Origin: a virus
IMG/VR virus record: IMGVR_UViG_3300030060_008003
Location: 27,502 to 91,501 of that record
Reading direction: 5' to 3' (one strand)
Length of the DNA stretch: 64,000 bases
Positions 1-64,000 of the stretch are shown here, piece by piece. Made by a program: the position numbers and the translations under genes. The notes below the pieces were generated by a model that was not told the origin of the DNA, did no database searches, and saw only the letters and a program-made list of their open reading frames with translations. Position 1 is the stretch's first letter; the number at the start of each line of letters is the position of its first letter.

Positions 1-27
1 AAAATATATTATATCAGCCCTAACTCA

Positions 28-366
28 ATGATAATGCAACAAAAAAAGAATAAGCTTAAAACTGCAGGTTATTTTATTAAGAGATTAAAAGATAACGACT
101 TCGTAACGTTACGAATATTTGACAAATATAGTGAATCAGATCCACGAAAGTGGACTGTTTTGGTCGACCCGGGAGGAGCTTCTGTTTTTGTTACATGTTT
201 TGAGAATACTCCATTTAAGGGAGAATATCTGTTTAACTTTAATGATGGAAATCAAATATTCAATAATAATTTTAGCTTAAAAACTGATTCTATTGAGGTT
301 GTTGTAAGTAAGTTATTAAAATCGGGAGTGCAGCAAAAGGATAAGAATGATTTTTTGAATAAATAA
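28..366 (+). CDS. hypothetical protein
   Basis: 112-aa ORF in the same direction as downstream genes; start could be 28 or 34. Confidence 0.7.
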   Translation: MIMQQKKNKLKTAGYFIKRLKDNDFVTLRIFDKYSESDPRKWTVLVDPGGASVFVTCFENTPFKGEYLFNFNDGNQIFNNNFSLKTDSIEVVVSKLLKSGVQQKDKNDFLNK

Positions 367-370
367 TTAT

Positions 371-715
371 ATGAGTGATGATCAACCAGAAAAAGATTCC
401 GAAGATTTTGAGGATCCGGTTGAAAATGATGAGGAATTAAGAGAATTGGTTGAAAAAGCTCTTAAGCAAAGTTTAGTTGAGAAAAAAACATTTAAGAGAA
501 GACAAGATTTAGCGCACAGACTAAGCAACATTATTAGCGAATATTTAGATTGTTATATTTTATTAGGTTATGATTTTCAAGGGCAATATTTAGACATTAA
601 AGCGTCTAAAACACCACAACAACAAGAAGCATTACATTCGTTTTTATTAAAATACTTTGCATCTGAAATGCATCATATAAAAGGTCATGGGTTCGGTCCA
701 GATGAAATATCGTAA
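371..715 (+). CDS. hypothetical acidic protein
   Basis: ORF preceded by TAAATA (360-365) 5 nt before the ATG. Confidence 0.75.
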   Translation: MSDDQPEKDSEDFEDPVENDEELRELVEKALKQSLVEKKTFKRRQDLAHRLSNIISEYLDCYILLGYDFQGQYLDIKASKTPQQQEALHSFLLKYFASEMHHIKGHGFGPDEIS

Positions 716-1043
716 AAGAGATATATACGCAGTTGAGACGGGAGACTACGTAGGTAAAATGTTTGCAGTGGTAAAATTAAAAAAAGACACTATTGGCTGT
801 CTTATTTTACCACAAATGGAAAACGTTGATGTTCCGATAGAATCATTTGATAACGGAAGGAACAATGATATAATTAAATTAGTAGAGAAGCTTCCTAAAG
901 ACGTGTATTCTGTTATAGAGGCTCAATATAATAAAAATGAAAACTCTAATAATAGACGGGAACAATTTAATACACCGAACATATCATACAGCGAAAATCC
1001 AGTCGAAGAAGACGAAGAATCACACGGATTACCAAGTAAGTAA
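702..1043 (+). CDS. hypothetical protein
   Basis: ORF; ATG at 702 (MKYRKRD...) preferred over 687; acidic tail overlaps the next gene. Confidence 0.6.
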   Translation: MKYRKRDIYAVETGDYVGKMFAVVKLKKDTIGCLILPQMENVDVPIESFDNGRNNDIIKLVEKLPKDVYSVIEAQYNKNENSNNRREQFNTPNISYSENPVEEDEESHGLPSK

Positions 1044-1821
1044 CTTCCATATTTACTTTACGCTTAACGCTGTTAGCTCCTACGTGAAGCAGTTTGTTCC
1101 TGATACTACAATATTTGTATGGGATGAAAAGCAAGACTATAAACCCAATATACGAAAGAGTATCCTTAAGGAATATAAGGGTAATCGATCTAAAGATTCT
1201 TCACCTCATCAAAATAACGAGGTAATTAAGTCCATACTCTACTCAATGGGTATCAATTCTATCTTTCCTCGCGAACTAGAGGCAGATGATATTGTTGCAT
1301 ACATTTGTAGAGAGCACGAAGGTTCAAAAGTAATTATCTCAGTAGATAGAGACTTTCTGCAGTTAGTTAGTTCCGAGTGTACCTTATACGATCCGATACG
1401 TAAGAGATTCTTTGAAGATAGTAATTTTGAAGAGCAGACAGGATATAAGGATGTTGAGCAATGGTTTACTGCAAAATGTTTAACAGGTGATAAGTCGGAT
1501 AATGTACCAGGTATACCTCGCTTTGGTAAAGCTTCAGTTAAAAAATATTTTGAAGATCCTGGATTTATGCTAGATGATTCTCAACGCGAAATATTCAAAC
1601 GAAACGTAGATATATTTTGTTTAGATAAGTATGAGTCTCTACCTGATGAAGCACAATACTATAAAGATCAATTAGCTGTTAAAGTTGATCCTTCATATAA
1701 GGTATTTCTTGAATATTGTGAGGAATATTCCTTTAAGAGAATTCTAGATAAAAAAGAAGATTGGCATAATTTGTTTTTCATGAAAAGCTTATATAATAAG
1801 TTAAATGATATCGCTTCCTGA
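937..1821 (+). CDS. rnh: T4 RNase H-like 5'-3' exonuclease (FEN/PIN fold)
   Basis: IIDGNNL, YKGNR, EADD, SVDRDFLQL and GDKSDNVPGI motifs. Confidence 0.92.
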   Translation: MKTLIIDGNNLIHRTYHTAKIQSKKTKNHTDYQVSNFHIYFTLNAVSSYVKQFVPDTTIFVWDEKQDYKPNIRKSILKEYKGNRSKDSSPHQNNEVIKSILYSMGINSIFPRELEADDIVAYICREHEGSKVIISVDRDFLQLVSSECTLYDPIRKRFFEDSNFEEQTGYKDVEQWFTAKCLTGDKSDNVPGIPRFGKASVKKYFEDPGFMLDDSQREIFKRNVDIFCLDKYESLPDEAQYYKDQLAVKVDPSYKVFLEYCEEYSFKRILDKKEDWHNLFFMKSLYNKLNDIAS

Positions 1822-2866
1822 AGATTTTGTTATACTAAAATTCTTTGAGCTAGGTTTTTATCCTAAGTATAACAAATTTAATAACGTCTACCAATGCAGC
1901 TGCCCTATCTGCAGAGAAGGTAAGTCGTTAGGTAAAAAAAGACGATGTTATTATATACCTAAAAATGAGAATATATTTTGTCATAACTGTGGATGGTCTG
2001 GTAAACCGTTAAGATGGATAAAAGAGGTATCAGGTACTACAGATAAAGATATAATTAAAGAATTAAAAGATCATGTTCCGGACGCTGCAGATATTATTGA
2101 AAGAAGTGAAGATACTAAACCAAACTTTAAAGTCGCTACCTTACCTAAGGATAGTATTAATTTGTCTGATGAGCTTCAGCTTAACTTTTATAATAGTAGT
2201 AACGTTGTTACAGCTGTTAGACATCTAATTAAAGAGCGGCGATTAGATACAGCGATAAATAAACCTTCATCGTTATATGTATCATTAACTGATATGGTAC
2301 ATAAAAATAGACTCGTTATACCCTTCTTTAACGAGCATGATGAAATTGAGTTCTATCAAACAAGGACGGTTCTAAACAAAGATAATAAAGTTAAACCGAA
2401 ATACTTAGGAAAGGTAAATGCTGAAAAAACTCTCTTTAATATTGATCGTGTAAGTAATGATCATGACTGCGTTTATATATTTGAAGGACCGATTAATGCT
2501 TTTTTTACGAAAAATTCAATTGCTGTAGCAGGTATTACTGAACGTGGTAAATCATTTACACAGCGACAAGAGGAGCAGTTAAATACAACGCTTAAATGGT
2601 ATGATAAGACGTGGATACTTGATTCACAGTGGGTTGATCAAGCATCCTTAGTAAAGTCTGAAGTACTACTCAAACAAGGGGAGAGAGTGTTTATATGGCC
2701 GGAAAAGTTTGGCAAGAGATTTAAAGACTTTAATGATATTGCTATTGCTTGTAAGATAGATGAAATAAAGTGGAGCTTTATAGAAAAAAATACCTTCGAC
2801 GGAATCGAAGGTATTGTGAGATTATCTGAGATTAAAAAGTACCGTAATCAAACGTATTTAAATTGA
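1805..2866 (+). CDS. gp61: DNA primase, T4 gp61-like
   Basis: Zn finger CPIC...CHNC, RLVIPFF, PKY, TOPRIM FEGP, KDFND. Confidence 0.88.
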   Translation: MISLPEDFVILKFFELGFYPKYNKFNNVYQCSCPICREGKSLGKKRRCYYIPKNENIFCHNCGWSGKPLRWIKEVSGTTDKDIIKELKDHVPDAADIIERSEDTKPNFKVATLPKDSINLSDELQLNFYNSSNVVTAVRHLIKERRLDTAINKPSSLYVSLTDMVHKNRLVIPFFNEHDEIEFYQTRTVLNKDNKVKPKYLGKVNAEKTLFNIDRVSNDHDCVYIFEGPINAFFTKNSIAVAGITERGKSFTQRQEEQLNTTLKWYDKTWILDSQWVDQASLVKSEVLLKQGERVFIWPEKFGKRFKDFNDIAIACKIDEIKWSFIEKNTFDGIEGIVRLSEIKKYRNQTYLN

Positions 2867-3285
2867 GCATTTCCAGTTTGAGCGATATAACCCTTAAAGG
2901 ACTCATTTAGAGCAGCAAGCTCTGTAGCAACTCTAGCAATTTTACGTTGCTCGGAAGCTTTCATACGGTCAAAGATTGTATCGGGTTCGGCATTAGCTAA
3001 TAAAGTTTGAATAGAGTCTGGAGAAGAGCCGTTTAAGTACTCTAGAAACTGCTCAATTTCACCAACCCAACCTTCAAGCTTAGTTCTCATAGCCGCGTTG
3101 CGCTCACTAACAGCTTGTGCAGCCTTTACATTTGGATCTTCATCAACAGCAACTTCATCAACTTCAACATCTACGTCAAAATCACCAGCTTCAGTATTAT
3201 CCTCTAACTCCGCTTCAAAAGCTGCTCTCTCCTCTTCAGCTTGCTCGTTAAGAGATTTTAAAAAACGTTTCTCAAATTTGGTCAT
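2848..3285 (-). CDS. hypothetical acidic/coiled-coil late protein, possibly a head internal protein
   Basis: TAAATA 5 nt upstream of the ATG; leader MTKFEKRFLKSLNE. Confidence 0.75.
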   Translation of the reverse strand: MTKFEKRFLKSLNEQAEEERAAFEAELEDNTEAGDFDVDVEVDEVAVDEDPNVKAAQAVSERNAAMRTKLEGWVGEIEQFLEYLNGSSPDSIQTLLANAEPDTIFDRMKASEQRKIARVATELAALNESFKGYIAQTGNAQFKYV

Positions 3286-3317
3286 AAAATTATTTAGTCT
3301 CTAGCATAAATAATTAC

Positions 3318-3644
3318 ATGGATGGACCAGAATTTCCTTACAGTGTAGGCCCAGAAGATAAGCCTATCAACTTTCATATGAATGCTTCAGATCAAATGGG
3401 TATGTATAAGGATAATGAAAAACACCAAAAAGCTCCACCTATTTTACCGTATCACTTACAGCAAATGAATCAGCTCCTAGGAGACACGTTTACAAATTTA
3501 GTTGAAGTAAGAAATATGTTAGCCGCGGCAAAATCTAATGAAAATATTGCTGGTGGTGTTATTGATCAAATTAACAATAAAATTGATCAAATTAACGAAC
3601 TACTACTTGATATTCCGGAGGATATGGCTAAAATAGCTATATGA
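3318..3644 (+). CDS. hypothetical helical protein
   Basis: TAAATA (3307-3312) 5 nt upstream; ATGA overlap with the next gene. Confidence 0.75.
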   Translation: MDGPEFPYSVGPEDKPINFHMNASDQMGMYKDNEKHQKAPPILPYHLQQMNQLLGDTFTNLVEVRNMLAAAKSNENIAGGVIDQINNKIDQINELLLDIPEDMAKIAI

Positions 3645-4096
3645 CTATCTTAAGGTCGCTTTTTATTACCATATTAGTATCTCTTGCTATTGGTTTTGGA
3701 TTACGTAATATATTTGGATTTTGGGAGACTGCAGTTCTCGTATTTGTTTGCCAGTTTTTAATTGCTTTTATTGTTTCATCTCTAAAGATTAACAGAGTAG
3801 ATAATCTTACTGCAGAGTTTGAAGGAGAATTACAACAACTTCTTGATCTCAATGAAGCGACAATTGTATGCCCATGTAATAATAATACCTTTCAGCAAAA
3901 TGTATTTATTAATATGGATAATACATTTACTTGTGACAAATGTAATAACACATATAGAATAGATGTTAACTTAGTACCGACACTCCTAACAGAAACTATT
4001 GATGTTAATAAGACATTTACTGATTTAGCTAAAGAAATAAAAGAAAGCGATGATATAAAAATAACATCTGACTATAAGCCAGGAACGGAACTATAA
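3641..4096 (+). CDS. membrane protein with Zn-ribbon-like CxC...CxxC
   Basis: two hydrophobic N-terminal segments; CPCNN...CDKC. Confidence 0.7.
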   Translation: MTILRSLFITILVSLAIGFGLRNIFGFWETAVLVFVCQFLIAFIVSSLKINRVDNLTAEFEGELQQLLDLNEATIVCPCNNNTFQQNVFINMDNTFTCDKCNNTYRIDVNLVPTLLTETIDVNKTFTDLAKEIKESDDIKITSDYKPGTEL

Positions 4097-4102
4097 TATA
4101 AT
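4087..4102 (+). promoter_or_regulatory. GGAAC-N5-TATAAT promoter
   Basis: GGAAC TATAA TATAAT, ATG 6 nt later. Confidence 0.65.
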
Positions 4103-4108
4103 TATATT

Positions 4109-4342
4109 ATGAATAAACATGAATTTAAACTGAAAGACGGTACAACGAAGACGATGGACTTTGATGAACTAGTTCGTTGGGCTTGTCTAATTGAAGCGCT
4201 TGAAGTAGTAGGTGGTAGAGAAGATATCGATATTGAAAGTAATAACTGGATTAAGCCTCTCGCTTTTCAAAAGTATATTGATGAAAGATTTCATTCAATG
4301 AAGCATGATCTCAAGGTAGAAGCTACTTTAGGTAACTTATAA
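4109..4342 (+). CDS. hypothetical protein
   Basis: ORF preceded by GGAAC-N5-TATAAT-N6-ATG. Confidence 0.75.
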   Translation: MNKHEFKLKDGTTKTMDFDELVRWACLIEALEVVGGREDIDIESNNWIKPLAFQKYIDERFHSMKHDLKVEATLGNL

Positions 4343-5164
4343 ACCTAATTCTTCTTTTACAGTTTGGATATATTCTGCTGATACTTTGTCTTTAAATCTT
4401 TTGATTATTTCATTAGTATCTTTTCCAATTTCTTGGAATCCAATCATATAATTACGGAATCTATCTTCTTTAGTTGGGCGATAAGGAACACCAGTGGGTC
4501 TACCAAAGCGATGTAACCATCGAAGAAATGGTAAACAAACAGCCTTTCGCCCAGCTAATCTATATTTTTCATGAATATAGCCTTCTTCACCACCAAACCC
4601 TCTAAACTTTTTATTAAAGCCTAACCAGCTATCTTTTCTACATGTAAATAAACCTAAACCTTGTGCTGGTATTTCAAATGGTTTATTATTAGGATCTTTA
4701 CCTCGTTTATCTGTATCCCAAACACCCCACATATCACTGCCCCACTTATCGAGATTAAAGTGGGTGCTTACGTTCTTCATATCATCGTATATTAACGGTC
4801 CCTGTAAAAGGTTTTGATGATCTTTACCCGCGTCGTAAAAATCTAAAAGCTTTTTTAAGCTGCCAGGATCTAATAATACATGACAATCTAATACTAATAC
4901 GTATTCAGTGTTAGCTAAACCAAATATTTTATCTCTTAAAGAGGTTGCTGAAAAACCATCAAACTCAACATATGTTACAGGCTCTTTAAGCCAGTCGACA
5001 AACTTACGGATCTCTCTTCCTTGTGCTGATTTAGGATTATTGTTAATGATAACAAATTCTAACCTATCTAATACCTCTTTATGGTGTAATCTTAAGGATT
5101 GAATTGTAAAATAGAGACCTTCATAGTCATCGTAAACGCAAGTTCCAATAGTTAGTTTTCCCAC
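4337..5164 (-). CDS. glycosyltransferase, GT2/GT-A fold
   Basis: LTIGTCVYDD, EFVIINN, YVLVLDCH (DxH variant of DxD), FRGFGGEE. Confidence 0.8.
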   Translation of the reverse strand: MGKLTIGTCVYDDYEGLYFTIQSLRLHHKEVLDRLEFVIINNNPKSAQGREIRKFVDWLKEPVTYVEFDGFSATSLRDKIFGLANTEYVLVLDCHVLLDPGSLKKLLDFYDAGKDHQNLLQGPLIYDDMKNVSTHFNLDKWGSDMWGVWDTDKRGKDPNNKPFEIPAQGLGLFTCRKDSWLGFNKKFRGFGGEEGYIHEKYRLAGRKAVCLPFLRWLHRFGRPTGVPYRPTKEDRFRNYMIGFQEIGKDTNEIIKRFKDKVSAEYIQTVKEELGL

Positions 5165-5175
5165 ACTAATAATTA

Positions 5176-8100
5176 CTAAAACTGCAAGTTATTGCAATCT
5201 TCATCCTCCGGACAAATAGTTGTAGTCACCGTTAATACAGGAGGAACTGTCGTTGTCGTAGTAGTTGTCGTTGTCGTAGTAGTCGTAGTTGTAAGCTCGT
5301 CCATTATGAACGGTGTTTGTAACGGTAAAATAGGAGCCGGATATATAAATGTCGGTGGTTCCGGTGGTTCTGGCGGTTCCGGTGGTTCCGGTGGTTCGGG
5401 AGGCAGAGTAACTACTGGGTCACGAGGGTCCGGAGGACCGCCAAAGTCATTCGGTGTAACAATATGTGGTGGAATAGTCGTACACGGAGGTGGAGGAGTA
5501 GTATATACTGGCGGCGTCGTATACGGGGGAGTAGTGTACGGAGGTGTAGTGTATGGGGGTGTCGTATACGGAGGAGTAGTTTTATAAGGTGGTTCAGTTG
5601 TAGGATCTTCATATATCCTAAAATCACTACCACTTCCGTCAGTTGGATCAGAAAATATTAATCCAGGTAAATCAATTGTTATATCAATCGGGCTACCGTT
5701 TAATGAACCATCTGATTCGTCATCTGGCTCAGGGTAAGGATTATAGCATATACCCTCTTCATTACGCCTCCAGCCATCAGGGCAAACATCCACACATTCT
5801 CCGTTAACTCTTTCCTTACCTTCAGGACACGGTGGTGGGGTTACTGGAGGCGTTGTATCATCCGGTGGAGGAGTCGTACCATCATCCGGTGGAGGAGTCG
5901 TACCATCATCCGGTGGAGGAGTTGTATAACCACCACCTGGATCAGGTGTAGTGTCTGTACCGTCCCCTGCACCCTTTAAAAGTTCTTCATCAATATCAAC
6001 TGTGTTAGGTGTATAATCACCACCGTACACACCCATCGTTTCACCTGCTAGTCTAGTTATTGCATTGTTTATAAGCTCCTGTATTGCAAGTGTACCGTAG
6101 AAAGGACCACCGCTAGTAGTAAAATGAGTTTCAATTAGAATCGGTGTATTATTTGTATATATAAAAGTAGGGGAACTACTATCGCCTTTTTGTAATGGTT
6201 CATTGATGTAATTATCAGACTCTCGATATTCTTCGTCAACTTGATCGTGTGGTGGAAATGTAATATTAACACCATTATTAGATCCCCCTCCATATTTTAC
6301 AATAAGCGCTTTTCTTTCTTGATCCGTGCGTACAAAATGACCACCTTTTAGAATTTCTGAATATTCAGTCAAACTCTTAGGTTGAGGTAGTGAGTAAATT
6401 GTTACATTATCAACCGGTTCATTGAGTAAACCAACAGTTACATCATACTTATCAGAACCTCCGACTTCCCGATCTAGATTTTGCGTTAAAACTATCCTTC
6501 TAGTAATTCTATTTCCATTTTTATCTACAAAAACTACTTCACCGCCAAATGGATCATTAGGACCATATAAAACAGGCCAATGTTTTGATATGACGACATG
6601 CTGCGGGGTTATTAATGTAGCTGCCTTTCTCCATGGAGGTGGTCTATCATTTTGATTTTGTGGTGACCATGTTTCTGCACCAGCCTCATTAACTCCGGAA
6701 AAATCTACTTTTGACAGCCCATTACCAAAGTTAATAGGCATTGCATCTAAAAGAACCTTATTTATATTCTTAGCTGTTTGTGATGGCTCTCGCGCAGCTA
6801 GCTGCGACTCTATAGTCTCTGGGTCTTCAAATACTAAATCCGGATTATCGTCTAAAAACTTTTGGATAATACCGAGATCATCGTCTAGAAAACGCATCTG
6901 TATAAGCTTAGCATCCGCCGGCAGATTACTATCTCTGATTTCTACGTACTTTGCGTATGTTTCCTCAGCCAGTTCAACTATTTTTGTCCAGGTTAATAAC
7001 TCTAATTGACTAATTAGCCTTCGTTCACGAGCCTCGAAGCGTTTAGCAGCAATTTCTTCAATTCTAGCCGCTCGATCTATACCTTGTTGTCTTTGAGATT
7101 CTAATTCTAGCTCAGCCTGCGATGTTCGATCCTCTTCTTCTTGTCTTTTCGCTTCAGCACGAGCTTCTGCTTCCTTTACTTTATCATCACTAACTTGCTG
7201 AATAGCTTGTTGTCGAGCTTGAGCTGCATTAAATAAAAACTGATTTATTAATACTGTTGTTGTACCTAACGAATTAATTTGATCAATATACTCTTGCTTT
7301 CTATAATAAGGTATAACATCCTCGCCTAATGAACTTATCGCCCGGTCTTTTATTGCATTAAGTCTTTCGAGCCTTTCTGCTACAACTCGCGCAGCAGCAT
7401 CTGCTGAAGCCTTATCAGCAGCGCGCTGCGCTGCATCCACCGCCCCTTTAAGTGATTCTATTTTTGCAAGTATGCTAACAAAAGCTGCCGCAAGGTTAAG
7501 AGCTGTAATTTTACTAGCATTTGTCCTCTGTGTAATTTGCCAGACAGCTGCTTGACTCCCAACTTGGCCTGTTTTATATGTTTCCTCTGCAAAAACAGCT
7601 GCAGCGTCTATAGCTTGTGATGCGCTTACAATATTATTATAAACATCTGTTATCGCAGTATTTGATAATACATTAAAATTATTAGCTGTAGTTAACCATT
7701 GGTTAACACTCATCAAAGCCATAGCAACCTTTCCATTTGCTAAGTTCGCTGAGTCTCTGGCTCTTTCAGCCATGTCATTTAGATTTGTAACTCGATCTAC
7801 AAAACTTTGCGGAAATTCATTAGGCCTTCTTTGATTTTGTGCTCTTAATGACAAGCCAAGTGTTCCGGGTGAGTAACCGCGACCTCCGGAGGCGTTCGTA
7901 CCTGCTCCAATTGTATTCTCAGCAGCAGTAACTGATTCTTCAGCTAACACAGCTGCCGCTGCTAACGGATCGCGTATTGTATCAACAATATCACTCTTAC
8001 TAATCGTAACAGTTTCCGTCTCTGGAGCTGATTCGAGGTCTTCAGTAAGGCCACTTAACCCACTGTCACCAGGATAAGTTACCGTTGGGGTAGTTCCTCC

Positions 8101-8805
8101 CCCTGGTGGAGGTGTAACTTCATCAGGCGGTTGTGTAACACCCGTGTTTTCAACAATAGAAGGACGTGATGGTTCTGATTCCAAAACATCCGTAATAATC
8201 TCTACTTCCCTTACAGTTACCCCCTCGCTCTGTGTATTATTAAAAAGGCCAGATATTAAATCTTGACTCTCTTGATTTAATCCTTCACTCTCTCGAGCCG
8301 GTGGTGGAGTAACACCAGGTGTCGATGGATCGTAATTAGGGTTAGGTATGTTTAAAGTTTGAGATTTAACATATGGCCTACCATCTACAATTTGCTGAAG
8401 AGATACAGTAACATCCATGCTACCGTCTTTAGCAACTTCATCAGCACCTAAAGTTAATCTTGCAGCATTTATAGTTATCTGCGCAGTACCAGCCGATACT
8501 GCTGAATCACCATCTTCAAGTTCTGTCTTATTGTTAAAATCTTCAACAAAATATTCTACTTCCCCATCAAACCCTTTACTCAATGAAACGTAATCAACAT
8601 TAATGACCCCAGTGGTGTTATCAAATGAGCCCTCAACGCCACCAGCGCCGAGTTGCGGATAAGATATAACAGTTACAAAAACGTCTTGTATCTGTACATC
8701 TGGATCTCCTAAATGCACAGAAGCCGGCGCCGGGGTTCCAGACGACAACCCCATTGGATCAGGAGTTGTTTGATATTGAGAAAAATCTGGAGCCGGTGTT
8801 TCCAT
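5176..8805 (-). CDS. large probable virion protein: coiled coil, trypsin-like serine protease domain and Pro/Thr mucin-like tail
   Basis: ATLITPQHVVISKH / YDVTVGLL / GDSSSP triad motifs; TTPP, PPE and poly-Thr repeats. Confidence 0.75.
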   Translation of the reverse strand: METPAPDFSQYQTTPDPMGLSSGTPAPASVHLGDPDVQIQDVFVTVISYPQLGAGGVEGSFDNTTGVINVDYVSLSKGFDGEVEYFVEDFNNKTELEDGDSAVSAGTAQITINAARLTLGADEVAKDGSMDVTVSLQQIVDGRPYVKSQTLNIPNPNYDPSTPGVTPPPARESEGLNQESQDLISGLFNNTQSEGVTVREVEIITDVLESEPSRPSIVENTGVTQPPDEVTPPPGGGTTPTVTYPGDSGLSGLTEDLESAPETETVTISKSDIVDTIRDPLAAAAVLAEESVTAAENTIGAGTNASGGRGYSPGTLGLSLRAQNQRRPNEFPQSFVDRVTNLNDMAERARDSANLANGKVAMALMSVNQWLTTANNFNVLSNTAITDVYNNIVSASQAIDAAAVFAEETYKTGQVGSQAAVWQITQRTNASKITALNLAAAFVSILAKIESLKGAVDAAQRAADKASADAAARVVAERLERLNAIKDRAISSLGEDVIPYYRKQEYIDQINSLGTTTVLINQFLFNAAQARQQAIQQVSDDKVKEAEARAEAKRQEEEDRTSQAELELESQRQQGIDRAARIEEIAAKRFEARERRLISQLELLTWTKIVELAEETYAKYVEIRDSNLPADAKLIQMRFLDDDLGIIQKFLDDNPDLVFEDPETIESQLAAREPSQTAKNINKVLLDAMPINFGNGLSKVDFSGVNEAGAETWSPQNQNDRPPPWRKAATLITPQHVVISKHWPVLYGPNDPFGGEVVFVDKNGNRITRRIVLTQNLDREVGGSDKYDVTVGLLNEPVDNVTIYSLPQPKSLTEYSEILKGGHFVRTDQERKALIVKYGGGSNNGVNITFPPHDQVDEEYRESDNYINEPLQKGDSSSPTFIYTNNTPILIETHFTTSGGPFYGTLAIQELINNAITRLAGETMGVYGGDYTPNTVDIDEELLKGAGDGTDTTPDPGGGYTTPPPDDGTTPPPDDGTTPPPDDTTPPVTPPPCPEGKERVNGECVDVCPDGWRRNEEGICYNPYPEPDDESDGSLNGSPIDITIDLPGLIFSDPTDGSGSDFRIYEDPTTEPPYKTTPPYTTPPYTTPPYTTPPYTTPPVYTTPPPPCTTIPPHIVTPNDFGGPPDPRDPVVTLPPEPPEPPEPPEPPEPPTFIYPAPILPLQTPFIMDELTTTTTTTTTTTTTTTVPPVLTVTTTICPEDEDCNNLQF
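5246..5590 (-). repeat. coding low-complexity repeats: poly-Thr, (PPE)n and (YTTPP)n
   Basis: degenerate 3-, 9- and 15-nt tandem units visible in the DNA and the translation. Confidence 0.9.
5857..5922 (-). repeat. 24-nt tandem repeat, about 2.7 copies, encoding TTPPPDDG
   Basis: atcatccggtggaggagtcgtacc at 5857 and 5881, partial copy at 5905. Confidence 0.9.
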
Positions 8806-9731
8806 TATGCAGTAATATTAGTGACAGTTGTAAATGGATTATTAGGTACAGTACTCAGACTCGGAGTTCGAATAGTTTCAGTAAGTACCTCACTTCCTTC
8901 GTATCCTTCAACATGAAAATTTCTTAAAAAGAAATCTTTTGCGCTCAATTGATAAGCTGCGGCAGTTGATGCATAATTTGCTGAAATTGGAGTAGTAAAG
9001 GCAAATCCACAATAAATGTTTTCTATATTAGAAAGAGTACTATATCTTGTACCGAGGCTAATTGCCGTTAGTAAGGTGTAAGTTGTTGTATCACTCTCAC
9101 GTGAATCAATAAATAGCGTTCGTCCAAGATTAACATATCTAAATCTTAAAGTCCTGTATGTGTCTGTAGATATAGTACTAAACGTAGTAGATATAGAAGA
9201 AAGATGATTATTAACAATTACGTTATGTAAAAAGTCTCGCGTTATAATTGATTCTCTTAATACTTTATTTGGTTGTACCCCGGGTCGATCATCTCTACCT
9301 GTTAACGCGTATTTACCAGTAGAATCAAACGCTACTTTAACTAACATACCACTAAGTACAGCCCCTTCGAGTAAAACTGTAGAATCGCCTTCTGTTTTCA
9401 AAGGTTCAGAAGAGGATAAAACACCTGCTTTGGTATACCCTTCCGTCAGCAGTGCATTTGCTGATAATATAAATTCTGGGTCTTGATCACCAATATATTG
9501 CCCGGGTAGACAAGATAAAGGTCTAGGTAAATTAGTTAAAAACGTTGAAAAACCTAATTCGTAATTATGAGATTTAGCTGTTGCACCAAAACTAGTACTC
9601 GGTAGCTTGTATTGAAAAGACCACGTAATATCATAATTTGAATTAAAAGATTTACCAACTTCGACGAAGGTATAATATCTTGCCTCCGCGGGTAATGATA
9701 TATCTGTTGGAAATCCTGCTAATGCTGCCAT
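8805..9731 (-). CDS. hypothetical virion protein, possibly a beta-sandwich/lectin-like fold
   Basis: TAAATA upstream; beta-rich S/T composition; lies in the structural module. Confidence 0.65.
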   Translation of the reverse strand: MAALAGFPTDISLPAEARYYTFVEVGKSFNSNYDITWSFQYKLPSTSFGATAKSHNYELGFSTFLTNLPRPLSCLPGQYIGDQDPEFILSANALLTEGYTKAGVLSSSEPLKTEGDSTVLLEGAVLSGMLVKVAFDSTGKYALTGRDDRPGVQPNKVLRESIITRDFLHNVIVNNHLSSISTTFSTISTDTYRTLRFRYVNLGRTLFIDSRESDTTTYTLLTAISLGTRYSTLSNIENIYCGFAFTTPISANYASTAAAYQLSAKDFFLRNFHVEGYEGSEVLTETIRTPSLSTVPNNPFTTVTNITA

Positions 9732-9747
9732 ATATATATTTAATTAC

Positions 9748-9960
9748 TCATTCCTTTATAAAAGTACAGGTTAGAGATTTTGTTTTTTTGATTTGTGTTT
9801 TAAACACTAACATGTAACCTAACTTTGATAACTCTAAATGTACCGTTTTAAAGTGTTCGAATGGTATATTGACAAGGATACTTTCAAACTCGTTATCATA
9901 TATAACGTAGTCGGAAAATTCTTCACAGAGTGCATTAGCTCTGCAAACACTTGTATTCAT
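9748..9960 (-). CDS. hypothetical protein
   Basis: 70-aa ORF with TAAATA 5 nt upstream of the ATG. Confidence 0.65.
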   Translation of the reverse strand: MNTSVCRANALCEEFSDYVIYDNEFESILVNIPFEHFKTVHLELSKLGYMLVFKTQIKKTKSLTCTFIKE

Positions 9961-9968
9961 ACAAGTAT

Positions 9969-10136
9969 TTATTCATCATCAAAGACTTGAAGAATTTTAT
10001 CTATCTTTTCAATTAAAATATTCGTATCAGCATGTAGCTGACTTTCACTATATTTAAAGCTAGTGTTATTAGATAAAATTTCTTTTAGAGTTACAAAATC
10101 TTCAAAATTAAGACCTTCAACTATAACTTCTTCCAT
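9969..10136 (-). CDS. small hypothetical protein (55 aa), not in the ORF track
   Basis: manual translation MEEVIVEGLNFEDFVTLKEILSNN...KILQVFDDE*; fills the gap between neighbours. Confidence 0.65.
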   Translation of the reverse strand: MEEVIVEGLNFEDFVTLKEILSNNTSFKYSESQLHADTNILIEKIDKILQVFDDE

Positions 10137-10168
10137 ATTGTAGTTATATTCTCTACGCTATAAAGCAA

Positions 10169-11830
10169 CTAGTTCCACTCAAACACAACAACACCAGTTG
10201 CAACAGGAGCACTTGCGGGCCCATCAGCATGTGACCCTCCACCCCCGCCATATGCAGGCGAGTGTCCATAAAATCCAGCTCCACCAACATCTTCTTCATC
10301 TCCACCATCGTCTGTATCGATAAATCCAACCCCACCTAAAATCTTTAATGTACCTGTCGGTAAATATACACTTTCAGCAATTGTTGGAGACGCAGCGTCT
10401 ATTAAACCAAACGCGCCACCTGGCGCTGTAACTATTGGATTATTACCATCTGCTTTAGGTTCATATATGTAACTAGTTTGTCCGCTAGTGTTTCCAACCG
10501 GAGCTGCTCCAACAACAACGGGGAATTCTTTTCCAGGAGCCGCTGAAAGATACCCGATAGCTGTAGCGCCAGCATTACCCGATGTCTTATCACCGGGAGA
10601 TCCTGACCCGGTTACATAAAACTTAACATAAGATACACCACCTGGCATTTTAAAGGTATGTTCTATACCTGGTGTGTCAAAAACCTGTATACCTGGCTGT
10701 GGTCTTGTTATTTTTACCGTACCACTAAGCGGATTAAAAGACGTATCTGTTACATTTTGTGTAACACCTGATCCAGATGTTATAGTAGCAGAAAGATTTT
10801 TACCAATTGTATATGCTGGACTAGTTACACCACCAAAAGCTTTGATAATAAAATTCATACCAACAGCAGAAAGTGTTGTCTTTCGAGCTGATAAACCTGC
10901 TCCACGTGCTGGAAATTGACCACCGAGACTATTTGTTGTTGAATCAAAGCCGTGTATAAATGTAGAACTTAAATTTGGAACATTGAAAGTATTATCTGCA
11001 AAATTACGCCCATATTGTCCATTAAGAGCAGTAAGAAGCTCAGAATATGTTACAGCATTAACAGCTTGCCCGTTACAGTTCAACCAACCATGCGGTGCAC
11101 TAGTTAATGGACCGGCATATGTCTGAATAGAACCAACAGGAATTAAAGCTGCTGTGGTTGGTGCAACAGCTGTAAGGACTTCTTTTGGTACTTTCCAAGT
11201 AAGTTGAGATCCACCGCCGCTATCTATTGCATCATAAGCTAGGAAATCTTCTTGTTGCGGTGACCCAGCTGGAAAAGTATAATTAACTGCACCTACGCGT
11301 AATTTAGATGGTAGTGTAAGATAATCAGTTAAACCAGTGCTATTTTGTGTAATTTTATCGATACTAATTGTAGCACTTAATGCTAGTTTTTCAGAACCAT
11401 CAATAGTTAATGAGTTGCCTATTGCATTTAAAGAAAAATTACCTGCAGATAATGTTCCAACTGATATTCTATTATTAGCATCAATAGTTATTGTTTTATT
11501 ATATGCGCTTAAGTAAGTTGCAACAGTTACCCAATCCGCCCCTACGCTTCCTGTACCTTTAGTTAAAACTTTAAAACATCTGTTATCTGTATCATACGCA
11601 TAATCACCACTAGCCACAGGCGCGAGCGATGTTAAGTCCGCTGCCTCACCTGCCCATTTGTTACCAACTATAACACCACCTACTGTTGTACCATCACCAA
11701 TATACAACCTTTTTGTATCAGTGGCATACCCTAGTTCTCCAGTTTCTAATGTTATTTGCTGTCGATCATGATTTGTCCCTCTTCTAACAAGAAGTTTTAA
11801 TAATGTGTTTTCTAAAATTTGTATGGACAT
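10169..11830 (-). CDS. tail fibre protein (Mtd-N-like anchor plus tail collar domain)
   Basis: LLVRRGT...GELGYATDTKRLYIGDG; PVGSIQTYAG...GWLNCNGQ...FNVPNL collar; Gly-rich C-terminus. Confidence 0.85.
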   Translation of the reverse strand: MSIQILENTLLKLLVRRGTNHDRQQITLETGELGYATDTKRLYIGDGTTVGGVIVGNKWAGEAADLTSLAPVASGDYAYDTDNRCFKVLTKGTGSVGADWVTVATYLSAYNKTITIDANNRISVGTLSAGNFSLNAIGNSLTIDGSEKLALSATISIDKITQNSTGLTDYLTLPSKLRVGAVNYTFPAGSPQQEDFLAYDAIDSGGGSQLTWKVPKEVLTAVAPTTAALIPVGSIQTYAGPLTSAPHGWLNCNGQAVNAVTYSELLTALNGQYGRNFADNTFNVPNLSSTFIHGFDSTTNSLGGQFPARGAGLSARKTTLSAVGMNFIIKAFGGVTSPAYTIGKNLSATITSGSGVTQNVTDTSFNPLSGTVKITRPQPGIQVFDTPGIEHTFKMPGGVSYVKFYVTGSGSPGDKTSGNAGATAIGYLSAAPGKEFPVVVGAAPVGNTSGQTSYIYEPKADGNNPIVTAPGGAFGLIDAASPTIAESVYLPTGTLKILGGVGFIDTDDGGDEEDVGGAGFYGHSPAYGGGGGSHADGPASAPVATGVVVFEWN

Positions 11831-11842
11831 ATGTTAAAATAT

Positions 11843-13405
11843 TTAGTAGCTATAAACCGGTATTGCAAATCTATCAAATGTTTCATTACTAGCACTATTA
11901 CGTACATTACCAGATAACGCCATAGTAATAAATCCTGCTGAACTTAAACTAAGCACTTGACCGCCTGAGTTAAGGCCGTTACATACTTGCTGTGCATATT
12001 TACCTAAAAATCCTTGACTTACTTGATTTGGCGCGCCATTGAAGATATTTAAAACAGGATCTTCAGCATACTTAATAATAAAGTTAACACCAAATGCGCT
12101 AAGAGTATTGTAAGGAGGCTTTTTATCAGGTCCGGAGACAGCACCATCTGTAGCACTCAAGAATAATGTTCTTGTACTCGCAGTAATGGCTCCTTCAGAG
12201 CCATATAGCATAACATCGCCACCGGTTAAACTCGGTACTCTAAAGAGAGACATTCCCGTGCCGCCATATACAGTGCCTATTTTATCAAAAAGCTGTCTAT
12301 ACTCTGTATTAGTAGTTGCATCATATGCATGACCATCACATAATAGATAACCTGCAGGAGGGCTGCTAAACGCTTGCGCATGCGGTAAAATAGAACCAAT
12401 AGGTACACCATCACCAGCTCCAGCGCCTGATAAGCCAGTAGCTGTTACAACATCAAATATAGAGCTTTGTACGTCTGTAACTAAACCTTTTTCTACATTT
12501 ACATAAGGCAGCTCTTGAAATGCTGAAGTAGATCCATTTAATGATACAACCCCGTTATCATTTATTAAGAGTTCACCGTCTACAGATTGCAATGTTGTTT
12601 CGAGTCTATTAGATGCCGTGTTTACGGTTAATCCACCACCCAATCTACCCTCTGTAGTGGATGTTCCATCACCCGGTCCAGCCCATGTAGATATAGGAAA
12701 TGATAATGATCCGACACTCTTAAGTTCTAATTTATTATTAGCATCAAACTTAAATTGATCCTCATTAACACTAAGAGCTAGCTCTTCACCGTTACCTCCC
12801 TTTAAACCGCTTGCTGATGGAAATAAAGCTTTTATTTCTCGTTTTGTTATAGAGTTTTGCTTTGGGGTTAATCGACCTGTAGTGCCGGTTGCACTAGATA
12901 ATTCTATATAGTCTGTATTAAATGCTACACTTGCTTCTCCAGCCGTAGTGTTTGATGATAATAAACCAGCTCCAAAAAATGTTGTACCTATATTTTGTGA
13001 ATCTAAACCTTGTTTTTTAACAGAAAGCTTATTATTACTATCAAACTCGATAGATGTATCATTAGGTACACTACCAATATATGCCCACCCTGATAAAGCA
13101 TTAGTATATGCTTTACCAGTTGAACTAGCCCCAGTTAAAATATACAAGCGACTATCTGCATACCCTATATCACCGACTTGAAGATGAGGAGATTCGCCAG
13201 CAGCTGGTCCTAAACTAGCAACTGTTGCAAAAGGACCTACTGCTTTATTACCAGCAACAGTCCCGCCGTAAGTTGCTCCATCACCAACAAATAATCTCTT
13301 AGAATCAAGAGTGTAACCAACCTCCCCTTGATCTAATACAATGTCCTGGCGCTGACTATCAGTACCTCTTCTAACTTTTAATTTTACTATAGTAATATTT
13401 GCCAT
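11843..13405 (-). CDS. tail fibre protein (Mtd-N-like anchor plus tail collar domain), paralog of the previous gene
   Basis: LKVRRGT...GEVGYTLDSKRLFVGDG; PIGSILPHA...GYLLCDG...FRVPSL. Confidence 0.85.
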   Translation of the reverse strand: MANITIVKLKVRRGTDSQRQDIVLDQGEVGYTLDSKRLFVGDGATYGGTVAGNKAVGPFATVASLGPAAGESPHLQVGDIGYADSRLYILTGASSTGKAYTNALSGWAYIGSVPNDTSIEFDSNNKLSVKKQGLDSQNIGTTFFGAGLLSSNTTAGEASVAFNTDYIELSSATGTTGRLTPKQNSITKREIKALFPSASGLKGGNGEELALSVNEDQFKFDANNKLELKSVGSLSFPISTWAGPGDGTSTTEGRLGGGLTVNTASNRLETTLQSVDGELLINDNGVVSLNGSTSAFQELPYVNVEKGLVTDVQSSIFDVVTATGLSGAGAGDGVPIGSILPHAQAFSSPPAGYLLCDGHAYDATTNTEYRQLFDKIGTVYGGTGMSLFRVPSLTGGDVMLYGSEGAITASTRTLFLSATDGAVSGPDKKPPYNTLSAFGVNFIIKYAEDPVLNIFNGAPNQVSQGFLGKYAQQVCNGLNSGGQVLSLSSAGFITMALSGNVRNSASNETFDRFAIPVYSY

Positions 13406-13411
13406 GATTTT

Positions 13412-14491
13412 TTATGCTATTCTTCTCCATACATATGCACCGTATGATGGAGGAATGTTATTATGTTTTTTACCTTCACCTACAGACGTAGATTGTCTAA
13501 TGCTCTCAGATCCTTCATTAAAATTAACTTGCTGATTATCTCTTGTTACAACACTTGCACGGTTAGCATTATTAGCTAGCTCTCCAGCTTGTGCTGACCC
13601 TACATCTACAGCTCCTTTCTCAATACACCAGGCATATGCATTAAAGTCCCACTGCGATCCATTACCTAAAGGCGATTTACTCGCTACAAATCGCGTTTCA
13701 CCATTCCATAGTCCGATTACTTCTTTATATTGAAACTGTGTATTATTTAGATATCTACTTCTTGTATCCGGGTCATAGTTTGCAGCAGAACCTAATTGAA
13801 AGTTAAGATCAAGAGATCTTCTTACAATATCTTGTGGATCATTATTATTTGCTGTTCTGTTTCCAAACTGATTATTCCAATTCCACCCACTCGCTGCTCC
13901 TAACGCGTTTCTTGACCGTTGCTGCTCTTGCCATGCTTGTGTTGAATTCGTTACACCTACCCCTGTTGCAACAAAGGGCTGGCCATTAGCAACACTTGTA
14001 CCGGTAGATACAAATACGTCATTAGAACCAACATTAGTTGTATGTGTATGAGCTGGCATGTTACCAACATTAAGCTCTGTCATATATTCACCTGCTCTGT
14101 TACCAGACTCAGGAGGTAAGCCATCTTCACAAAATTTTCTATAATCGGTGTTTTTATCTGTATGACCACCAACACCCACTAAAAACCTTCCTTCTGCAGC
14201 TATCTCCCAAGTAGTTCCAGCTATTCTTGTTTGAGGGTTTATATTATCAAGAGTTAATTGGAGACAACCAACAGGGAAAAACGCATCTAACCATTCTGTT
14301 GGTTCAGATAAAGGTCCTTTAGGGTATATATAATTATTAATTATAACTCTATCACCGCTTAGTGCCAATCCAGTAGAGTTGCCGGCACCATCAAAAACTT
14401 TATTTAAAGTATCCCCTAACTCCGCACCACTTAAATGAAGCAAAGAAGTGTAAAAATCAGATATAAATTGATCTGTTAAACTTTCTGGCAT
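13412..14491 (-). CDS. baseplate/fibre protein with a gp10-C-terminal-like domain
   Basis: FFPVGCL...GTTWE..GRFLVGVG...NMPAHTH...HNNIPPSYGAYVWRRIA. Confidence 0.75.
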   Translation of the reverse strand: MPESLTDQFISDFYTSLLHLSGAELGDTLNKVFDGAGNSTGLALSGDRVIINNYIYPKGPLSEPTEWLDAFFPVGCLQLTLDNINPQTRIAGTTWEIAAEGRFLVGVGGHTDKNTDYRKFCEDGLPPESGNRAGEYMTELNVGNMPAHTHTTNVGSNDVFVSTGTSVANGQPFVATGVGVTNSTQAWQEQQRSRNALGAASGWNWNNQFGNRTANNNDPQDIVRRSLDLNFQLGSAANYDPDTRSRYLNNTQFQYKEVIGLWNGETRFVASKSPLGNGSQWDFNAYAWCIEKGAVDVGSAQAGELANNANRASVVTRDNQQVNFNEGSESIRQSTSVGEGKKHNNIPPSYGAYVWRRIA

Positions 14492-14523
14492 ACTACTATT
14501 ATTTATGTCACAATTTGAAAATA

Positions 14524-17313
14524 CTATCTAATGTTGACATTTCCTTGAGTTTCACCATATACTAAACCACCTATTATATTAACAGTACCAGCCGTAGCTT
14601 TTACTGTAAGTCCACCATTTCCAGGTTTTCTTGGATTAGTAGAAGCCCATGACTGGCCTCCAGCTGCTCCCCAGCCACCGCCACCTGCACTAACATATTC
14701 AGTCCATCGCGCCGCCCAAAGATCTTGCCCACCTATTCTACGAACTGGTGCAATCTCATATACACCAGGTTGATTAGTACTACCACCACGTACTAAAGCA
14801 GATCTATGGTTATAACCATCCCAACCGGTTGGTGATAGATATGAAAATCCATTATAATCTAAAGTTATTGTAGTACCAAACTCTGTATGAGATCCCCTAC
14901 CTGGTTTATTTACACCAGCTACAATATAAGGAAGTCCAGGTGTACTATTATTAACCTGATCTGCTCTCCAGTGAGGACCTACTGCCCAGCTTCGACCAGC
15001 ACCAAAACCTCTTGCTTGTCTTAACGTATAACCAGAGTTCCAACCACGGTATGGTTGACTTCTATTATAAGCTGTTACATATGTTTCAATTACTTTATCT
15101 CTTGATCTACCTGGCCTAGGTATTACCTGTACATTAACTGATCCGTTATTACGCGGTGCTGTATTACTCCACTCCGGGCCATCAGTTTTTAAGTTACCAT
15201 CAGCATCTATAGCACCGAAACGTGCTCCAGGAATACCACCTGTCCCGCCACCATAAGCAGTAGCTGTTAGTATACGGCCACCTCCACCACCAGTCCCTTG
15301 ATCATCGTAGCCTTTTCTTCTTCTTCCATGAGCACCGCTCCCTCCGGCTTGTCCACCTACACCTGGTAATGCAGGCCACAATGGTCCCCAGCCAATTGTT
15401 ACAATATCACCTCTAGATTTAAATAATTGTAATGAATACTGACTAGTAAACTTATTATACCACCGACCGTTACTGCCAAGTTCACCAGGCGCGCCACCTG
15501 CTCCCCCAGCAGCAGTAGTTTTCCATAAATCATTCCTTGCACCTCTTACTGTAGATATATCTACTAGACCGCCATCTCCATCACCGAAATCCCACCCGGG
15601 GTATTGAAATATTGTAGACGTACCGCCCCAACCACCACCGGCACCACCACCGCCTCCTGATTCCCCTTCTAGAGAAGCAGAACCACCTCCACCTCCACCA
15701 CCGATACCACCAGCAGTATTATCGATAGTAATTTCAGAGTTTCCAATAACATGTATAGCATCTCCACCATCTTGCGCGTCAGAATAAAAACTACCGCCGT
15801 TACCGCCTCTACCCATAATAAATCCCTTGTTTATTAAGGTTAAACCACCAGGAAAATCATCTATGACCATTGCAGGAACTTTATCATTATTTGGATCATC
15901 AGAGTAAATGTAAACGCCATTATCAATAATAATTCGACAAGCAGCTTGCCCGTTCCATCCATTATCTACTGCCCATTGATTTAAATTAAATACGTTATTT
16001 TTAGTTGATATTTGATTACGATCAATGATAAACTCAAATGGTAAGTTTTCTCTTGGTCGTTCAGCTGGTGGTATATTATCAACAGAATCAAGAGGTACAC
16101 GTCTCCAGAAATATACTGGGTAATTAGGTGGTATATTATTATGTCCTATACACTGACCTGTTGTTGTAGATTCAACAACTCTCGAACCTGGAACTAATCC
16201 ATAATATAAATTTTCACCAAAACGTGCTTGCTCCGGTAATTCGTTTAACTCTATCAACCTATTAACACCCGCTAACGCTTTTTGTGCTTCTTTTACCCCG
16301 AGAACACCGATGATAAAATCACGTGCTTTAAGTAAATCTGCATCCGTAAACCTACCTGGATGCACTCTACTCTGTGTACGAGGATCAAATATAGGTCTAG
16401 CAATAAAATACTCTGTACCTTGAAATGTCCATCTCACACCAATTGGTCTTGGACTATTGCCAATAAATTTACCTGTTGTATTTAACATACCACCCCAACC
16501 AGGACCACCAGCAGATGGTTGCGCCCAGCCTCTCAGTGATTGATTTGAATATTGTGGATCAAAATCTGCATCAGTATATGTTCTACCCTGCTCATGACGA
16601 GCTTTAATTAAATAATCACGGTAATTTAATTGATCGTTGTATTCGGTATTATTTTGAAATGCTACAATAGCATCACTATCTAGATAACGCTCATCCTCAC
16701 CAGTTAATTGTTTCGGGTTAATAGTATCTCCGAAGTAATGTATAAAACCAACATTTGTACCTTCACCTTGTTTACCAGCTGGAACTATCTCTGTCCTAGT
16801 ATTAGTTGTGTGGGTATGGTTTGGTAGATCTTCTAATAATATAGGGGCTCTATACTCACCAGCTATATCACCCTGTTGAAGATTATTACCATTTCTTTGT
16901 CTACTACCGCCCGCTGTAAAAGTAAAAGTATCGTTATTTTTATCTGTATACGTTCCAGCACCAACTGCAAATAGCCCTTCTGATTGTAAAATCCATCTTG
17001 TACCCATTATTCTAGATCCTGGGTTTACAAAATCTGTTGTCATTATTATAACATTAATAGGGAAAAAAGCATCTAACCATTCTTTTTGATATGACCATCC
17101 TATAGGCTCCACAAAGCTATTAATTATAAATCTGTTGTCAGCTGAACTTAGAGATATACCGGTTACATTTCCCACCCCGTCGTACACTTTTGCTACCCCA
17201 GCTGGGTGTTCTCCAGCATCACGTCTATCCCAAGAAGCAATACTACCACCGCTTATATGTAATAAAGATGTGTATTGATCTGATATACGTTGTTGTGAAA
17301 GGCTTTCTGGCAT
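14524..17313 (-). CDS. fibre/adhesin: gp10-C-like N-terminal half and gp38-like poly-Gly C-terminal half
   Basis: N-terminus paralogous to 13412..14491; LINKGFIMGRGGNGG...GGDAI...GGIGGGGGGG blocks resemble T-even gp38. Confidence 0.7.
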   Translation of the reverse strand: MPESLSQQRISDQYTSLLHISGGSIASWDRRDAGEHPAGVAKVYDGVGNVTGISLSSADNRFIINSFVEPIGWSYQKEWLDAFFPINVIIMTTDFVNPGSRIMGTRWILQSEGLFAVGAGTYTDKNNDTFTFTAGGSRQRNGNNLQQGDIAGEYRAPILLEDLPNHTHTTNTRTEIVPAGKQGEGTNVGFIHYFGDTINPKQLTGEDERYLDSDAIVAFQNNTEYNDQLNYRDYLIKARHEQGRTYTDADFDPQYSNQSLRGWAQPSAGGPGWGGMLNTTGKFIGNSPRPIGVRWTFQGTEYFIARPIFDPRTQSRVHPGRFTDADLLKARDFIIGVLGVKEAQKALAGVNRLIELNELPEQARFGENLYYGLVPGSRVVESTTTGQCIGHNNIPPNYPVYFWRRVPLDSVDNIPPAERPRENLPFEFIIDRNQISTKNNVFNLNQWAVDNGWNGQAACRIIIDNGVYIYSDDPNNDKVPAMVIDDFPGGLTLINKGFIMGRGGNGGSFYSDAQDGGDAIHVIGNSEITIDNTAGGIGGGGGGGSASLEGESGGGGGAGGGWGGTSTIFQYPGWDFGDGDGGLVDISTVRGARNDLWKTTAAGGAGGAPGELGSNGRWYNKFTSQYSLQLFKSRGDIVTIGWGPLWPALPGVGGQAGGSGAHGRRRKGYDDQGTGGGGGRILTATAYGGGTGGIPGARFGAIDADGNLKTDGPEWSNTAPRNNGSVNVQVIPRPGRSRDKVIETYVTAYNRSQPYRGWNSGYTLRQARGFGAGRSWAVGPHWRADQVNNSTPGLPYIVAGVNKPGRGSHTEFGTTITLDYNGFSYLSPTGWDGYNHRSALVRGGSTNQPGVYEIAPVRRIGGQDLWAARWTEYVSAGGGGWGAAGGQSWASTNPRKPGNGGLTVKATAGTVNIIGGLVYGETQGNVNIR

Positions 17314-17327
17314 TATGTATATTTATT

Positions 17328-19298
17328 TTAGTAATTAGGAGTACCACTATCAGTACTACCTGGATTTATTTCATCAAATTCTACCCCACCAATAACTATG
17401 TCACCAAAAAAGTCTTCTTCCGGACCTTCTAATAGTTCTGATTTATCTATTATACTATTTAAAACTTGTTGCTGTAATTCAAAAAGTTGGTTAATAACCC
17501 GTGAAACAACATTATAATCAACTGCTTCATTTTCATGGAATTCAATATCTCTAAAATTAATATCTAATCCTTTGTAAGTTATATAATCTCTTAGTATAGG
17601 TATACCGGATGCTACTGTTGCTGCTGGTATGAGGCTGAGACTTAAAAAGATGTTTACTGTGTCTTTAATAATATTTTGTATTTCGCTATTTAATGTGCTT
17701 CCTAAACTCGACTCACAGCTCGTAATTTTTTCATATAAATTTTTAAGATCTAATGGTACGAAGTTTTGATACAATAGATTACTTTCTTTAAACAGATATA
17801 TACGACCGATATTATGTAAAAGGAAAAATAAATCTGTTTCATTTTTAGTTACTATATAGTTTATATAGTTAAAGTAGTTTGATTTAAGTATATTAGAATT
17901 AAACTTCTTTTCAATTAAATTAAAACGTTCCCCAGTATTATTAAAGTACATATCAGGTAGATATTGTAAATTTTCTGGATCTGCAAAGCCAGAAACTTCT
18001 TGTGGATTTGATATAAATCTTGTTGTTATAAAACCTCTATCATTTATTATAAAAACGTTTGAATCGTTTTGCGAGAAAAATATTTCAATATCATCTTCTT
18101 CAACTGCAGTAAATTTATATGTCGGTCTATGTCTAAAAACGTATTTTGGATTTAAACTCGAACTTAAATTAGTTATTTTTTCAGCGTCTAATTGATATAG
18201 GTAAAATACACCTTGACCACTAGTATCTTTTTCACTAACTTCTGGCGACACCTGTCCCGGCTCGGTTAAAATTAAAATAGAATCATCTGAGTCTCTTATA
18301 TCGAAAGAAACTATATCTTCATCTTCTTCAGCTGTAATCGTTGCAATTAATTTATTCGAGTATTTGTTTCTAACAGAAATAGCTATTGTATCAATTCCTT
18401 CCTCTTCATTTATTTCACGGTATCTATAACCCAATAAATTGTTTCCTATTTTAACTGTTTTATCGATTACATCTTCACGTAGAGTTATTTTATCTACAAG
18501 CTTTAACTTTCCGCAAGGGTTAATAAAACTATTGTCGTATAAGTTAAGATCTACTTCTACTGAGCCAGCTGATAAACTGTATAATATATCTGCTGAATTA
18601 TCATACGTAAATCTAGTACCACCTTTGAATAAGGTTTCACCAGTATCCTCGTCAGGTGTAATAGGTACTAAGTTACTGTTTTTAACAAAGCTACCTGAGA
18701 AAGTGTGTGAAGTCGTCGGCGTTGTCGTAAAATAAAAATATGTCTCATCATTATAAACAAATAAAGTACTATCGATAGTGTTATCTAGTACATTAACACC
18801 TTGTACCTTATCGATAAAACTAAATGGATCGATTTGAATAGGAAATTGATTATCTTTAGCTAGTTTTGTATCATCATTACGCGTATCATTTTTACCACTC
18901 GATAATCCTAAAAAGTACGCATTTCCATTTTTTGCAGAGTTTTTGAAGTTAAGCAAATCATTACGCGATGTTATATTTAATGCATATAGATTAAGGTTAT
19001 TTTGATTTAGAAGACCTAAATTTGTATCAATAAAAGATTGATCAATAACACTTCTTGGAGATATAGTAGGTCTTGTTAGTATGTTAGACTCTACTGTTGG
19101 TGTTGTTGTTCTATCGAACTCTAACTTATGTAAAATACTATTTGCAAAAAAAGTATCAGTAGATTGTAAGATTCGTGAAGATTCAGTAAGAGACTTTCCG
19201 GTATAAGCTACACCATCTCTTACGTTAACAAATCCCGTATACGGCGCGCCACTTAAAGTAAAACTACCAGCAGCAGCATATTTAAAGTATTCAATCAT
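17328..19298 (-). CDS. hypothetical virion structural protein
   Basis: 656-aa ORF within the baseplate/fibre operon. Confidence 0.7.
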   Translation of the reverse strand: MIEYFKYAAAGSFTLSGAPYTGFVNVRDGVAYTGKSLTESSRILQSTDTFFANSILHKLEFDRTTTPTVESNILTRPTISPRSVIDQSFIDTNLGLLNQNNLNLYALNITSRNDLLNFKNSAKNGNAYFLGLSSGKNDTRNDDTKLAKDNQFPIQIDPFSFIDKVQGVNVLDNTIDSTLFVYNDETYFYFTTTPTTSHTFSGSFVKNSNLVPITPDEDTGETLFKGGTRFTYDNSADILYSLSAGSVEVDLNLYDNSFINPCGKLKLVDKITLREDVIDKTVKIGNNLLGYRYREINEEEGIDTIAISVRNKYSNKLIATITAEEDEDIVSFDIRDSDDSILILTEPGQVSPEVSEKDTSGQGVFYLYQLDAEKITNLSSSLNPKYVFRHRPTYKFTAVEEDDIEIFFSQNDSNVFIINDRGFITTRFISNPQEVSGFADPENLQYLPDMYFNNTGERFNLIEKKFNSNILKSNYFNYINYIVTKNETDLFFLLHNIGRIYLFKESNLLYQNFVPLDLKNLYEKITSCESSLGSTLNSEIQNIIKDTVNIFLSLSLIPAATVASGIPILRDYITYKGLDINFRDIEFHENEAVDYNVVSRVINQLFELQQQVLNSIIDKSELLEGPEEDFFGDIVIGGVEFDEINPGSTDSGTPNY

Positions 19299-21673
19299 TT
19301 TTTGTAGTCTATAAATTTAATATCGTTAATGTTCGTCGTTTTTGGAATAGAGTTTTTAATATTTGTCAAAACAATATTTTTAACTTCATCACGAATATTA
19401 CTATCTGTTATATTTAAATTTTTAATATTAATATCCACCTCATTACTCTTATGTTTGAGGTTTGTGTTTATTGAGTTTACAAGTTGTATATTATCTGTTA
19501 AATTTCTCTGACCGCATGGTAGAGATATAGTTATGTCTTGTATATTATTAAGATTGGAACTAAACAAGAAAGCTATTCGTTCATTCTCATTAAGAGGTTC
19601 GAGAGAAAGATATAAATTATCAATAGCTATTCTATCCTCTGGATCACTAGCAGCATTACGTAATATTTCAATACTTTGCTGTACATTATCTTCATCTGTA
19701 TAATATATAAAGATGTCGCCAAAAAGAAGTCGCTTAGTGTACATTTGAAAAGCGTTAATTTCAAATGTATACAACTCAATTGAATTTAGATATAATTTAA
19801 ACTCACCTAATACAGCATCAAAGGATAAGAAAACATTATTTTGTTCAAATAAATCAATACTAAATTCATACTCATACGTTGTTTGGGCTATTCTAGCTGA
19901 TAAACTTAAACCTTCAGTACTATTATCAAATAACTTATAGCTAAACTTACAAGTTTTTCCATTTTTCTTAAAACAAATACCACCGTCAATCGCATTATAC
20001 TCTGACTCTATATAAAAATCATTTGTATCATTTTGTATTGTAAATCCTAATCCAAAGCCACCATTTTCATTTATAGTAGAAAAATAATTATTAATCTTTC
20101 TATCCACAACCGAAGTTTCGCAGAAATTTGTCGGAGATTTTCTAGTAAAATTTTGTTTTGCAATTCTTACATATTTGTATCTTTTTGACGGTTCAAAAAC
20201 TAAATCACTCTTTTTATCAAAATAATATTTTTCAGTTACTGATGTTTTGAGACTTGAATTAGTCATAATTAAATTTTCAACAGCTTGATCATAAGTTATA
20301 TTAAATGAACCAACACCACCCAGGGCCTCTTCTTTTGAAACGAGATCTGGGTAAAAATACCTATCAACCCACGTTCCGCGTTTACCTATACCACCGGATA
20401 ACCATGTGCAAAGGTAGGTGACATTTTCACCTTTAACAGAATTATCATCTAAACTATATACTCTATCTGATAAATCTGGTGCAGTAAACGAAAAAGAACC
20501 GCAATCTGCAAACTTAGTATCATTAATGTTTATTTTATCAAAAGGCTGCAGGGACGATGGAGTTGTAAAATGTGTTGTACCTGATCTGATAATTATATCA
20601 TAGTTATTATAAACATAGTTTAAGGCTAATGTTTCATTTTCCTCACTATCTATATCTGCAAAAATACTAGTGTAGTTTCTTAAATTTTGCGCAAATGTGG
20701 TTGTCTCAGAAGTTGATAAAAGGTTATTTGATGATGTAAACGAGTCTTGTGTATTTACTATATTTTTTAGCGTTAAAAAATTAAAAATTTGTTTATCATT
20801 ATTACTCGAACTGTAGAGTAAGTAGTTAGAAGGTAAATTAAAATCACTTGTTGTATTTTTAATCTTTCCAGAATTATCGTATGTTATGTATGATGTATTA
20901 TACGGCGACGGTATAGTTAAATTTAGCTCTTGATCGAGTCTTATACTAAAAGCAGTAACAGCAAACTCATTATATTGATTTATGGGATTGAGTCTCGTAG
21001 CAACAACCTTATCCCCGTTACTAGTTAATGCATACACAGTTTTTGTCCCAGATTTAATTTTTGTAGAATATAAATTAATGTAACTTATTGATGTATACTT
21101 ACATAAATTATAATTTAAATTAAACCCAGATAGTGGTAATTGACTTTCTGAAACAAATAACACTTCACGTGTATCTGTAAACTCACTATCGTTGTCATTT
21201 TCTACAACAAGAAAGTATCGAATATTATTTACCCTAGTTGCAACTCTACAATTAAAATCATCTATTAATTCAATTTCAAAAACACTACCCTCACTAGGAT
21301 TAATCGTTGCCGTTCCGTAGTTTTCTGCTGCGTAAATATTATTTTCTATTTTAAACGTACTTAAAGAAGCTTGCTTAAAGGAACAAAATGCATTAGCACT
21401 GAATCCAAAATTTAATGTTGAAGTGTATCTTTTTGGTTTTACTTTTGGCGCATTATATGTTGTAACGCTATCTAATAAAACGTTATTAGTAAGGTAAAAG
21501 TTAGTGTAGTTTAAATTTTTAAAGCTTTGTGAGCTAGAGAGGGCCTGTATAAAATTTATCTTAAAGCCTCCATTAAATGTCCGTGGGAATTGATCTAATT
21601 CAATATTCATCGGACAAAAGCTAGCCTCTGCTGAGCTAAGTGCACTTAGACTAGATTTTACTAAAGATCCCAT
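19295..21673 (-). CDS. hypothetical virion structural protein
   Basis: ATG at 21673 follows TAAATA by 6 nt; N/S/T-rich. Confidence 0.7.
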   Translation of the reverse strand: MGSLVKSSLSALSSAEASFCPMNIELDQFPRTFNGGFKINFIQALSSSQSFKNLNYTNFYLTNNVLLDSVTTYNAPKVKPKRYTSTLNFGFSANAFCSFKQASLSTFKIENNIYAAENYGTATINPSEGSVFEIELIDDFNCRVATRVNNIRYFLVVENDNDSEFTDTREVLFVSESQLPLSGFNLNYNLCKYTSISYINLYSTKIKSGTKTVYALTSNGDKVVATRLNPINQYNEFAVTAFSIRLDQELNLTIPSPYNTSYITYDNSGKIKNTTSDFNLPSNYLLYSSSNNDKQIFNFLTLKNIVNTQDSFTSSNNLLSTSETTTFAQNLRNYTSIFADIDSEENETLALNYVYNNYDIIIRSGTTHFTTPSSLQPFDKININDTKFADCGSFSFTAPDLSDRVYSLDDNSVKGENVTYLCTWLSGGIGKRGTWVDRYFYPDLVSKEEALGGVGSFNITYDQAVENLIMTNSSLKTSVTEKYYFDKKSDLVFEPSKRYKYVRIAKQNFTRKSPTNFCETSVVDRKINNYFSTINENGGFGLGFTIQNDTNDFYIESEYNAIDGGICFKKNGKTCKFSYKLFDNSTEGLSLSARIAQTTYEYEFSIDLFEQNNVFLSFDAVLGEFKLYLNSIELYTFEINAFQMYTKRLLFGDIFIYYTDEDNVQQSIEILRNAASDPEDRIAIDNLYLSLEPLNENERIAFLFSSNLNNIQDITISLPCGQRNLTDNIQLVNSINTNLKHKSNEVDINIKNLNITDSNIRDEVKNIVLTNIKNSIPKTTNINDIKFIDYKK

Positions 21674-21682
21674 TAACAATAT

Positions 21683-22219
21683 TTATGCTGTGTCTTCTTT
21701 ATAAGATTCGTTATCCAATTGAACGATATAATTATCTTTTTTAGTAAGAAATGTAAATCTAGAGCTATTATAGCTTTTGTTTAAGAGATCCAGCCCTACT
21801 AAGTCAATATCTTCAACAGTTTGATAATAACCGCCCGTTCGTATATTTATAGGTGCGCTTAATTGCGTTGTTTCACCTGTAACATACCCCACATTAATTT
21901 TTAATACTACAGACTTGTTAAGCGCGTAATTAGACGGCTCGTATATATGATTATATAGATCTGATAGATATTTTGGTGCAATACCTCTATTTACTTCAGG
22001 ATATATTGAATCCTTTAAATAGTCGCGAAAAATAGTAACATCAGGCTCTAGTACAGGTGTACCGTCGCCCCAATCAATTGCTAGATAGTTTGGAAATGTA
22101 CCGGTAAATATATCTACCAAATTTATATTAAAGTTAGTAACATCAAAAAGATCGATAGTATCGTAAAGTATAGAGCCACCAACTTCTGTTGTAGATATAG
22201 AGAAAGTAAATGTATTCAT
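21683..22219 (-). CDS. virion protein with a PKD-like motif
   Basis: IDWGDG...HIY motif. Confidence 0.6.
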   Translation of the reverse strand: MNTFTFSISTTEVGGSILYDTIDLFDVTNFNINLVDIFTGTFPNYLAIDWGDGTPVLEPDVTIFRDYLKDSIYPEVNRGIAPKYLSDLYNHIYEPSNYALNKSVVLKINVGYVTGETTQLSAPINIRTGGYYQTVEDIDLVGLDLLNKSYNSSRFTFLTKKDNYIVQLDNESYKEDTA

Positions 22220-25209
22220 AGTATTAAAGCTGCTCCGGATAAGGGTGAGGGTGTAACGTTAGTTGTTGTTAAGGTAGGTACAATAGATGATAGTACAAAA
22301 TTGATATTATTTAAATTGCGTATATTTTTTGCTGATTGTGTAAAGTTAAAAGTAAATCTACTATTATTACAAACATATGCCTCTGTATTTAAAAACTTAA
22401 CGTCATCAACATACTCAAAGAGATAATTTAATAAGACCGGTCCTTTATTTTGATCCTTTAAAACTACAGCAAGATTAAATTGATTATTATCACTGCTATA
22501 CGTCAGTTGAGGGCGGCTACACTCAATGTATACTGAATCATCAGCCGTTAATGCAAAGTACGCTGCTGATGAAAGGACAGGGTTACCGGTTGTTGGATAT
22601 ATTTGTTCACTCTTATCGTTTGCGTAATTATATTTGTAGATCTCTGGGTAAAAATTATCACCTTTATAACCTACTTGTTGCCTCGCCATCCGACAGTAGA
22701 AAACATCATCCTGTACCTTTAGCCTATTACTAGCCTTATCAAAGAAATTTGTATTTATTGTTAATGAATTTGTAAAAGTATTTGGCGTTTTAAATGTTTC
22801 ATTATCGTAATTAGTTCTCTCAATAACTACGTAACTACTAGTTTCGATAAATAATGTACTATAGAAGATATCGAAATTAACAACAGCCGTGGATAATTCA
22901 TTACAAACAGCTTTGTTATACTTTGTAGAGATATAAGGTAACCACTCTGTAAGCTCCTTTACTGCTGGTTTATTTGGCGCTTGATTTACATTTTTAATGT
23001 ATATCTTACCTAAGTGCTCCCTTTTATCAAAAAATCTTGATGTCGCAGACGTAACGTCAGCTATAGACGTTTTCGCGAAAACGTCTGTTTCATAATCAAA
23101 TTTTTCTCTATTTTGCGAATAGTTAAATATAATTTTATCTGTAAATAAACCACCGTCGTAATTTTTAACATCATTCCCAGAGTTGCCAGATCCGCCTGAT
23201 AGTCGAACATTATAACTAAAATTACCTACAAGGCTTTTAGTAAATGCATCAGTTGGATCGCATAATGCTGTAAAGATAGTTTTACCAGGGAAGGAGGTAG
23301 GGTAAGGAGGATTTGTATTGAACAAACCAATACCTGCTTCTGTTAATTCAGAAAAATAAAATTGATCTGTACTAGCAGCGTAGGAGCTTAAATCAGAGAT
23401 ATTTGAAACGCCTATATCTGTTGCACTTGTTGGGTCTACGAGAGCTTCTGTATCTGAAAAAGCAAAATATGCGCCTTCTTTTACATCAGCATCAATAGTA
23501 AATCCTGCAGGTCTTTTATAGTCGACTTCTAAGTAATTAGATGGCTCTTTTAACCCTTGATAGGGATTAAAATATCTGTAAAATATATTGTAAGCAGAAG
23601 TTGGAAAACTAGTCCAACTACCCGGTGTATCGGGTATTAAGCCAGGTGTAGATCGGCCAGTAAACCCATTTGTAAAGGTAGAAAGACCAGATCTTATAGT
23701 CTCAGCAAATGTAGCAGAATCTGATATTTTATATGAAAATTTATAACCTTCACCGTATAGGTCATCGAAAAATTGATAACCGTTCATTAACAAGCTCTTA
23801 ACTTGCTTACGCGTTTCAACTGTTACATTATTTCGATAGTAATTTGAATCTTTTACCAACCCAAATATATTACCGAATAGATCTTTCTTACTATCAAAAA
23901 TATAGCCTTCATCAAACAGATAAGATAGATCAGTATTTAAATTTCTATCCTGACCCATTTCAGAATTATAACCTATAAAAGCAGTACTATCTCTATCTGT
24001 GTTAGGTTGATTAACTGCAATACCCTTACTGGCATTATTAATGGCACGTGACGTATCGATAATAAATGTAAGAACATTTTCTGTATTTGTAAATAAATTA
24101 GGATCTGGAAAAATATATAATTGATTTGGTGGATATTTTTTTCTCGTGAAAAACTGTAATCGTTTACCTTCAATAACTACAATTGCAGAATTTTGTGGTC
24201 TAAAAAATCCTAGATCTCGCTCGCTAACTATATCATTAGAAAAAATTGATGCTGTAGATGGAAAATCTTGATTTAAGAAATTAGCATATGGCTTTTGTGC
24301 TTTAAACAACATTTTTATATTGTTGTTTTCGTCAAGTTCAGGGTTACCCTCCCCATCTGTTGCAATATAATAGAAGTCAGCTCCCATGAACTTTTCTGTA
24401 AGCTTCCTTTTATTGCTAAATAAAGAATCTTCTTTTACATTAAAATTTAAAGTTTGTTGAGCTTCTTTAAGCTCAATTAGATCACTAGCAACATTAGCAA
24501 AGACCTGTTGTATAAGCGACTCATCATTTAATAAAAATATATTATCTCGTGGTAACTGCGAAGGATCATACCCTTGAAAAGTTTCACCGTAAGATGATGC
24601 ATCAGGAGTTTTATTAAAGTACTGTGCGAAGTTATCAAAGTACTCTGTCATCGATATTGATAAATGTTCTTTAATTTTATCTATATCATAATCCTTAGCA
24701 GATGTACTACGGTTTTCTAGAAATTCTAAAATAAGATCTATAGCAGCTTGCTCTGCACCTAATGTACTACCTTTTACTTTTGCTTTTGTAGTTGCATAAT
24801 GTAGTTTTTGTCTTTTACTTTTGTAGTACGATATAATACTTCGTATCTTCTTACTGTAAAAAGACATTGCTACTTCTAAATCATGAGGATCAGAAAAATC
24901 TAATTGTGTGAGAAATCTTTGCTCTGCGTTAGTAGAAAAATTTAAAGTAATATCTTTTAAAAAGTCACGATAACGTTCAATTATTATACCTTTATTATCA
25001 CTATCTTGACCTTCAATTATAACGTTCCACCTACTAATGTATGTATTATAAAAACTGGTTAATGTATCCGGATCGTATTGCTCAGTTACAGTTTCTATAA
25101 ACTGAACAAAAGAAAATGGAGTAAATCTATCTAATGCATCATCACGATTAACATTAGGATTAGTTATAGATAAATCTACTTCAGGGTAGCCTGTAACAAT
25201 AGTATCCAT
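22216..25209 (-). CDS. large hypothetical virion/baseplate protein
   Basis: 997-aa ORF with TAAATA upstream, in the structural operon. Confidence 0.7.
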   Translation of the reverse strand: MDTIVTGYPEVDLSITNPNVNRDDALDRFTPFSFVQFIETVTEQYDPDTLTSFYNTYISRWNVIIEGQDSDNKGIIIERYRDFLKDITLNFSTNAEQRFLTQLDFSDPHDLEVAMSFYSKKIRSIISYYKSKRQKLHYATTKAKVKGSTLGAEQAAIDLILEFLENRSTSAKDYDIDKIKEHLSISMTEYFDNFAQYFNKTPDASSYGETFQGYDPSQLPRDNIFLLNDESLIQQVFANVASDLIELKEAQQTLNFNVKEDSLFSNKRKLTEKFMGADFYYIATDGEGNPELDENNNIKMLFKAQKPYANFLNQDFPSTASIFSNDIVSERDLGFFRPQNSAIVVIEGKRLQFFTRKKYPPNQLYIFPDPNLFTNTENVLTFIIDTSRAINNASKGIAVNQPNTDRDSTAFIGYNSEMGQDRNLNTDLSYLFDEGYIFDSKKDLFGNIFGLVKDSNYYRNNVTVETRKQVKSLLMNGYQFFDDLYGEGYKFSYKISDSATFAETIRSGLSTFTNGFTGRSTPGLIPDTPGSWTSFPTSAYNIFYRYFNPYQGLKEPSNYLEVDYKRPAGFTIDADVKEGAYFAFSDTEALVDPTSATDIGVSNISDLSSYAASTDQFYFSELTEAGIGLFNTNPPYPTSFPGKTIFTALCDPTDAFTKSLVGNFSYNVRLSGGSGNSGNDVKNYDGGLFTDKIIFNYSQNREKFDYETDVFAKTSIADVTSATSRFFDKREHLGKIYIKNVNQAPNKPAVKELTEWLPYISTKYNKAVCNELSTAVVNFDIFYSTLFIETSSYVVIERTNYDNETFKTPNTFTNSLTINTNFFDKASNRLKVQDDVFYCRMARQQVGYKGDNFYPEIYKYNYANDKSEQIYPTTGNPVLSSAAYFALTADDSVYIECSRPQLTYSSDNNQFNLAVVLKDQNKGPVLLNYLFEYVDDVKFLNTEAYVCNNSRFTFNFTQSAKNIRNLNNINFVLSSIVPTLTTTNVTPSPLSGAALIL

Positions 25210-25224
25210 TAAACATATTTATCT

Positions 25225-27507
25225 CTAGAACAGAGATAGACTACTAAATAAGGAGTTTCGAATCATAACATCAAATACATTGTTATCACCCTCTAGTGCA
25301 CTAAGTGGTGTATTGTAATCGAGTGTTGTTAAGCCATTTTTATAATCAATCAACCCTCCTTCTATAGTATTATCAAACCCAGCAGATAGACTGTAAAATT
25401 TATAAAATTTATCTACTTCTGTTGTATCATACGACGCTGGTAATACTAAAGGCCACCCCCAATACGAGCCACTACTCGTTATAGCAGATCCTGTAGGTAC
25501 GGTCGTACTAAGATCACTCAACATATACGTATTAGTATTACGTGAACGTGAATATGCCGCACCAAACTCACCAGACCCACCACTAAGCGCACATAACGGT
25601 TGATACGTATTTAACCTTGTATACGTTTCACTAAATTTTTCATAAGCGACTATATCAGTCCCGGCAGAAACTTCATACGTTAATGTATCTAACAACCCAT
25701 TTAAATTTTTACCATATGTGACTTTTGTTGTATGCCCTTGAGGGTCATAATTTTCATCAAATTTATTTTGCGTACCTCTAAATTTATTATAATTAACACT
25801 CAAAACGCTCATCAACCTATCTACCATTTCTGGTTGTTGTGCTAAAGCTCTATCAAAAACCAAACCATCATCATCTGTTAAACTAGCTAAATTAATGAGA
25901 GAGTTTATATCGCAATAATCTATGTCATTAGTATTTGATGTAAAATTTTGAATCTTAGACCATAGCTTTTTACCCAAAACAGTATAATCACTACTTACAC
26001 TACCAAAGATAGTTCCTATAAAATCAGTAAATAATATATCTTTATCTAATAAAATTTCTTGGAATCTCAAATCTTTTATTGTTTGTTCAAAATCAAAATT
26101 TTCATTTTGTTTGTACGCTTCATAATAATTTTTAGGGTAACAAGTAAATGGAGCAAAACCAGTTACAGTATTTTTTAATGTTGGGCTTGTGGCAGTGTCT
26201 TCATATAGGCATTTTGCGCTTAAAGTTAAGACTGATGGTTTGCCAGAAAGCGTCGCTAGAGTTTTGTCATTAAATGTTAATAATCCCCTATACCAAAATC
26301 TTGTATCAAAAGCAGATAAAGGCGCAGCACTTAAACTCTGTATATCGTAATGAGTTGTAGACACAACAACACCACTGACACCAGGTATAACTTCTGGCGA
26401 TGTCCCGGATAATAATTCAAATGTAGGTGTTGTGTTACTTGACAAAGACTTCATTGTAAAGTAGCCTGTGTTCTTTGGTGATAAAATAAATGGGATACCT
26501 AATCCTTTAAATTGAATCGGTGAAACTTCAAAAGTTTCAACACTATCACCTTCACCGGGTATACCATTTGACGTAATTGCTATACTACTAATAGTTTGCG
26601 AAGAAACTGTTCCGACTAAAGAGGAGAGAGTAATAGTAAAGTTATTTGAATAATCGTTATTTTTAAATCCTGATGTAGTATCTGAAAAAATATTATCTCT
26701 ATCTTTAAAGAGAGATATGTTAACAGGCCTATAGGGTTGTTTTTGTCTGTCAGTTTTAAAATAAAATATATCTTTACCAGAACTACCAGCGTGAAAGCTT
26801 GAAATATGTGAACTAGTAGTGTTAACTATAGAGAAGGCTGTCGGACCTTTACCTGATGTGTGATTGTTTCCGCTTAAACGTACATATATGTTTGTAGATG
26901 ATAAAGACATTTTCTTTATCTCTTCATATTCAAATCCCGATAACGTGTCAATGTAGTTTTTCTTATAAAATGAGTGAAATGCTCTAAGATTATTAAATTT
27001 ATTTGGCTTTATATTAAAAAAGTTAGGTACATCGCATCCTGATACAGAAAAGTAGATATCTTGAAAATCTTGATAAAAGGGTGTTTGAGAATTAATTGTT
27101 ACCGGGTTTGAAAATTCACCTGCTGATAATTCTAATATATTTGATTTAGTCGGTCCCGCTGTTACAGAAAAGGTATTAGTAATGTAATCGTGTATTGTTA
27201 TATTAGTACTGTATGACGCTAGTATACTATTATTATCACAGTCGCGTAAAACCATTCGAACGTTGTATACACCTGGATATTGATATGCATGGGTACTTGT
27301 TAATGTGTTACCGTAGGTACCATCACCAAAGTCAAAGGTTGCTTTAAGAGTGTTATATTGTGTAGTTACAGCTTCACCACCTAAAGAGCTAGGTATACGC
27401 GCTTTAAATGTAAGAGGGGTAAAGGGTAAATTGTATGAAGATAATTTAGCTTCACGCTTAAAATCTTCTACATCAAAGGTTGCATAATTAACTTGTATAT
27501 TACTCAT
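25225..27507 (-). CDS. virion protein with a PKD domain, candidate baseplate wedge protein
   Basis: FDFGDGTYG...HAYQYPGVYNVRM; directly downstream of the gp6-like gene. Confidence 0.7.
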   Translation of the reverse strand: MSNIQVNYATFDVEDFKREAKLSSYNLPFTPLTFKARIPSSLGGEAVTTQYNTLKATFDFGDGTYGNTLTSTHAYQYPGVYNVRMVLRDCDNNSILASYSTNITIHDYITNTFSVTAGPTKSNILELSAGEFSNPVTINSQTPFYQDFQDIYFSVSGCDVPNFFNIKPNKFNNLRAFHSFYKKNYIDTLSGFEYEEIKKMSLSSTNIYVRLSGNNHTSGKGPTAFSIVNTTSSHISSFHAGSSGKDIFYFKTDRQKQPYRPVNISLFKDRDNIFSDTTSGFKNNDYSNNFTITLSSLVGTVSSQTISSIAITSNGIPGEGDSVETFEVSPIQFKGLGIPFILSPKNTGYFTMKSLSSNTTPTFELLSGTSPEVIPGVSGVVVSTTHYDIQSLSAAPLSAFDTRFWYRGLLTFNDKTLATLSGKPSVLTLSAKCLYEDTATSPTLKNTVTGFAPFTCYPKNYYEAYKQNENFDFEQTIKDLRFQEILLDKDILFTDFIGTIFGSVSSDYTVLGKKLWSKIQNFTSNTNDIDYCDINSLINLASLTDDDGLVFDRALAQQPEMVDRLMSVLSVNYNKFRGTQNKFDENYDPQGHTTKVTYGKNLNGLLDTLTYEVSAGTDIVAYEKFSETYTRLNTYQPLCALSGGSGEFGAAYSRSRNTNTYMLSDLSTTVPTGSAITSSGSYWGWPLVLPASYDTTEVDKFYKFYSLSAGFDNTIEGGLIDYKNGLTTLDYNTPLSALEGDNNVFDVMIRNSLFSSLSLF

Positions 27508-29344
27508 CTGTTATAACAATGCGATCAGCTACAGATAGTGGCGAATATAAATATGGAAACTTAAAAAACGGTAACGTCTTATCTTGATTCACTAATTCTA
27601 TATCACTTTCTGGGTACTGTGGATTGAATGATAAAAATGATACACCACCGGTAAATATTTCACCCGTTGTTTCATTTCTAGTTTCGATACGTTTTATTCC
27701 CTCTAAAGAAAGAATGTCATTAGCAAGATTTATTAATTTTAAATTACCACCTAACACATTATCATCAGGATTAAAAAACTTTTTAATTAAACTACCAATT
27801 CTTGTCTTTAGAGTTGTTTTATTTATTTTATTATTAGTTTCTCTTACAGCATATAGTTTTGTTTGGTCGAGTATATCTAATGTTAAATCTGCTGCGTCTC
27901 CTATACCTAGTCCAAAAGCCATGTATATAGGATCTCGTGGTACGACAGTATTTGATAACATTTTTCTATCTTGTGTTTGAGTAACAATATAATTTTTAAA
28001 CGAATTACTCAAAAAAGGTGGATAAGATTTATCTTCTGCTATTTTAAATTTAGGTACAACAAAAACATTTATATTATTAAAGTCACAAGAATCAGCAAAG
28101 TTAACTTGATTAATTATTACTCTGTTAACCTTATTTGGATCAACGCATATATCATAAAAATATTGTATATACTCATTAATATAGCTATCATTACTAACCA
28201 CTTTTGTACTAGCGATAACGTTGGCTAGGTTTTTTTGTAAAAATGATTGATAGTCTCCTTCTGTAACTAATCTTAATTGTGAAGAAAACATTTTTGGAGC
28301 ATTTTGTCTGATTTGCTCTACTGTTTCTTCTGTAGAAAGTGCAGAAGAATTAAGTGGGTTATTAAATGTAATTTTCGGACTATTAGTAATATTTAAAAAG
28401 GTAGTTTCAGTTTTATTTGGGTATAAGTCTTGAAATAGTTCACGCTGCCTAGTAGAGTCGTAAACAAACAGTTTATTACCGTTGATAATATTCTTACTAA
28501 TAACACCAGCAGTATTATCAGATAGTATATAGTTTACTGATACTATATCTCCTCCATCGAGCTTCTTACCGAACACGCCGCTACCAAACTTTATTTCATA
28601 GTGTCCATATTCATTTAATCTCAACTCACAAACCCTATCAACAGATTTTGTGAGATATAAACTCTCCACAATCTCATACTCATAATATGTGTTATTACTT
28701 AATTCTTTAACATATACGCTTAATGTACCGTCAGCAATAAATTTATCACTATTACTATCAACAATGTTATCAACTACAACAGGTAGAATTTCAAACTCTT
28801 CACCTTGAGCAGTGTAGTCAGGGTATTCTTTTATTGTACCTTGGTATAATATAGTTTCATCATTTACACTCTGTAGCGTCTCTACCCCGTTAGTTGATTT
28901 ATTGAAAGATATATCTTTGTTAAAATTATACTGCACCCCATCAGCTAAAAAGTAAGAATATTTACGAATAGTATAGTTACCAATTGGTAAAGAAGCCGCA
29001 GCCACAGCATTTATTGGAACAATTGAAGTTTGCTTTCCAGCTGGCTTATAACCTATCAGCTTAACAATTTTATTCATGTTTTCATACAAAGTAGCTTGAT
29101 CGAAATTGACTTCTGCTGCTGTGTTGTTTAAGTAAAATAAGAGAACATGATATGAATAAGCGATTATATCAATAACCGCTGCCAGGTTACTACCTTCATA
29201 GTTTTGATCTGTAAATTTTTGATTTTCATCTAATCGATTAATAATGTAGTCTTTTAAACTTACAGCATCAAACGCAACATACGCGTCCTGCGGAAGATTA
29301 AAATCTAAAAACTTGTTTGATGTCTCGTTTGTGTTAGTTGGCAT
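27500..29344 (-). CDS. gp6: baseplate wedge subunit, T4 gp6-like
   Basis: FTDQNYEGSNL..IDIIAY, LIGYKP, IKFGSGVFGKKL, ETVEQIRQNAP, RLVT..DY. Confidence 0.9.
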   Translation of the reverse strand: MPTNTNETSNKFLDFNLPQDAYVAFDAVSLKDYIINRLDENQKFTDQNYEGSNLAAVIDIIAYSYHVLLFYLNNTAAEVNFDQATLYENMNKIVKLIGYKPAGKQTSIVPINAVAAASLPIGNYTIRKYSYFLADGVQYNFNKDISFNKSTNGVETLQSVNDETILYQGTIKEYPDYTAQGEEFEILPVVVDNIVDSNSDKFIADGTLSVYVKELSNNTYYEYEIVESLYLTKSVDRVCELRLNEYGHYEIKFGSGVFGKKLDGGDIVSVNYILSDNTAGVISKNIINGNKLFVYDSTRQRELFQDLYPNKTETTFLNITNSPKITFNNPLNSSALSTEETVEQIRQNAPKMFSSQLRLVTEGDYQSFLQKNLANVIASTKVVSNDSYINEYIQYFYDICVDPNKVNRVIINQVNFADSCDFNNINVFVVPKFKIAEDKSYPPFLSNSFKNYIVTQTQDRKMLSNTVVPRDPIYMAFGLGIGDAADLTLDILDQTKLYAVRETNNKINKTTLKTRIGSLIKKFFNPDDNVLGGNLKLINLANDILSLEGIKRIETRNETTGEIFTGGVSFLSFNPQYPESDIELVNQDKTLPFFKFPYLYSPLSVADRIVITDE

Positions 29345-29346
29345 GG

Positions 29347-29835
29347 TTATAATACGTAATATCCGTTACTATTTAATAATGATTTGAGAGTTATCCCATA
29401 AGCATCTAATGAGGGAATGTTTATTTGCATTTCAATATAATATTCTTGTGCGTCTGTAATAGCATCTACATTAACATTTTCAAGTTGTATACGTGGCTCT
29501 TGTGAAGGTAGTAAGGTATCAATATCATATTTAATTTTATAAGCAGTAGAGCTATTAACCGGGTCAAATAGGTATCTTCTTAAATCTAAACCAAATTCTG
29601 GATTTAGGATTTTTTGACCCGGCGAAGTTAAAAATATATTAATAAGACTATTTTTAATAGCTTGTAAATCATATGATCCTTGAACATCTTTTAAAATTAC
29701 ATCTTTCTTAAGCTGTTTATTATAGTATACTTCAGGCACGAGGTCTAAAAAGAGATCTTTGTAAAGATAGCCTCCCTCTAAGGCTGCTTCCCCACCTTTG
29801 TCTATTGTTACGTCCTTTATCTTAATTAAAGCCAT
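29347..29835 (-). CDS. gp25: baseplate wedge subunit, gp25-like
   Basis: AIKNSLINIFLTSPGQKILNPEFG...EPRI. Confidence 0.9.
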   Translation of the reverse strand: MALIKIKDVTIDKGGEAALEGGYLYKDLFLDLVPEVYYNKQLKKDVILKDVQGSYDLQAIKNSLINIFLTSPGQKILNPEFGLDLRRYLFDPVNSSTAYKIKYDIDTLLPSQEPRIQLENVNVDAITDAQEYYIEMQINIPSLDAYGITLKSLLNSNGYYVL

Positions 29836-29873
29836 TTATAATATTTAATACCTCAGTGGTAAATCGAGATTAA

Positions 29874-29889
29874 GGAACTATAATATAAT
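29874..29889 (+). promoter_or_regulatory. GGAAC-N5-TATAAT promoter
   Basis: GGAAC TATAA TATAAT, ATG 6 nt later. Confidence 0.65.
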
Positions 29890-29895
29890 TATAAT

Positions 29896-30162
29896 ATGCG
29901 TGTTAAAGGAAAGACCGAAGTAGATGTAGAAATAACTGTGTCAGAACTAGTATCTGCTCTTAAAGAAGAAATTTATGCAGCCTTAAATCTTCCTAAACCG
30001 AGAGAAGGGCGGGTGTATATTAAAGACGGTCGATTTGTTCATGAAAAGTCTGTATATACAACACACTCTTTCGAAATTGAAGAAGATCTAGGTCTTGCTA
30101 TAGAAGACGATACTGATGTGTTTACAGCGTTTCATACTATAGCAGAATTTCTTAGAGATTAA
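29896..30162 (+). CDS. hypothetical protein
   Basis: preceded by GGAAC-N5-TATAAT-N6-ATG. Confidence 0.75.
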   Translation: MRVKGKTEVDVEITVSELVSALKEEIYAALNLPKPREGRVYIKDGRFVHEKSVYTTHSFEIEEDLGLAIEDDTDVFTAFHTIAEFLRD

Positions 30163-30209
30163 GTTCCGTAATACCGTGTGATTATTTGCAGGTCTGCATA
30201 AATAATATT

Positions 30210-30770
30210 ATGGCAGATAAAAAGTTTGTTAACTTGCATGAATCTTATATGAGAAGATACGAGCGTGGTGGTTTCCTCGTTGGTGATGTTTTTGAGTTTA
30301 ATGATGACTATGAATCAACTGATTGTTATAAAGAACTTCCAAAAGCTACAAAAGATCTTTTAACTAAAATGAAAGATTCCGGTCTTCATATTAGAGTTAC
30401 CGGTATTAAAGATACAGCACCTACTCGTTACCCTGCTAGTTCGCAACAGTCTTCCTTAGATGTAAATTTAAATCTCGCTCTAGATGAGGGCGGCGGGAGA
30501 TACTCACATTATGTTACTGTGCCCGGTTTGCTGGGACACGCTGTGCAATACGCTCCAAACCTTCTACCTATTCCGGATGCTTTAAAGAGAAAAAGCGATG
30601 TTAATATTAAGCCTGAAGAAGCAGAAGAGACGACAGCCCCACAGGCCCCGGAGAACCCAGTAAGAGCATTACCAAAACAGAATACAGTAATTCCAAGTGA
30701 CCCAGCTACACCTTCCCCGGCTGCTACATCGTATACGAATCAGTATCTTGCTGACTTAAAAAAAGCTTAA
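30210..30770 (+). CDS. hypothetical late protein
   Basis: ATG at 30210 follows TAAATA (30199-30204) by 5 nt; the ORF-track start at 30186 looks over-extended. Confidence 0.75.
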   Translation: MADKKFVNLHESYMRRYERGGFLVGDVFEFNDDYESTDCYKELPKATKDLLTKMKDSGLHIRVTGIKDTAPTRYPASSQQSSLDVNLNLALDEGGGRYSHYVTVPGLLGHAVQYAPNLLPIPDALKRKSDVNIKPEEAEETTAPQAPENPVRALPKQNTVIPSDPATPSPAATSYTNQYLADLKKA

Positions 30771-31687
30771 ACCCTTTCTAGGTTAACTAAACAAGCAAAG
30801 GCGTTAATCTCTTTATCTACTACAAACGCACTTTTATAGAGATGATCTGCAATAATAGCAATCATCTCTTTCTTTTTGATATCATCAATATTAGCAGAGT
30901 AGATAAAATTTAGATAGTTACTTAATAAAGTATCATAATCACCTTGAAATCTGTCTTCGTTTTCAATTAGATATCTTCTTGCTTCTAAACATTGCTTAGA
31001 AGCTATTTTTTTGAAAACGGCTTCGAGCAGCTCGTTATCACTAACAACGCTAGTAATACACAACTCTGAATCAATGACGTTCTTCTGTAGCTCGTTGATC
31101 GTTTTCCGTAAATCGGGGAAGTGACGCTTGACAAGTTGGACAAACTTCTTCTTTTGCTCTTCCGGTACTTTAACATTTTCATCTTTAAGAATATTATAAC
31201 ATCTTTTAACTGCTAATTCAACAACAGGTTTAATAGTCAGTGATTGACATCTTGATTGTAGAGCTGGTATAATTTTATGTTTGTAATTTGCAGTAAGGAT
31301 AAACCGACAGTACTTAGCATACGTCTCCATAGTATTACGCAAAGCAGCTTGCGCCTGTGAAGTGAGACCATCAGCCTCATCTAGAATAACGACCTTAACT
31401 CCACCATCAAAAGACTTAGTTTGTGCAAAATTAGTGATATTATGTCGAATAGTATCAATACCAGACTCATCAGAAGCATTAATATAAAGGTAATTACATC
31501 CGAGAATATCGTTAACAATAACTCTAGCAAGGGTGGTCTTACCAGTACCAGGATTACCAACAAAAAGAAGATTAGGTATTTCATTCGTATATTCTTCGAC
31601 AACGCGTAATGTCTCATTATCTAAAATAACATCACTCAGCGTTTGCGGTCGATATTTTTCAACCCAAATTTTATCAAAATCAATCAT
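30767..31687 (-). CDS. gp44: sliding clamp loader ATPase subunit (gp44/RFC-like)
   Basis: WVEKYRPQTL, GNPGTGKT, INASDE, ILDEAD, ALQSRC, PDLR. Confidence 0.93.
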   Translation of the reverse strand: MIDFDKIWVEKYRPQTLSDVILDNETLRVVEEYTNEIPNLLFVGNPGTGKTTLARVIVNDILGCNYLYINASDESGIDTIRHNITNFAQTKSFDGGVKVVILDEADGLTSQAQAALRNTMETYAKYCRFILTANYKHKIIPALQSRCQSLTIKPVVELAVKRCYNILKDENVKVPEEQKKKFVQLVKRHFPDLRKTINELQKNVIDSELCITSVVSDNELLEAVFKKIASKQCLEARRYLIENEDRFQGDYDTLLSNYLNFIYSANIDDIKKKEMIAIIADHLYKSAFVVDKEINAFACLVNLERV

Positions 31688-31689
31688 AA

Positions 31690-32112
31690 TTACTTACCAG
31701 ATGAACCAAAGCCTTTTTCACCTCGAAGAGACTGTTCAATCTCACCTTCAATAACTTCAACATCATGATTATTATAAACTACAAACTGCGCAATTCTATC
31801 ACCAGCTTTGATTTCATAATCTTTATCAGTTAAGTTATACAGCTTGATTCCAGCGCTACCTCTGTAACCACTATCAATAATACCTGGATGAGGTAAAATA
31901 CCATGCTTAAATCCTAAACCTGATCTACCTTCTATTCTCACCCAATAGCCTGGTTGAATATAAGCAAACTTTAGCCCCACGTCAATAACCGCGGACCCTT
32001 TTGCAGGAATAGTCTTATCCTCTACACACGTAACATCCAGTCCCGTGTCGTCCTTATGGTTTTTAGAAGGTAGAACTGCATTCTCAGTAATCTTCTTAAA
32101 TTTCAATATCAT
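31690..32112 (-). CDS. dut: trimeric dUTPase
   Basis: GLD, RSGL, GIIDSGYRG, GDRIAQ, RGEKGFGSSG. Confidence 0.95.
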   Translation of the reverse strand: MILKFKKITENAVLPSKNHKDDTGLDVTCVEDKTIPAKGSAVIDVGLKFAYIQPGYWVRIEGRSGLGFKHGILPHPGIIDSGYRGSAGIKLYNLTDKDYEIKAGDRIAQFVVYNNHDVEVIEGEIEQSLRGEKGFGSSGK

Positions 32113-32168
32113 ATACTTATGATAAGATATATTGTAAAAAATTCAAGTATAGATTAAATATACGTGTA

Positions 32169-32612
32169 ATGGCTGAAGAAGAGCTAGATGAAGCAGTTAA
32201 CGATATTATTGCTCAAATAAAAGGTAATAACAATACTGTACGTGAAAAAAAGCAAGATGTAACTATCGATAAAGATAATCTTGAAGAGTTTATTATGAAG
32301 TCTTCCGGTAAACTGGTTGCTAAATCACTTGAAATTGTTGATAACGTTAATGATTACATTTCATCGGCTCCAGAAAATAGAGATGTTGCTGCATTAGCAG
32401 AAGTTATAAAAGCAACAGCCGGTTCAATTGATACACTTCAAAAACTTCATAGTTCAAATGAGAGAAATGAAACACAAAAAGAAGTAAAACGTATGGATGT
32501 CGAATCGAAGGAGAGATTAAACATTGCTGATAATCAAACTAAAATGCTATTATCTAGAGACGATATAATGAAAGCTTTAGTTGAAAAGGATGATGACGTT
32601 ATTGATGTTTAA
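32169..32612 (+). CDS. probable terminase small subunit (gp16-like)
   Basis: size, helical pattern R-DVAALAEVIKA...TLQKL and C-terminal SRDDIMKAL resemble T4-like gp16; late promoter. Confidence 0.5.
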   Translation: MAEEELDEAVNDIIAQIKGNNNTVREKKQDVTIDKDNLEEFIMKSSGKLVAKSLEIVDNVNDYISSAPENRDVAALAEVIKATAGSIDTLQKLHSSNERNETQKEVKRMDVESKERLNIADNQTKMLLSRDDIMKALVEKDDDVIDV

Positions 32613-33934
32613 AACTTAAGGTTATCGCAATTATCCTCGCTCGCACAAATATCTTTTTCTTTAGTTTGAGTTAGATAGTCTTCAAACTCTTTCATTGTTG
32701 GGAATGGCATCCATACTGTCTCACCTGTACTTGTCGGGTGAGAGTGCGAACCAGACAGAGCACCGTTAGTTAATTCAAGCGTCTTATTTGAAGCACTTTG
32801 TGGACTTGTAAAAGTTGTAACGTTTAACACGCCTGGAAAAGTACCAAGTCTATTGATAGCTGTTTGCTCAGGTGTAAATTGAGTTCCTCCTATGTTTGGA
32901 TTTTCGCGAGGTCTACCACCACCACTTCTAGCAGCACCTTGACCAGCTACAGTATATAAATCAAAAGAACCACTACTGGTGGAGAGTGTAAGTCCGAAGT
33001 TTGGTACCGATGGTCCGCAGCAACAGCTGCAACATACTTCAACACACTCTTCATCAATATATTCATTTCCTTGCTCATCAAAAACCTTCTTTAAAATTAA
33101 AAATGACTTACATACTTGCCCGTTCTCTGTTTTTGAGATATTTTGCTCAGGGTCAAAAAAGTTTATATTTCTCTTATATTCGAATAATCTAAATGCATCT
33201 AACCCCAGGTAGTCCTCAATTATTCCAATAATAGTGTTAGCAATACTGCGTAAGATATTACTAAAATTGATATCCTTTAACATAAGGTTACCTACAGCAA
33301 TTGTTGATGCCGTATACCTACCTAGATATTCTGTGTTAACGCGTTCAGCAGGGCGTTTATCGATATACGGGAGCGTGTTATCACTATAAACAGCACTCTC
33401 TGTATTGTATTGAATAACTTGCGCGCAAGTTCTTTGACAGTTACTAAGATTTCTGCGAATAAATGCTGGAGTCTTTTTAACTAGATTTAATGATATGTCG
33501 TTTGATTCGCCATAATAAATTGCTGTACCGGCATTTTGCTGAGCTGTATTCGCAAGACACCCTAATATATCGGGCGATGGAAAAAAGCAGTTCTGTACTC
33601 TTCCTCTACCTCTATAAGGATTTTGCGCATATATAGCTACTTGGTTAGTAAACGGACCATTATATAGTTGTCTTATATAATATAGAGCAGCTTGTTCATC
33701 TATTTCAGGGTTACCCTTTATGAGGTCGTCAACAAAAACCTGTAGTTGGTTAAATCCTAGCTGATATACCTTTTTAAACGACTCACAAAGCTCTTTGTCT
33801 TTATTTGTAAATGTATAACCTAATATTGGACCTTTACTTTGATCCTTACAATCTGTCTCTATAACAGATACAAACTGATCTTTAGTTAATTCTAAAGCTC
33901 TTAACGTTTCTACACTTTTATTACATATCGCCAT
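32609..33934 (-). CDS. hypothetical protein with a Cys cluster
   Basis: 441-aa ORF directly after the hub gene; ECVEVCCSCCCG. Confidence 0.7.
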   Translation of the reverse strand: MAICNKSVETLRALELTKDQFVSVIETDCKDQSKGPILGYTFTNKDKELCESFKKVYQLGFNQLQVFVDDLIKGNPEIDEQAALYYIRQLYNGPFTNQVAIYAQNPYRGRGRVQNCFFPSPDILGCLANTAQQNAGTAIYYGESNDISLNLVKKTPAFIRRNLSNCQRTCAQVIQYNTESAVYSDNTLPYIDKRPAERVNTEYLGRYTASTIAVGNLMLKDINFSNILRSIANTIIGIIEDYLGLDAFRLFEYKRNINFFDPEQNISKTENGQVCKSFLILKKVFDEQGNEYIDEECVEVCCSCCCGPSVPNFGLTLSTSSGSFDLYTVAGQGAARSGGGRPRENPNIGGTQFTPEQTAINRLGTFPGVLNVTTFTSPQSASNKTLELTNGALSGSHSHPTSTGETVWMPFPTMKEFEDYLTQTKEKDICASEDNCDNLKF

Positions 33935-35323
33935 TTAACTTACATCTTTAACTTTCATTCCAGGTCCCGTACATGTCTTGATACACGACATTACGTTATA
34001 GTACTTATCCTTATTGAATAGATGTCTCACTTTAGTAACAAACCATCTACCTAATAACTTTTTATCTACAATCTCTTCTTCTTTATTTCTTTTAAATACA
34101 TCTATAAACTTACCAGGCTTTCTCGCCGTATCACCAATATTATCGATAGCTAGTTGAAGATTAAAAAATGTTAAGTTAGATACCATTTGAGCTTTAGCAA
34201 TATGCTTAACATGCTCTTTCTTGTATGGTAGAATAAAGGGTTTAAATATCTCACTTTTTGACTGGTTTAAAGGTAAGAAGGGCTCAGGCTTACCACCGAC
34301 ATATTTAAAAACATCAACAAATGATTTTGTCCATGCTTCCTTCACGTCTTTAATTGTCATTAGCTTTTTAACTTCTATCCCTAACTCTCTATCAGTTGTA
34401 GCAATAGAATAATTAGTAAAAAATTCATTACTGTATGTTACCATAGGTGTAGTAAAGTTTGTACTCTTTAACGCGTTAGTGTATTCATTAGTAGGAATCT
34501 TTTCGTCAATTGGGTTATCTGGTGAATCACCAATATTTTGCATATTAGTTAAGTCACCTACACCAAAAGTCTCCTGCGTTAATTTAGAGTTTTCACCAAA
34601 TATTTTACTAATAGGTCGTAATTGATATTTTTTCTTTACTCTATCAAATGTAAGAAAGCCCTGACATGATAGATCACCATCAATAAAGTAATATATTCTA
34701 AGTAAATATTTTATTAAATCAGAATATCTAAATGATATAGGTGGTATAATATACTCTGGAAAATTATCTATAACCATATCACCTGGCTCCCAGTTTTCTT
34801 CATCAATGCAACCTGGCCCAATAACCTCTTCCAAAATTTCTTGAATTATATCACCAATAGCGACAGCAGGGCCTCCTCTACCACCGCCACCATACCTCTT
34901 TCCATAGGGAATTTTTTCATTTAACTTAAAATAATTTTCTTCTATTAACGTATATGTCTTAAAATTATTTGATCGGTCTGTTTTTGAGACACTATTGCTT
35001 TCATTAGCTATAACAAAGTCATATTCTAGTTTTATTTCATCTTTTGGTCTTGTATCTAAGTTATTAAAAAGTGTAATTTTAAACTTATCTCTACCATCAC
35101 CTCTTGTGAATACCGTGTTTTCAATAAAATCAAATGGGTTGTTAACAGTCACGCTTGCACTAGCAAACGGCTCAAAAAAGTTTTCTTCTAGCTCAAATGT
35201 AACAACTGCAGATTTTGTAAAGTTGATTTCAGCCGGACCACTCCCAGCACCCGGTCCAGTGAGATTAAACTTACAGAAAAACTCACTACCGTTAATTGGA
35301 TAGATGTCTTTACCTGGCTTCAT
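33935..35323 (-). CDS. probable baseplate hub protein (gp27-like/late control D-like)
   Basis: position; C-terminal GDTARKPGKFI...GRWFVTKVRHLF. Confidence 0.6.
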   Translation of the reverse strand: MKPGKDIYPINGSEFFCKFNLTGPGAGSGPAEINFTKSAVVTFELEENFFEPFASASVTVNNPFDFIENTVFTRGDGRDKFKITLFNNLDTRPKDEIKLEYDFVIANESNSVSKTDRSNNFKTYTLIEENYFKLNEKIPYGKRYGGGGRGGPAVAIGDIIQEILEEVIGPGCIDEENWEPGDMVIDNFPEYIIPPISFRYSDLIKYLLRIYYFIDGDLSCQGFLTFDRVKKKYQLRPISKIFGENSKLTQETFGVGDLTNMQNIGDSPDNPIDEKIPTNEYTNALKSTNFTTPMVTYSNEFFTNYSIATTDRELGIEVKKLMTIKDVKEAWTKSFVDVFKYVGGKPEPFLPLNQSKSEIFKPFILPYKKEHVKHIAKAQMVSNLTFFNLQLAIDNIGDTARKPGKFIDVFKRNKEEEIVDKKLLGRWFVTKVRHLFNKDKYYNVMSCIKTCTGPGMKVKDVS

Positions 35324-35730
35324 TAGAAGTGTCTGTTACTAAAGGCAGTTGTCTCGGTAATCTGTTGATAGATTAAACCCCTTTCATTTTTCTTAATATA
35401 CTTTAGCTGCATGCCTCCTTCAGCGTAAAATAAATTATTAAGAAGAGGCTTGTTTAGTAAATATATAATCCACCAACTATCAATATCACCGTATATATTA
35501 TGCGACGTAGTAGTTAAAGGTTCACGTGATTTAACTATATAAGTTTCAAGTAATTCAGGATCTATATTATTAGGAAATTCTATCTTATTGAGAATATTAT
35601 AAAAATAAAACTGCTTATTACTCTTCCCTTCTGTGTATATACGAAATATTCTCTCGTAACGAGTTAATGGAAGCCTATCAAGCGCTTCGATATCGTTTTG
35701 GTATTTTCCTGTTGTGCCTGTTAAACTCAT
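35323..35730 (-). CDS. gp53: baseplate wedge protein gp53-like (LysM-like)
   Basis: SHNIYGDIDSWWIIYLLN motif; ATG at 35730 abuts the upstream stop. Confidence 0.7.
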   Translation of the reverse strand: MSLTGTTGKYQNDIEALDRLPLTRYERIFRIYTEGKSNKQFYFYNILNKIEFPNNIDPELLETYIVKSREPLTTTSHNIYGDIDSWWIIYLLNKPLLNNLFYAEGGMQLKYIKKNERGLIYQQITETTAFSNRHF

Positions 35731-35731
35731 T

Positions 35732-36871
35732 TTATTCATTTGTTGTTGCTTGCCCTGTTGATCTTCTAGCAGCATTCAACTGAGCATCCGCTGCATCCGC
35801 CGCTAAATTAGTGGCCAGCTGGGCAAATTGGCTAAATGAGCCCCCCGTTCTCGCAGCCTGTGTTCTCAGTAGCCCGAGAGCTTCTGCACGTTTATATTCA
35901 TATTCTGCTGGATTCTGTCCTGGTGTCTTCACCATCTTCATAAAGTTAGCTGGCTCGATTGTGAGCGATGTAAAGGTTAGATTTACTATATAGGCTTCCG
36001 GGACAATAGATCCACCTATTCTTCTTCTTTGACCTTGCATTGAAATACTAAAGTTATCTAATGAAGCCCATTCTATATATCTCAAACCAGGTACTTCAAT
36101 ATGATAGATTGCTGGGAAGGTCATACCGAGAGGGCCTTCACGTGTAGGTCTGTTTATCATAGTAAATTCCTTTATAAACTCAGCATTTTTAACTATCGCG
36201 TCATCATTAAGAGTATTAGATAAAGCAAAAGATAATTGTAACCCTTGATCAGTATTACCATACTGATAAAATTTAGGTGTTTCAATATAACTACCAGGGT
36301 CACCGATTGTTTTCGTACCTGCCATGCTACCTTGCATTGTCCTAGCCCCTGCGCCGATCTGATCTATTATTCCTTTAAAGCCTTCCGCACTAGCGCCGCC
36401 TCCGCCGCTTTCACCCATAGACTTTACGCCATCTACTAAGCTGCTGGTAACCGATAGCAGACCCTTACCTAACGCTACACCGCCACCAATAAGCTTTTCA
36501 CCAGCGCCTGCTAAGTTTTCAATTACCTCTGCTCCTATCATTTGTGCACCTCTCTGACTTATCGAGGAAAAAGAGTCAGCATACTCGTTGGTAAATGCTC
36601 TATAATCATCAGTAAAGAAAGGAAAGAAATAAGTACCAAGTTGTTTACCACCCTGGTAAAGACCTCTATAAAATGCAATACCGTCATCAATTCCACTGTT
36701 CTCTTCAGATGCTGGTCTTACAGTATTTAGATAACCATTAACAAATTGTTGAAGCTGGTTAGAATCGAGATTATGTGCCGTACATATAGCTTGTGGAGCC
36801 TCTTCCCTCAAAGGTGAGTTTCTGGGAACTGAGGTCCAGTCATAATTTCTAACTATGTCCGTATCGGCCAT
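35732..36871 (-). CDS. baseplate/tail-tube junction protein candidate (gp48-like)
   Basis: position between the tape measure and gp53-like genes; late promoter. Confidence 0.45.
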   Translation of the reverse strand: MADTDIVRNYDWTSVPRNSPLREEAPQAICTAHNLDSNQLQQFVNGYLNTVRPASEENSGIDDGIAFYRGLYQGGKQLGTYFFPFFTDDYRAFTNEYADSFSSISQRGAQMIGAEVIENLAGAGEKLIGGGVALGKGLLSVTSSLVDGVKSMGESGGGGASAEGFKGIIDQIGAGARTMQGSMAGTKTIGDPGSYIETPKFYQYGNTDQGLQLSFALSNTLNDDAIVKNAEFIKEFTMINRPTREGPLGMTFPAIYHIEVPGLRYIEWASLDNFSISMQGQRRRIGGSIVPEAYIVNLTFTSLTIEPANFMKMVKTPGQNPAEYEYKRAEALGLLRTQAARTGGSFSQFAQLATNLAADAADAQLNAARRSTGQATTNE

Positions 36872-36879
36872 AATAATAT

Positions 36880-38997
36880 TTATGTAAGCGTACCTGGGGT
36901 ATGCATACTATAAGGTGAATTATAAAATTCTACTCTACTATCACCCATTTGTGGGCCAGATGGATCTCCTTGCGTTCCAGCAATAGAATTACTAGGCGGT
37001 GATACACTTACTACGTTACCACCACCGGTTCCACCTGCTGGTTTTTTAACTAATGCCTGTGTAAGTTGTACTAGTTGCGCTAAGTACGTATTAGATACTC
37101 CTATGGCTTTTAATTGAAGACTTGCTATTCTTCCAGACTGTTCACCTTCATTACCTTCAGCTGATAAAAACGGATCACTTAATATTTGATTTACAGTTGT
37201 ATATTGCTTTGGTTGTTCTGAACGACTCGTTAAGCTCTTTAATGCGTCTTGAGTTTTACCAAATAGGCTCTTTACAGTTTTACTGGTATTGCCTAATAAT
37301 TTATCAACAATACTTTCTGATCTTCCAACCATTTCCCCTATAGGACCACCACGTTTCATTCCCATTACAATATCACTCCGGCTAAATGAAACAGGACGTT
37401 TAGCTCCAGGTCTCCAAATAAAGTCATTAAATTCTGGATCTTTTTGATACTCAGGGTTCTTTTTCTTCAAATTAGCCTTTGCCTCTTCATCTCCACCTGC
37501 AGCAGCCTGAATTGCTTGTGTTCTATTTTCTGTTAAACCAGGGAAGAATGACATCATCATACGTCCTAGCGGTCTAGCTCCAAAATGATCTGCTAACATT
37601 CCCCCTATTTTTCTACCAACCCAATCACCGGCCATAAACCCTAAGAAGGTACCGACCGGTCCTAATCCTAATGGTGGAGGACCAGATAACGCCGCTCCTA
37701 ACGCTGCACCCAACACTACACCACCCAAACCTTCTGCAACACGCTTACCTATATTTTGCTCTAACTCTTCCATTGATGATTCCGGGTCCTTAGAAAATTT
37801 ATTAATATCATAAGCAGCAAAAGCACCTTCAATAGCTGCACCAATAAAAGGTATTCTCTTTAAAACACCCCGTAATGCTTTACTACCACCGCCCTTAAGC
37901 ATATAATTTTTTGCTCCATCCCAGGCCATTTTTAACGGCTTACCTACTAATTCAACTCCTTTCTTAGCTACATTGTAAACAGCGCCCCCCGCTGTTTTCA
38001 CACCTTGGTATGCGGCTTGTCCTCCTTTTACAGCCACATCTTTAACTGTTTTTAGTGCTGTTCCAGTTTTTTGGATTGCTTTACTTCCAAAATCCACAGC
38101 TGCATCTTTACCTGCTTTTAGTGCTGCTCCAGTTTTTTGGATTGCTTTACCTCCAAAATCTTTAGCTGCTTGGTATCCTCCTTTGAGCTTATTACCCAGC
38201 CAGCTCAAAGCCCCTCCTCCTTTTTCAGCAACTTTCTCACCGACACTTTTCACAGCGCCTTTCCCGGCTTCAAACGCAGACCTAGTAGCATTACCAATAC
38301 TTGATAAAGCGCCTGTTAAAGCGCTTTTTGCAGAGCTTAACATACCTTTTGCAGCATTAACTCCACTGCTCATAGCACCGGTGAACCCTTTCCAAAACCC
38401 TGATCCTTTAAACCCTTGCCATAACCCACTAAAGAAATTTCCTACTTTACTAAAACCAGCTTTAATTGCTCCCCATGCGGCTGAGCCCACACCTTTAAGA
38501 GCGCCCCATATTTTACCACCAGCCCATTTTACACCTTTCCATATCCACCCACCAAGCATCCTCATTAACCCTCTTCGACCGGCAAACCCACCAATACCTA
38601 GTATGCCAAGCATGCCTGATATCCAATCTAGAAGACCCTGACCATCTTTTTCACCTTCTTCCGCCGTTAATCGATCATCACCGCTCTTTTTAACTTGGTC
38701 TTTTTTTCTCTTTATAACTGTATCAGGCTTGTCATCCTTGTCATACTTACTCTTTTCCAGAAACCATTGTTTAAAAACAATACTCATCTTATTTTTAAGA
38801 CGAGACTTTTCAGGAGAAGTTAAATTAGCTTTTACTTTTGGTCCCTTTTTAACACCGTATAAAGATGAATTGGTAACATTTTTACCGATGCTGTCAATAG
38901 CATCATAGTCACCTGCTGCTTGAGCCTCTGACTCCTGCATAGCAGCCAGTTTCTCTGTCGCATCAGTTAAAGCAATTATATCATCAGGTCCTGCCAC
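36880..38997 (-). CDS. tape-measure-like protein
   Basis: G/A/K-rich amphipathic 11/22-aa repeats (DFGxKAIQKTGxALK twice), hydrophobic GxxxG stretch; GTG start after TAAATA. Confidence 0.65.
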   Translation of the reverse strand: MAGPDDIIALTDATEKLAAMQESEAQAAGDYDAIDSIGKNVTNSSLYGVKKGPKVKANLTSPEKSRLKNKMSIVFKQWFLEKSKYDKDDKPDTVIKRKKDQVKKSGDDRLTAEEGEKDGQGLLDWISGMLGILGIGGFAGRRGLMRMLGGWIWKGVKWAGGKIWGALKGVGSAAWGAIKAGFSKVGNFFSGLWQGFKGSGFWKGFTGAMSSGVNAAKGMLSSAKSALTGALSSIGNATRSAFEAGKGAVKSVGEKVAEKGGGALSWLGNKLKGGYQAAKDFGGKAIQKTGAALKAGKDAAVDFGSKAIQKTGTALKTVKDVAVKGGQAAYQGVKTAGGAVYNVAKKGVELVGKPLKMAWDGAKNYMLKGGGSKALRGVLKRIPFIGAAIEGAFAAYDINKFSKDPESSMEELEQNIGKRVAEGLGGVVLGAALGAALSGPPPLGLGPVGTFLGFMAGDWVGRKIGGMLADHFGARPLGRMMMSFFPGLTENRTQAIQAAAGGDEEAKANLKKKNPEYQKDPEFNDFIWRPGAKRPVSFSRSDIVMGMKRGGPIGEMVGRSESIVDKLLGNTSKTVKSLFGKTQDALKSLTSRSEQPKQYTTVNQILSDPFLSAEGNEGEQSGRIASLQLKAIGVSNTYLAQLVQLTQALVKKPAGGTGGGNVVSVSPPSNSIAGTQGDPSGPQMGDSRVEFYNSPYSMHTPGTLT

Positions 38998-39005
38998 CTA
39001 AATAT

Positions 39006-39734
39006 TTAATCGCTCCCTGAAGTATCGAAGAATTCGGCATCAATTGCTAACTCTGTCTCATCAACTGTAAGTATATCAGTATTATACTTATTAATAGTTT
39101 CAATAAAATCTGAAATTTTAGAATAGACGCTGAGAGGAAGTTTTTCAACAAGCTTTACACGCTCGTGAATTCGTATATCGTCTAAATCGATTACATCATC
39201 ATCAACCTGGATTGTATTGATATGCTTGAGTATCTCATAAATGTACAATTTTCCAATACCTTCTTTAAGTAACTCTTGCTCAGTATTAATTTCCTGCTCA
39301 CACTTATTAAGTAGCATGTTTTCCTCTCGTAAAGTAGGTATCTTAAGTGTCAGTTTTAAAGTATCCTGCTTAATAGTTGATTCATTTTTAACGTTTAGTG
39401 GAATATTTTTAATGTTGTTGAGAACACCCTGTAGTTCAATCTTACCTACTTTATTACCTAGAGCATGCTTTCTTAATGCAACAATAAAAGGAAGCTTATC
39501 ATATATCTTTAAATCTGATAACCCAGAGTTTTCAATGATAATTTTATTAAGTGTTCTGTTAAAATCTAATGTACCTTTAAGACCGTCAAGTGCAGAAGAG
39601 ATTAAATCTTTTTGTTGCTTTAAGTTTAAAGGCTTTGTAGGTACCTTCTTTTTTAACGATGGTACAAAAACTTCAATAGTTACGTCATTAAGTTTATCTA
39701 ATTTATTTAAAAAGGACGAGACATTTTTACTCAT
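39006..39734 (-). CDS. baseplate hub assembly protein, gp26-like
   Basis: FVPSLKKKV..KPLNLKQQKDL; LKIPTL; position. Confidence 0.6.
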   Translation of the reverse strand: MSKNVSSFLNKLDKLNDVTIEVFVPSLKKKVPTKPLNLKQQKDLISSALDGLKGTLDFNRTLNKIIIENSGLSDLKIYDKLPFIVALRKHALGNKVGKIELQGVLNNIKNIPLNVKNESTIKQDTLKLTLKIPTLREENMLLNKCEQEINTEQELLKEGIGKLYIYEILKHINTIQVDDDVIDLDDIRIHERVKLVEKLPLSVYSKISDFIETINKYNTDILTVDETELAIDAEFFDTSGSD

Positions 39735-39742
39735 ACATATAT

Positions 39743-40537
39743 TTAGCTAGCACTTTGATTTTGCAAGTCTTGGTTTTGTTTCTCGACCTCATCTTGATAT
39801 AATTTATAGTAATCAAAAAGTTCAAGATATGTACAGTTTGTAAGAAATAGTACATCCGGAATCCTTTTGCTTAAGACGAATAACATTTCCCTATAGTCTG
39901 TATCACCTATACAGTCAAATAATTTGACGATAAAAGCAGCAAGAGACCCATCTAACATGTTAAGTTTGATTTCATCTATCTCCATACTCTCTTTACCGTT
40001 ATAGACAATCATACTAAAATGCGGTGCATTACTTTTTACAAACTTTTCAATATAGTTAAAGATAGTGTCAGGTAACCTACCGACAACATTTGTATAGTCT
40101 TCTTCAGATAATGAAGACAATATTATCTTTTCATTATCAATTTCCAAACTCTCAATAAGTGAAAAAATAAAATCAGTATCACCAACATAAAACCTTGAGG
40201 GGTAGTTTAGAACGCATTTAATTCCCTCAACATCTATTTCCTGTCTTATATCATCAAAGGAGCCAATATTTTTTCTAAAGAGTTGTAAGTCAATATTGAC
40301 ATTACCTTTTTTAGATCCGACAGCAACTTGTTCACCAATACATTTTTCTCTTAAAATAAACAATGTAAATAATTTTTCTACTACATTTAGACCTTTTGTT
40401 ACAATAAATGATTCCAGAAATTTAATTATATTAGAGCGAGAAGAGTCATTATACAAAGCCATCTTTCGTAGATCCTTGTATAATATTTCTTTTACTACAA
40501 CTTCCTTTTTATTAGGAAGGGTAAAGGAGAGATCCAT
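39743..40537 (-). CDS. baseplate hub assembly protein (gp26/gp51-like paralog)
   Basis: LREKCIGE...LNYP motifs; ATG at 40537 avoids overlap with the upstream gene. Confidence 0.5.
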   Translation of the reverse strand: MDLSFTLPNKKEVVVKEILYKDLRKMALYNDSSRSNIIKFLESFIVTKGLNVVEKLFTLFILREKCIGEQVAVGSKKGNVNIDLQLFRKNIGSFDDIRQEIDVEGIKCVLNYPSRFYVGDTDFIFSLIESLEIDNEKIILSSLSEEDYTNVVGRLPDTIFNYIEKFVKSNAPHFSMIVYNGKESMEIDEIKLNMLDGSLAAFIVKLFDCIGDTDYREMLFVLSKRIPDVLFLTNCTYLELFDYYKLYQDEVEKQNQDLQNQSAS

Positions 40538-40565
40538 ATTATTAATTATAGCGCAAAATAAATTG

Positions 40566-41195
40566 TCAAGAAGGAGACTGATTTGTATCGATAGGTTCGT
40601 AGTTTCTAAATGCAAACGTAATGCTTTTTTCTAAAAACGATTCATTATCATAATCAATTGTATAACCTTCTATGTTAGTAGGAAATACATCAGTAAAGAT
40701 ATAACCTTTACGAATTTCACCTTTGTTATTATATTGTCTTAAAACAACATTAGGACATAGCAGCCCTCTATTTATTAAACCATCAATACCTATTGCTATC
40801 ATCCACGGTCTAAAAAAGTTATGCTCTAAATCTTCATTTGTATCGAATACATTTACTGTAAGATTTCTATTTAAGAACCCTTGTCTCTTTTCTACACCAA
40901 ATGCTGGTAAGAATCCACCTTTGTTTATATCTCCTCCTGCTTCAAGAAACTCTGTTGTTTCACCCGGAACAGTTACTTCACGAGCTACCATAGTGTTACC
41001 ATTAGATACAAACTCCTCTGGTGTATTTTTAACTCTCCACCGCTCGCGAGCTTTTGATAATGCCTGGTCGACTTGACCAACTACCGAGCTTGCATTAGAG
41101 AATTCTATTTTCCATAGAGATGGTAAAGAGAGATAGAACTTTGGAGGACCACCAACGCTATAGTTACTGAGAAAGTCATATTGTTCTCTTGCCAT
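40566..41195 (-). CDS. tail tube initiator, gp54-like
   Basis: tube-fold pattern VTVPGE...FFRPWM...YIFTDVFPT...ITFAF. Confidence 0.6.
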   Translation of the reverse strand: MAREQYDFLSNYSVGGPPKFYLSLPSLWKIEFSNASSVVGQVDQALSKARERWRVKNTPEEFVSNGNTMVAREVTVPGETTEFLEAGGDINKGGFLPAFGVEKRQGFLNRNLTVNVFDTNEDLEHNFFRPWMIAIGIDGLINRGLLCPNVVLRQYNNKGEIRKGYIFTDVFPTNIEGYTIDYDNESFLEKSITFAFRNYEPIDTNQSPS

Positions 41196-41232
41196 TAATA
41201 ATATTTAATCGGCAAACCTGCTAAAGATACAG

Positions 41233-41769
41233 TTAACTAAAATCTCTGTAGAAGTGGTAAGCGAATGTAGTAGAGAAGTTTAAAATGGCTCCTTCACCTT
41301 CAGCAATAGAGTATTCAATGTCTCCAATCTCTCTAATTGATGCTCCAACAAGCTCAATGTTTCTAACATCGTTCAGACCTTTATCAATTTGAACTAAGTT
41401 AATTCTTGACTCTTCACCAGGCATACCATATGAACCGAGAGATGTTTCATTATTAAACACTGCTCTTGAAGCTTGTTCCATTTTCGTTCTTAGTTCACAA
41501 TCTTCATCGTGATAGAACTCAATTGAATAACCTTCAGCGTTAGCATATGTTGACCTTCCAGGTACTTGAAACTGTTGACCGAAATAGTTAACAGTTTGGT
41601 TAGTTATGTTTCTTCCTGGTAAGTTTGCAGTCCTAGCGTAAACTAGGTCATCTTCCCCGTTAAAACTAATTCCACCGATTAAGTCTATTTGCCTTACTCG
41701 AAATAGAAAGTCACGGGAAAATTGCTTTTCTGCAGCTCTGGTAAAGAAGTTTTGAATAGTTGTTGCCAT
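41233..41769 (-). CDS. gp19: tail tube protein
   Basis: follows the sheath gene; ANLPGR...VNYFG..VPGR..Y...F.TTFAY. Confidence 0.8.
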   Translation of the reverse strand: MATTIQNFFTRAAEKQFSRDFLFRVRQIDLIGGISFNGEDDLVYARTANLPGRNITNQTVNYFGQQFQVPGRSTYANAEGYSIEFYHDEDCELRTKMEQASRAVFNNETSLGSYGMPGEESRINLVQIDKGLNDVRNIELVGASIREIGDIEYSIAEGEGAILNFSTTFAYHFYRDFS

Positions 41770-41792
41770 AATATTATTTATTGTTTAGTTCA

Positions 41793-44651
41793 TTAACCAC
41801 CGATTAATTCTTCAAAATTAGCATCTGTTCTAGTAGCGTAGAAGTTAACTAATATAAACTCTGCTGTTCTTGTCGGCTTGATGTAAATATCAACTACCAA
41901 CTCATTAGCATCGATAACTTGCGGAGTGTTGTTTCTTTCATCACAAACAATCAAGTAGTCAAACAGACCTTCATTATTCTTAGCCCTTTCAAAGATCGGG
42001 GTAAGTGTGTTAACAATTCTGGTTCTAGTAAACTCTGTATTCTGTTCAAATACGAAGAATCTAGAAACTTTCTTAGTTGGTCTCTCTAAGCTTAAGAACA
42101 GCCTTCTAACATTAATTCTGTCGAATGCGCTCGATTTCTTTGAAAGTGTCTTCTGACCAAATATTACTAATCCCTGTGATGGGAATTGTGCTACTGGGTT
42201 AATATTAGCTTTGTAAAGCTCATCTCTTTGCTTCTGATTTGGATTAACTGCAATATCATTTGCAAATGTTACAAGCCCTCTAGTAAAGCCAGCTGGTGCA
42301 AACCATGGGAAGGTTGCTGCATCTGTTCTTGCCATTGTAGCTCCAGCAAAGCCAGAGAATGGAACGTAAACTTGACGTCCTGAGTAGCTATCATAAACTA
42401 ATGCCCAGTTACCATATACAGTAGCGTAAGATGTATTCTCATTTGCGAACTGATGTCTTATAGGCCAGTAAATGTCAGTTTGGAAATTCTTACTCTTATT
42501 ATCTAACACTCTACCACCAGAACCCTGTATGAAGATCTGACGTAATGGATCAGCAATAAAGATACAATCACCTCTACCTCCACCAAGATAAGGCGGTGAG
42601 CAGAATTGCTCAAACTTATTAAAGATAGTAGAGTAGTTATTTCTAAGAGTTAAAGCATCTCCAGTAATATCATTAGAAGTTCTTAATCCATTAACAGCTG
42701 CAGCAGACGTCGCAGAATACTCATCGTAGTAAGTTGTACTGTCTGCGCTAGCAATTGCATAGATTGTTCCTAAGCCACCTTCAACAACAACATCAATATC
42801 GTAGATGTCATCATTTTTAACACCGTCAAGAGCTCTTTCAAGCTTACTAGGTATATCACCTAATTCCTTACCCTTAACAGTTGCTTCAGTATAAGCTCCA
42901 AGACCGTAAATACTTTCTGCTTTACCTAGTGCTGTATCTAATGCTGTATAATGAGCTGCATCAATTCCTGTTTTTGCTACTCCCTGTGCGTCAGTATTAG
43001 TAGCTAGTTGAGTTGTTAATACTCTAACTCTCTTATTAACATTGCCGTCAGCATCTAAGGCATTTGTACCTCTAAGTCTATTAGAGACATAATCATTAAC
43101 TTTTACAACCACGTTTCGTGACGAATCATCGCGACTCTCAACAAAGAACGGTACATCTAAGCCACCAGCTGGATTAAGCTTTGTTCTATAGTAGTTAATA
43201 GATCCTGCTATTCCATCTTCTAACACATAATCAAGCTTAAACGCTTCATTGGCGTAAATTGACTTACGCAGTTTAAATACACCTAAGCTTAACACATCAT
43301 CGTCATCTCTACCGTCAATCTCAAAATCAGTAAGATTTTCCATTACCTCAGATACTGAATTAGTTGTACCTGTTTGGAAGTTAGCTGATAGTTTAAACAC
43401 TTGCGTACCAGCTGGTATTGTCGTAAACGAGGTTGTAGACGCAGCTGATTGCGTAAGCGTTTTAGTTGTTAAAATATTATTAAAGTTACTTCCTGGAGTT
43501 GTATTAGTATTATCAGCAAGTCCAACATAATAACCTTCAAACTGGTTATTGATAGTTGAAGTCGACTTGTTTAATATCACCGCTCCAGCTGCACCTGCAT
43601 TAGCAATAGTAGCAAACGAATCTTTAGCACCTGCTGTTGCAGACCATGTAAACGCTGTATCTTCTAAAGCGCTAAGATATTGTGATTCAGTAAGTTCTAA
43701 GTGAGTAGGTTGACCTAACACATATACTGCTGAAGCAGTATCTAAGTTAGTTGAAATTTGCTGATTAGATTCAGCACTAAGAGTGAAAGTATCAGTAGCA
43801 CCAGTAAACGGACTGAGTACTGACGGTGTAATTACACCAATAGTCTTTAGTGCAGAAGCGCCAGTAAGGCCAATTTTAACAGAAGTACTAGCATAAGTGT
43901 TAGGTGCATTTCCTGCACTTGCCATAAAGTTAAATGTATCATTACCAGGTGTTACTGGTCTTGCTGCAACTGTATAACCGGCTGACAGACGAACTACGGA
44001 CGATAGTGCATGTCTAATGGACTGAGGTGAGTTACCACCGGTCTTACTAGCACAAAGTTGAATTACATTAGTGGTACCGCCGTTTTTAACTTGAGTAGAT
44101 GAAGTAGTAGAGAATTCACAACTACCTGTATTACCACCAACCTGGGGGTTACTAGCGCCTTCTGCACCAGTACCAAATCCAAAGACAACAGAGCTCAGAA
44201 CACCACGACCAGATTGAATTTGAATCTCCACTCCGGAAAGAGCAGTATGCGAATCAGCAGCAGTAAATTTTTGATTAAGATGAAAGGAACTCAGCTGACC
44301 CAATTGCGAGTCACCAGTAACGTTACGTACTGGATATACTAAAGCTGAATATTTAGACCCAAATCCATCACCAGTACCATGACCATATGGTAATCTACTA
44401 GCATAAACATTAGCTGGCGAATTTAGCAGCTCATTTAAAGTATAGTAAAAGTACCGTTCTGATGAGTTAGTCGGCGGGCCAAATATATTGTTTAGCTCTT
44501 GTTTAGTTGTAATTTTAAGAACTTCGTCAAGTGGTCCTTGTTGTGCAAAACCTGTAACATATACATTAGTTCCAACATTTAAAGGAGCTGTAAGTGAAAG
44601 ATCTGATTCTCTAATTTCTACTCCTGGAGAGTTAATCGTACGCTGTGCCAT
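41793..44651 (-). CDS. gp18: tail sheath protein
   Basis: SPGVEIRESDL, WFAPAGFTRG, INPV, GQKTL, FDRINVRRL, FEQN, IKPTRTAEFI. Confidence 0.96.
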   Translation of the reverse strand: MAQRTINSPGVEIRESDLSLTAPLNVGTNVYVTGFAQQGPLDEVLKITTKQELNNIFGPPTNSSERYFYYTLNELLNSPANVYASRLPYGHGTGDGFGSKYSALVYPVRNVTGDSQLGQLSSFHLNQKFTAADSHTALSGVEIQIQSGRGVLSSVVFGFGTGAEGASNPQVGGNTGSCEFSTTSSTQVKNGGTTNVIQLCASKTGGNSPQSIRHALSSVVRLSAGYTVAARPVTPGNDTFNFMASAGNAPNTYASTSVKIGLTGASALKTIGVITPSVLSPFTGATDTFTLSAESNQQISTNLDTASAVYVLGQPTHLELTESQYLSALEDTAFTWSATAGAKDSFATIANAGAAGAVILNKSTSTINNQFEGYYVGLADNTNTTPGSNFNNILTTKTLTQSAASTTSFTTIPAGTQVFKLSANFQTGTTNSVSEVMENLTDFEIDGRDDDDVLSLGVFKLRKSIYANEAFKLDYVLEDGIAGSINYYRTKLNPAGGLDVPFFVESRDDSSRNVVVKVNDYVSNRLRGTNALDADGNVNKRVRVLTTQLATNTDAQGVAKTGIDAAHYTALDTALGKAESIYGLGAYTEATVKGKELGDIPSKLERALDGVKNDDIYDIDVVVEGGLGTIYAIASADSTTYYDEYSATSAAAVNGLRTSNDITGDALTLRNNYSTIFNKFEQFCSPPYLGGGRGDCIFIADPLRQIFIQGSGGRVLDNKSKNFQTDIYWPIRHQFANENTSYATVYGNWALVYDSYSGRQVYVPFSGFAGATMARTDAATFPWFAPAGFTRGLVTFANDIAVNPNQKQRDELYKANINPVAQFPSQGLVIFGQKTLSKKSSAFDRINVRRLFLSLERPTKKVSRFFVFEQNTEFTRTRIVNTLTPIFERAKNNEGLFDYLIVCDERNNTPQVIDANELVVDIYIKPTRTAEFILVNFYATRTDANFEELIGG

Positions 44652-44656
44652 AAAAT

Positions 44657-44662
44657 TATTTA
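44657..44662 (-). promoter_or_regulatory. T4-like late promoter of the tail sheath gene (representative of more than 20 copies)
   Basis: TAAATA 5 nt upstream of the ATG at 44651. Confidence 0.75.
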
Positions 44663-44683
44663 TCTATTTCATGACAATTATAT

Positions 44684-45271
44684 TCAAAAATCTATAACTT
44701 CAGTATGTAATTGTGAATAAACAAAGGTGAAACCAGATGTAATTTCGTCTGCTGTTTGATAGTTGTAGTCTATCTTATCAACAGTGGTGGGAAATGCCTT
44801 TGTATAGGTAAATTTTATTCTATTATTATTAAATTCATCTTTACCATAAATGGTTAAATTTGCTTGATAATCTTTAAAATTTTCATCTGGATCAGCAGCG
44901 TTTATTTCTCGAGCGTTGTATGTACCGGTATATTGGTCATGAAGTAAGTTAAGCCATTGATATATTACCCAATAGTTTTTATATTCATTATCAACTTTAA
45001 ACTGAACACTAACAGGTGGGTAGGGATTCTTACTATGGGATGTAACATATAACGTGCTTCCTGCATATCTTGTTTCTGTAGCTGGTACTGTAATTTCAGG
45101 AACAGCTGTGCCAAATATAGAAAATTGTACCGAGTCACTAATAATAGACGTATTATCTTGATTAAATTTCTTATTAAACTCTCTTAGTATAGGGGGTATA
45201 TCAAATACAAGCAAGAACTTATCAGCTCTTGACTTGTTGAGCACCGATTGCTGCATGGTGTTATAGGCCAT
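44684..45271 (-). CDS. tail completion/tube-like protein (gp3-like)
   Basis: VPEITV...VQFKVDNEYKNYWVIYQWL...FTYTKAFPT. Confidence 0.6.
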   Translation of the reverse strand: MAYNTMQQSVLNKSRADKFLLVFDIPPILREFNKKFNQDNTSIISDSVQFSIFGTAVPEITVPATETRYAGSTLYVTSHSKNPYPPVSVQFKVDNEYKNYWVIYQWLNLLHDQYTGTYNAREINAADPDENFKDYQANLTIYGKDEFNNNRIKFTYTKAFPTTVDKIDYNYQTADEITSGFTFVYSQLHTEVIDF

Positions 45272-45280
45272 ATAATATAT

Positions 45281-47017
45281 TTATCTTTTAACTCTCTCGC
45301 CAGTCCAGTTTGGAGGTGGTTTTTCGCCTAATAGCTGATAACCGAAAGTTTGAAGTTCATCCATATCTGATATAACTTCATCGCCCATACCCCATACAAG
45401 AGCATTCATCTCATGATTATGATTACCTACTACCTCATTATCTAGATATATAGAAGTTGGATCTTCAAAATACTGTACACCAAAGTCCATAGGCTCTATA
45501 ACAGAAGGTTTACCCATATCATCAACTTCTACGATTTCAAAAAATCTTTCTGTTATTTCTTTCTCTAATATAAAGAGACCATATAACATAGCCATTACTC
45601 TATCATCATGAAAGCCACCACGCGCTTTCCAAGTACCGTTTGGATACCTTACAAAATTTCTTAACTCAGCTACAGTTTCTTCTTCATTAATGTTAACGAC
45701 TCTTATCTCGTTCATGAAGTATCTCATGTTGAGGACCCCTTTATACTTAGTATTGGTGTGAGCTATCATACCTCTCATAACATTACGGCGGTGTGCATTA
45801 GCATTACCATATGATACTATTTTTTCATATCCTAAATCTACAGCTAATCTATCTACAACTTGAGCACCGCAGTTGTTTCTTTCAATTAAAGCTAGAGGCG
45901 AGCCCCAGTTTCTTAAAATTTTGTATAGTCTATTAGTAAACTCTAACGGAGGTATTTTATTGTTTCTATATACTGCTACTTGTTTTATTTCTTTTATATC
46001 TGTTATATCTAATATTTGAATAACGGAAGAATCAACACCTACACCTTCTGATATATCTACCCCCGCGACATAAAGTTTAGATTCATCAGGCTCTTCCCAC
46101 AGCTTATAGTGACCCTCATCTAGAATAATTTTAGGGTCAGATACCTTTGACATCATTTCTTCAAATAATTCATCATCTAATGTTGATTCGCCAGAATGTA
46201 TAAACTCGCATTCAAATTCCTGTAACCAAGCATCAGCAGAACCAATAGCTGTTTTAGTAGCTTGAGCCCAAGCTTCATCGCGACCTGGTATCTCGCTCCA
46301 TTTTATCTTATCATGTGCCCATCCATTCTCACCTTCTATAGCTCCGTGATATAATTTATAAAACAAATTATCAGTACCATTAGCTGTGGAGCATACAAAT
46401 ACTTTAGATTTTTTAGAAGAAGTAATAATTGGGAAGACCGACTTCCAAAACTCTTCTACTAAATGCGGCTCAATAAAAGCCATCTCATCAATAACAAGAC
46501 AGTTAACAGATTGTCCTCGAGCAGCAGTACCGGTAGTAGTTGTGATACCTATTCTACTACCATTCTCTAACGTCATAGAAGTTTTAGCATACTCCTTCAC
46601 CGGTGGTTTTAACCAGTTAGGTAACTCTTCATAAGCCATCCTCACTCTTTGAAAGATTTCAATAGCGGTTGCCTCTTTGTTTGCCACTAATAGGATACGC
46701 TGATCATTATTAAAACATGCTTGCCATAAAATGTATATGGTCATCATTGTCGATTTACCAATCTGTCTAGAAGCTAACAAACAAAAGAATCGATTATCTC
46801 TCATCTTTCTTAATGCTCTTTTTTGAGGCTTATACAACTGTATATTTTCTTTACCTCTATCTAAGTTAACAATATGAAAGAAGTTCTCAGCAAAATATAG
46901 TATATTACTACTAGCCTTTTTAAGGTTCTTTACCTGCTCTTTAGTGTATTCACCCTTCCAGTTAACGTTGGGTAAGTTCTTATTACCCATATAAAACATA
47001 TTATCCTGTCTAGCCAC
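45281..47017 (-). CDS. gp17: terminase large subunit
   Basis: Walker A ASRQIGKST, Walker B LVIDEMAF, STANG, QEFEC, GVDISEG, HDDRVMA; GTG start 5 nt after TAAATA. Confidence 0.96.
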   Translation of the reverse strand: MARQDNMFYMGNKNLPNVNWKGEYTKEQVKNLKKASSNILYFAENFFHIVNLDRGKENIQLYKPQKRALRKMRDNRFFCLLASRQIGKSTMMTIYILWQACFNNDQRILLVANKEATAIEIFQRVRMAYEELPNWLKPPVKEYAKTSMTLENGSRIGITTTTGTAARGQSVNCLVIDEMAFIEPHLVEEFWKSVFPIITSSKKSKVFVCSTANGTDNLFYKLYHGAIEGENGWAHDKIKWSEIPGRDEAWAQATKTAIGSADAWLQEFECEFIHSGESTLDDELFEEMMSKVSDPKIILDEGHYKLWEEPDESKLYVAGVDISEGVGVDSSVIQILDITDIKEIKQVAVYRNNKIPPLEFTNRLYKILRNWGSPLALIERNNCGAQVVDRLAVDLGYEKIVSYGNANAHRRNVMRGMIAHTNTKYKGVLNMRYFMNEIRVVNINEEETVAELRNFVRYPNGTWKARGGFHDDRVMAMLYGLFILEKEITERFFEIVEVDDMGKPSVIEPMDFGVQYFEDPTSIYLDNEVVGNHNHEMNALVWGMGDEVISDMDELQTFGYQLLGEKPPPNWTGERVKR

Positions 47018-47049
47018 AGAAATATTTAATGCATAGCATAAATAATTAC

Positions 47050-48192
47050 ATGTCAAAAAGTAAAGACTGGATATCATTAGGTGAAGCATATAAAGATGTT
47101 TTCAGAAAAGTAGTTGTCAACGAGGATATACCGGTACCAGCTGGTACAGTAGGAAAAGCTCCTCTTGAAACAGGAGGCCCGCAAGAAGAAGGCGGCTTTA
47201 GACCACCTCTAGTTGACATTACTAAGATGTCTGAAAAGGATAAAAAAGATAATATATACAACATTAAAGGCTATACATATGGTGATGGTAATGATCCTGT
47301 CGATTGTGACGGGCCAGATCCGACAGGACCTGAATATGACCAGGTACCTTATTCAGGTATAGTAGGACCTGAAGAAGATGAAGAAGAGAAAGGCAAAAGG
47401 CCAGACTATCCAGATGTTGATAATGATAATGACACAGATGAGTCTATGGAGAAAGCTCTCAAAGATAAGAAAAAAGGCAAAAAACATAATAATGATGAAG
47501 AAGATGAAGAATTTTTGGAAGAACACGAGAAAATTGCACGCGCTGGCCTAAATAATTTTATGAGCAAATCCGTATTTGATAAACTTTATAATAAGGTAAT
47601 GGTAAGTGAAAGCTTTGGTGAAGATGCTGAAGATGTAACTGAACTTGAAGCTTTAGGAATTGAGACAGAAACTGATGTTGAAGTTGATGAAGTTCCAGAA
47701 GAGATCACAGTTTCCATTCCTGGATCACTAGCACAAGAACTTTGTGATATCTTACAAACAGCCATCGCACAACAGGAAACAGAAGTTGACATTGATGTTG
47801 ATGTAGAAGAAGTAACTGATACAGAGTTTGAAGAGGATGCTGAAACTGCTAGACAGAAAACATATGGTGGTAATAAAGGAGACCATCCTCGTAGGTTTAA
47901 TAAAAAGACCGGTCGTAAGAGTGAGGTAAAAGATTATGAAGAGGATGAAGAAGCAGTAATGAAAGATGGTGGAGGTTACGGCATGGATGCTGGTTCTACT
48001 CTTAAAGGAGAAGTTAACTACGGTAGAGGAGGCCAAAACAAAGTCAGTAAGTTAAGACCAGCTGGTGCTGCTAAGATGAAAGACGGTGGAGGTTACGGCT
48101 TAGATGCTGGTTCTACTCTTAATCATACCGTTGACATGGGTAAAAACAACAAGGTGGGTAAATTACCTGTAGGTAAAAACGCTTTCGAATAA
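47050..48192 (+). CDS. acidic late protein (scaffold/prohead core-like) with a nested in-frame start at 47560
   Basis: TAAATA-N5-ATG at 47050; EEDEE motifs; MKDGGGYGxDAGSTL occurs twice. Confidence 0.75.
   Translation: MSKSKDWISLGEAYKDVFRKVVVNEDIPVPAGTVGKAPLETGGPQEEGGFRPPLVDITKMSEKDKKDNIYNIKGYTYGDGNDPVDCDGPDPTGPEYDQVPYSGIVGPEEDEEEKGKRPDYPDVDNDNDTDESMEKALKDKKKGKKHNNDEEDEEFLEEHEKIARAGLNNFMSKSVFDKLYNKVMVSESFGEDAEDVTELEALGIETETDVEVDEVPEEITVSIPGSLAQELCDILQTAIAQQETEVDIDVDVEEVTDTEFEEDAETARQKTYGGNKGDHPRRFNKKTGRKSEVKDYEEDEEAVMKDGGGYGMDAGSTLKGEVNYGRGGQNKVSKLRPAGAAKMKDGGGYGLDAGSTLNHTVDMGKNNKVGKLPVGKNAFE
47549..47554 (+). promoter_or_regulatory. intragenic late promoter driving a nested in-frame start at 47560
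   Basis: CTAAATA ATTTT ATG; same spacer as the sheath promoter. Confidence 0.65.
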
Positions 48193-48216
48193 GTCGCTCA
48201 AAAATTAAACAATAAT

Positions 48217-48252
48217 AAAAAGCCCGTTGAGTACCCCTCTTCGGGCTTTTTT
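48217..48252 (+). terminator. intrinsic terminator, possibly bidirectional
   Basis: AAAAAGCCCG...CGGGCTTTTTT hairpin after the stop at 48192. Confidence 0.85.
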
Positions 48253-48265
48253 AATAAATATAATT

Positions 48266-49300
48266 GTGAGGTTCTACAATAACACACTCAATCAAAAGTT
48301 TTGGTCGGAGGATAATAAATTCGACCCTGACATAAGAAAGAAGCTTTTAGCTATAACTGATGATTTTGTTGAGAGTTTAGATCTCCAAGGGGTGGATATA
48401 CATGATATTACCTTAACTGGTAGTAATAGTAATTACAATTACAATGAGCACTCTGATCTCGATGTACATGTATTAATCGACTTTAAAGATATTAATGAGG
48501 ATGAAGATTTAGTTAAGAGATCTCTCGATGGTCCTCGGTTTGTATGGAATCTTAGACATAATGTAAATCTTAAAGGCCATGATGTTGAAATGTATATGCA
48601 AGATAAAGACGAGCCGCATGTCGCTTCTGGTCTTTATTCGTTAAAAGATGATAAATGGATTACTGAACCATCTTTTGATCCTCCATCAATAGATGTTAAT
48701 GATGTATTTAAAAAAGCTAAAGCTATTGAAACGGAGATAGAGATTTTAAAGGAAGAGTTAGGTAAAGCTGATGGTGATGAAGCTAAAAAATTACATGAGT
48801 GTGGTAAAGAATTAAAAGATAAAATATCAAAGATGCGAAAGCGTGGATTAGCTCGTGAAGGAGAATTTAGTATTGAAAATTTAGCATTCAAAGTGTTACG
48901 TAATACAGAAGCTATCGGTGATCTTATAGATTTAATATCATCATCGTATGATAAAATTTATACTGAAAGATTTAAAACCTTCTCTGAATATTTTCAAGGA
49001 GATCCTATCATGAATCCTCATATGAGAAATGGTAAAAATGTTAATAGAGTTGGATTATCAAAAAAGCATCTGAATACTTTACCAAAGCAGTACCAGCATA
49101 AATGTCCACATGTATCAAATCTCGTTAATGGATCTGCTAGTCAAATTAAATTAATGGGTCGACCACTACTAGACACTCTTGCAGCTTATGCTGTCGACTA
49201 TAAGCCAGGTGTAACAAATACCCTAGGTAACTCTGGTGTAGAAGTACAAATGTTTGAAGATAACGAAGGAACCCCATGTGGAATGTTAAAGAAGAAGTAA
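48266..49300 (+). CDS. Pol-beta-superfamily nucleotidyltransferase domain protein
   Basis: LTGSNSNYNY...SDLDVHV...DVEMY; GTG start 5 nt after TAAATA. Confidence 0.75.
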   Translation: MRFYNNTLNQKFWSEDNKFDPDIRKKLLAITDDFVESLDLQGVDIHDITLTGSNSNYNYNEHSDLDVHVLIDFKDINEDEDLVKRSLDGPRFVWNLRHNVNLKGHDVEMYMQDKDEPHVASGLYSLKDDKWITEPSFDPPSIDVNDVFKKAKAIETEIEILKEELGKADGDEAKKLHECGKELKDKISKMRKRGLAREGEFSIENLAFKVLRNTEAIGDLIDLISSSYDKIYTERFKTFSEYFQGDPIMNPHMRNGKNVNRVGLSKKHLNTLPKQYQHKCPHVSNLVNGSASQIKLMGRPLLDTLAAYAVDYKPGVTNTLGNSGVEVQMFEDNEGTPCGMLKKK

Positions 49301-49301
49301 A

Positions 49302-50123
49302 ATGCCATCAACGCCTCCATGTAATCAAAATAGATTAAACTGCCTTCCAGAGGAAGTTTTAGCAGCAACTGCTATACCTTCTTGTGGTCAGCTTGTTAGT
49401 CCATATAACTTACAAGCAGAGCAGTTAGTATTTGATCAGGCATTTAACGATTTAATTAACAACTTTGGCATACCGGTAGATTACTATATTAACACCTTTA
49501 ATCTTTCTGCTGCTGATTTACTCTACGGTGAGGACTTTGGCAACGAAACTAACAGAAGACAATTCCAAGGTCCGTTATCAGGTATGCAAATGTACGTTGA
49601 GCTATCAGATGATGCTATTAATTTATCTAAGTTTGGCTTTGATCCTGATGATGAGTTTACAGCCTTTGTACATATAAGCTCTTTCCAATCTACAGCGTCA
49701 GCATATTTTGATTATTCAGCTGTTGCTCAAGCAATTGAACCAAAAGCAGGTGATGTAATTGATCTTAAAGTGTTAGGATGTGATAGACCAAATCAAAGAG
49801 GTTCAGTTATGTTTCAGGTAACAGAGAGAATGGATCAAGACTTAGCTGTATTGAACCCTGTACTTGGTCATTACATTTACAGACTTAGAGGTAAGAGATT
49901 TAATTACTCGTTTGAATCAGGGTTATCAAGCGAACCTGTTAATGAGCAAGTCTACGATAGTACAAAGAGTGGTATACTATCTACTGATCTCTTTGACCAG
50001 TCAGCATCTGAAGGTAAGACTTATCCTAATGAGCACGATCCTTATGATATTAACGATGTATCAAAGACACAAGTAATGGATATGGATGTCAATGATACAG
50101 ACATCTATGGCTCGTATTATTAG
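49302..50123 (+). CDS. gp14: neck/head-completion protein, gp14-like
   Basis: INNFGIPVDY...LYGED...LSKFG...EPKAGDVI...F.YS.E. Confidence 0.7.
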   Translation: MPSTPPCNQNRLNCLPEEVLAATAIPSCGQLVSPYNLQAEQLVFDQAFNDLINNFGIPVDYYINTFNLSAADLLYGEDFGNETNRRQFQGPLSGMQMYVELSDDAINLSKFGFDPDDEFTAFVHISSFQSTASAYFDYSAVAQAIEPKAGDVIDLKVLGCDRPNQRGSVMFQVTERMDQDLAVLNPVLGHYIYRLRGKRFNYSFESGLSSEPVNEQVYDSTKSGILSTDLFDQSASEGKTYPNEHDPYDINDVSKTQVMDMDVNDTDIYGSYY

Positions 50124-51013
50124 CCAACAGCTTTAATAATAGCTTGTACGTCGTGTAACTCATCCACACTATCATAAGGGCATTGATGAATGACACCTTG
50201 GAAATCGTAATCGTAAAGATATGAATCAACTGTACCTTCATCCCGCGCTACCTTAGGTACAATGTTAGTATGCATTTCATATCCAAATACTTTAGGCTGT
50301 GTATTAACCCATACAACAACAGATGGTAATTGAAGCGGTACAGCAGCATGCTGTAGAGATGAATCAATAAACAATCTCTTCTGAGCGTGAGCAACCATAG
50401 CAAAGAGAGGCTTTTTACCAATTGTTTTATCAAAACGATAACAGTTATTTAACTTAGGATGAAATTCATAACATATATGCACAATGTTATATTTCTCAGC
50501 TAAACCATCAACTACTTCCTGTGCTTGAGAAGGGTGCATATCTCTTGTCCATGAGTAAGGGTGTTGCTGATGATCTGGACCAGGTCCGCCAAATGGTTGA
50601 AATGCTAATAAAGGTCTGTTATCACCAGCAAACTGACTCATATAAGCCCGAGCTTCTTCTATCTCTCTAAAATTAAAATTTAGAATAGGCTTTTCTCCAT
50701 TATACTTTGTACCAATCATATCACACCATGTCTTAATTAAGTGTGACTTTTTCGTAATATGACTAGTTTGCTTATATGGATCTTGAGCAAATACTTTAAC
50801 ATCTTTACCCTTAATAACGTCTTGATAAAAATAAGGCGTGTTACCAATTCTATAGAATCTAGCAACGTCCTTATTCTTAACCCATACTTCAGGCCAAGCA
50901 GAGACAACAATAATCTTTCGCTTAGGATTAGCCTTCTTATACGCTGCTGTTACAGCTGTTGCAGCGACATTTTTACCAATGCCCCCTTCGATGTGAAATA
51001 CAGTAGTAGCCAT
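50120..51013 (-). CDS. glycosyltransferase, GT-B fold, GT9/heptosyltransferase-like
   Basis: GGIGKNVAAT N-terminus; QPFGG; IDSSLQHAA..L..PSVVVW. Confidence 0.7.
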   Translation of the reverse strand: MATTVFHIEGGIGKNVAATAVTAAYKKANPKRKIIVVSAWPEVWVKNKDVARFYRIGNTPYFYQDVIKGKDVKVFAQDPYKQTSHITKKSHLIKTWCDMIGTKYNGEKPILNFNFREIEEARAYMSQFAGDNRPLLAFQPFGGPGPDHQQHPYSWTRDMHPSQAQEVVDGLAEKYNIVHICYEFHPKLNNCYRFDKTIGKKPLFAMVAHAQKRLFIDSSLQHAAVPLQLPSVVVWVNTQPKVFGYEMHTNIVPKVARDEGTVDSYLYDYDFQGVIHQCPYDSVDELHDVQAIIKAVG

Positions 51014-51052
51014 ATATCATATATAATACGCTACTGTAAAAGATCAATACTA

Positions 51053-53449
51053 TTATGGTCCAAGTGAGATGAGTAAACAAGTACCACATGCACCATTACG
51101 ATAGACCATTCCCTCTACTTTTGGATCTGATGTTGGTAGACCGAATCCACAACTATCAGCACTAAGCCAAAGTCTGTTTGTATGTAGAGTCTTAGCTGAT
51201 ACTGCAGTTATGTCAGTACCAAATACAGAGGAGAATTTATGCTCGCAATTTCTTCCAATACAGTTGCAACAACCGCCGCCGATAAATCCAAAATCTGCAC
51301 AAACATCATTACAATAACCACTAGCAACTCCACTATAGCAGCATTTAACGCAACCATACTCACCGCCAACTATAGACGAAAAGCACCCACCGTCAGATAT
51401 TTGATTTGCATTTCCACTACCTATAAAGCTATTTTTTGTACAAACGAAATGATTACTACCACCGGCTATAGTACTCTGACAACCAGCTTTTAAAATAGCA
51501 TTGCAAAAACCACCAACAATTGCAGCTTGATTTGTCGTCGTACAGTTAGCATTACCACCACCTAAGAATGAGCAATTACCAGCAGCAGATAATGAATTTC
51601 CACCTACTACTGTTGAATAGCTGTTACGTGCTGTATTAACGCAACCACCTACAATACTAGCAAATGATCCGTGGGTTGTATTTCTTGCACCACCTACAAT
51701 CACACTAGATGCTCCACATGCACTGTTACATGCACCACCTCCCACAAATGCGCTTGTAGCAACTACGTTCGAATAACCACCAACTATTACTCCGTTTTTG
51801 GCATCACCCGAAGTAGTGTTTTTACTACCACCAACAATTACTGTTTGCTTACCACATGCGACTTTATTGTTTTGACCGCCGCCGATAAAGTTACCAGCAC
51901 CACCGGCAGAGTATGTATCGTTTTTACAACCTCCAACAACTACATCAAAACAAGAATGAGCAGATAAAGAATAACCACCGCCAATAAATGCACAAGCACC
52001 GCAACTGACTTGGTTTTGAGCTCCACCAGCTATTGTTCCAAATGCTGCACTGTCTATACAATTGCTTTCACCGCCTCCAATAGTTGCATAACAAACACAG
52101 GCAATATTATCTGTACCGCCTCCAATGGTCGCACCGGCCTCGAGCGCGCAGTTATTTCTACCTCCGGCTATAGTGGTTACACAAGCAGTAGCCCTATTAC
52201 TTTTACCCCCACCCACAGTAGAATGACAACAGCCGCATGCGATGTTTGATTCACCTCCTCCTACTGTTCCGTAGTTAGATACGGAGTTGCAAAGTCCCCC
52301 TCCGATAGTTCCAAAACAATCTTGTGAATCATGATTACATCCACCACCTATAACTCCAAATTTTCCACATGAGCTATTCGCCGCACCGCCGGCAATAGTT
52401 GCAAAATCACCCATTGCGCTGTTACTAAAGCCACCACCAACAAATGTACCTTTACCGGCACTGCAGTTACTATGACCTCCAACAACAGCACTACCTGGGT
52501 TTGTTGCATCATTACCGCAACCACCGCCAACAAACGAACTTAGGCCTGAGGCTATATTTGACATTCCGCCTACAACTACCGACCCACAATTACCAGAAGC
52601 AGCGTTACCACAACCACCACCAATAAAAGAACTTAATCCGGTCGCGCAATTACTACCACCAGCTACTACACCAGCATAATCACCTGCTGCAGTTGTTTGA
52701 TTGCAACATCCACCTACGACAGAATAATCTCCAGCAGCGGTATTTTTAAATCCACCAACAACTGAACTATGGCATCCTGAAGCAGTATTGCAACATCCAC
52801 CAGTAACATTACTAGAAGGACATGAAGCAATATTGCAATATCCACCTCCAACTGCAGCATAAGTTGCACTTGCGGCATTATCATCACCACCAGCAACTGT
52901 AGCGTAATTACCGCTAGCACAGTTTTGTCTACCACCTCCTACGGTACTGTTTATAGCGCTTGCTACATTAGTTCCACCACCACCAACTGTACTACAAGTT
53001 GCTGTAGCGCAGTTGGCTGTACCACCTGCAACTGTACCATGATTAGCTGTAGCGCAGTTACTCTGACCACCTCCAATTACTGTATATGTAGTAGTAGTGC
53101 AGTGATCGCAACCACCACCAATAATACTACACGTACCTGAAGCACGGTTATTACAGCCACCAGTGACAGAAGAGTTAGAACCTACAGCAATAGAACCCCC
53201 GGCAGCTACGATTAAGCTGCCATTAGCGCTTAGGTTACCTTTTATAGATTGATTTGTTTGAAAGAAACTATTAGCCAGTGGAGTCGCTAAAGGTTTATCT
53301 TGCGCTGTACCATACTTTGCTCCAGACAGGTAATTTGCGATCGAACTCAGTGATGCGCGCCGAGTTTGTGCTTCATCGACTAATGCGACTTCTTCAGTTC
53401 CAGTATATGGTATGATGCCTTCGTTGAGCTCAGTAATCTTTTTACCCAT
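51053..53449 (-). CDS. Cys/Gly-rich repeat fibre protein (YadA-like beta-roll)
   Basis: about 40 copies of a 15-aa SxxGGGxxNxAxxxx unit; KKITEL N-terminus and LPTSDP C-terminus typical of phage fibres. Confidence 0.75.
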   Translation of the reverse strand: MGKKITELNEGIIPYTGTEEVALVDEAQTRRASLSSIANYLSGAKYGTAQDKPLATPLANSFFQTNQSIKGNLSANGSLIVAAGGSIAVGSNSSVTGGCNNRASGTCSIIGGGCDHCTTTTYTVIGGGQSNCATANHGTVAGGTANCATATCSTVGGGGTNVASAINSTVGGGRQNCASGNYATVAGGDDNAASATYAAVGGGYCNIASCPSSNVTGGCCNTASGCHSSVVGGFKNTAAGDYSVVGGCCNQTTAAGDYAGVVAGGSNCATGLSSFIGGGCGNAASGNCGSVVVGGMSNIASGLSSFVGGGCGNDATNPGSAVVGGHSNCSAGKGTFVGGGFSNSAMGDFATIAGGAANSSCGKFGVIGGGCNHDSQDCFGTIGGGLCNSVSNYGTVGGGESNIACGCCHSTVGGGKSNRATACVTTIAGGRNNCALEAGATIGGGTDNIACVCYATIGGGESNCIDSAAFGTIAGGAQNQVSCGACAFIGGGYSLSAHSCFDVVVGGCKNDTYSAGGAGNFIGGGQNNKVACGKQTVIVGGSKNTTSGDAKNGVIVGGYSNVVATSAFVGGGACNSACGASSVIVGGARNTTHGSFASIVGGCVNTARNSYSTVVGGNSLSAAGNCSFLGGGNANCTTTNQAAIVGGFCNAILKAGCQSTIAGGSNHFVCTKNSFIGSGNANQISDGGCFSSIVGGEYGCVKCCYSGVASGYCNDVCADFGFIGGGCCNCIGRNCEHKFSSVFGTDITAVSAKTLHTNRLWLSADSCGFGLPTSDPKVEGMVYRNGACGTCLLISLGP

Positions 53450-53461
53450 ATGTATATTTAT

Positions 53462-53701
53462 TTACTTCGGCGCTTTTAACCTGCAACAAAAAGCAATAAC
53501 TATTGCAAAAACACCAGAGAACAATAAATGCCTCTTAAATCCATCAACCGATGTACAGAGACCTTCGAAGTCAACCGCTTTACTTCCTCCATTTTGAATA
53601 GCATCTAATGAAAGTTTCATTTCTTCTGCGCAAGTATAACCTCTAACAACAAAAGCTAATATAATAGCCGATAGGATATAGACTAAGTATCTAGGTTTCA
53701 T
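53462..53701 (-). CDS. small membrane protein, possible lysis accessory
   Basis: two hydrophobic segments; ATGA-coupled to the upstream holin-like gene. Confidence 0.6.
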   Translation of the reverse strand: MKPRYLVYILSAIILAFVVRGYTCAEEMKLSLDAIQNGGSKAVDFEGLCTSVDGFKRHLLFSGVFAIVIAFCCRLKAPK

Positions 53702-54015
53702 TTTTTAAGAACCTTCTCAGGATTATCTGCAAATTTTTTACCTAGTTTAACAATACCAGCAATTACCTCAGGGGAGATAACACCTATAATACCATATGTA
53801 ACAGCTTTATAAAGAGAGGATATTTCTGTTTGTTCTAAAATAAACCACGCAATGCCAGCAGATAGACCAGCTGTAAATATCTTTTTAAGTTGTTGCCACC
53901 ACGTGTAATTATTTTCACCTGACAATAAACGAGCGAGCATGGCGCCGGCGCCGATTAAAGGCACGACCCAACCTCCTTGGAGGAACTCTTTAAGTAGGGA
54001 TTTTTCCGGCTCCAT
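53698..54015 (-). CDS. holin-like membrane protein
   Basis: about 105 aa with three hydrophobic segments and a basic C-terminus; TAAATA upstream of the ATG at 54015. Confidence 0.5.
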   Translation of the reverse strand: MEPEKSLLKEFLQGGWVVPLIGAGAMLARLLSGENNYTWWQQLKKIFTAGLSAGIAWFILEQTEISSLYKAVTYGIIGVISPEVIAGIVKLGKKFADNPEKVLKK

Positions 54016-54104
54016 GTTAATATATTTATAGACAAAACTACGTAGATCTATAGAGTTGTACAAATATTATTGATTTTATGATAATGTATGTATAATAAGA
54101 GGTA

Positions 54105-54785
54105 GTGAAGATAAAATTTGATGAAGCGTCTCATACCTATACGCATAAAGATACTGGTGAAAAATTTATATCGGTAACAACTTTACTCGGTAAGTACAAG
54201 CAACCCTTTGATAGAGATGGTCACTCGAAGCGAGTAGCAGATAGAGAAGGCGTATCACAAGAGTTAGTATTGGAGATGTGGGAAAAGGAAAAGATTAGAG
54301 CTTGTACTCGTGGTACTAACATTCATAAGATTTTAGAGGATTATATCAGTTACGGAGATGTAGAAGATAATTACGGGTGGTTGTGTAAGTCGTATGATAA
54401 GGCTGCAGAACGCTCAATTGATTCATTTAGTACTGTGCTGTGTGAGAATTTATTGTATAATGAAGACCACTGCATAGCTGGAACTGCTGATCTAATATAT
54501 GAACATAAGCATGAGTTTACGATTGGTGATTTTAAAACTAATAAGAGATTTAGATTTAGTTCTCCATATTCAGAACGTTTAAAAGATCCTGTAAGTCATC
54601 TTCATAACTGTGAGTTTAATCTATATGGGTTGCAGTTATCTCTTTATGCTTATCTGTATGAAAAAATGTCTGGAAAGAGATGTAGAAAATGTGTTATCTT
54701 TTATCTAAAAGACGATAGATTTTTATCTTATCATGTAAACTACATGAAAGCAGAGGTAGAAGCTCTTCTAGCTAGTATGAAGTAA
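54105..54785 (+). CDS. PD-(D/E)xK exonuclease
   Basis: SVTTLLG, RGTNIH, AGTADL, GDFKT, QLSLYA. Confidence 0.85.
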   Translation: MKIKFDEASHTYTHKDTGEKFISVTTLLGKYKQPFDRDGHSKRVADREGVSQELVLEMWEKEKIRACTRGTNIHKILEDYISYGDVEDNYGWLCKSYDKAAERSIDSFSTVLCENLLYNEDHCIAGTADLIYEHKHEFTIGDFKTNKRFRFSSPYSERLKDPVSHLHNCEFNLYGLQLSLYAYLYEKMSGKRCRKCVIFYLKDDRFLSYHVNYMKAEVEALLASMK

Positions 54786-55394
54786 AGCAGAGCAAAAGTC
54801 CCAGTTAACAATATCAAAGAAGTTTTGTAACCATTCTTGTCTTTTAGGTCCATACATAAGGTAGTAGCTGTGCTCCCATACATCTACTCCTAGAACAGGC
54901 TTACCTAAGTCAAACATTAAAGGATTATCTTGATTAGGCGTCCTTACTAAATCTAATCTACCATTCTTTTCTACTAACCAGCCCCATCCTGATCCAAATT
55001 GACCCTTAGCGTTTTCAATAAATTCTTTTTTAAACTTTCCGAAAGTACCAAATCGTTTTAAGATTCTATCTTTAATCTCACCTGTAAAGTCACTTCCACC
55101 TGGCTTCATCATGTTAAAAAACAACTGATGATTATATGCTCCTCCAGCGTTATCCTTTATATGGTCGTTATATCTTTTGATATCTTTAACTAACTCTACA
55201 AGAGGTGGTTTCTTTTTATTCACCATAGCTGCATTTAATTTTTTAACATATCCTTTATAATGATCGTTGTAGTGAAAGTCAGTCGTTTGTCTGTTTACTA
55301 CAGGCTCGAGTGCGCTTAAAGAATACGGAAGATTAATAGGCTTATATGAGCCGACTTTTTCTAAAATTAAGTTTACCTCTCTTGAAAATGACAT
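54768..55394 (-). CDS. sod: Fe/Mn superoxide dismutase with Mn-type signature residues
   Basis: LPY..LEP, HYNDH..YV, GGAYNH, FGSGWGWL, TPNQD, DVWEHSYY. Confidence 0.95.
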   Translation of the reverse strand: MSFSREVNLILEKVGSYKPINLPYSLSALEPVVNRQTTDFHYNDHYKGYVKKLNAAMVNKKKPPLVELVKDIKRYNDHIKDNAGGAYNHQLFFNMMKPGGSDFTGEIKDRILKRFGTFGKFKKEFIENAKGQFGSGWGWLVEKNGRLDLVRTPNQDNPLMFDLGKPVLGVDVWEHSYYLMYGPKRQEWLQNFFDIVNWDFCSALLHTS

Positions 55395-55422
55395 TAATTA
55401 TATTTAATAAATAAATAGCGAT

Positions 55423-55626
55423 ATGAAACGAAGTTCTGTTCTAAAAAAGTTTGACAAGGAGATAGAAAATCTATGGGATATAGTTTACAAGATTAAGGAT
55501 GTGTTAGAGAGTACAGATGATTATGAGTTATCTGAGTTAGGAGGAAAGTTTTTAGACCAAATAGCGGAAGTAATGGAAGAGGGAGATATATCTTTAGAAG
55601 ATATTAGAGATCAAATATCTGGTTGA
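55423..55626 (+). CDS. hypothetical protein
   Basis: TAAATA-N5-ATG; divergent from sod. Confidence 0.65.
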   Translation: MKRSSVLKKFDKEIENLWDIVYKIKDVLESTDDYELSELGGKFLDQIAEVMEEGDISLEDIRDQISG

Positions 55627-55658
55627 TTTAATAGAAAGCCACATATAATATAAGTGGC

Positions 55659-56699
55659 ATGCGTATAGAGACTGAGCTAAAGTACGATTTTGATGATGTT
55701 CTTATTCGACCTAAGAGGTCGACACTGACGTCACGAAAAGAGGTTGATTTAACTAGAACGTTTAGATTTAAATACGGTGGTTCGTATCACGGTATACCAG
55801 TTATGGCTGCTAACATGGATGGAGTTGGCACGTTAGAGGTAGGAAGAACCTTAAGTGACTTAGATCTCTTTACTTGTTACAAGAAAGACATTGATGAAAA
55901 GGAGCTTATTGAAGAGCTTAAAGATAATCAAGGTAAACATGTAGCTGTAACTGTAGGTAGAAACGAGCATGATTATGAGAGGTTAGCTCGTATTAACAAG
56001 AAAGCTCCGGTTCGTAATATTTGTATTGATGTAGCAAACGGTTATACTCAAGCACTTGTTGATTTTGTAAAGGTAGTAAGAAGAACGTTTCCTCAAAGGA
56101 CAATTATAGCGGGTAATGTTGTAACAGGTGAAATGGTTGAAGAGCTTCTTTTAGCTGGAGCAGATATTATTAAAGTTGGGATTGGATCAGGAAGCGTTTG
56201 TACTACGCGACTTAAGACGGGAGTTGGTTATCCTCAGTTTAGTTGCATTGCTGAATGTGCTGATGCTGCTCATGGATTAGATGGCCATATTATTGCTGAT
56301 GGAGGATGTACGACTCCGGGTGATGTAGCTAAAGCATTTGGTGCTGGTGCTGATTTTGTTATGCTAGGTTCTATGTTAGCTGGGTCAATAGAAGGAGGTG
56401 GTGAAAAGATTACTATCGATGATAAAGAGTATGTAGAGTTCTATGGAATGAGTAGTAAGAAGGCTAACGAAAAGCATAACGGAGGTCTTATGGATTACAG
56501 AACGTCAGAAGGACGTAGAGTAGTTCTTCCATTTAAAGGACCTATGCGTTATATTGTTCAAGATATTCTAGGAGGTATTAGGAGTACATGTACATATGTA
56601 GGAGCTGCTAAGCTAAAGCATTTAAGCAAGTGCGCTACGTTTGTTAGATGTACTAAGACGCATAGTAAGATATATGAGCCAAACACCTTAGAGATTTAA
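55659..56699 (+). CDS. guaC: GMP reductase
   Basis: DVLIRPKRSTLTSR, AANMD, DVANGY, GIGSGSVCTTR, FYGMSS, YRTSEG. Confidence 0.95.
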   Translation: MRIETELKYDFDDVLIRPKRSTLTSRKEVDLTRTFRFKYGGSYHGIPVMAANMDGVGTLEVGRTLSDLDLFTCYKKDIDEKELIEELKDNQGKHVAVTVGRNEHDYERLARINKKAPVRNICIDVANGYTQALVDFVKVVRRTFPQRTIIAGNVVTGEMVEELLLAGADIIKVGIGSGSVCTTRLKTGVGYPQFSCIAECADAAHGLDGHIIADGGCTTPGDVAKAFGAGADFVMLGSMLAGSIEGGGEKITIDDKEYVEFYGMSSKKANEKHNGGLMDYRTSEGRRVVLPFKGPMRYIVQDILGGIRSTCTYVGAAKLKHLSKCATFVRCTKTHSKIYEPNTLEI

Positions 56700-56703
56700 A
56701 AAT

Positions 56704-57573
56704 ATGAAAAAAATTGTAATATTAGGAAACGGATATGTTGGAGGTTATCTATATGATAGATTGCTCTTTCCCGGACCAGATAAAAAAAGCTACGACGTAA
56801 AGATCGAAAAAAGAAAGCTGCTAAACTATAATGATATTAAGTGTCTTGAAATATATCTAGACAGAGAAAAGCCTGATTATGTTATCAACTGTTCAGGTTT
56901 TACAGGGAGGCCTAATGTTGATGAGGGTGAGTTTAAAAAGGAGCTTTGCTTTGAACTGAATACATTTGGACCGCTGAGAGTAAGTAACTTATGTAAGACA
57001 AAGAACATTAATTATATTCATATTTCTTCTGGATGTATATACACAGGTTATGAAAAGCCTTGGGAAGAAGATGACGAACCTAATTTTGGTCTGTTTGATG
57101 AGGACTCTTCTACTTACTCAAAGAGTAAGCATGCATTTGAGTTAGGATGTGATTGGGGACTAATACTAAGAGTTAGAATGCCGTTCTGTGATATCCTTCA
57201 TGGTAGATCTTTCATTACAAAGATATATAAGTACGATAACCTAATCGATAAAGTTAACTCAAAGACATATATTCCTCAGCTTCTCGATTTTATTGAGCAT
57301 TTTGTTAGTAGAGGGTACGAAGCTAAAGAAAAAGATATCTTAAATTTTGTTAACCCAGAGCCTCTCTCTACTAAGAAGGTAACAAAGTTAATGGATGACT
57401 TTGATGTTACTAATCCTAACTGGGAGTGGGTTAATTTTGAAGATCTCGAGACAACAGCCAATAGATCTAACTGTGTGATGTCAACTGATAAGTTAGAAAA
57501 CGAATATGGATTCGAGATATGGGATGAAAAAGTTGCACTTGAGAGCGCGCTGAATAATATAATAACGGTATGA
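56704..57573 (+). CDS. NDP-4-keto-6-deoxyglucose 3,5-epimerase/4-reductase (RmlD/UER1-like)
   Basis: GNGYVG, GFTGRPNVD, HISSGCIY, YSKSK, LRVRMP, RSNC. Confidence 0.8.
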   Translation: MKKIVILGNGYVGGYLYDRLLFPGPDKKSYDVKIEKRKLLNYNDIKCLEIYLDREKPDYVINCSGFTGRPNVDEGEFKKELCFELNTFGPLRVSNLCKTKNINYIHISSGCIYTGYEKPWEEDDEPNFGLFDEDSSTYSKSKHAFELGCDWGLILRVRMPFCDILHGRSFITKIYKYDNLIDKVNSKTYIPQLLDFIEHFVSRGYEAKEKDILNFVNPEPLSTKKVTKLMDDFDVTNPNWEWVNFEDLETTANRSNCVMSTDKLENEYGFEIWDEKVALESALNNIITV

Positions 57574-58013
57574 GTAAAGAAATTTTAGGATTCACTGCAG
57601 GTAACTTTGATCTGCTTCATCCGGGTTACATTAGATGTTTTAGAGAAGCTAAGAGACATTGTGATAAATTTATTGTCTTTCTCCAAAAAGATCCTTCTCT
57701 ACATAGGAAGAGTAAATATAAACCTGTAATATCTCTATACAATAGATACGAGGCACTGATGGCTATTAGATATATTGACGATGTCTATACATATCAAACA
57801 GAAGAAGAGCTTTATAATTTAATTAAATTCTGGAAGCCTGATGTTCGTATTTTAGGAGAAGATTATATCGAGAAAGAATCCTTTACAGGAGACGATTTAC
57901 CTCCTAGAGTAATTTATACAACTCGCTCTCATGGCTGGTCAACTACTCGACTAAAAGATCTTATTACTAAACAGACTATCAAACAGAATCCAGACGTCTT
58001 TAATAAGAAATAA
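57570..58013 (+). CDS. cytidylyltransferase (TagD/RfaE-like)
   Basis: GNFDLLHPGY (HxGH variant), LGEDY, R.HGWSTT. Confidence 0.85.
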   Translation: MSKEILGFTAGNFDLLHPGYIRCFREAKRHCDKFIVFLQKDPSLHRKSKYKPVISLYNRYEALMAIRYIDDVYTYQTEEELYNLIKFWKPDVRILGEDYIEKESFTGDDLPPRVIYTTRSHGWSTTRLKDLITKQTIKQNPDVFNKK

Positions 58014-58014
58014 C

Positions 58015-58818
58015 ATGAAGATATGTGTTGTAGTATTAACCTATAAATCTGATTTATATGATCATTTTGATAGAATAAGAAGAAAATACTTAGAAACAAA
58101 AGATGTAGACTATTATTTCTTGTATAATGGCACTGACAAAAGTTTAAGCAATCCAAAGGAGCATAATCTTAATTATTATTCCTACCTCCGACACTATGAA
58201 AGTCCCCATTACCCGGTAATGTGGGATAAATTTATGGCTTTTATATCTGAAACAGCTGGAAAATATGATTATGTTATTAGGGTAAACTGTTCCACGTTTG
58301 TAAATGTAGATATTATAATACAAAAAATTAAACAACTTAACAATAGAGAACATTTATATATGGGACATTTTAATGGAAGTCTCTGTCGAGAATGTCGATC
58401 TAATTGTGCTGATGTAGATAGTGAGGTAGGTGATTATGTAAGTAGTGCATTTTATGATAAAGATGTCTGGATTAATTTCAACCATTACAGCTACGCCCAC
58501 GGAGGTTGCATCGTCTTCTCTAACGCAACCCTAGAAAAGCTATTTGAACTTAGTAAAACTCTTAAACATAATCCGGAAGCACGAATGCGTTCAGATGATA
58601 TACTAATAGGCTTAGGTTTGAGAGAAGTTCTTAAAATACCTCTTACATATTTAGATAGGTATTACCTCAGCGGCTTAAATACTTTACCATCTGAGAAAAA
58701 CCTAAGTCAGATTGTAGAGGAAGCATTAACATACCCTCAAATACGAATAAGAAATAGTAATAGAGATTTAATTGATAAGAATATATGGAATATTATAGAA
58801 AGGAAACTACAATTGTAA
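58015..58818 (+). CDS. glycosyltransferase-like protein (GT31/Fringe-like GT-A)
   Basis: YDYVIRVN.STFVN, LYMG, YAHGGCIVFS, DDILIG; in the sugar cluster. Confidence 0.6.
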   Translation: MKICVVVLTYKSDLYDHFDRIRRKYLETKDVDYYFLYNGTDKSLSNPKEHNLNYYSYLRHYESPHYPVMWDKFMAFISETAGKYDYVIRVNCSTFVNVDIIIQKIKQLNNREHLYMGHFNGSLCRECRSNCADVDSEVGDYVSSAFYDKDVWINFNHYSYAHGGCIVFSNATLEKLFELSKTLKHNPEARMRSDDILIGLGLREVLKIPLTYLDRYYLSGLNTLPSEKNLSQIVEEALTYPQIRIRNSNRDLIDKNIWNIIERKLQL

Positions 58819-58819
58819 G

Positions 58820-59794
58820 ATGAGCACATATGTCGTAACTGGAGGATGTGGCTTTATTGGGTCATATGTAATTAAAGAGCTTCTTAAAAGCAAAGATGAG
58901 GACCTCTTTATCTACAATATTGATAAGATGGGCATTGGCTCTTCAGAAGAAAATATTGTTGAAGATGAGCGAGTTGAGCATCACTTTATGGATATTGCTA
59001 ATGGTGATGCATGGAGGCTTCATATGTCCAATCCATTAGATTTCATAACAGAAGATGTTGACTATGTCATCCACTTAGCTGCTGAGTCTCATGTTGATCG
59101 TTCTATTGACAATCCCTTAGAGTTTGTTGACTCAAATTTAAAAGGCACAGCTAACGTATTAGAGCTAGTAAGAAAGCATAGATCTAGAATGGTTCATGTA
59201 TCAACTGATGAAGTGTATGGTCATCTCGAAAGGGACGACCCTCCGTTTACTGAAGAAAGTCCTCTTGCTCCTAGATCACCTTACTCAGCAACTAAAGCTG
59301 GTTCTGATCTTCTCGTACAATCTTATATTGAGACATTCGGTATTGATGCTTCTATTACTAGATGCTGTAACAACTACGGACCACGACAAGGTGATGAGAA
59401 GTTAATTCCTACTGTAATTAGATCAATTGTCAAAGGTGATAAAATTCCTGTATATGGTACAGGAGAAAATATTAGAGAATGGATTCATGCTGAAGATCAT
59501 GCTAAGGCTATTATCGAAGTACTACTAACCGGAGAAGAACAGCTATATAATATTCCCGGAAGCGGTACATATACTAATGTAAAGCTAATTAATATTATCA
59601 TTCAGATGCTTGAGCTCTTTTATCCAGAATATAAGAGAGAGAAAAAAGAATATATTGAGTTTGTAAAAGACAGAGCAGGACATGATTTTAAATATGAGCT
59701 CTCTACTAAACACGACTTGCAAGCTGTAAAAGATCAGAAGAGCTTCTCTATTGAGGAAACAATAAAGTACTATGTTGAACAATACAAAGCTTAA
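58820..59794 (+). CDS. rmlB: dTDP-glucose 4,6-dehydratase
   Basis: VTGGCGFIGS, HLAAESHVDRSI, STDEVYG, YSATKA, NNYGPRQ, DRAGHD. Confidence 0.93.
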   Translation: MSTYVVTGGCGFIGSYVIKELLKSKDEDLFIYNIDKMGIGSSEENIVEDERVEHHFMDIANGDAWRLHMSNPLDFITEDVDYVIHLAAESHVDRSIDNPLEFVDSNLKGTANVLELVRKHRSRMVHVSTDEVYGHLERDDPPFTEESPLAPRSPYSATKAGSDLLVQSYIETFGIDASITRCCNNYGPRQGDEKLIPTVIRSIVKGDKIPVYGTGENIREWIHAEDHAKAIIEVLLTGEEQLYNIPGSGTYTNVKLINIIIQMLELFYPEYKREKKEYIEFVKDRAGHDFKYELSTKHDLQAVKDQKSFSIEETIKYYVEQYKA

Positions 59795-60279
59795 AGCTTG
59801 TTAGGGTCAACGTCAAAAAACTTTAAGAGCATCTCCTCCTCAGTCATTTCTTGCTCTACAACGGTTTCATCTTCTGTCTCTTCTGCATCGCTATAGTACT
59901 TGTAGATATCTTCTTCTTCCATACTATAGTCGAAGTTAGTTGACGTTGCTACGGTTGTATCAAACTTTGCTCTGATATCACCGATAATGGTATGCTTGAG
60001 TTGCTTTACAGCATCATCTTTTTCAGCTCTCTTTAAGAAGTCAGTTATATTATCTTTTGTAAACTTTCCTTTTAGAGCTTCAAAAGGATCTGGGTATGCA
60101 CTCCAAATGTGATGAACAAGATACTTTTGCGTAATCATTGCGCAGTCTCTGATAACATAGTAAGCTGATTTGTTTTGAATCTCCACGCCGATATCTGGCT
60201 TTTTATATGCGCGCTGCGCAGGCCCCAAAAGCTTAGCTTGTTTCTCTGAGCTATTTTCTAATATAATCTGTTCTAACAC
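59791..60279 (-). CDS. hypothetical late protein
   Basis: GTG at 60279 lies 5 nt after TAAATA; the ORF-track start at 60432 overlaps a plus-strand gene. Confidence 0.7.
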   Translation of the reverse strand: MLEQIILENSSEKQAKLLGPAQRAYKKPDIGVEIQNKSAYYVIRDCAMITQKYLVHHIWSAYPDPFEALKGKFTKDNITDFLKRAEKDDAVKQLKHTIIGDIRAKFDTTVATSTNFDYSMEEEDIYKYYSDAEETEDETVVEQEMTEEEMLLKFFDVDPNKL

Positions 60280-60305
60280 ATAATTATTTATGTTGCAATG
60301 TATAA

Positions 60306-60321
60306 GGAACCAGCTTATAAT
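60306..60321 (+). promoter_or_regulatory. GGAAC-N5-TATAAT promoter
   Basis: GGAAC CAGCT TATAAT. Confidence 0.6.
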
Positions 60322-60330
60322 AAGAAGGAA

Positions 60331-60519
60331 ATGCCTAAACGTAGACCTCCCATTAAACCGTTTGTTTATGGAAAGTATCTTGTCGAGTATCGAGAAGAGA
60401 AAGGCGGTATGCTTAGGTTTTATAAGGAACACATTGAAAATTATAAAGAGGCGGAAAAAATTCGCGAAAAGCTCTTAAGAGAGGGTTACTATGAACCAGT
60501 CATTAAAAAAATCGGATGA
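60331..60519 (+). CDS. small hypothetical protein
   Basis: ATG at 60331 lies downstream of GGAAC-N5-TATAAT (60306-60321). Confidence 0.6.
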   Translation: MPKRRPPIKPFVYGKYLVEYREEKGGMLRFYKEHIENYKEAEKIREKLLREGYYEPVIKKIG

Positions 60520-60968
60520 TCAGATTATTTCCATCAAGAAGAATACAGAAAGAGACAGATATTGATTTTGAATTATTGAGTAACATTTGTACGGATATAT
60601 TTGAAAAGGGATTTGGAAGAAAGATTAACATATACTGTAGGGTGTGGAAGAGCAGAGTTAAGGAACAATCAACTATGGAACGACCTTCACGAAGTATATG
60701 TTACTATAAAATGGACTTAGATATTGAGGGTAATAGACGATATATCTTTGGGAGTATTCTCCATGAATTAAGGCATGCCTTTCAGGAATATATTTTCCGT
60801 TTTACAGCTGTTGCGAGATTTGCGTCATATAATGCATACTACAACTCTAAAGAAGAGAAAGACGCTAGGAAGCAAGAGAAATTGACTACCGAGGTAATGA
60901 AAATATACGATACATTTAAGAGAGCTGAAGAAAAATTTAAGAGATTTAACTTAAAGGAACTAGGTTAA
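60516..60968 (+). CDS. HExxH zincin-like protein
   Basis: ILHELRHAFQ followed by Y...EEKDA. Confidence 0.6.
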   Translation: MIRLFPSRRIQKETDIDFELLSNICTDIFEKGFGRKINIYCRVWKSRVKEQSTMERPSRSICYYKMDLDIEGNRRYIFGSILHELRHAFQEYIFRFTAVARFASYNAYYNSKEEKDARKQEKLTTEVMKIYDTFKRAEEKFKRFNLKELG

Positions 60969-60971
60969 AAT
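60956..60971 (+). promoter_or_regulatory. GGAAC-N5-TAAAAT promoter
   Basis: GGAAC TAGGT TAAAAT upstream of the DUF932-like gene. Confidence 0.55.
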
Positions 60972-61007
60972 AAAAGGGTAGAACAAAACAAACCAAAATA
61001 AAAAAAA

Positions 61008-61847
61008 ATGGGATTCTTAACCGAAATCAACACACTAGAAGAAGTACCTCGCTTTGAGGTAAATAAAGTGCCGCTTAAAAATGACCGCGGCGAACATAAC
61101 GGGGTATTCGCTCTTGAACGCTCTGATAACGGCGCACACCTTGGTAGTTGCGGTAGAAAGTATCGTCCAATTCAGATGGATGAGATGTTTGACATCTTGG
61201 ATACAGCCAGCGATAAGGTAGGCGGTATTGAGCACAAAGGATTTACCTTTGCTGGAGAAGGCAAACGAGTCGTTGTTCAGTCGAAGCTCGGCGAACCGAT
61301 TGACGTTGAAGGTGATAAGGTAGATGGTTACTTCTATACTATCATTGATAATACTGGAATGAGTTCTAACAAGTGTGCTCCTTCCACTACTAGGATTGCT
61401 TGTGATAATGCTCTTCACTTGATTGAGAAGCGCCGTGGAGATAATCTCCGTCACTCAGCTACCTTCGATGCAAACGTTGAACGTATGGTTCATAGGATTG
61501 CTGAAAATATTGAAGACTTCAAAGGCTTTAACTCTACTATTGAGTTCTTAAAGAGCAATAAGTTTTCACGTGACCAGATGGTTAAGCTTACTCAGAAGCT
61601 TATTCCAGTTGAGAAGGACGAGTCTACTCGTAGGGTTAATCAGCGAGAAGGAATCGTAGAGCTCTACGCAAGTGGTCGAGGTAATGTTGGAGAGTCTCGT
61701 TGGGATGCTCTGAATGCTTTCACTGAGTTTGAAACTCATAACAGGAAGCAGTCTCCTGAGAAGCTCGTAAGGTCCCTGATGGGTAACACGCTCTCAACTA
61801 AAGCACTTAGGGTACTGAAGGAGCCTAAGATCCAGTGGGCCGGATAA
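61008..61847 (+). CDS. DUF932/DUF945-family phage protein
   Basis: YRPIQ, TRIACDNAL, RHS, GES-RWDALNAFTEF..H. Confidence 0.75.
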   Translation: MGFLTEINTLEEVPRFEVNKVPLKNDRGEHNGVFALERSDNGAHLGSCGRKYRPIQMDEMFDILDTASDKVGGIEHKGFTFAGEGKRVVVQSKLGEPIDVEGDKVDGYFYTIIDNTGMSSNKCAPSTTRIACDNALHLIEKRRGDNLRHSATFDANVERMVHRIAENIEDFKGFNSTIEFLKSNKFSRDQMVKLTQKLIPVEKDESTRRVNQREGIVELYASGRGNVGESRWDALNAFTEFETHNRKQSPEKLVRSLMGNTLSTKALRVLKEPKIQWAG

Positions 61848-61891
61848 ATATTCACAGAACATACATCCCGGAGTCCGATTTAGGACCCGGG

Positions 61892-62074
61892 GTGTTAGTT
61901 CAATCATACTACGAATTTGAGAAATCTATTCCTTGCATATCAAAGATGCGAGTATATTATGTAGATAATAAAGTAGTTGGTAAGGATATATCAGATGATT
62001 TGGATATATTTTGCCACCTTTATCTTACAAAGCTAGTAACAGAGGAGTTAAGTGAAATAAATAATGAATGGTAA
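61892..62074 (+). CDS. small hypothetical protein, start uncertain
   Basis: in-frame GTG at 61892 lies inside a hairpin; 61835 is an alternative start. Confidence 0.4.
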   Translation: MLVQSYYEFEKSIPCISKMRVYYVDNKVVGKDISDDLDIFCHLYLTKLVTEELSEINNEW

Positions 62075-62246
62075 AATCGGAGAATTTACGTTTGAATTAG
62101 ATAGTGAGTTAAGCAGAATTGCTGTATATAAAAGTGGAGATGGTACAGAGCCAGCTTGGTACATTACAGTAGGTCGAGATATTGACGAAAAGACTTTCCA
62201 TTATGAAATAATGGATTGGTATTCGAAGAAGGTAGAGAAACGATAA
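62064..62246 (+). CDS. small hypothetical protein
   Basis: 60-aa ORF in the early cluster. Confidence 0.6.
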   Translation: MNGKIGEFTFELDSELSRIAVYKSGDGTEPAWYITVGRDIDEKTFHYEIMDWYSKKVEKR

Positions 62247-62262
62247 GGAACTACGCTATAAT
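62247..62262 (+). promoter_or_regulatory. GGAAC-N5-TATAAT promoter
   Basis: GGAAC TACGC TATAAT, ATG 6 nt later. Confidence 0.65.
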
Positions 62263-62268
62263 AATAAT

Positions 62269-62457
62269 ATGACGGTAGATCTTACGAAAAGTGATAAGGA
62301 GTACGCTAAGCAGCATGGTCTTACGTACGGAGAAATGCGAGACTTCAAAGAAGATATGATTCGCGAAGAAGAAATGATGAGAACTTTCTACGAGACGAAG
62401 GAGAAAGAGCGCATCGATTTTAAAAATTCACCTCAATCTATTTACGCAGCATGGTAG
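62269..62457 (+). CDS. small hypothetical protein
   Basis: GGAAC-N5-TATAAT-N6-ATG. Confidence 0.7.
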   Translation: MTVDLTKSDKEYAKQHGLTYGEMRDFKEDMIREEEMMRTFYETKEKERIDFKNSPQSIYAAW

Positions 62458-62717
62458 ACGATAATATTAAAAATTGTATAAATTGTGGACGAGAAGTTGA
62501 AAAAGCAAGAGTTGAGTTCGGATTTAAAAACTGCGCTACGTGCGCGCATGCCGGCCCTGACGTCCCTAGACCGAAAGGTAGGATGGTATATGGTCATAAA
62601 ACCGGTGCAGAAATTGAGATCCTTTCAGAAGAGTCTTGGAACGAGAATAAGAAGTATTTTATCCCGAATGGTGCAAGGTCGGCGGTAAAGAACTTTAGTC
62701 GGTCTATTTGTTCATAA
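62451..62717 (+). CDS. C4 zinc-finger protein (DksA/TraR-like finger)
   Basis: CINC...ARVEFG..NCATC. Confidence 0.65.
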   Translation: MVDDNIKNCINCGREVEKARVEFGFKNCATCAHAGPDVPRPKGRMVYGHKTGAEIEILSEESWNENKKYFIPNGARSAVKNFSRSICS

Positions 62718-62853
62718 GAAGAGCCTCGATTCTATCGAGGCTCTTTTTGGTTTCGACTTTGTGTTTGGCTAATTCAGCCATTATGCTAATGCAAAAAAAC
62801 AGTATACCAAGTCCTATAATTGTACGAGTCCACCTGGCCTCGTCATGACTCAT
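62704..62853 (-). CDS. small single-TM protein (49 aa), not in the ORF track
   Basis: MSHDEARWTRTIIGLGILFFCISIMAELAKHKVETKKSLDRIEALLMNK*; TAATG-coupled to the upstream gene. Confidence 0.55.
   Translation of the reverse strand: MSHDEARWTRTIIGLGILFFCISIMAELAKHKVETKKSLDRIEALLMNK
62719..62748 (+). terminator. intrinsic terminator
   Basis: AAGAGCCTCGAT-tct-ATCGAGGCTCTT followed by T run, just after the stop at 62717. Confidence 0.85.
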
Positions 62854-63215
62854 TACTTGTCGTCTTTATCTTCGTCGTCGTGCTCGTCCTCTTCATCAGA
62901 GCCAAGCTTCTTAACTTTTTTCTTAGCTTTAGCTCCATGAGCAGTCTCTTCATCATGCTCTTTGATAACAACAACTCTAGCTTCATCAGCAGGTACAGAG
63001 ACTAATTGACCCTTATACTCAACATAATACTCTTCAATGACTCCATCACTTGTTAAGCTATGATCAACAACTGCGAACTCTTCATCTTCTTCACCCAGAC
63101 CTGGGTGTGCAATTGTCTTCGCTCAGGTATGTTGAATAGCGTCTGCTGCGCTGTTAATAAAATTTTCATCTAATCTCTTTAAGATTTCATTTGCTGCTTT
63201 ATCAAATTCACTCAT
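62853..63215 (-). CDS. candidate selenoprotein (120 aa, UGA at codon 31), not in the ORF track
   Basis: MSEFDKAANEILKRLDENFINSAADAIQHT-[TGA 63123-63125]-AKTIAHPGLGEEDEEFAVVDHSLTSDGVIEEYYVEYKGQLVSVPADEARVVVIKEH...DKDDK*; SECIS-like hairpin just downstream of the TGA. Confidence 0.78.
63092..63107 (-). promoter_or_regulatory. bacterial-type SECIS element (apical hairpin)
   Basis: mRNA CACCCAG-GU-CUGGGUG starting 16 nt after the UGA; CAGGUCUG apex as in E. coli fdhF. Confidence 0.75.
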
Positions 63216-63223
63216 AGTAATAT

Positions 63224-63229
63224 TATTTA
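63224..63229 (-). promoter_or_regulatory. T4-like late promoter (TAAATA) of the candidate selenoprotein gene
   Basis: AATAAATA, then 8 nt, then ATG at 63215. Confidence 0.7.
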
Positions 63230-63275
63230 TTGCAACCGTATTGATAATCTAGAAAACACTTTATAATTACAAAAC

Positions 63276-63350
63276 GCTCCTATAGTTCAACGGATAGAAC
63301 AAGGCACTTCTAATGCTTAGATCCAAGTTCGAGTCTTGGTAGGAGTACCA
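63276..63350 (+). tRNA. tRNA-Arg(UCU)
   Basis: acceptor GCTCCTA/TAGGAGT, anticodon loop CTTCTAA, GTTCGAG T-loop, encoded CCA. Confidence 0.93.
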
Positions 63351-63389
63351 TTAGTTGAAAGATAAACAACAGACACTATAATATAACAA

Positions 63390-63578
63390 ATGGAAGAGAG
63401 TACTGGAATCATCGTAGACTATTCTGATTGGACTAACCCGCCATCAACAGGCGGAACCCGGCCCGACCGCGGAACCTTTTCATATGGTTACACGACAGTA
63501 ATTTATATACCAGCTCAGGTCCCTAGGTTAAAAACAACGCATAACCTCCCTAATGGAGATGTTATTACAATCGGATAA
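63390..63578 (+). CDS. small hypothetical protein
   Basis: TTGAAA-N16-TATAAT-N7-ATG upstream. Confidence 0.45.
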   Translation: MEESTGIIVDYSDWTNPPSTGGTRPDRGTFSYGYTTVIYIPAQVPRLKTTHNLPNGDVITIG

Positions 63579-63579
63579 A

Positions 63580-63595
63580 GGAACCACAATATAAT
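63580..63595 (+). promoter_or_regulatory. GGAAC-N5-TATAAT promoter
   Basis: GGAAC CACAA TATAAT, ATG 6 nt later. Confidence 0.65.
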
Positions 63596-63601
63596 AAAAG
63601 C

Positions 63602-63937
63602 ATGAAGAAAGAATATTTTGAACTTAGGATTTTTATTTGTTTTATCATTACCTTACTGTATGTTAACTATACTGTAATGGTTAGTAAAAACGAAGAAGCG
63701 GAAGCTGTACAAGCTGTACAAGTTGTACAGGAAAAAGTTCTCGAAGGATTTGAGGTTCGAATTGTCAACGATCATACAAACGAGCGCCTAGAATTAACAG
63801 AGACTCTAGGTCAAGCACTAGCTTATATCGAACAATACTCAATGCATCATGAAGATCTTGTAGCATTTGATCTATCTACTGGTTCTAAAGTAGGTAGTAG
63901 TGATAAGGGTAATGGTGTCATTTATACTGGATTTTAA
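63602..63937 (+). CDS. hypothetical protein with an N-terminal TM segment
   Basis: GGAAC-N5-TATAAT-N6-ATG; hydrophobic residues ~10-27. Confidence 0.65.
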   Translation: MKKEYFELRIFICFIITLLYVNYTVMVSKNEEAEAVQAVQVVQEKVLEGFEVRIVNDHTNERLELTETLGQALAYIEQYSMHHEDLVAFDLSTGSKVGSSDKGNGVIYTGF

Positions 63938-63941
63938 ACTA

Positions 63942-64000
63942 GCGCTTGTAGCTCAGTGGTTAGAGCACACGACTCATAATCGTTAGGTCCTGGGTTCAAA
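63942..64000 (+). tRNA. tRNA with CAU anticodon (likely Ile2, possibly Met), truncated by the window end
   Basis: GCTCAGTGGTTAGAGC D-arm; CGA-CTCATAA-TCG anticodon arm resembles bacterial tRNA-Ile2; GGTTCAAA T-loop. Confidence 0.85.

What the first reader, a model, noticed from the sequence alone, without database searches (positions are those of the whole stretch)
62853..63229. Candidate phage-encoded selenoprotein: in-frame UGA plus bacterial SECIS in a late gene missed by ORF calling
Seen: on the minus strand a late promoter (TAAATA, 8 nt before the ATG at 63215) opens a frame with 30 codons, then TGA (63123-63125), then 89 more sense codons with no Met, ending at TAA 62853-62855, which overlaps the next ATG. 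The context is Q-H-T-U-A-K-T-I-A-H-P. From 16 nt after the UGA the mRNA forms CACCCAG-GU-CUGGGUG, a GC-rich inverted repeat in an AT-rich genome, with a possible lower stem GACAAUUGC/GCAGUUGUU. Known: bacterial Sec insertion uses a hairpin just 3' of the UGA with an apical G bound by SelB; the E. coli fdhF apex is CAGGUCUG, 3 nt closer to the UGA than here. From memory and unverified: marine T4-like phages have a small protein family with HxCA..V.H...H.L..DG....Y.V, which would put Cys at this position. Inference: the phage borrows host SelA/B/C/D to make a Sec-containing, His-rich metal or redox protein, possibly packaged in the head. Selenoproteins are rarely reported in phages, and this would restrict the host to Sec-using bacteria.
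Basis: partly seen in the sequence, partly recalled or inferred. Interest (0 to 1): 0.95.

Follow-up and report, generated by a model that had tools for sequence, protein, structure and literature searches.

The report
Phage gene encoding selenocysteine via SECIS
A small gene of this uncultured marine T4-like phage runs through an internal UGA "stop" that every related phage sequence keeps where cyanophage relatives have cysteine, and a co-varying RNA hairpin of the bacterial selenocysteine-insertion type always follows, so it most likely encodes a selenoprotein, which no paper I could search reports for a virus of bacteria.

Summary
On the minus strand, ATG 63215 opens 30 codons, then TGA 63123-63125, then 89 sense codons to TAA 62853-62855. 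A 6-bp hairpin with a GGUC loop sits 21 nt after the UGA.

The TGA is not an error.
- All 77 related marine viral and metagenome loci that cover the site carry TGA there, at 98% down to 31% protein identity. None has TGG, TGC or TGT.
- Database proteins that show Trp at this residue are gene-caller artefacts of code 4. Four could be traced to DNA, and all four are TGA.
- All 48 distinct sequences keep a hairpin at the same offset. The loop is always xGUy, and the stems differ by compensatory changes (13 hairpin variants).
- This meets the published bacterial SECIS consensus.

A profile search found a large family in T4-like cyanophages with 116 motif sites, all cysteine, and no conserved hairpin. 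His29, Sec/Cys31, His52 and His87 are invariant on a small SH3-like barrel.

TGA still acts as a stop in these phages. No suppressor tRNA, tRNA-Sec or selD was found in the fragments held.

The host is unknown and selenium incorporation is untested. The function is unknown; a metal or redox site is my inference.

This scan found the same family earlier on another genome (e1-5810516, e1-5810529).

The parts
63224..63229 (-). TAAATA motif 8 nt upstream of the ATG, resembling a T4-type late promoter
   Evidence: Read. An (A/T)ATAAATA-like motif lies 5-9 nt before the ATG in most main-clade and 'KAPPFGES'-clade homologs. The 'MKTF' clade has an AAGGA Shine-Dalgarno-like site instead. Promoter function is inferred and was not tested.
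62853..63215 (-). Selenoprotein candidate gene: 120 codons including UGA31, plus TAA stop
   Evidence: There are 153 database relatives and 78 DNA loci. Third-codon-position variation dominates on both sides of the UGA. In-frame synonymous:non-synonymous codon differences downstream are 5850:5130, against 1625:9495 and 713:10331 in the other two frames.
63123..63125 (-). In-frame UGA, proposed Sec31 codon
   Evidence: TGA in 77/77 loci covering the site. There are 0 TGB variants of the cassette in IMG/VR against 10 TGA. It aligns with an invariant Cys in 116 motif sites of homologs.
63092..63107 (-). SECIS-like hairpin: CACCCA (63107-63102), loop GGUC (63101-63098), UGGGUG (63097-63092)
   Evidence: A hairpin is present in 48/48 distinct sequences, 21-23 nt after the UGA. 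Loops are GGUC, AGUU, YGUUU, AGUUC or GUU, and there are 13 stem variants with changes on both sides. The apex is identical to E. coli fdhF.
62704..62853 (-). 49-aa single-helix membrane ORF; its start overlaps the selenoprotein gene's stop (TAATG)
   Evidence: It is conserved directly downstream in 23 related loci. Family members that carry a long C-terminal extension lack it.
63276..63350 (+). tRNA-Arg(TCT), neighbour on the opposite strand; not a suppressor
   Evidence: Relatives carry tRNA-Met(CAT), Leu(TAA) and Arg(TCT) nearby, and none has a UCA anticodon.

Best explanation
The gene encodes a 120-residue phage selenoprotein. During infection, the host's SelB carrying Sec-tRNA(Sec) would bind the in-ORF hairpin 21 nt downstream of UGA31 and deliver selenocysteine to the ribosome. 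Translation then continues to the TAA. This is the E. coli fdhF mechanism, and the gene has the same loop apex as fdhF.

The product is an N-terminal helix followed by a small five-stranded SH3-like barrel. Sec31 lies two residues after invariant His29. His52 and His87 are also invariant, so I infer a His3-Sec metal-binding or redox site.

The Sec form arose within a cysteine-containing domain family that is widespread in T4-like cyanophages.

Shown here: the conserved UGA, the coding constraint on both sides, the Cys homologs, and the conserved and co-varying hairpin that fits the bacterial SECIS consensus. Inferred: decoding as Sec by host machinery, the function, and late expression.
For: 1. 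The UGA is conserved in 77/77 loci from IMG/VR, TARA and JGI marine metagenomes, at 98-31% identity, while the flanking codons vary synonymously (ACC/ACA/ACT/ACG TGA GCG/GCA/GCT). The IMG/VR cassette pattern gives 10 TGA and 0 TGB.

2. The Sec/Cys pair is present. A profile of 19 TGA forms found 166 proteins. Among those listed, the motif H-x-C-[AS]-x-x-[VIL] occurs at 116 sites, all Cys. H29, C/U31, A32, H52, G58, Y63 and H87 are invariant in a joint alignment of 42 sequences. The Cys forms are in 179-269 cultured Synechococcus and Prochlorococcus phage records, with TGT or TGC codons.

3. The hairpin is present in 48/48 distinct sequences. [quoted passage not shown] The contiguous stem is 4-7 bp, and the loop starts 21-23 nt after the UGA. 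These are the bSECIS constraints listed in PMC13188914. Stems differ between clades: CACCCA/UGGGUG, GCUCCUC/GGGGAGU and GUCCUC/GAGGGC. The encoded peptide changes with them (HPGLGE, APPFGE, GPQFEG), so the structure is what is kept.

4. The hairpin is absent or inconsistent at that offset in the Cys forms, and model R1 has no hit in the cyanophage loci.

5. TGA is still a stop. 26 long ORFs of the window end in TGA, and more than 20 distant family members end their own ORF in TGA after KKKKK.

6. The frame is under coding constraint on both sides of the UGA.

7. The 19 Sec forms sit on one side of a single branch (SH-aLRT 99), next to Cys forms, in a quick tree. This is compatible with one Cys/Sec switch.
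Against: - No experiment exists, and no RNA or protein data were found.
- The host is unknown, so the presence of selA/B/C/D cannot be checked.
- No tRNA-Sec or selD occurs in this record or four related records, although these are only 27-43% complete.
- The per-sequence excess of hairpin stability over synonymous recodings is modest (fraction 0.007-0.34), because the peptide H-P-G-L-G itself favours pairing.
- In the codon-register alignment, only 2 of 6 pairs show changes on both sides.
- U·G variants of the core hairpin alone reach only -6.4 kcal/mol, weaker than the -7.5 cut-off unless flanks are included.
- No Rfam SECIS family matches.
- No member of the TGA clade has Cys. That is unusual for selenoprotein families and means the clade offers no internal Sec/Cys alternation.
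Confidence: 0.78

Rival explanations
1. Programmed stop-codon read-through without selenium. The hairpin slows the ribosome or hinders release factor 2, and an ordinary near-cognate tRNA (Trp, or Cys) decodes UGA at low frequency. This would give a 30-aa peptide plus some full-length protein, as with the Q-beta A1 read-through protein.
For: The UGA is conserved and the downstream frame is coding. The host's Sec machinery is not shown. Database gene callers produce an open frame with W.
Against: The aligned residue in 116 homologous motif sites is an invariant Cys next to invariant His. A Trp there would destroy the site. The hairpin has the specific SelB-type features: a GU loop at fixed spacing and the fdhF apex. 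A merely stable structure would not need these. No homolog has TGG.
Confidence: 0.1
2. SECIS/SelB-type recoding that inserts cysteine or another residue instead of Sec, through a tRNA with a UCA anticodon charged with Cys. From my own knowledge, such tRNAs have been described in a few bacteria.
For: The sequence signatures would be the same as for Sec: UGA, hairpin and Cys homologs.
Against: No UCA-anticodon tRNA occurs in the 91.5-kb record or in 78 loci. If Cys were the product, TGY codons would be expected to alternate with TGA within the clade, yet none does.
Confidence: 0.04
3. UGA is a real stop. The product is a 30-aa peptide, the hairpin is a regulatory or terminator element, and the downstream frame is expressed separately or not at all.
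For: Standard-code gene calling stops at residue 30. Some database entries start just after the UGA at TTG or ATG-like codons.
Against: There is no Met codon in the 89 downstream codons. The Cys homologs align continuously across the site. Both flanks are constrained in the same frame. The invariant residues H29 and U31 lie upstream of or at the UGA, while H52 and H87 lie downstream.
Confidence: 0.04
4. The phage or its host uses a reassigned code in which TGA is a sense codon (code 4 or 25), or the phage carries a UGA suppressor tRNA, as stop-recoded phages do.
For: Gene callers chose code 4 for many short contigs, giving W.
Against: The window is densely and coherently coded under table 11, with 26 long ORFs ending in TGA. 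Family members end their own ORF in TGA. Only one UGA-plus-hairpin candidate exists in 91.5 kb. No suppressor tRNA was found.
Confidence: 0.02

Closest known systems
Bacterial selenoprotein genes with an in-ORF SECIS read by SelB (prototype E. coli fdhF, Sec140; bSECIS consensus as summarised in PMC13188914)
   Same: An in-frame UGA is followed by a stem-loop inside the coding region. The apical loop is GGUC with the octamer CAGGUCUG, identical to fdhF. G is followed by U in the loop, the spacing falls within 16-37 nt, and homologs have Cys.
   Different: The gene is encoded by a virus of bacteria, not a cell. The loop lies 3 nt further from the UGA than in fdhF. There is no bulged U in the upper stem. 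The protein is an uncharacterised small barrel, not a known redox enzyme. The machinery would have to be borrowed from an unidentified host.
Cyanophage 'H-x-C-A-x-H-V' domain proteins (PHROG 22379, 11470 and 764; for example P-HM1 PHM1_163, S-ShM2 SShM2_183, ACG-2014d gp155, annotated hypothetical or 'possible cytitidyltransferase')
   Same: It is the same domain by profile search (E down to 1e-13 for Cys forms), by PHROG hits of the Cys forms and by predicted fold (BFVD top hits). The H, C/U, H, H invariants are shared.
   Different: These have Cys (TGT/TGC) instead of UGA and no conserved hairpin. The domain is often repeated or embedded in 400-800-aa proteins near the head genes. The window's protein is a stand-alone 120-aa form. 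Their function is unknown as well.
Selenoproteins of eukaryotic viruses (glutathione-peroxidase homologs of poxviruses; own knowledge, touched on in PMC8310308)
   Same: A virus encodes a selenoprotein and relies on the host's Sec machinery.
   Different: Those use a eukaryotic 3'-UTR SECIS and a captured host enzyme. Here the SECIS is bacterial-type and in-ORF, and the family is specific to phages.
Stop-codon-recoded phages (TAG or TGA reassigned in late genes by phage suppressor tRNAs)
   Same: An in-frame stop codon sits in a probable late phage gene that standard gene calling misses.
   Different: There is a single site in 91.5 kb, TGA is still used as a stop, and there is no suppressor tRNA.

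Membership tests
Bacterial-type selenoprotein gene (SelB/SECIS-dependent) | In-frame UGA conserved among homologs, with coding conservation on both sides | tested here: met
   77/77 loci carry TGA. Codon-position and synonymous/non-synonymous patterns support the same frame on both sides.
Bacterial-type selenoprotein gene (SelB/SECIS-dependent) | Cys-containing homologs with Cys aligned to the UGA | tested here: met
   116 Cys sites in profile hits. The column is invariant in the 42-sequence alignment. TGT/TGC codons were verified in 9 loci.
Bacterial-type selenoprotein gene (SelB/SECIS-dependent) | bSECIS consensus: 3-9 nt apical loop, 4-16 bp upper stem, G in the first two loop positions (G[G|U]), and 16-37 nt between UGA and loop | tested here: met
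   48/48 distinct sequences have loops of 3-5 nt, stems of 4-7 bp, G then U in the loop, and 21-23 nt spacing. Criteria are from PMC13188914.
Bacterial-type selenoprotein gene (SelB/SECIS-dependent) | SECIS minimum free energy <= -7.5 kcal/mol | tested here: met
   In the window, the hairpin alone gives -7.9, the 30-nt segment -9.0, 54 nt -14.6 and 81 nt -22.3. In relatives with a U·G pair, the core alone gives -6.4 but 60-nt folds give -10 to -11.
Bacterial-type selenoprotein gene (SelB/SECIS-dependent) | Hairpin maintained by compensatory change and lost in Cys forms | tested here: met
   There are 13 hairpin variants. The closing pair is A-U, C-G or G-C, and level 5 is A-U, U-A or C-G. In the strict codon register, only 2 of 6 pairs change on both sides. 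Cys forms have no consistent hairpin.
Bacterial-type selenoprotein gene (SelB/SECIS-dependent) | Sec machinery (selA, selB, selC, selD) available in the translating cell | not testable with these tools
   The host is unknown. Both genome-contig scans were empty, and relatives cannot be drawn for a virus record. No tRNA-Sec or selD occurs in 5 phage records that are 27-43% complete.
Bacterial-type selenoprotein gene (SelB/SECIS-dependent) | Selenium actually incorporated at the UGA | not testable with these tools
   This needs 75Se labelling or mass spectrometry.
Stop-codon-reassigned phage or host (TGA as sense) | TGA is not used as a terminator, in-frame TGAs occur in many genes, and a suppressor tRNA is present | tested here: not met
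   26 long ORFs end in TGA. The family's own stop is TGA in more than 20 loci. There is one candidate site in 91.5 kb. No tRNA(UCA) was found.
Cyanophage HxCAxHV domain family (PHROG 22379/11470) | Significant profile match and shared invariant residues | tested here: met
   A profile built from TGA forms retrieves the Cys forms. Invariants are shared. Foldseek on BFVD gives these proteins as best hits, E 3e-4. The window protein alone gives no PHROG hit.

The most novel reading that the evidence does not exclude
This is a genuine selenoprotein family of bacterial viruses. A clade of uncultured marine T4-like phages replaced an invariant cysteine of a His-rich domain with selenocysteine and carries its own fdhF-like SECIS. 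The phage therefore depends on the Sec machinery and selenium supply of its still unknown host. Sec would act as a metal ligand or redox centre in a phage-specific small barrel protein.
Probability: 0.72. Interest if true: 0.9.

Novelty: new variant of a known kind. Interest (0 to 1): 0.85.

Why it matters
If this holds, selenocysteine recoding is used by viruses of bacteria as well as by cells and a few eukaryotic viruses.
- It would give a sequence marker that limits the host of an abundant, uncultured marine phage clade to Sec-decoding bacteria. According to a 2026 preprint read, that excludes Pelagibacter.
- It would link phage production to selenium availability in the ocean.
- It would point to an uncharacterised His3-Cys/Sec domain, common in cyanophages, as chemically important.
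- It exposes a systematic annotation error. Public protein sets hold this family either with a false Trp (code-4 calls) or truncated at the UGA.

Tried and rejected
- **Sequencing error or pseudogene:** rejected (77/77 TGA).
- **'Homologs have Trp':** rejected as an artefact.
- **Direct searches with the window protein:** tblastn against cultured phages, PHROGs and Pfam all found nothing. The DNA search found only the tRNA.
- **The look-up of encoding contigs:** The DNA behind most database W-forms therefore could not be read. Only 4 could be traced through loci held here.
- **Rfam:** no SECIS family matches.
- **RNA model R1:** its alignment kept the codon register, so it could not represent the 1-nt register shift of the hairpin in the KAPPFGES clade. 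I counted pairs from the loop outward in a script instead.
- **Fold searches:** they gave only a generic SH3/Tudor-like barrel. Foldseek on PDB had no hit at E<=0.001, and VIA-align gave Z<5. No function follows from this.
- **Protein atlas:** only viral hypothetical clusters.
- **Sequencing runs:** no RNA holder is listed.
- **Literature:** five searches found no phage-encoded selenoprotein.
it forms in the window but is not conserved.
- **Careful phylogeny:** it did not finish in the time allowed. Only the quick tree is reported.

Full report
**1. What is in the sequence**

On the minus strand, TAAATA lies at 63229-63224 and is followed after 8 nt by ATG at 63215. Thirty codons later comes TGA at 63125-63123, in the context Q-H-T-[UGA]-A-K-T-I-A-H-P. 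Then 89 sense codons without a Met run to TAA at 62855-62853. That stop overlaps (TAATG) the start of a 49-aa single-helix membrane ORF.

The hairpin CACCCA-GGUC-UGGGUG lies at 63107-63092. The 81-nt region folds at -22.3 kcal/mol, z = -2.8, and none of 200 shuffles folds as well.

I checked the fdhF comparison on E. coli K-12. There the UGA is codon 140, the apex is the same octamer CAGGUCUG, and the GGUC loop starts 18 nt after the UGA, against 21 nt here.

**2. The record and its genetic code**

The record is a 91.5-kb fragment of an uncultured marine T4-like phage, about 43% complete by CheckV. It has a T4-type terminase, gp10-like baseplate proteins and tail-collar fibres. Its large terminase subunit is at most 39% identical to that of any cultured phage.

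The standard code fits. Long ORFs are densely packed and 26 of them end in TGA. The only tRNA is Arg(TCT).

**3. The TGA is real and conserved**

The protein database returned 153 relatives, and all 119 listed with the motif show Trp at residue 31. The DNA says otherwise.

- In 78 loci fetched from IMG/VR, TARA and JGI marine metagenomes, at 98% down to 31% protein identity, every one of the 77 that cover the site has TGA. None has TGG, TGC or TGT.
- The neighbouring codons vary synonymously around it.
- Four database 'W' proteins could be matched letter for letter to DNA held here. All four are reproduced only under code 4. The Trp is therefore a gene-caller artefact on short contigs.
- Other database entries are truncated and start just after the UGA.
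- A degenerate pattern for the UGA-hairpin cassette finds 10 IMG/VR contigs with TGA and none with TGB.
- Contigs of four marine runs from four studies show variants at 63120 and 63126-63128. None is listed at 63123-63125.

**4. Both sides of the UGA are translated in one frame**

Among 30 distinct main-clade sequences, third codon positions carry most of the variation. Upstream the counts by codon position are 16/11/27, and downstream they are 26/17/49.

Downstream of the UGA, in-frame synonymous:non-synonymous codon differences are 5850:5130. In the other two frames the ratio collapses to 1625:9495 and 713:10331.

Invariant residues lie on both sides of the UGA: H29, U31, A32, I35, P38, H52, L54, D57, G58, E62, Y63, Y64, V65, A76 and H87.

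**5. TGA is not reassigned**

More than 20 distant family members end their own ORF in TGA after a KKKKK tail. A scan of the whole record for TGA with open frames on both sides plus a downstream hairpin gives only this site in a plausible gene. No tRNA with a UCA anticodon occurs in the record or in the 78 loci.

**6. The hairpin behaves like a bacterial SECIS**

All 48 distinct sequences fold into a hairpin at the same place.
- The contiguous stem is 4-7 bp.
- The loops are GGUC (21), AGUU (20), CGUUU (4), UGUUU, AGUUC and GUU. G is always within the first two loop positions and is always followed by U.
- There are 21-23 nt between the UGA and the loop.

These are the constraints of the published bSECIS consensus: loop 3-9 nt, stem 4-16 bp, G[G|U] at the start of the loop, 16-37 nt spacing, and MFE <= -7.5 (PMC13188914).

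The stems differ between clades: CACCCA/UGGGUG, CAUCCA/UGGAUG, GCUCCUC/GGGGAGU, GUCCUC/GAGGGC and UCCUC/GGGGA. The encoded peptide changes with them (HPGLGE, HPSLGE, APPFGE, GPQFEG, HPRFGE). The structure is conserved through changes on both strands rather than as a by-product of one peptide.

There are caveats.
- In the strict codon-register alignment, only 2 of 6 pairs change on both sides, because one clade shifts the 3' arm by one base.
- The per-sequence gain over synonymous recodings is modest.
- U·G variants of the bare core reach only -6.4 kcal/mol.
- Rfam has no matching family.

**7. Cysteine homologs exist**

A profile of 19 diverse TGA forms, searched against 1.8 billion representatives, found 166 proteins. 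Among the listed hits, the motif H-x-C-[AS]-x-x-[VIL] occurs at 116 sites, all Cys. The only exceptions are the code-4 'W' forms of the TGA clade.

In a joint alignment of 42 Sec and Cys forms, H29, C/U31, A32, H52, G58, Y63 and H87 are invariant.

The Cys forms occur in 179-269 records of cultured Synechococcus and Prochlorococcus T4-like phages. There they appear as one or two domains inside 400-800-aa proteins, a few genes upstream of the head genes. They use TGT or TGC codons and have no consistent hairpin at the homologous offset.

It also confirms the statement in the earlier scan note e1-5810529.

In a quick maximum-likelihood tree (70 columns, so weakly resolved), the 19 Sec forms lie on one side of a single branch (SH-aLRT 99), next to Cys forms of the 'SHSLTEDG' type. 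This is compatible with one switch.

**8. The protein**

AlphaFold2 with this alignment gives an N-terminal helix (residues 3-26) and a five-stranded barrel (residues 31-85, pLDDT 81-89). The acidic and lysine-rich tail is disordered.

PDB searches give only generic SH3/Tudor-like matches, with no Foldseek hit at E<=0.001 and VIA Z<5. The best BFVD hits are the same cyanophage proteins.

There is no Pfam family. PHROGs 22379, 11470 and 764 are of unknown function. The 'cytidyltransferase' label is carried over from a neighbouring or fused true cytidylyltransferase.

Three invariant His plus Cys/Sec suggest a metal or redox site. This is inference, and the model's coordinates could not be inspected.

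**9. Host**

The host is unknown. Two genome-contig scans were empty. No tRNA-Sec or selD occurs in five related, incomplete phage records.

A 2026 preprint reports that 135 complete Pelagibacter genomes lack selC, whereas Actinomarina has the full Sec set. SAR11 is therefore an unlikely host if the Sec reading is right. I cannot name the host.

**10. Verdict**

The three classical sequence signatures of a selenoprotein gene are all present and strong: a conserved in-frame UGA, Cys homologs, and a conserved co-varying SECIS.
- Read-through as Trp conflicts with the invariant Cys.
- Code reassignment conflicts with TGA stops in the same genes.
- A true stop conflicts with invariant residues on both sides of the UGA.

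I put Sec insertion at about 0.78.

Five literature searches found no phage-encoded selenoprotein. Two reviews or surveys of prokaryotic and marine selenoproteomes mention none.

The same scan reported this family earlier on another genome (e1-5810516, e1-5810529) and other phage UGA-SECIS families elsewhere. Those are AI notes, not independent evidence.

Noticed in passing
protein database hits P0002-P0135: Public protein sets hold this family in two wrong forms: with Trp at the Sec position (short contigs called under code 4), or truncated and starting just after the UGA at TTG or ATG. Four W-forms traced to DNA are all TGA.
   Followed up: partly
L007, L024, L056, L070, L075-L077 (alignment A3): Many family members carry a conserved extreme C-terminal tail after an acidic stretch, roughly H-G-x-[RK]-P-K-L-x-[GC]-x-x-[VIL]-x-x-[RKL]. 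The window's protein lacks it and instead has the 49-aa membrane ORF directly downstream. This may be a docking or targeting peptide.
   Followed up: no
window 62704-62853 (-): The 49-aa single-helix membrane ORF starts on the selenoprotein gene's stop (TAATG). It is conserved in that position in 23 related loci and absent where the selenoprotein has the long C-terminal extension.
   Followed up: partly
upstream of the gene in about 30 loci: An (A/T)ATAAATA motif lies 5-9 nt before the ATG with no Shine-Dalgarno site in the main and KAPPFGES clades, which suggests near-leaderless late transcripts. The MKTF clade has AAGGA/AAGGAG instead.
   Followed up: partly
L079 1934-3241, L081 2345-4135 (cyanophages P-HM1, ACG-2014d): The proteins carrying the Cys domain are annotated 'cytidyltransferase' or 'possible cytitidyltransferase'. 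The nucleotidyltransferase motif (FGRF.PPT.GH) is in the neighbouring gene, so the label looks like annotation carry-over.
   Followed up: partly
window 63086-63112 (table 2): In all four marine metagenome runs, summed contig depth peaks 3- to 10-fold over the SECIS hairpin segment. It is the most conserved stretch of the gene across co-occurring strains.
   Followed up: no
window 63276-63350 (+) and related loci: The gene sits next to a small tRNA cluster in relatives: Met-CAT in 26 loci, Leu-TAA in 21 and Arg-TCT in 20. The window has only Arg-TCT.
   Followed up: no
window 62451-62717 (+): An 88-aa protein with a CxxC...CxxC zinc-ribbon pattern, convergent with the selenoprotein operon, is conserved next to it in 39 loci.
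   Followed up: no
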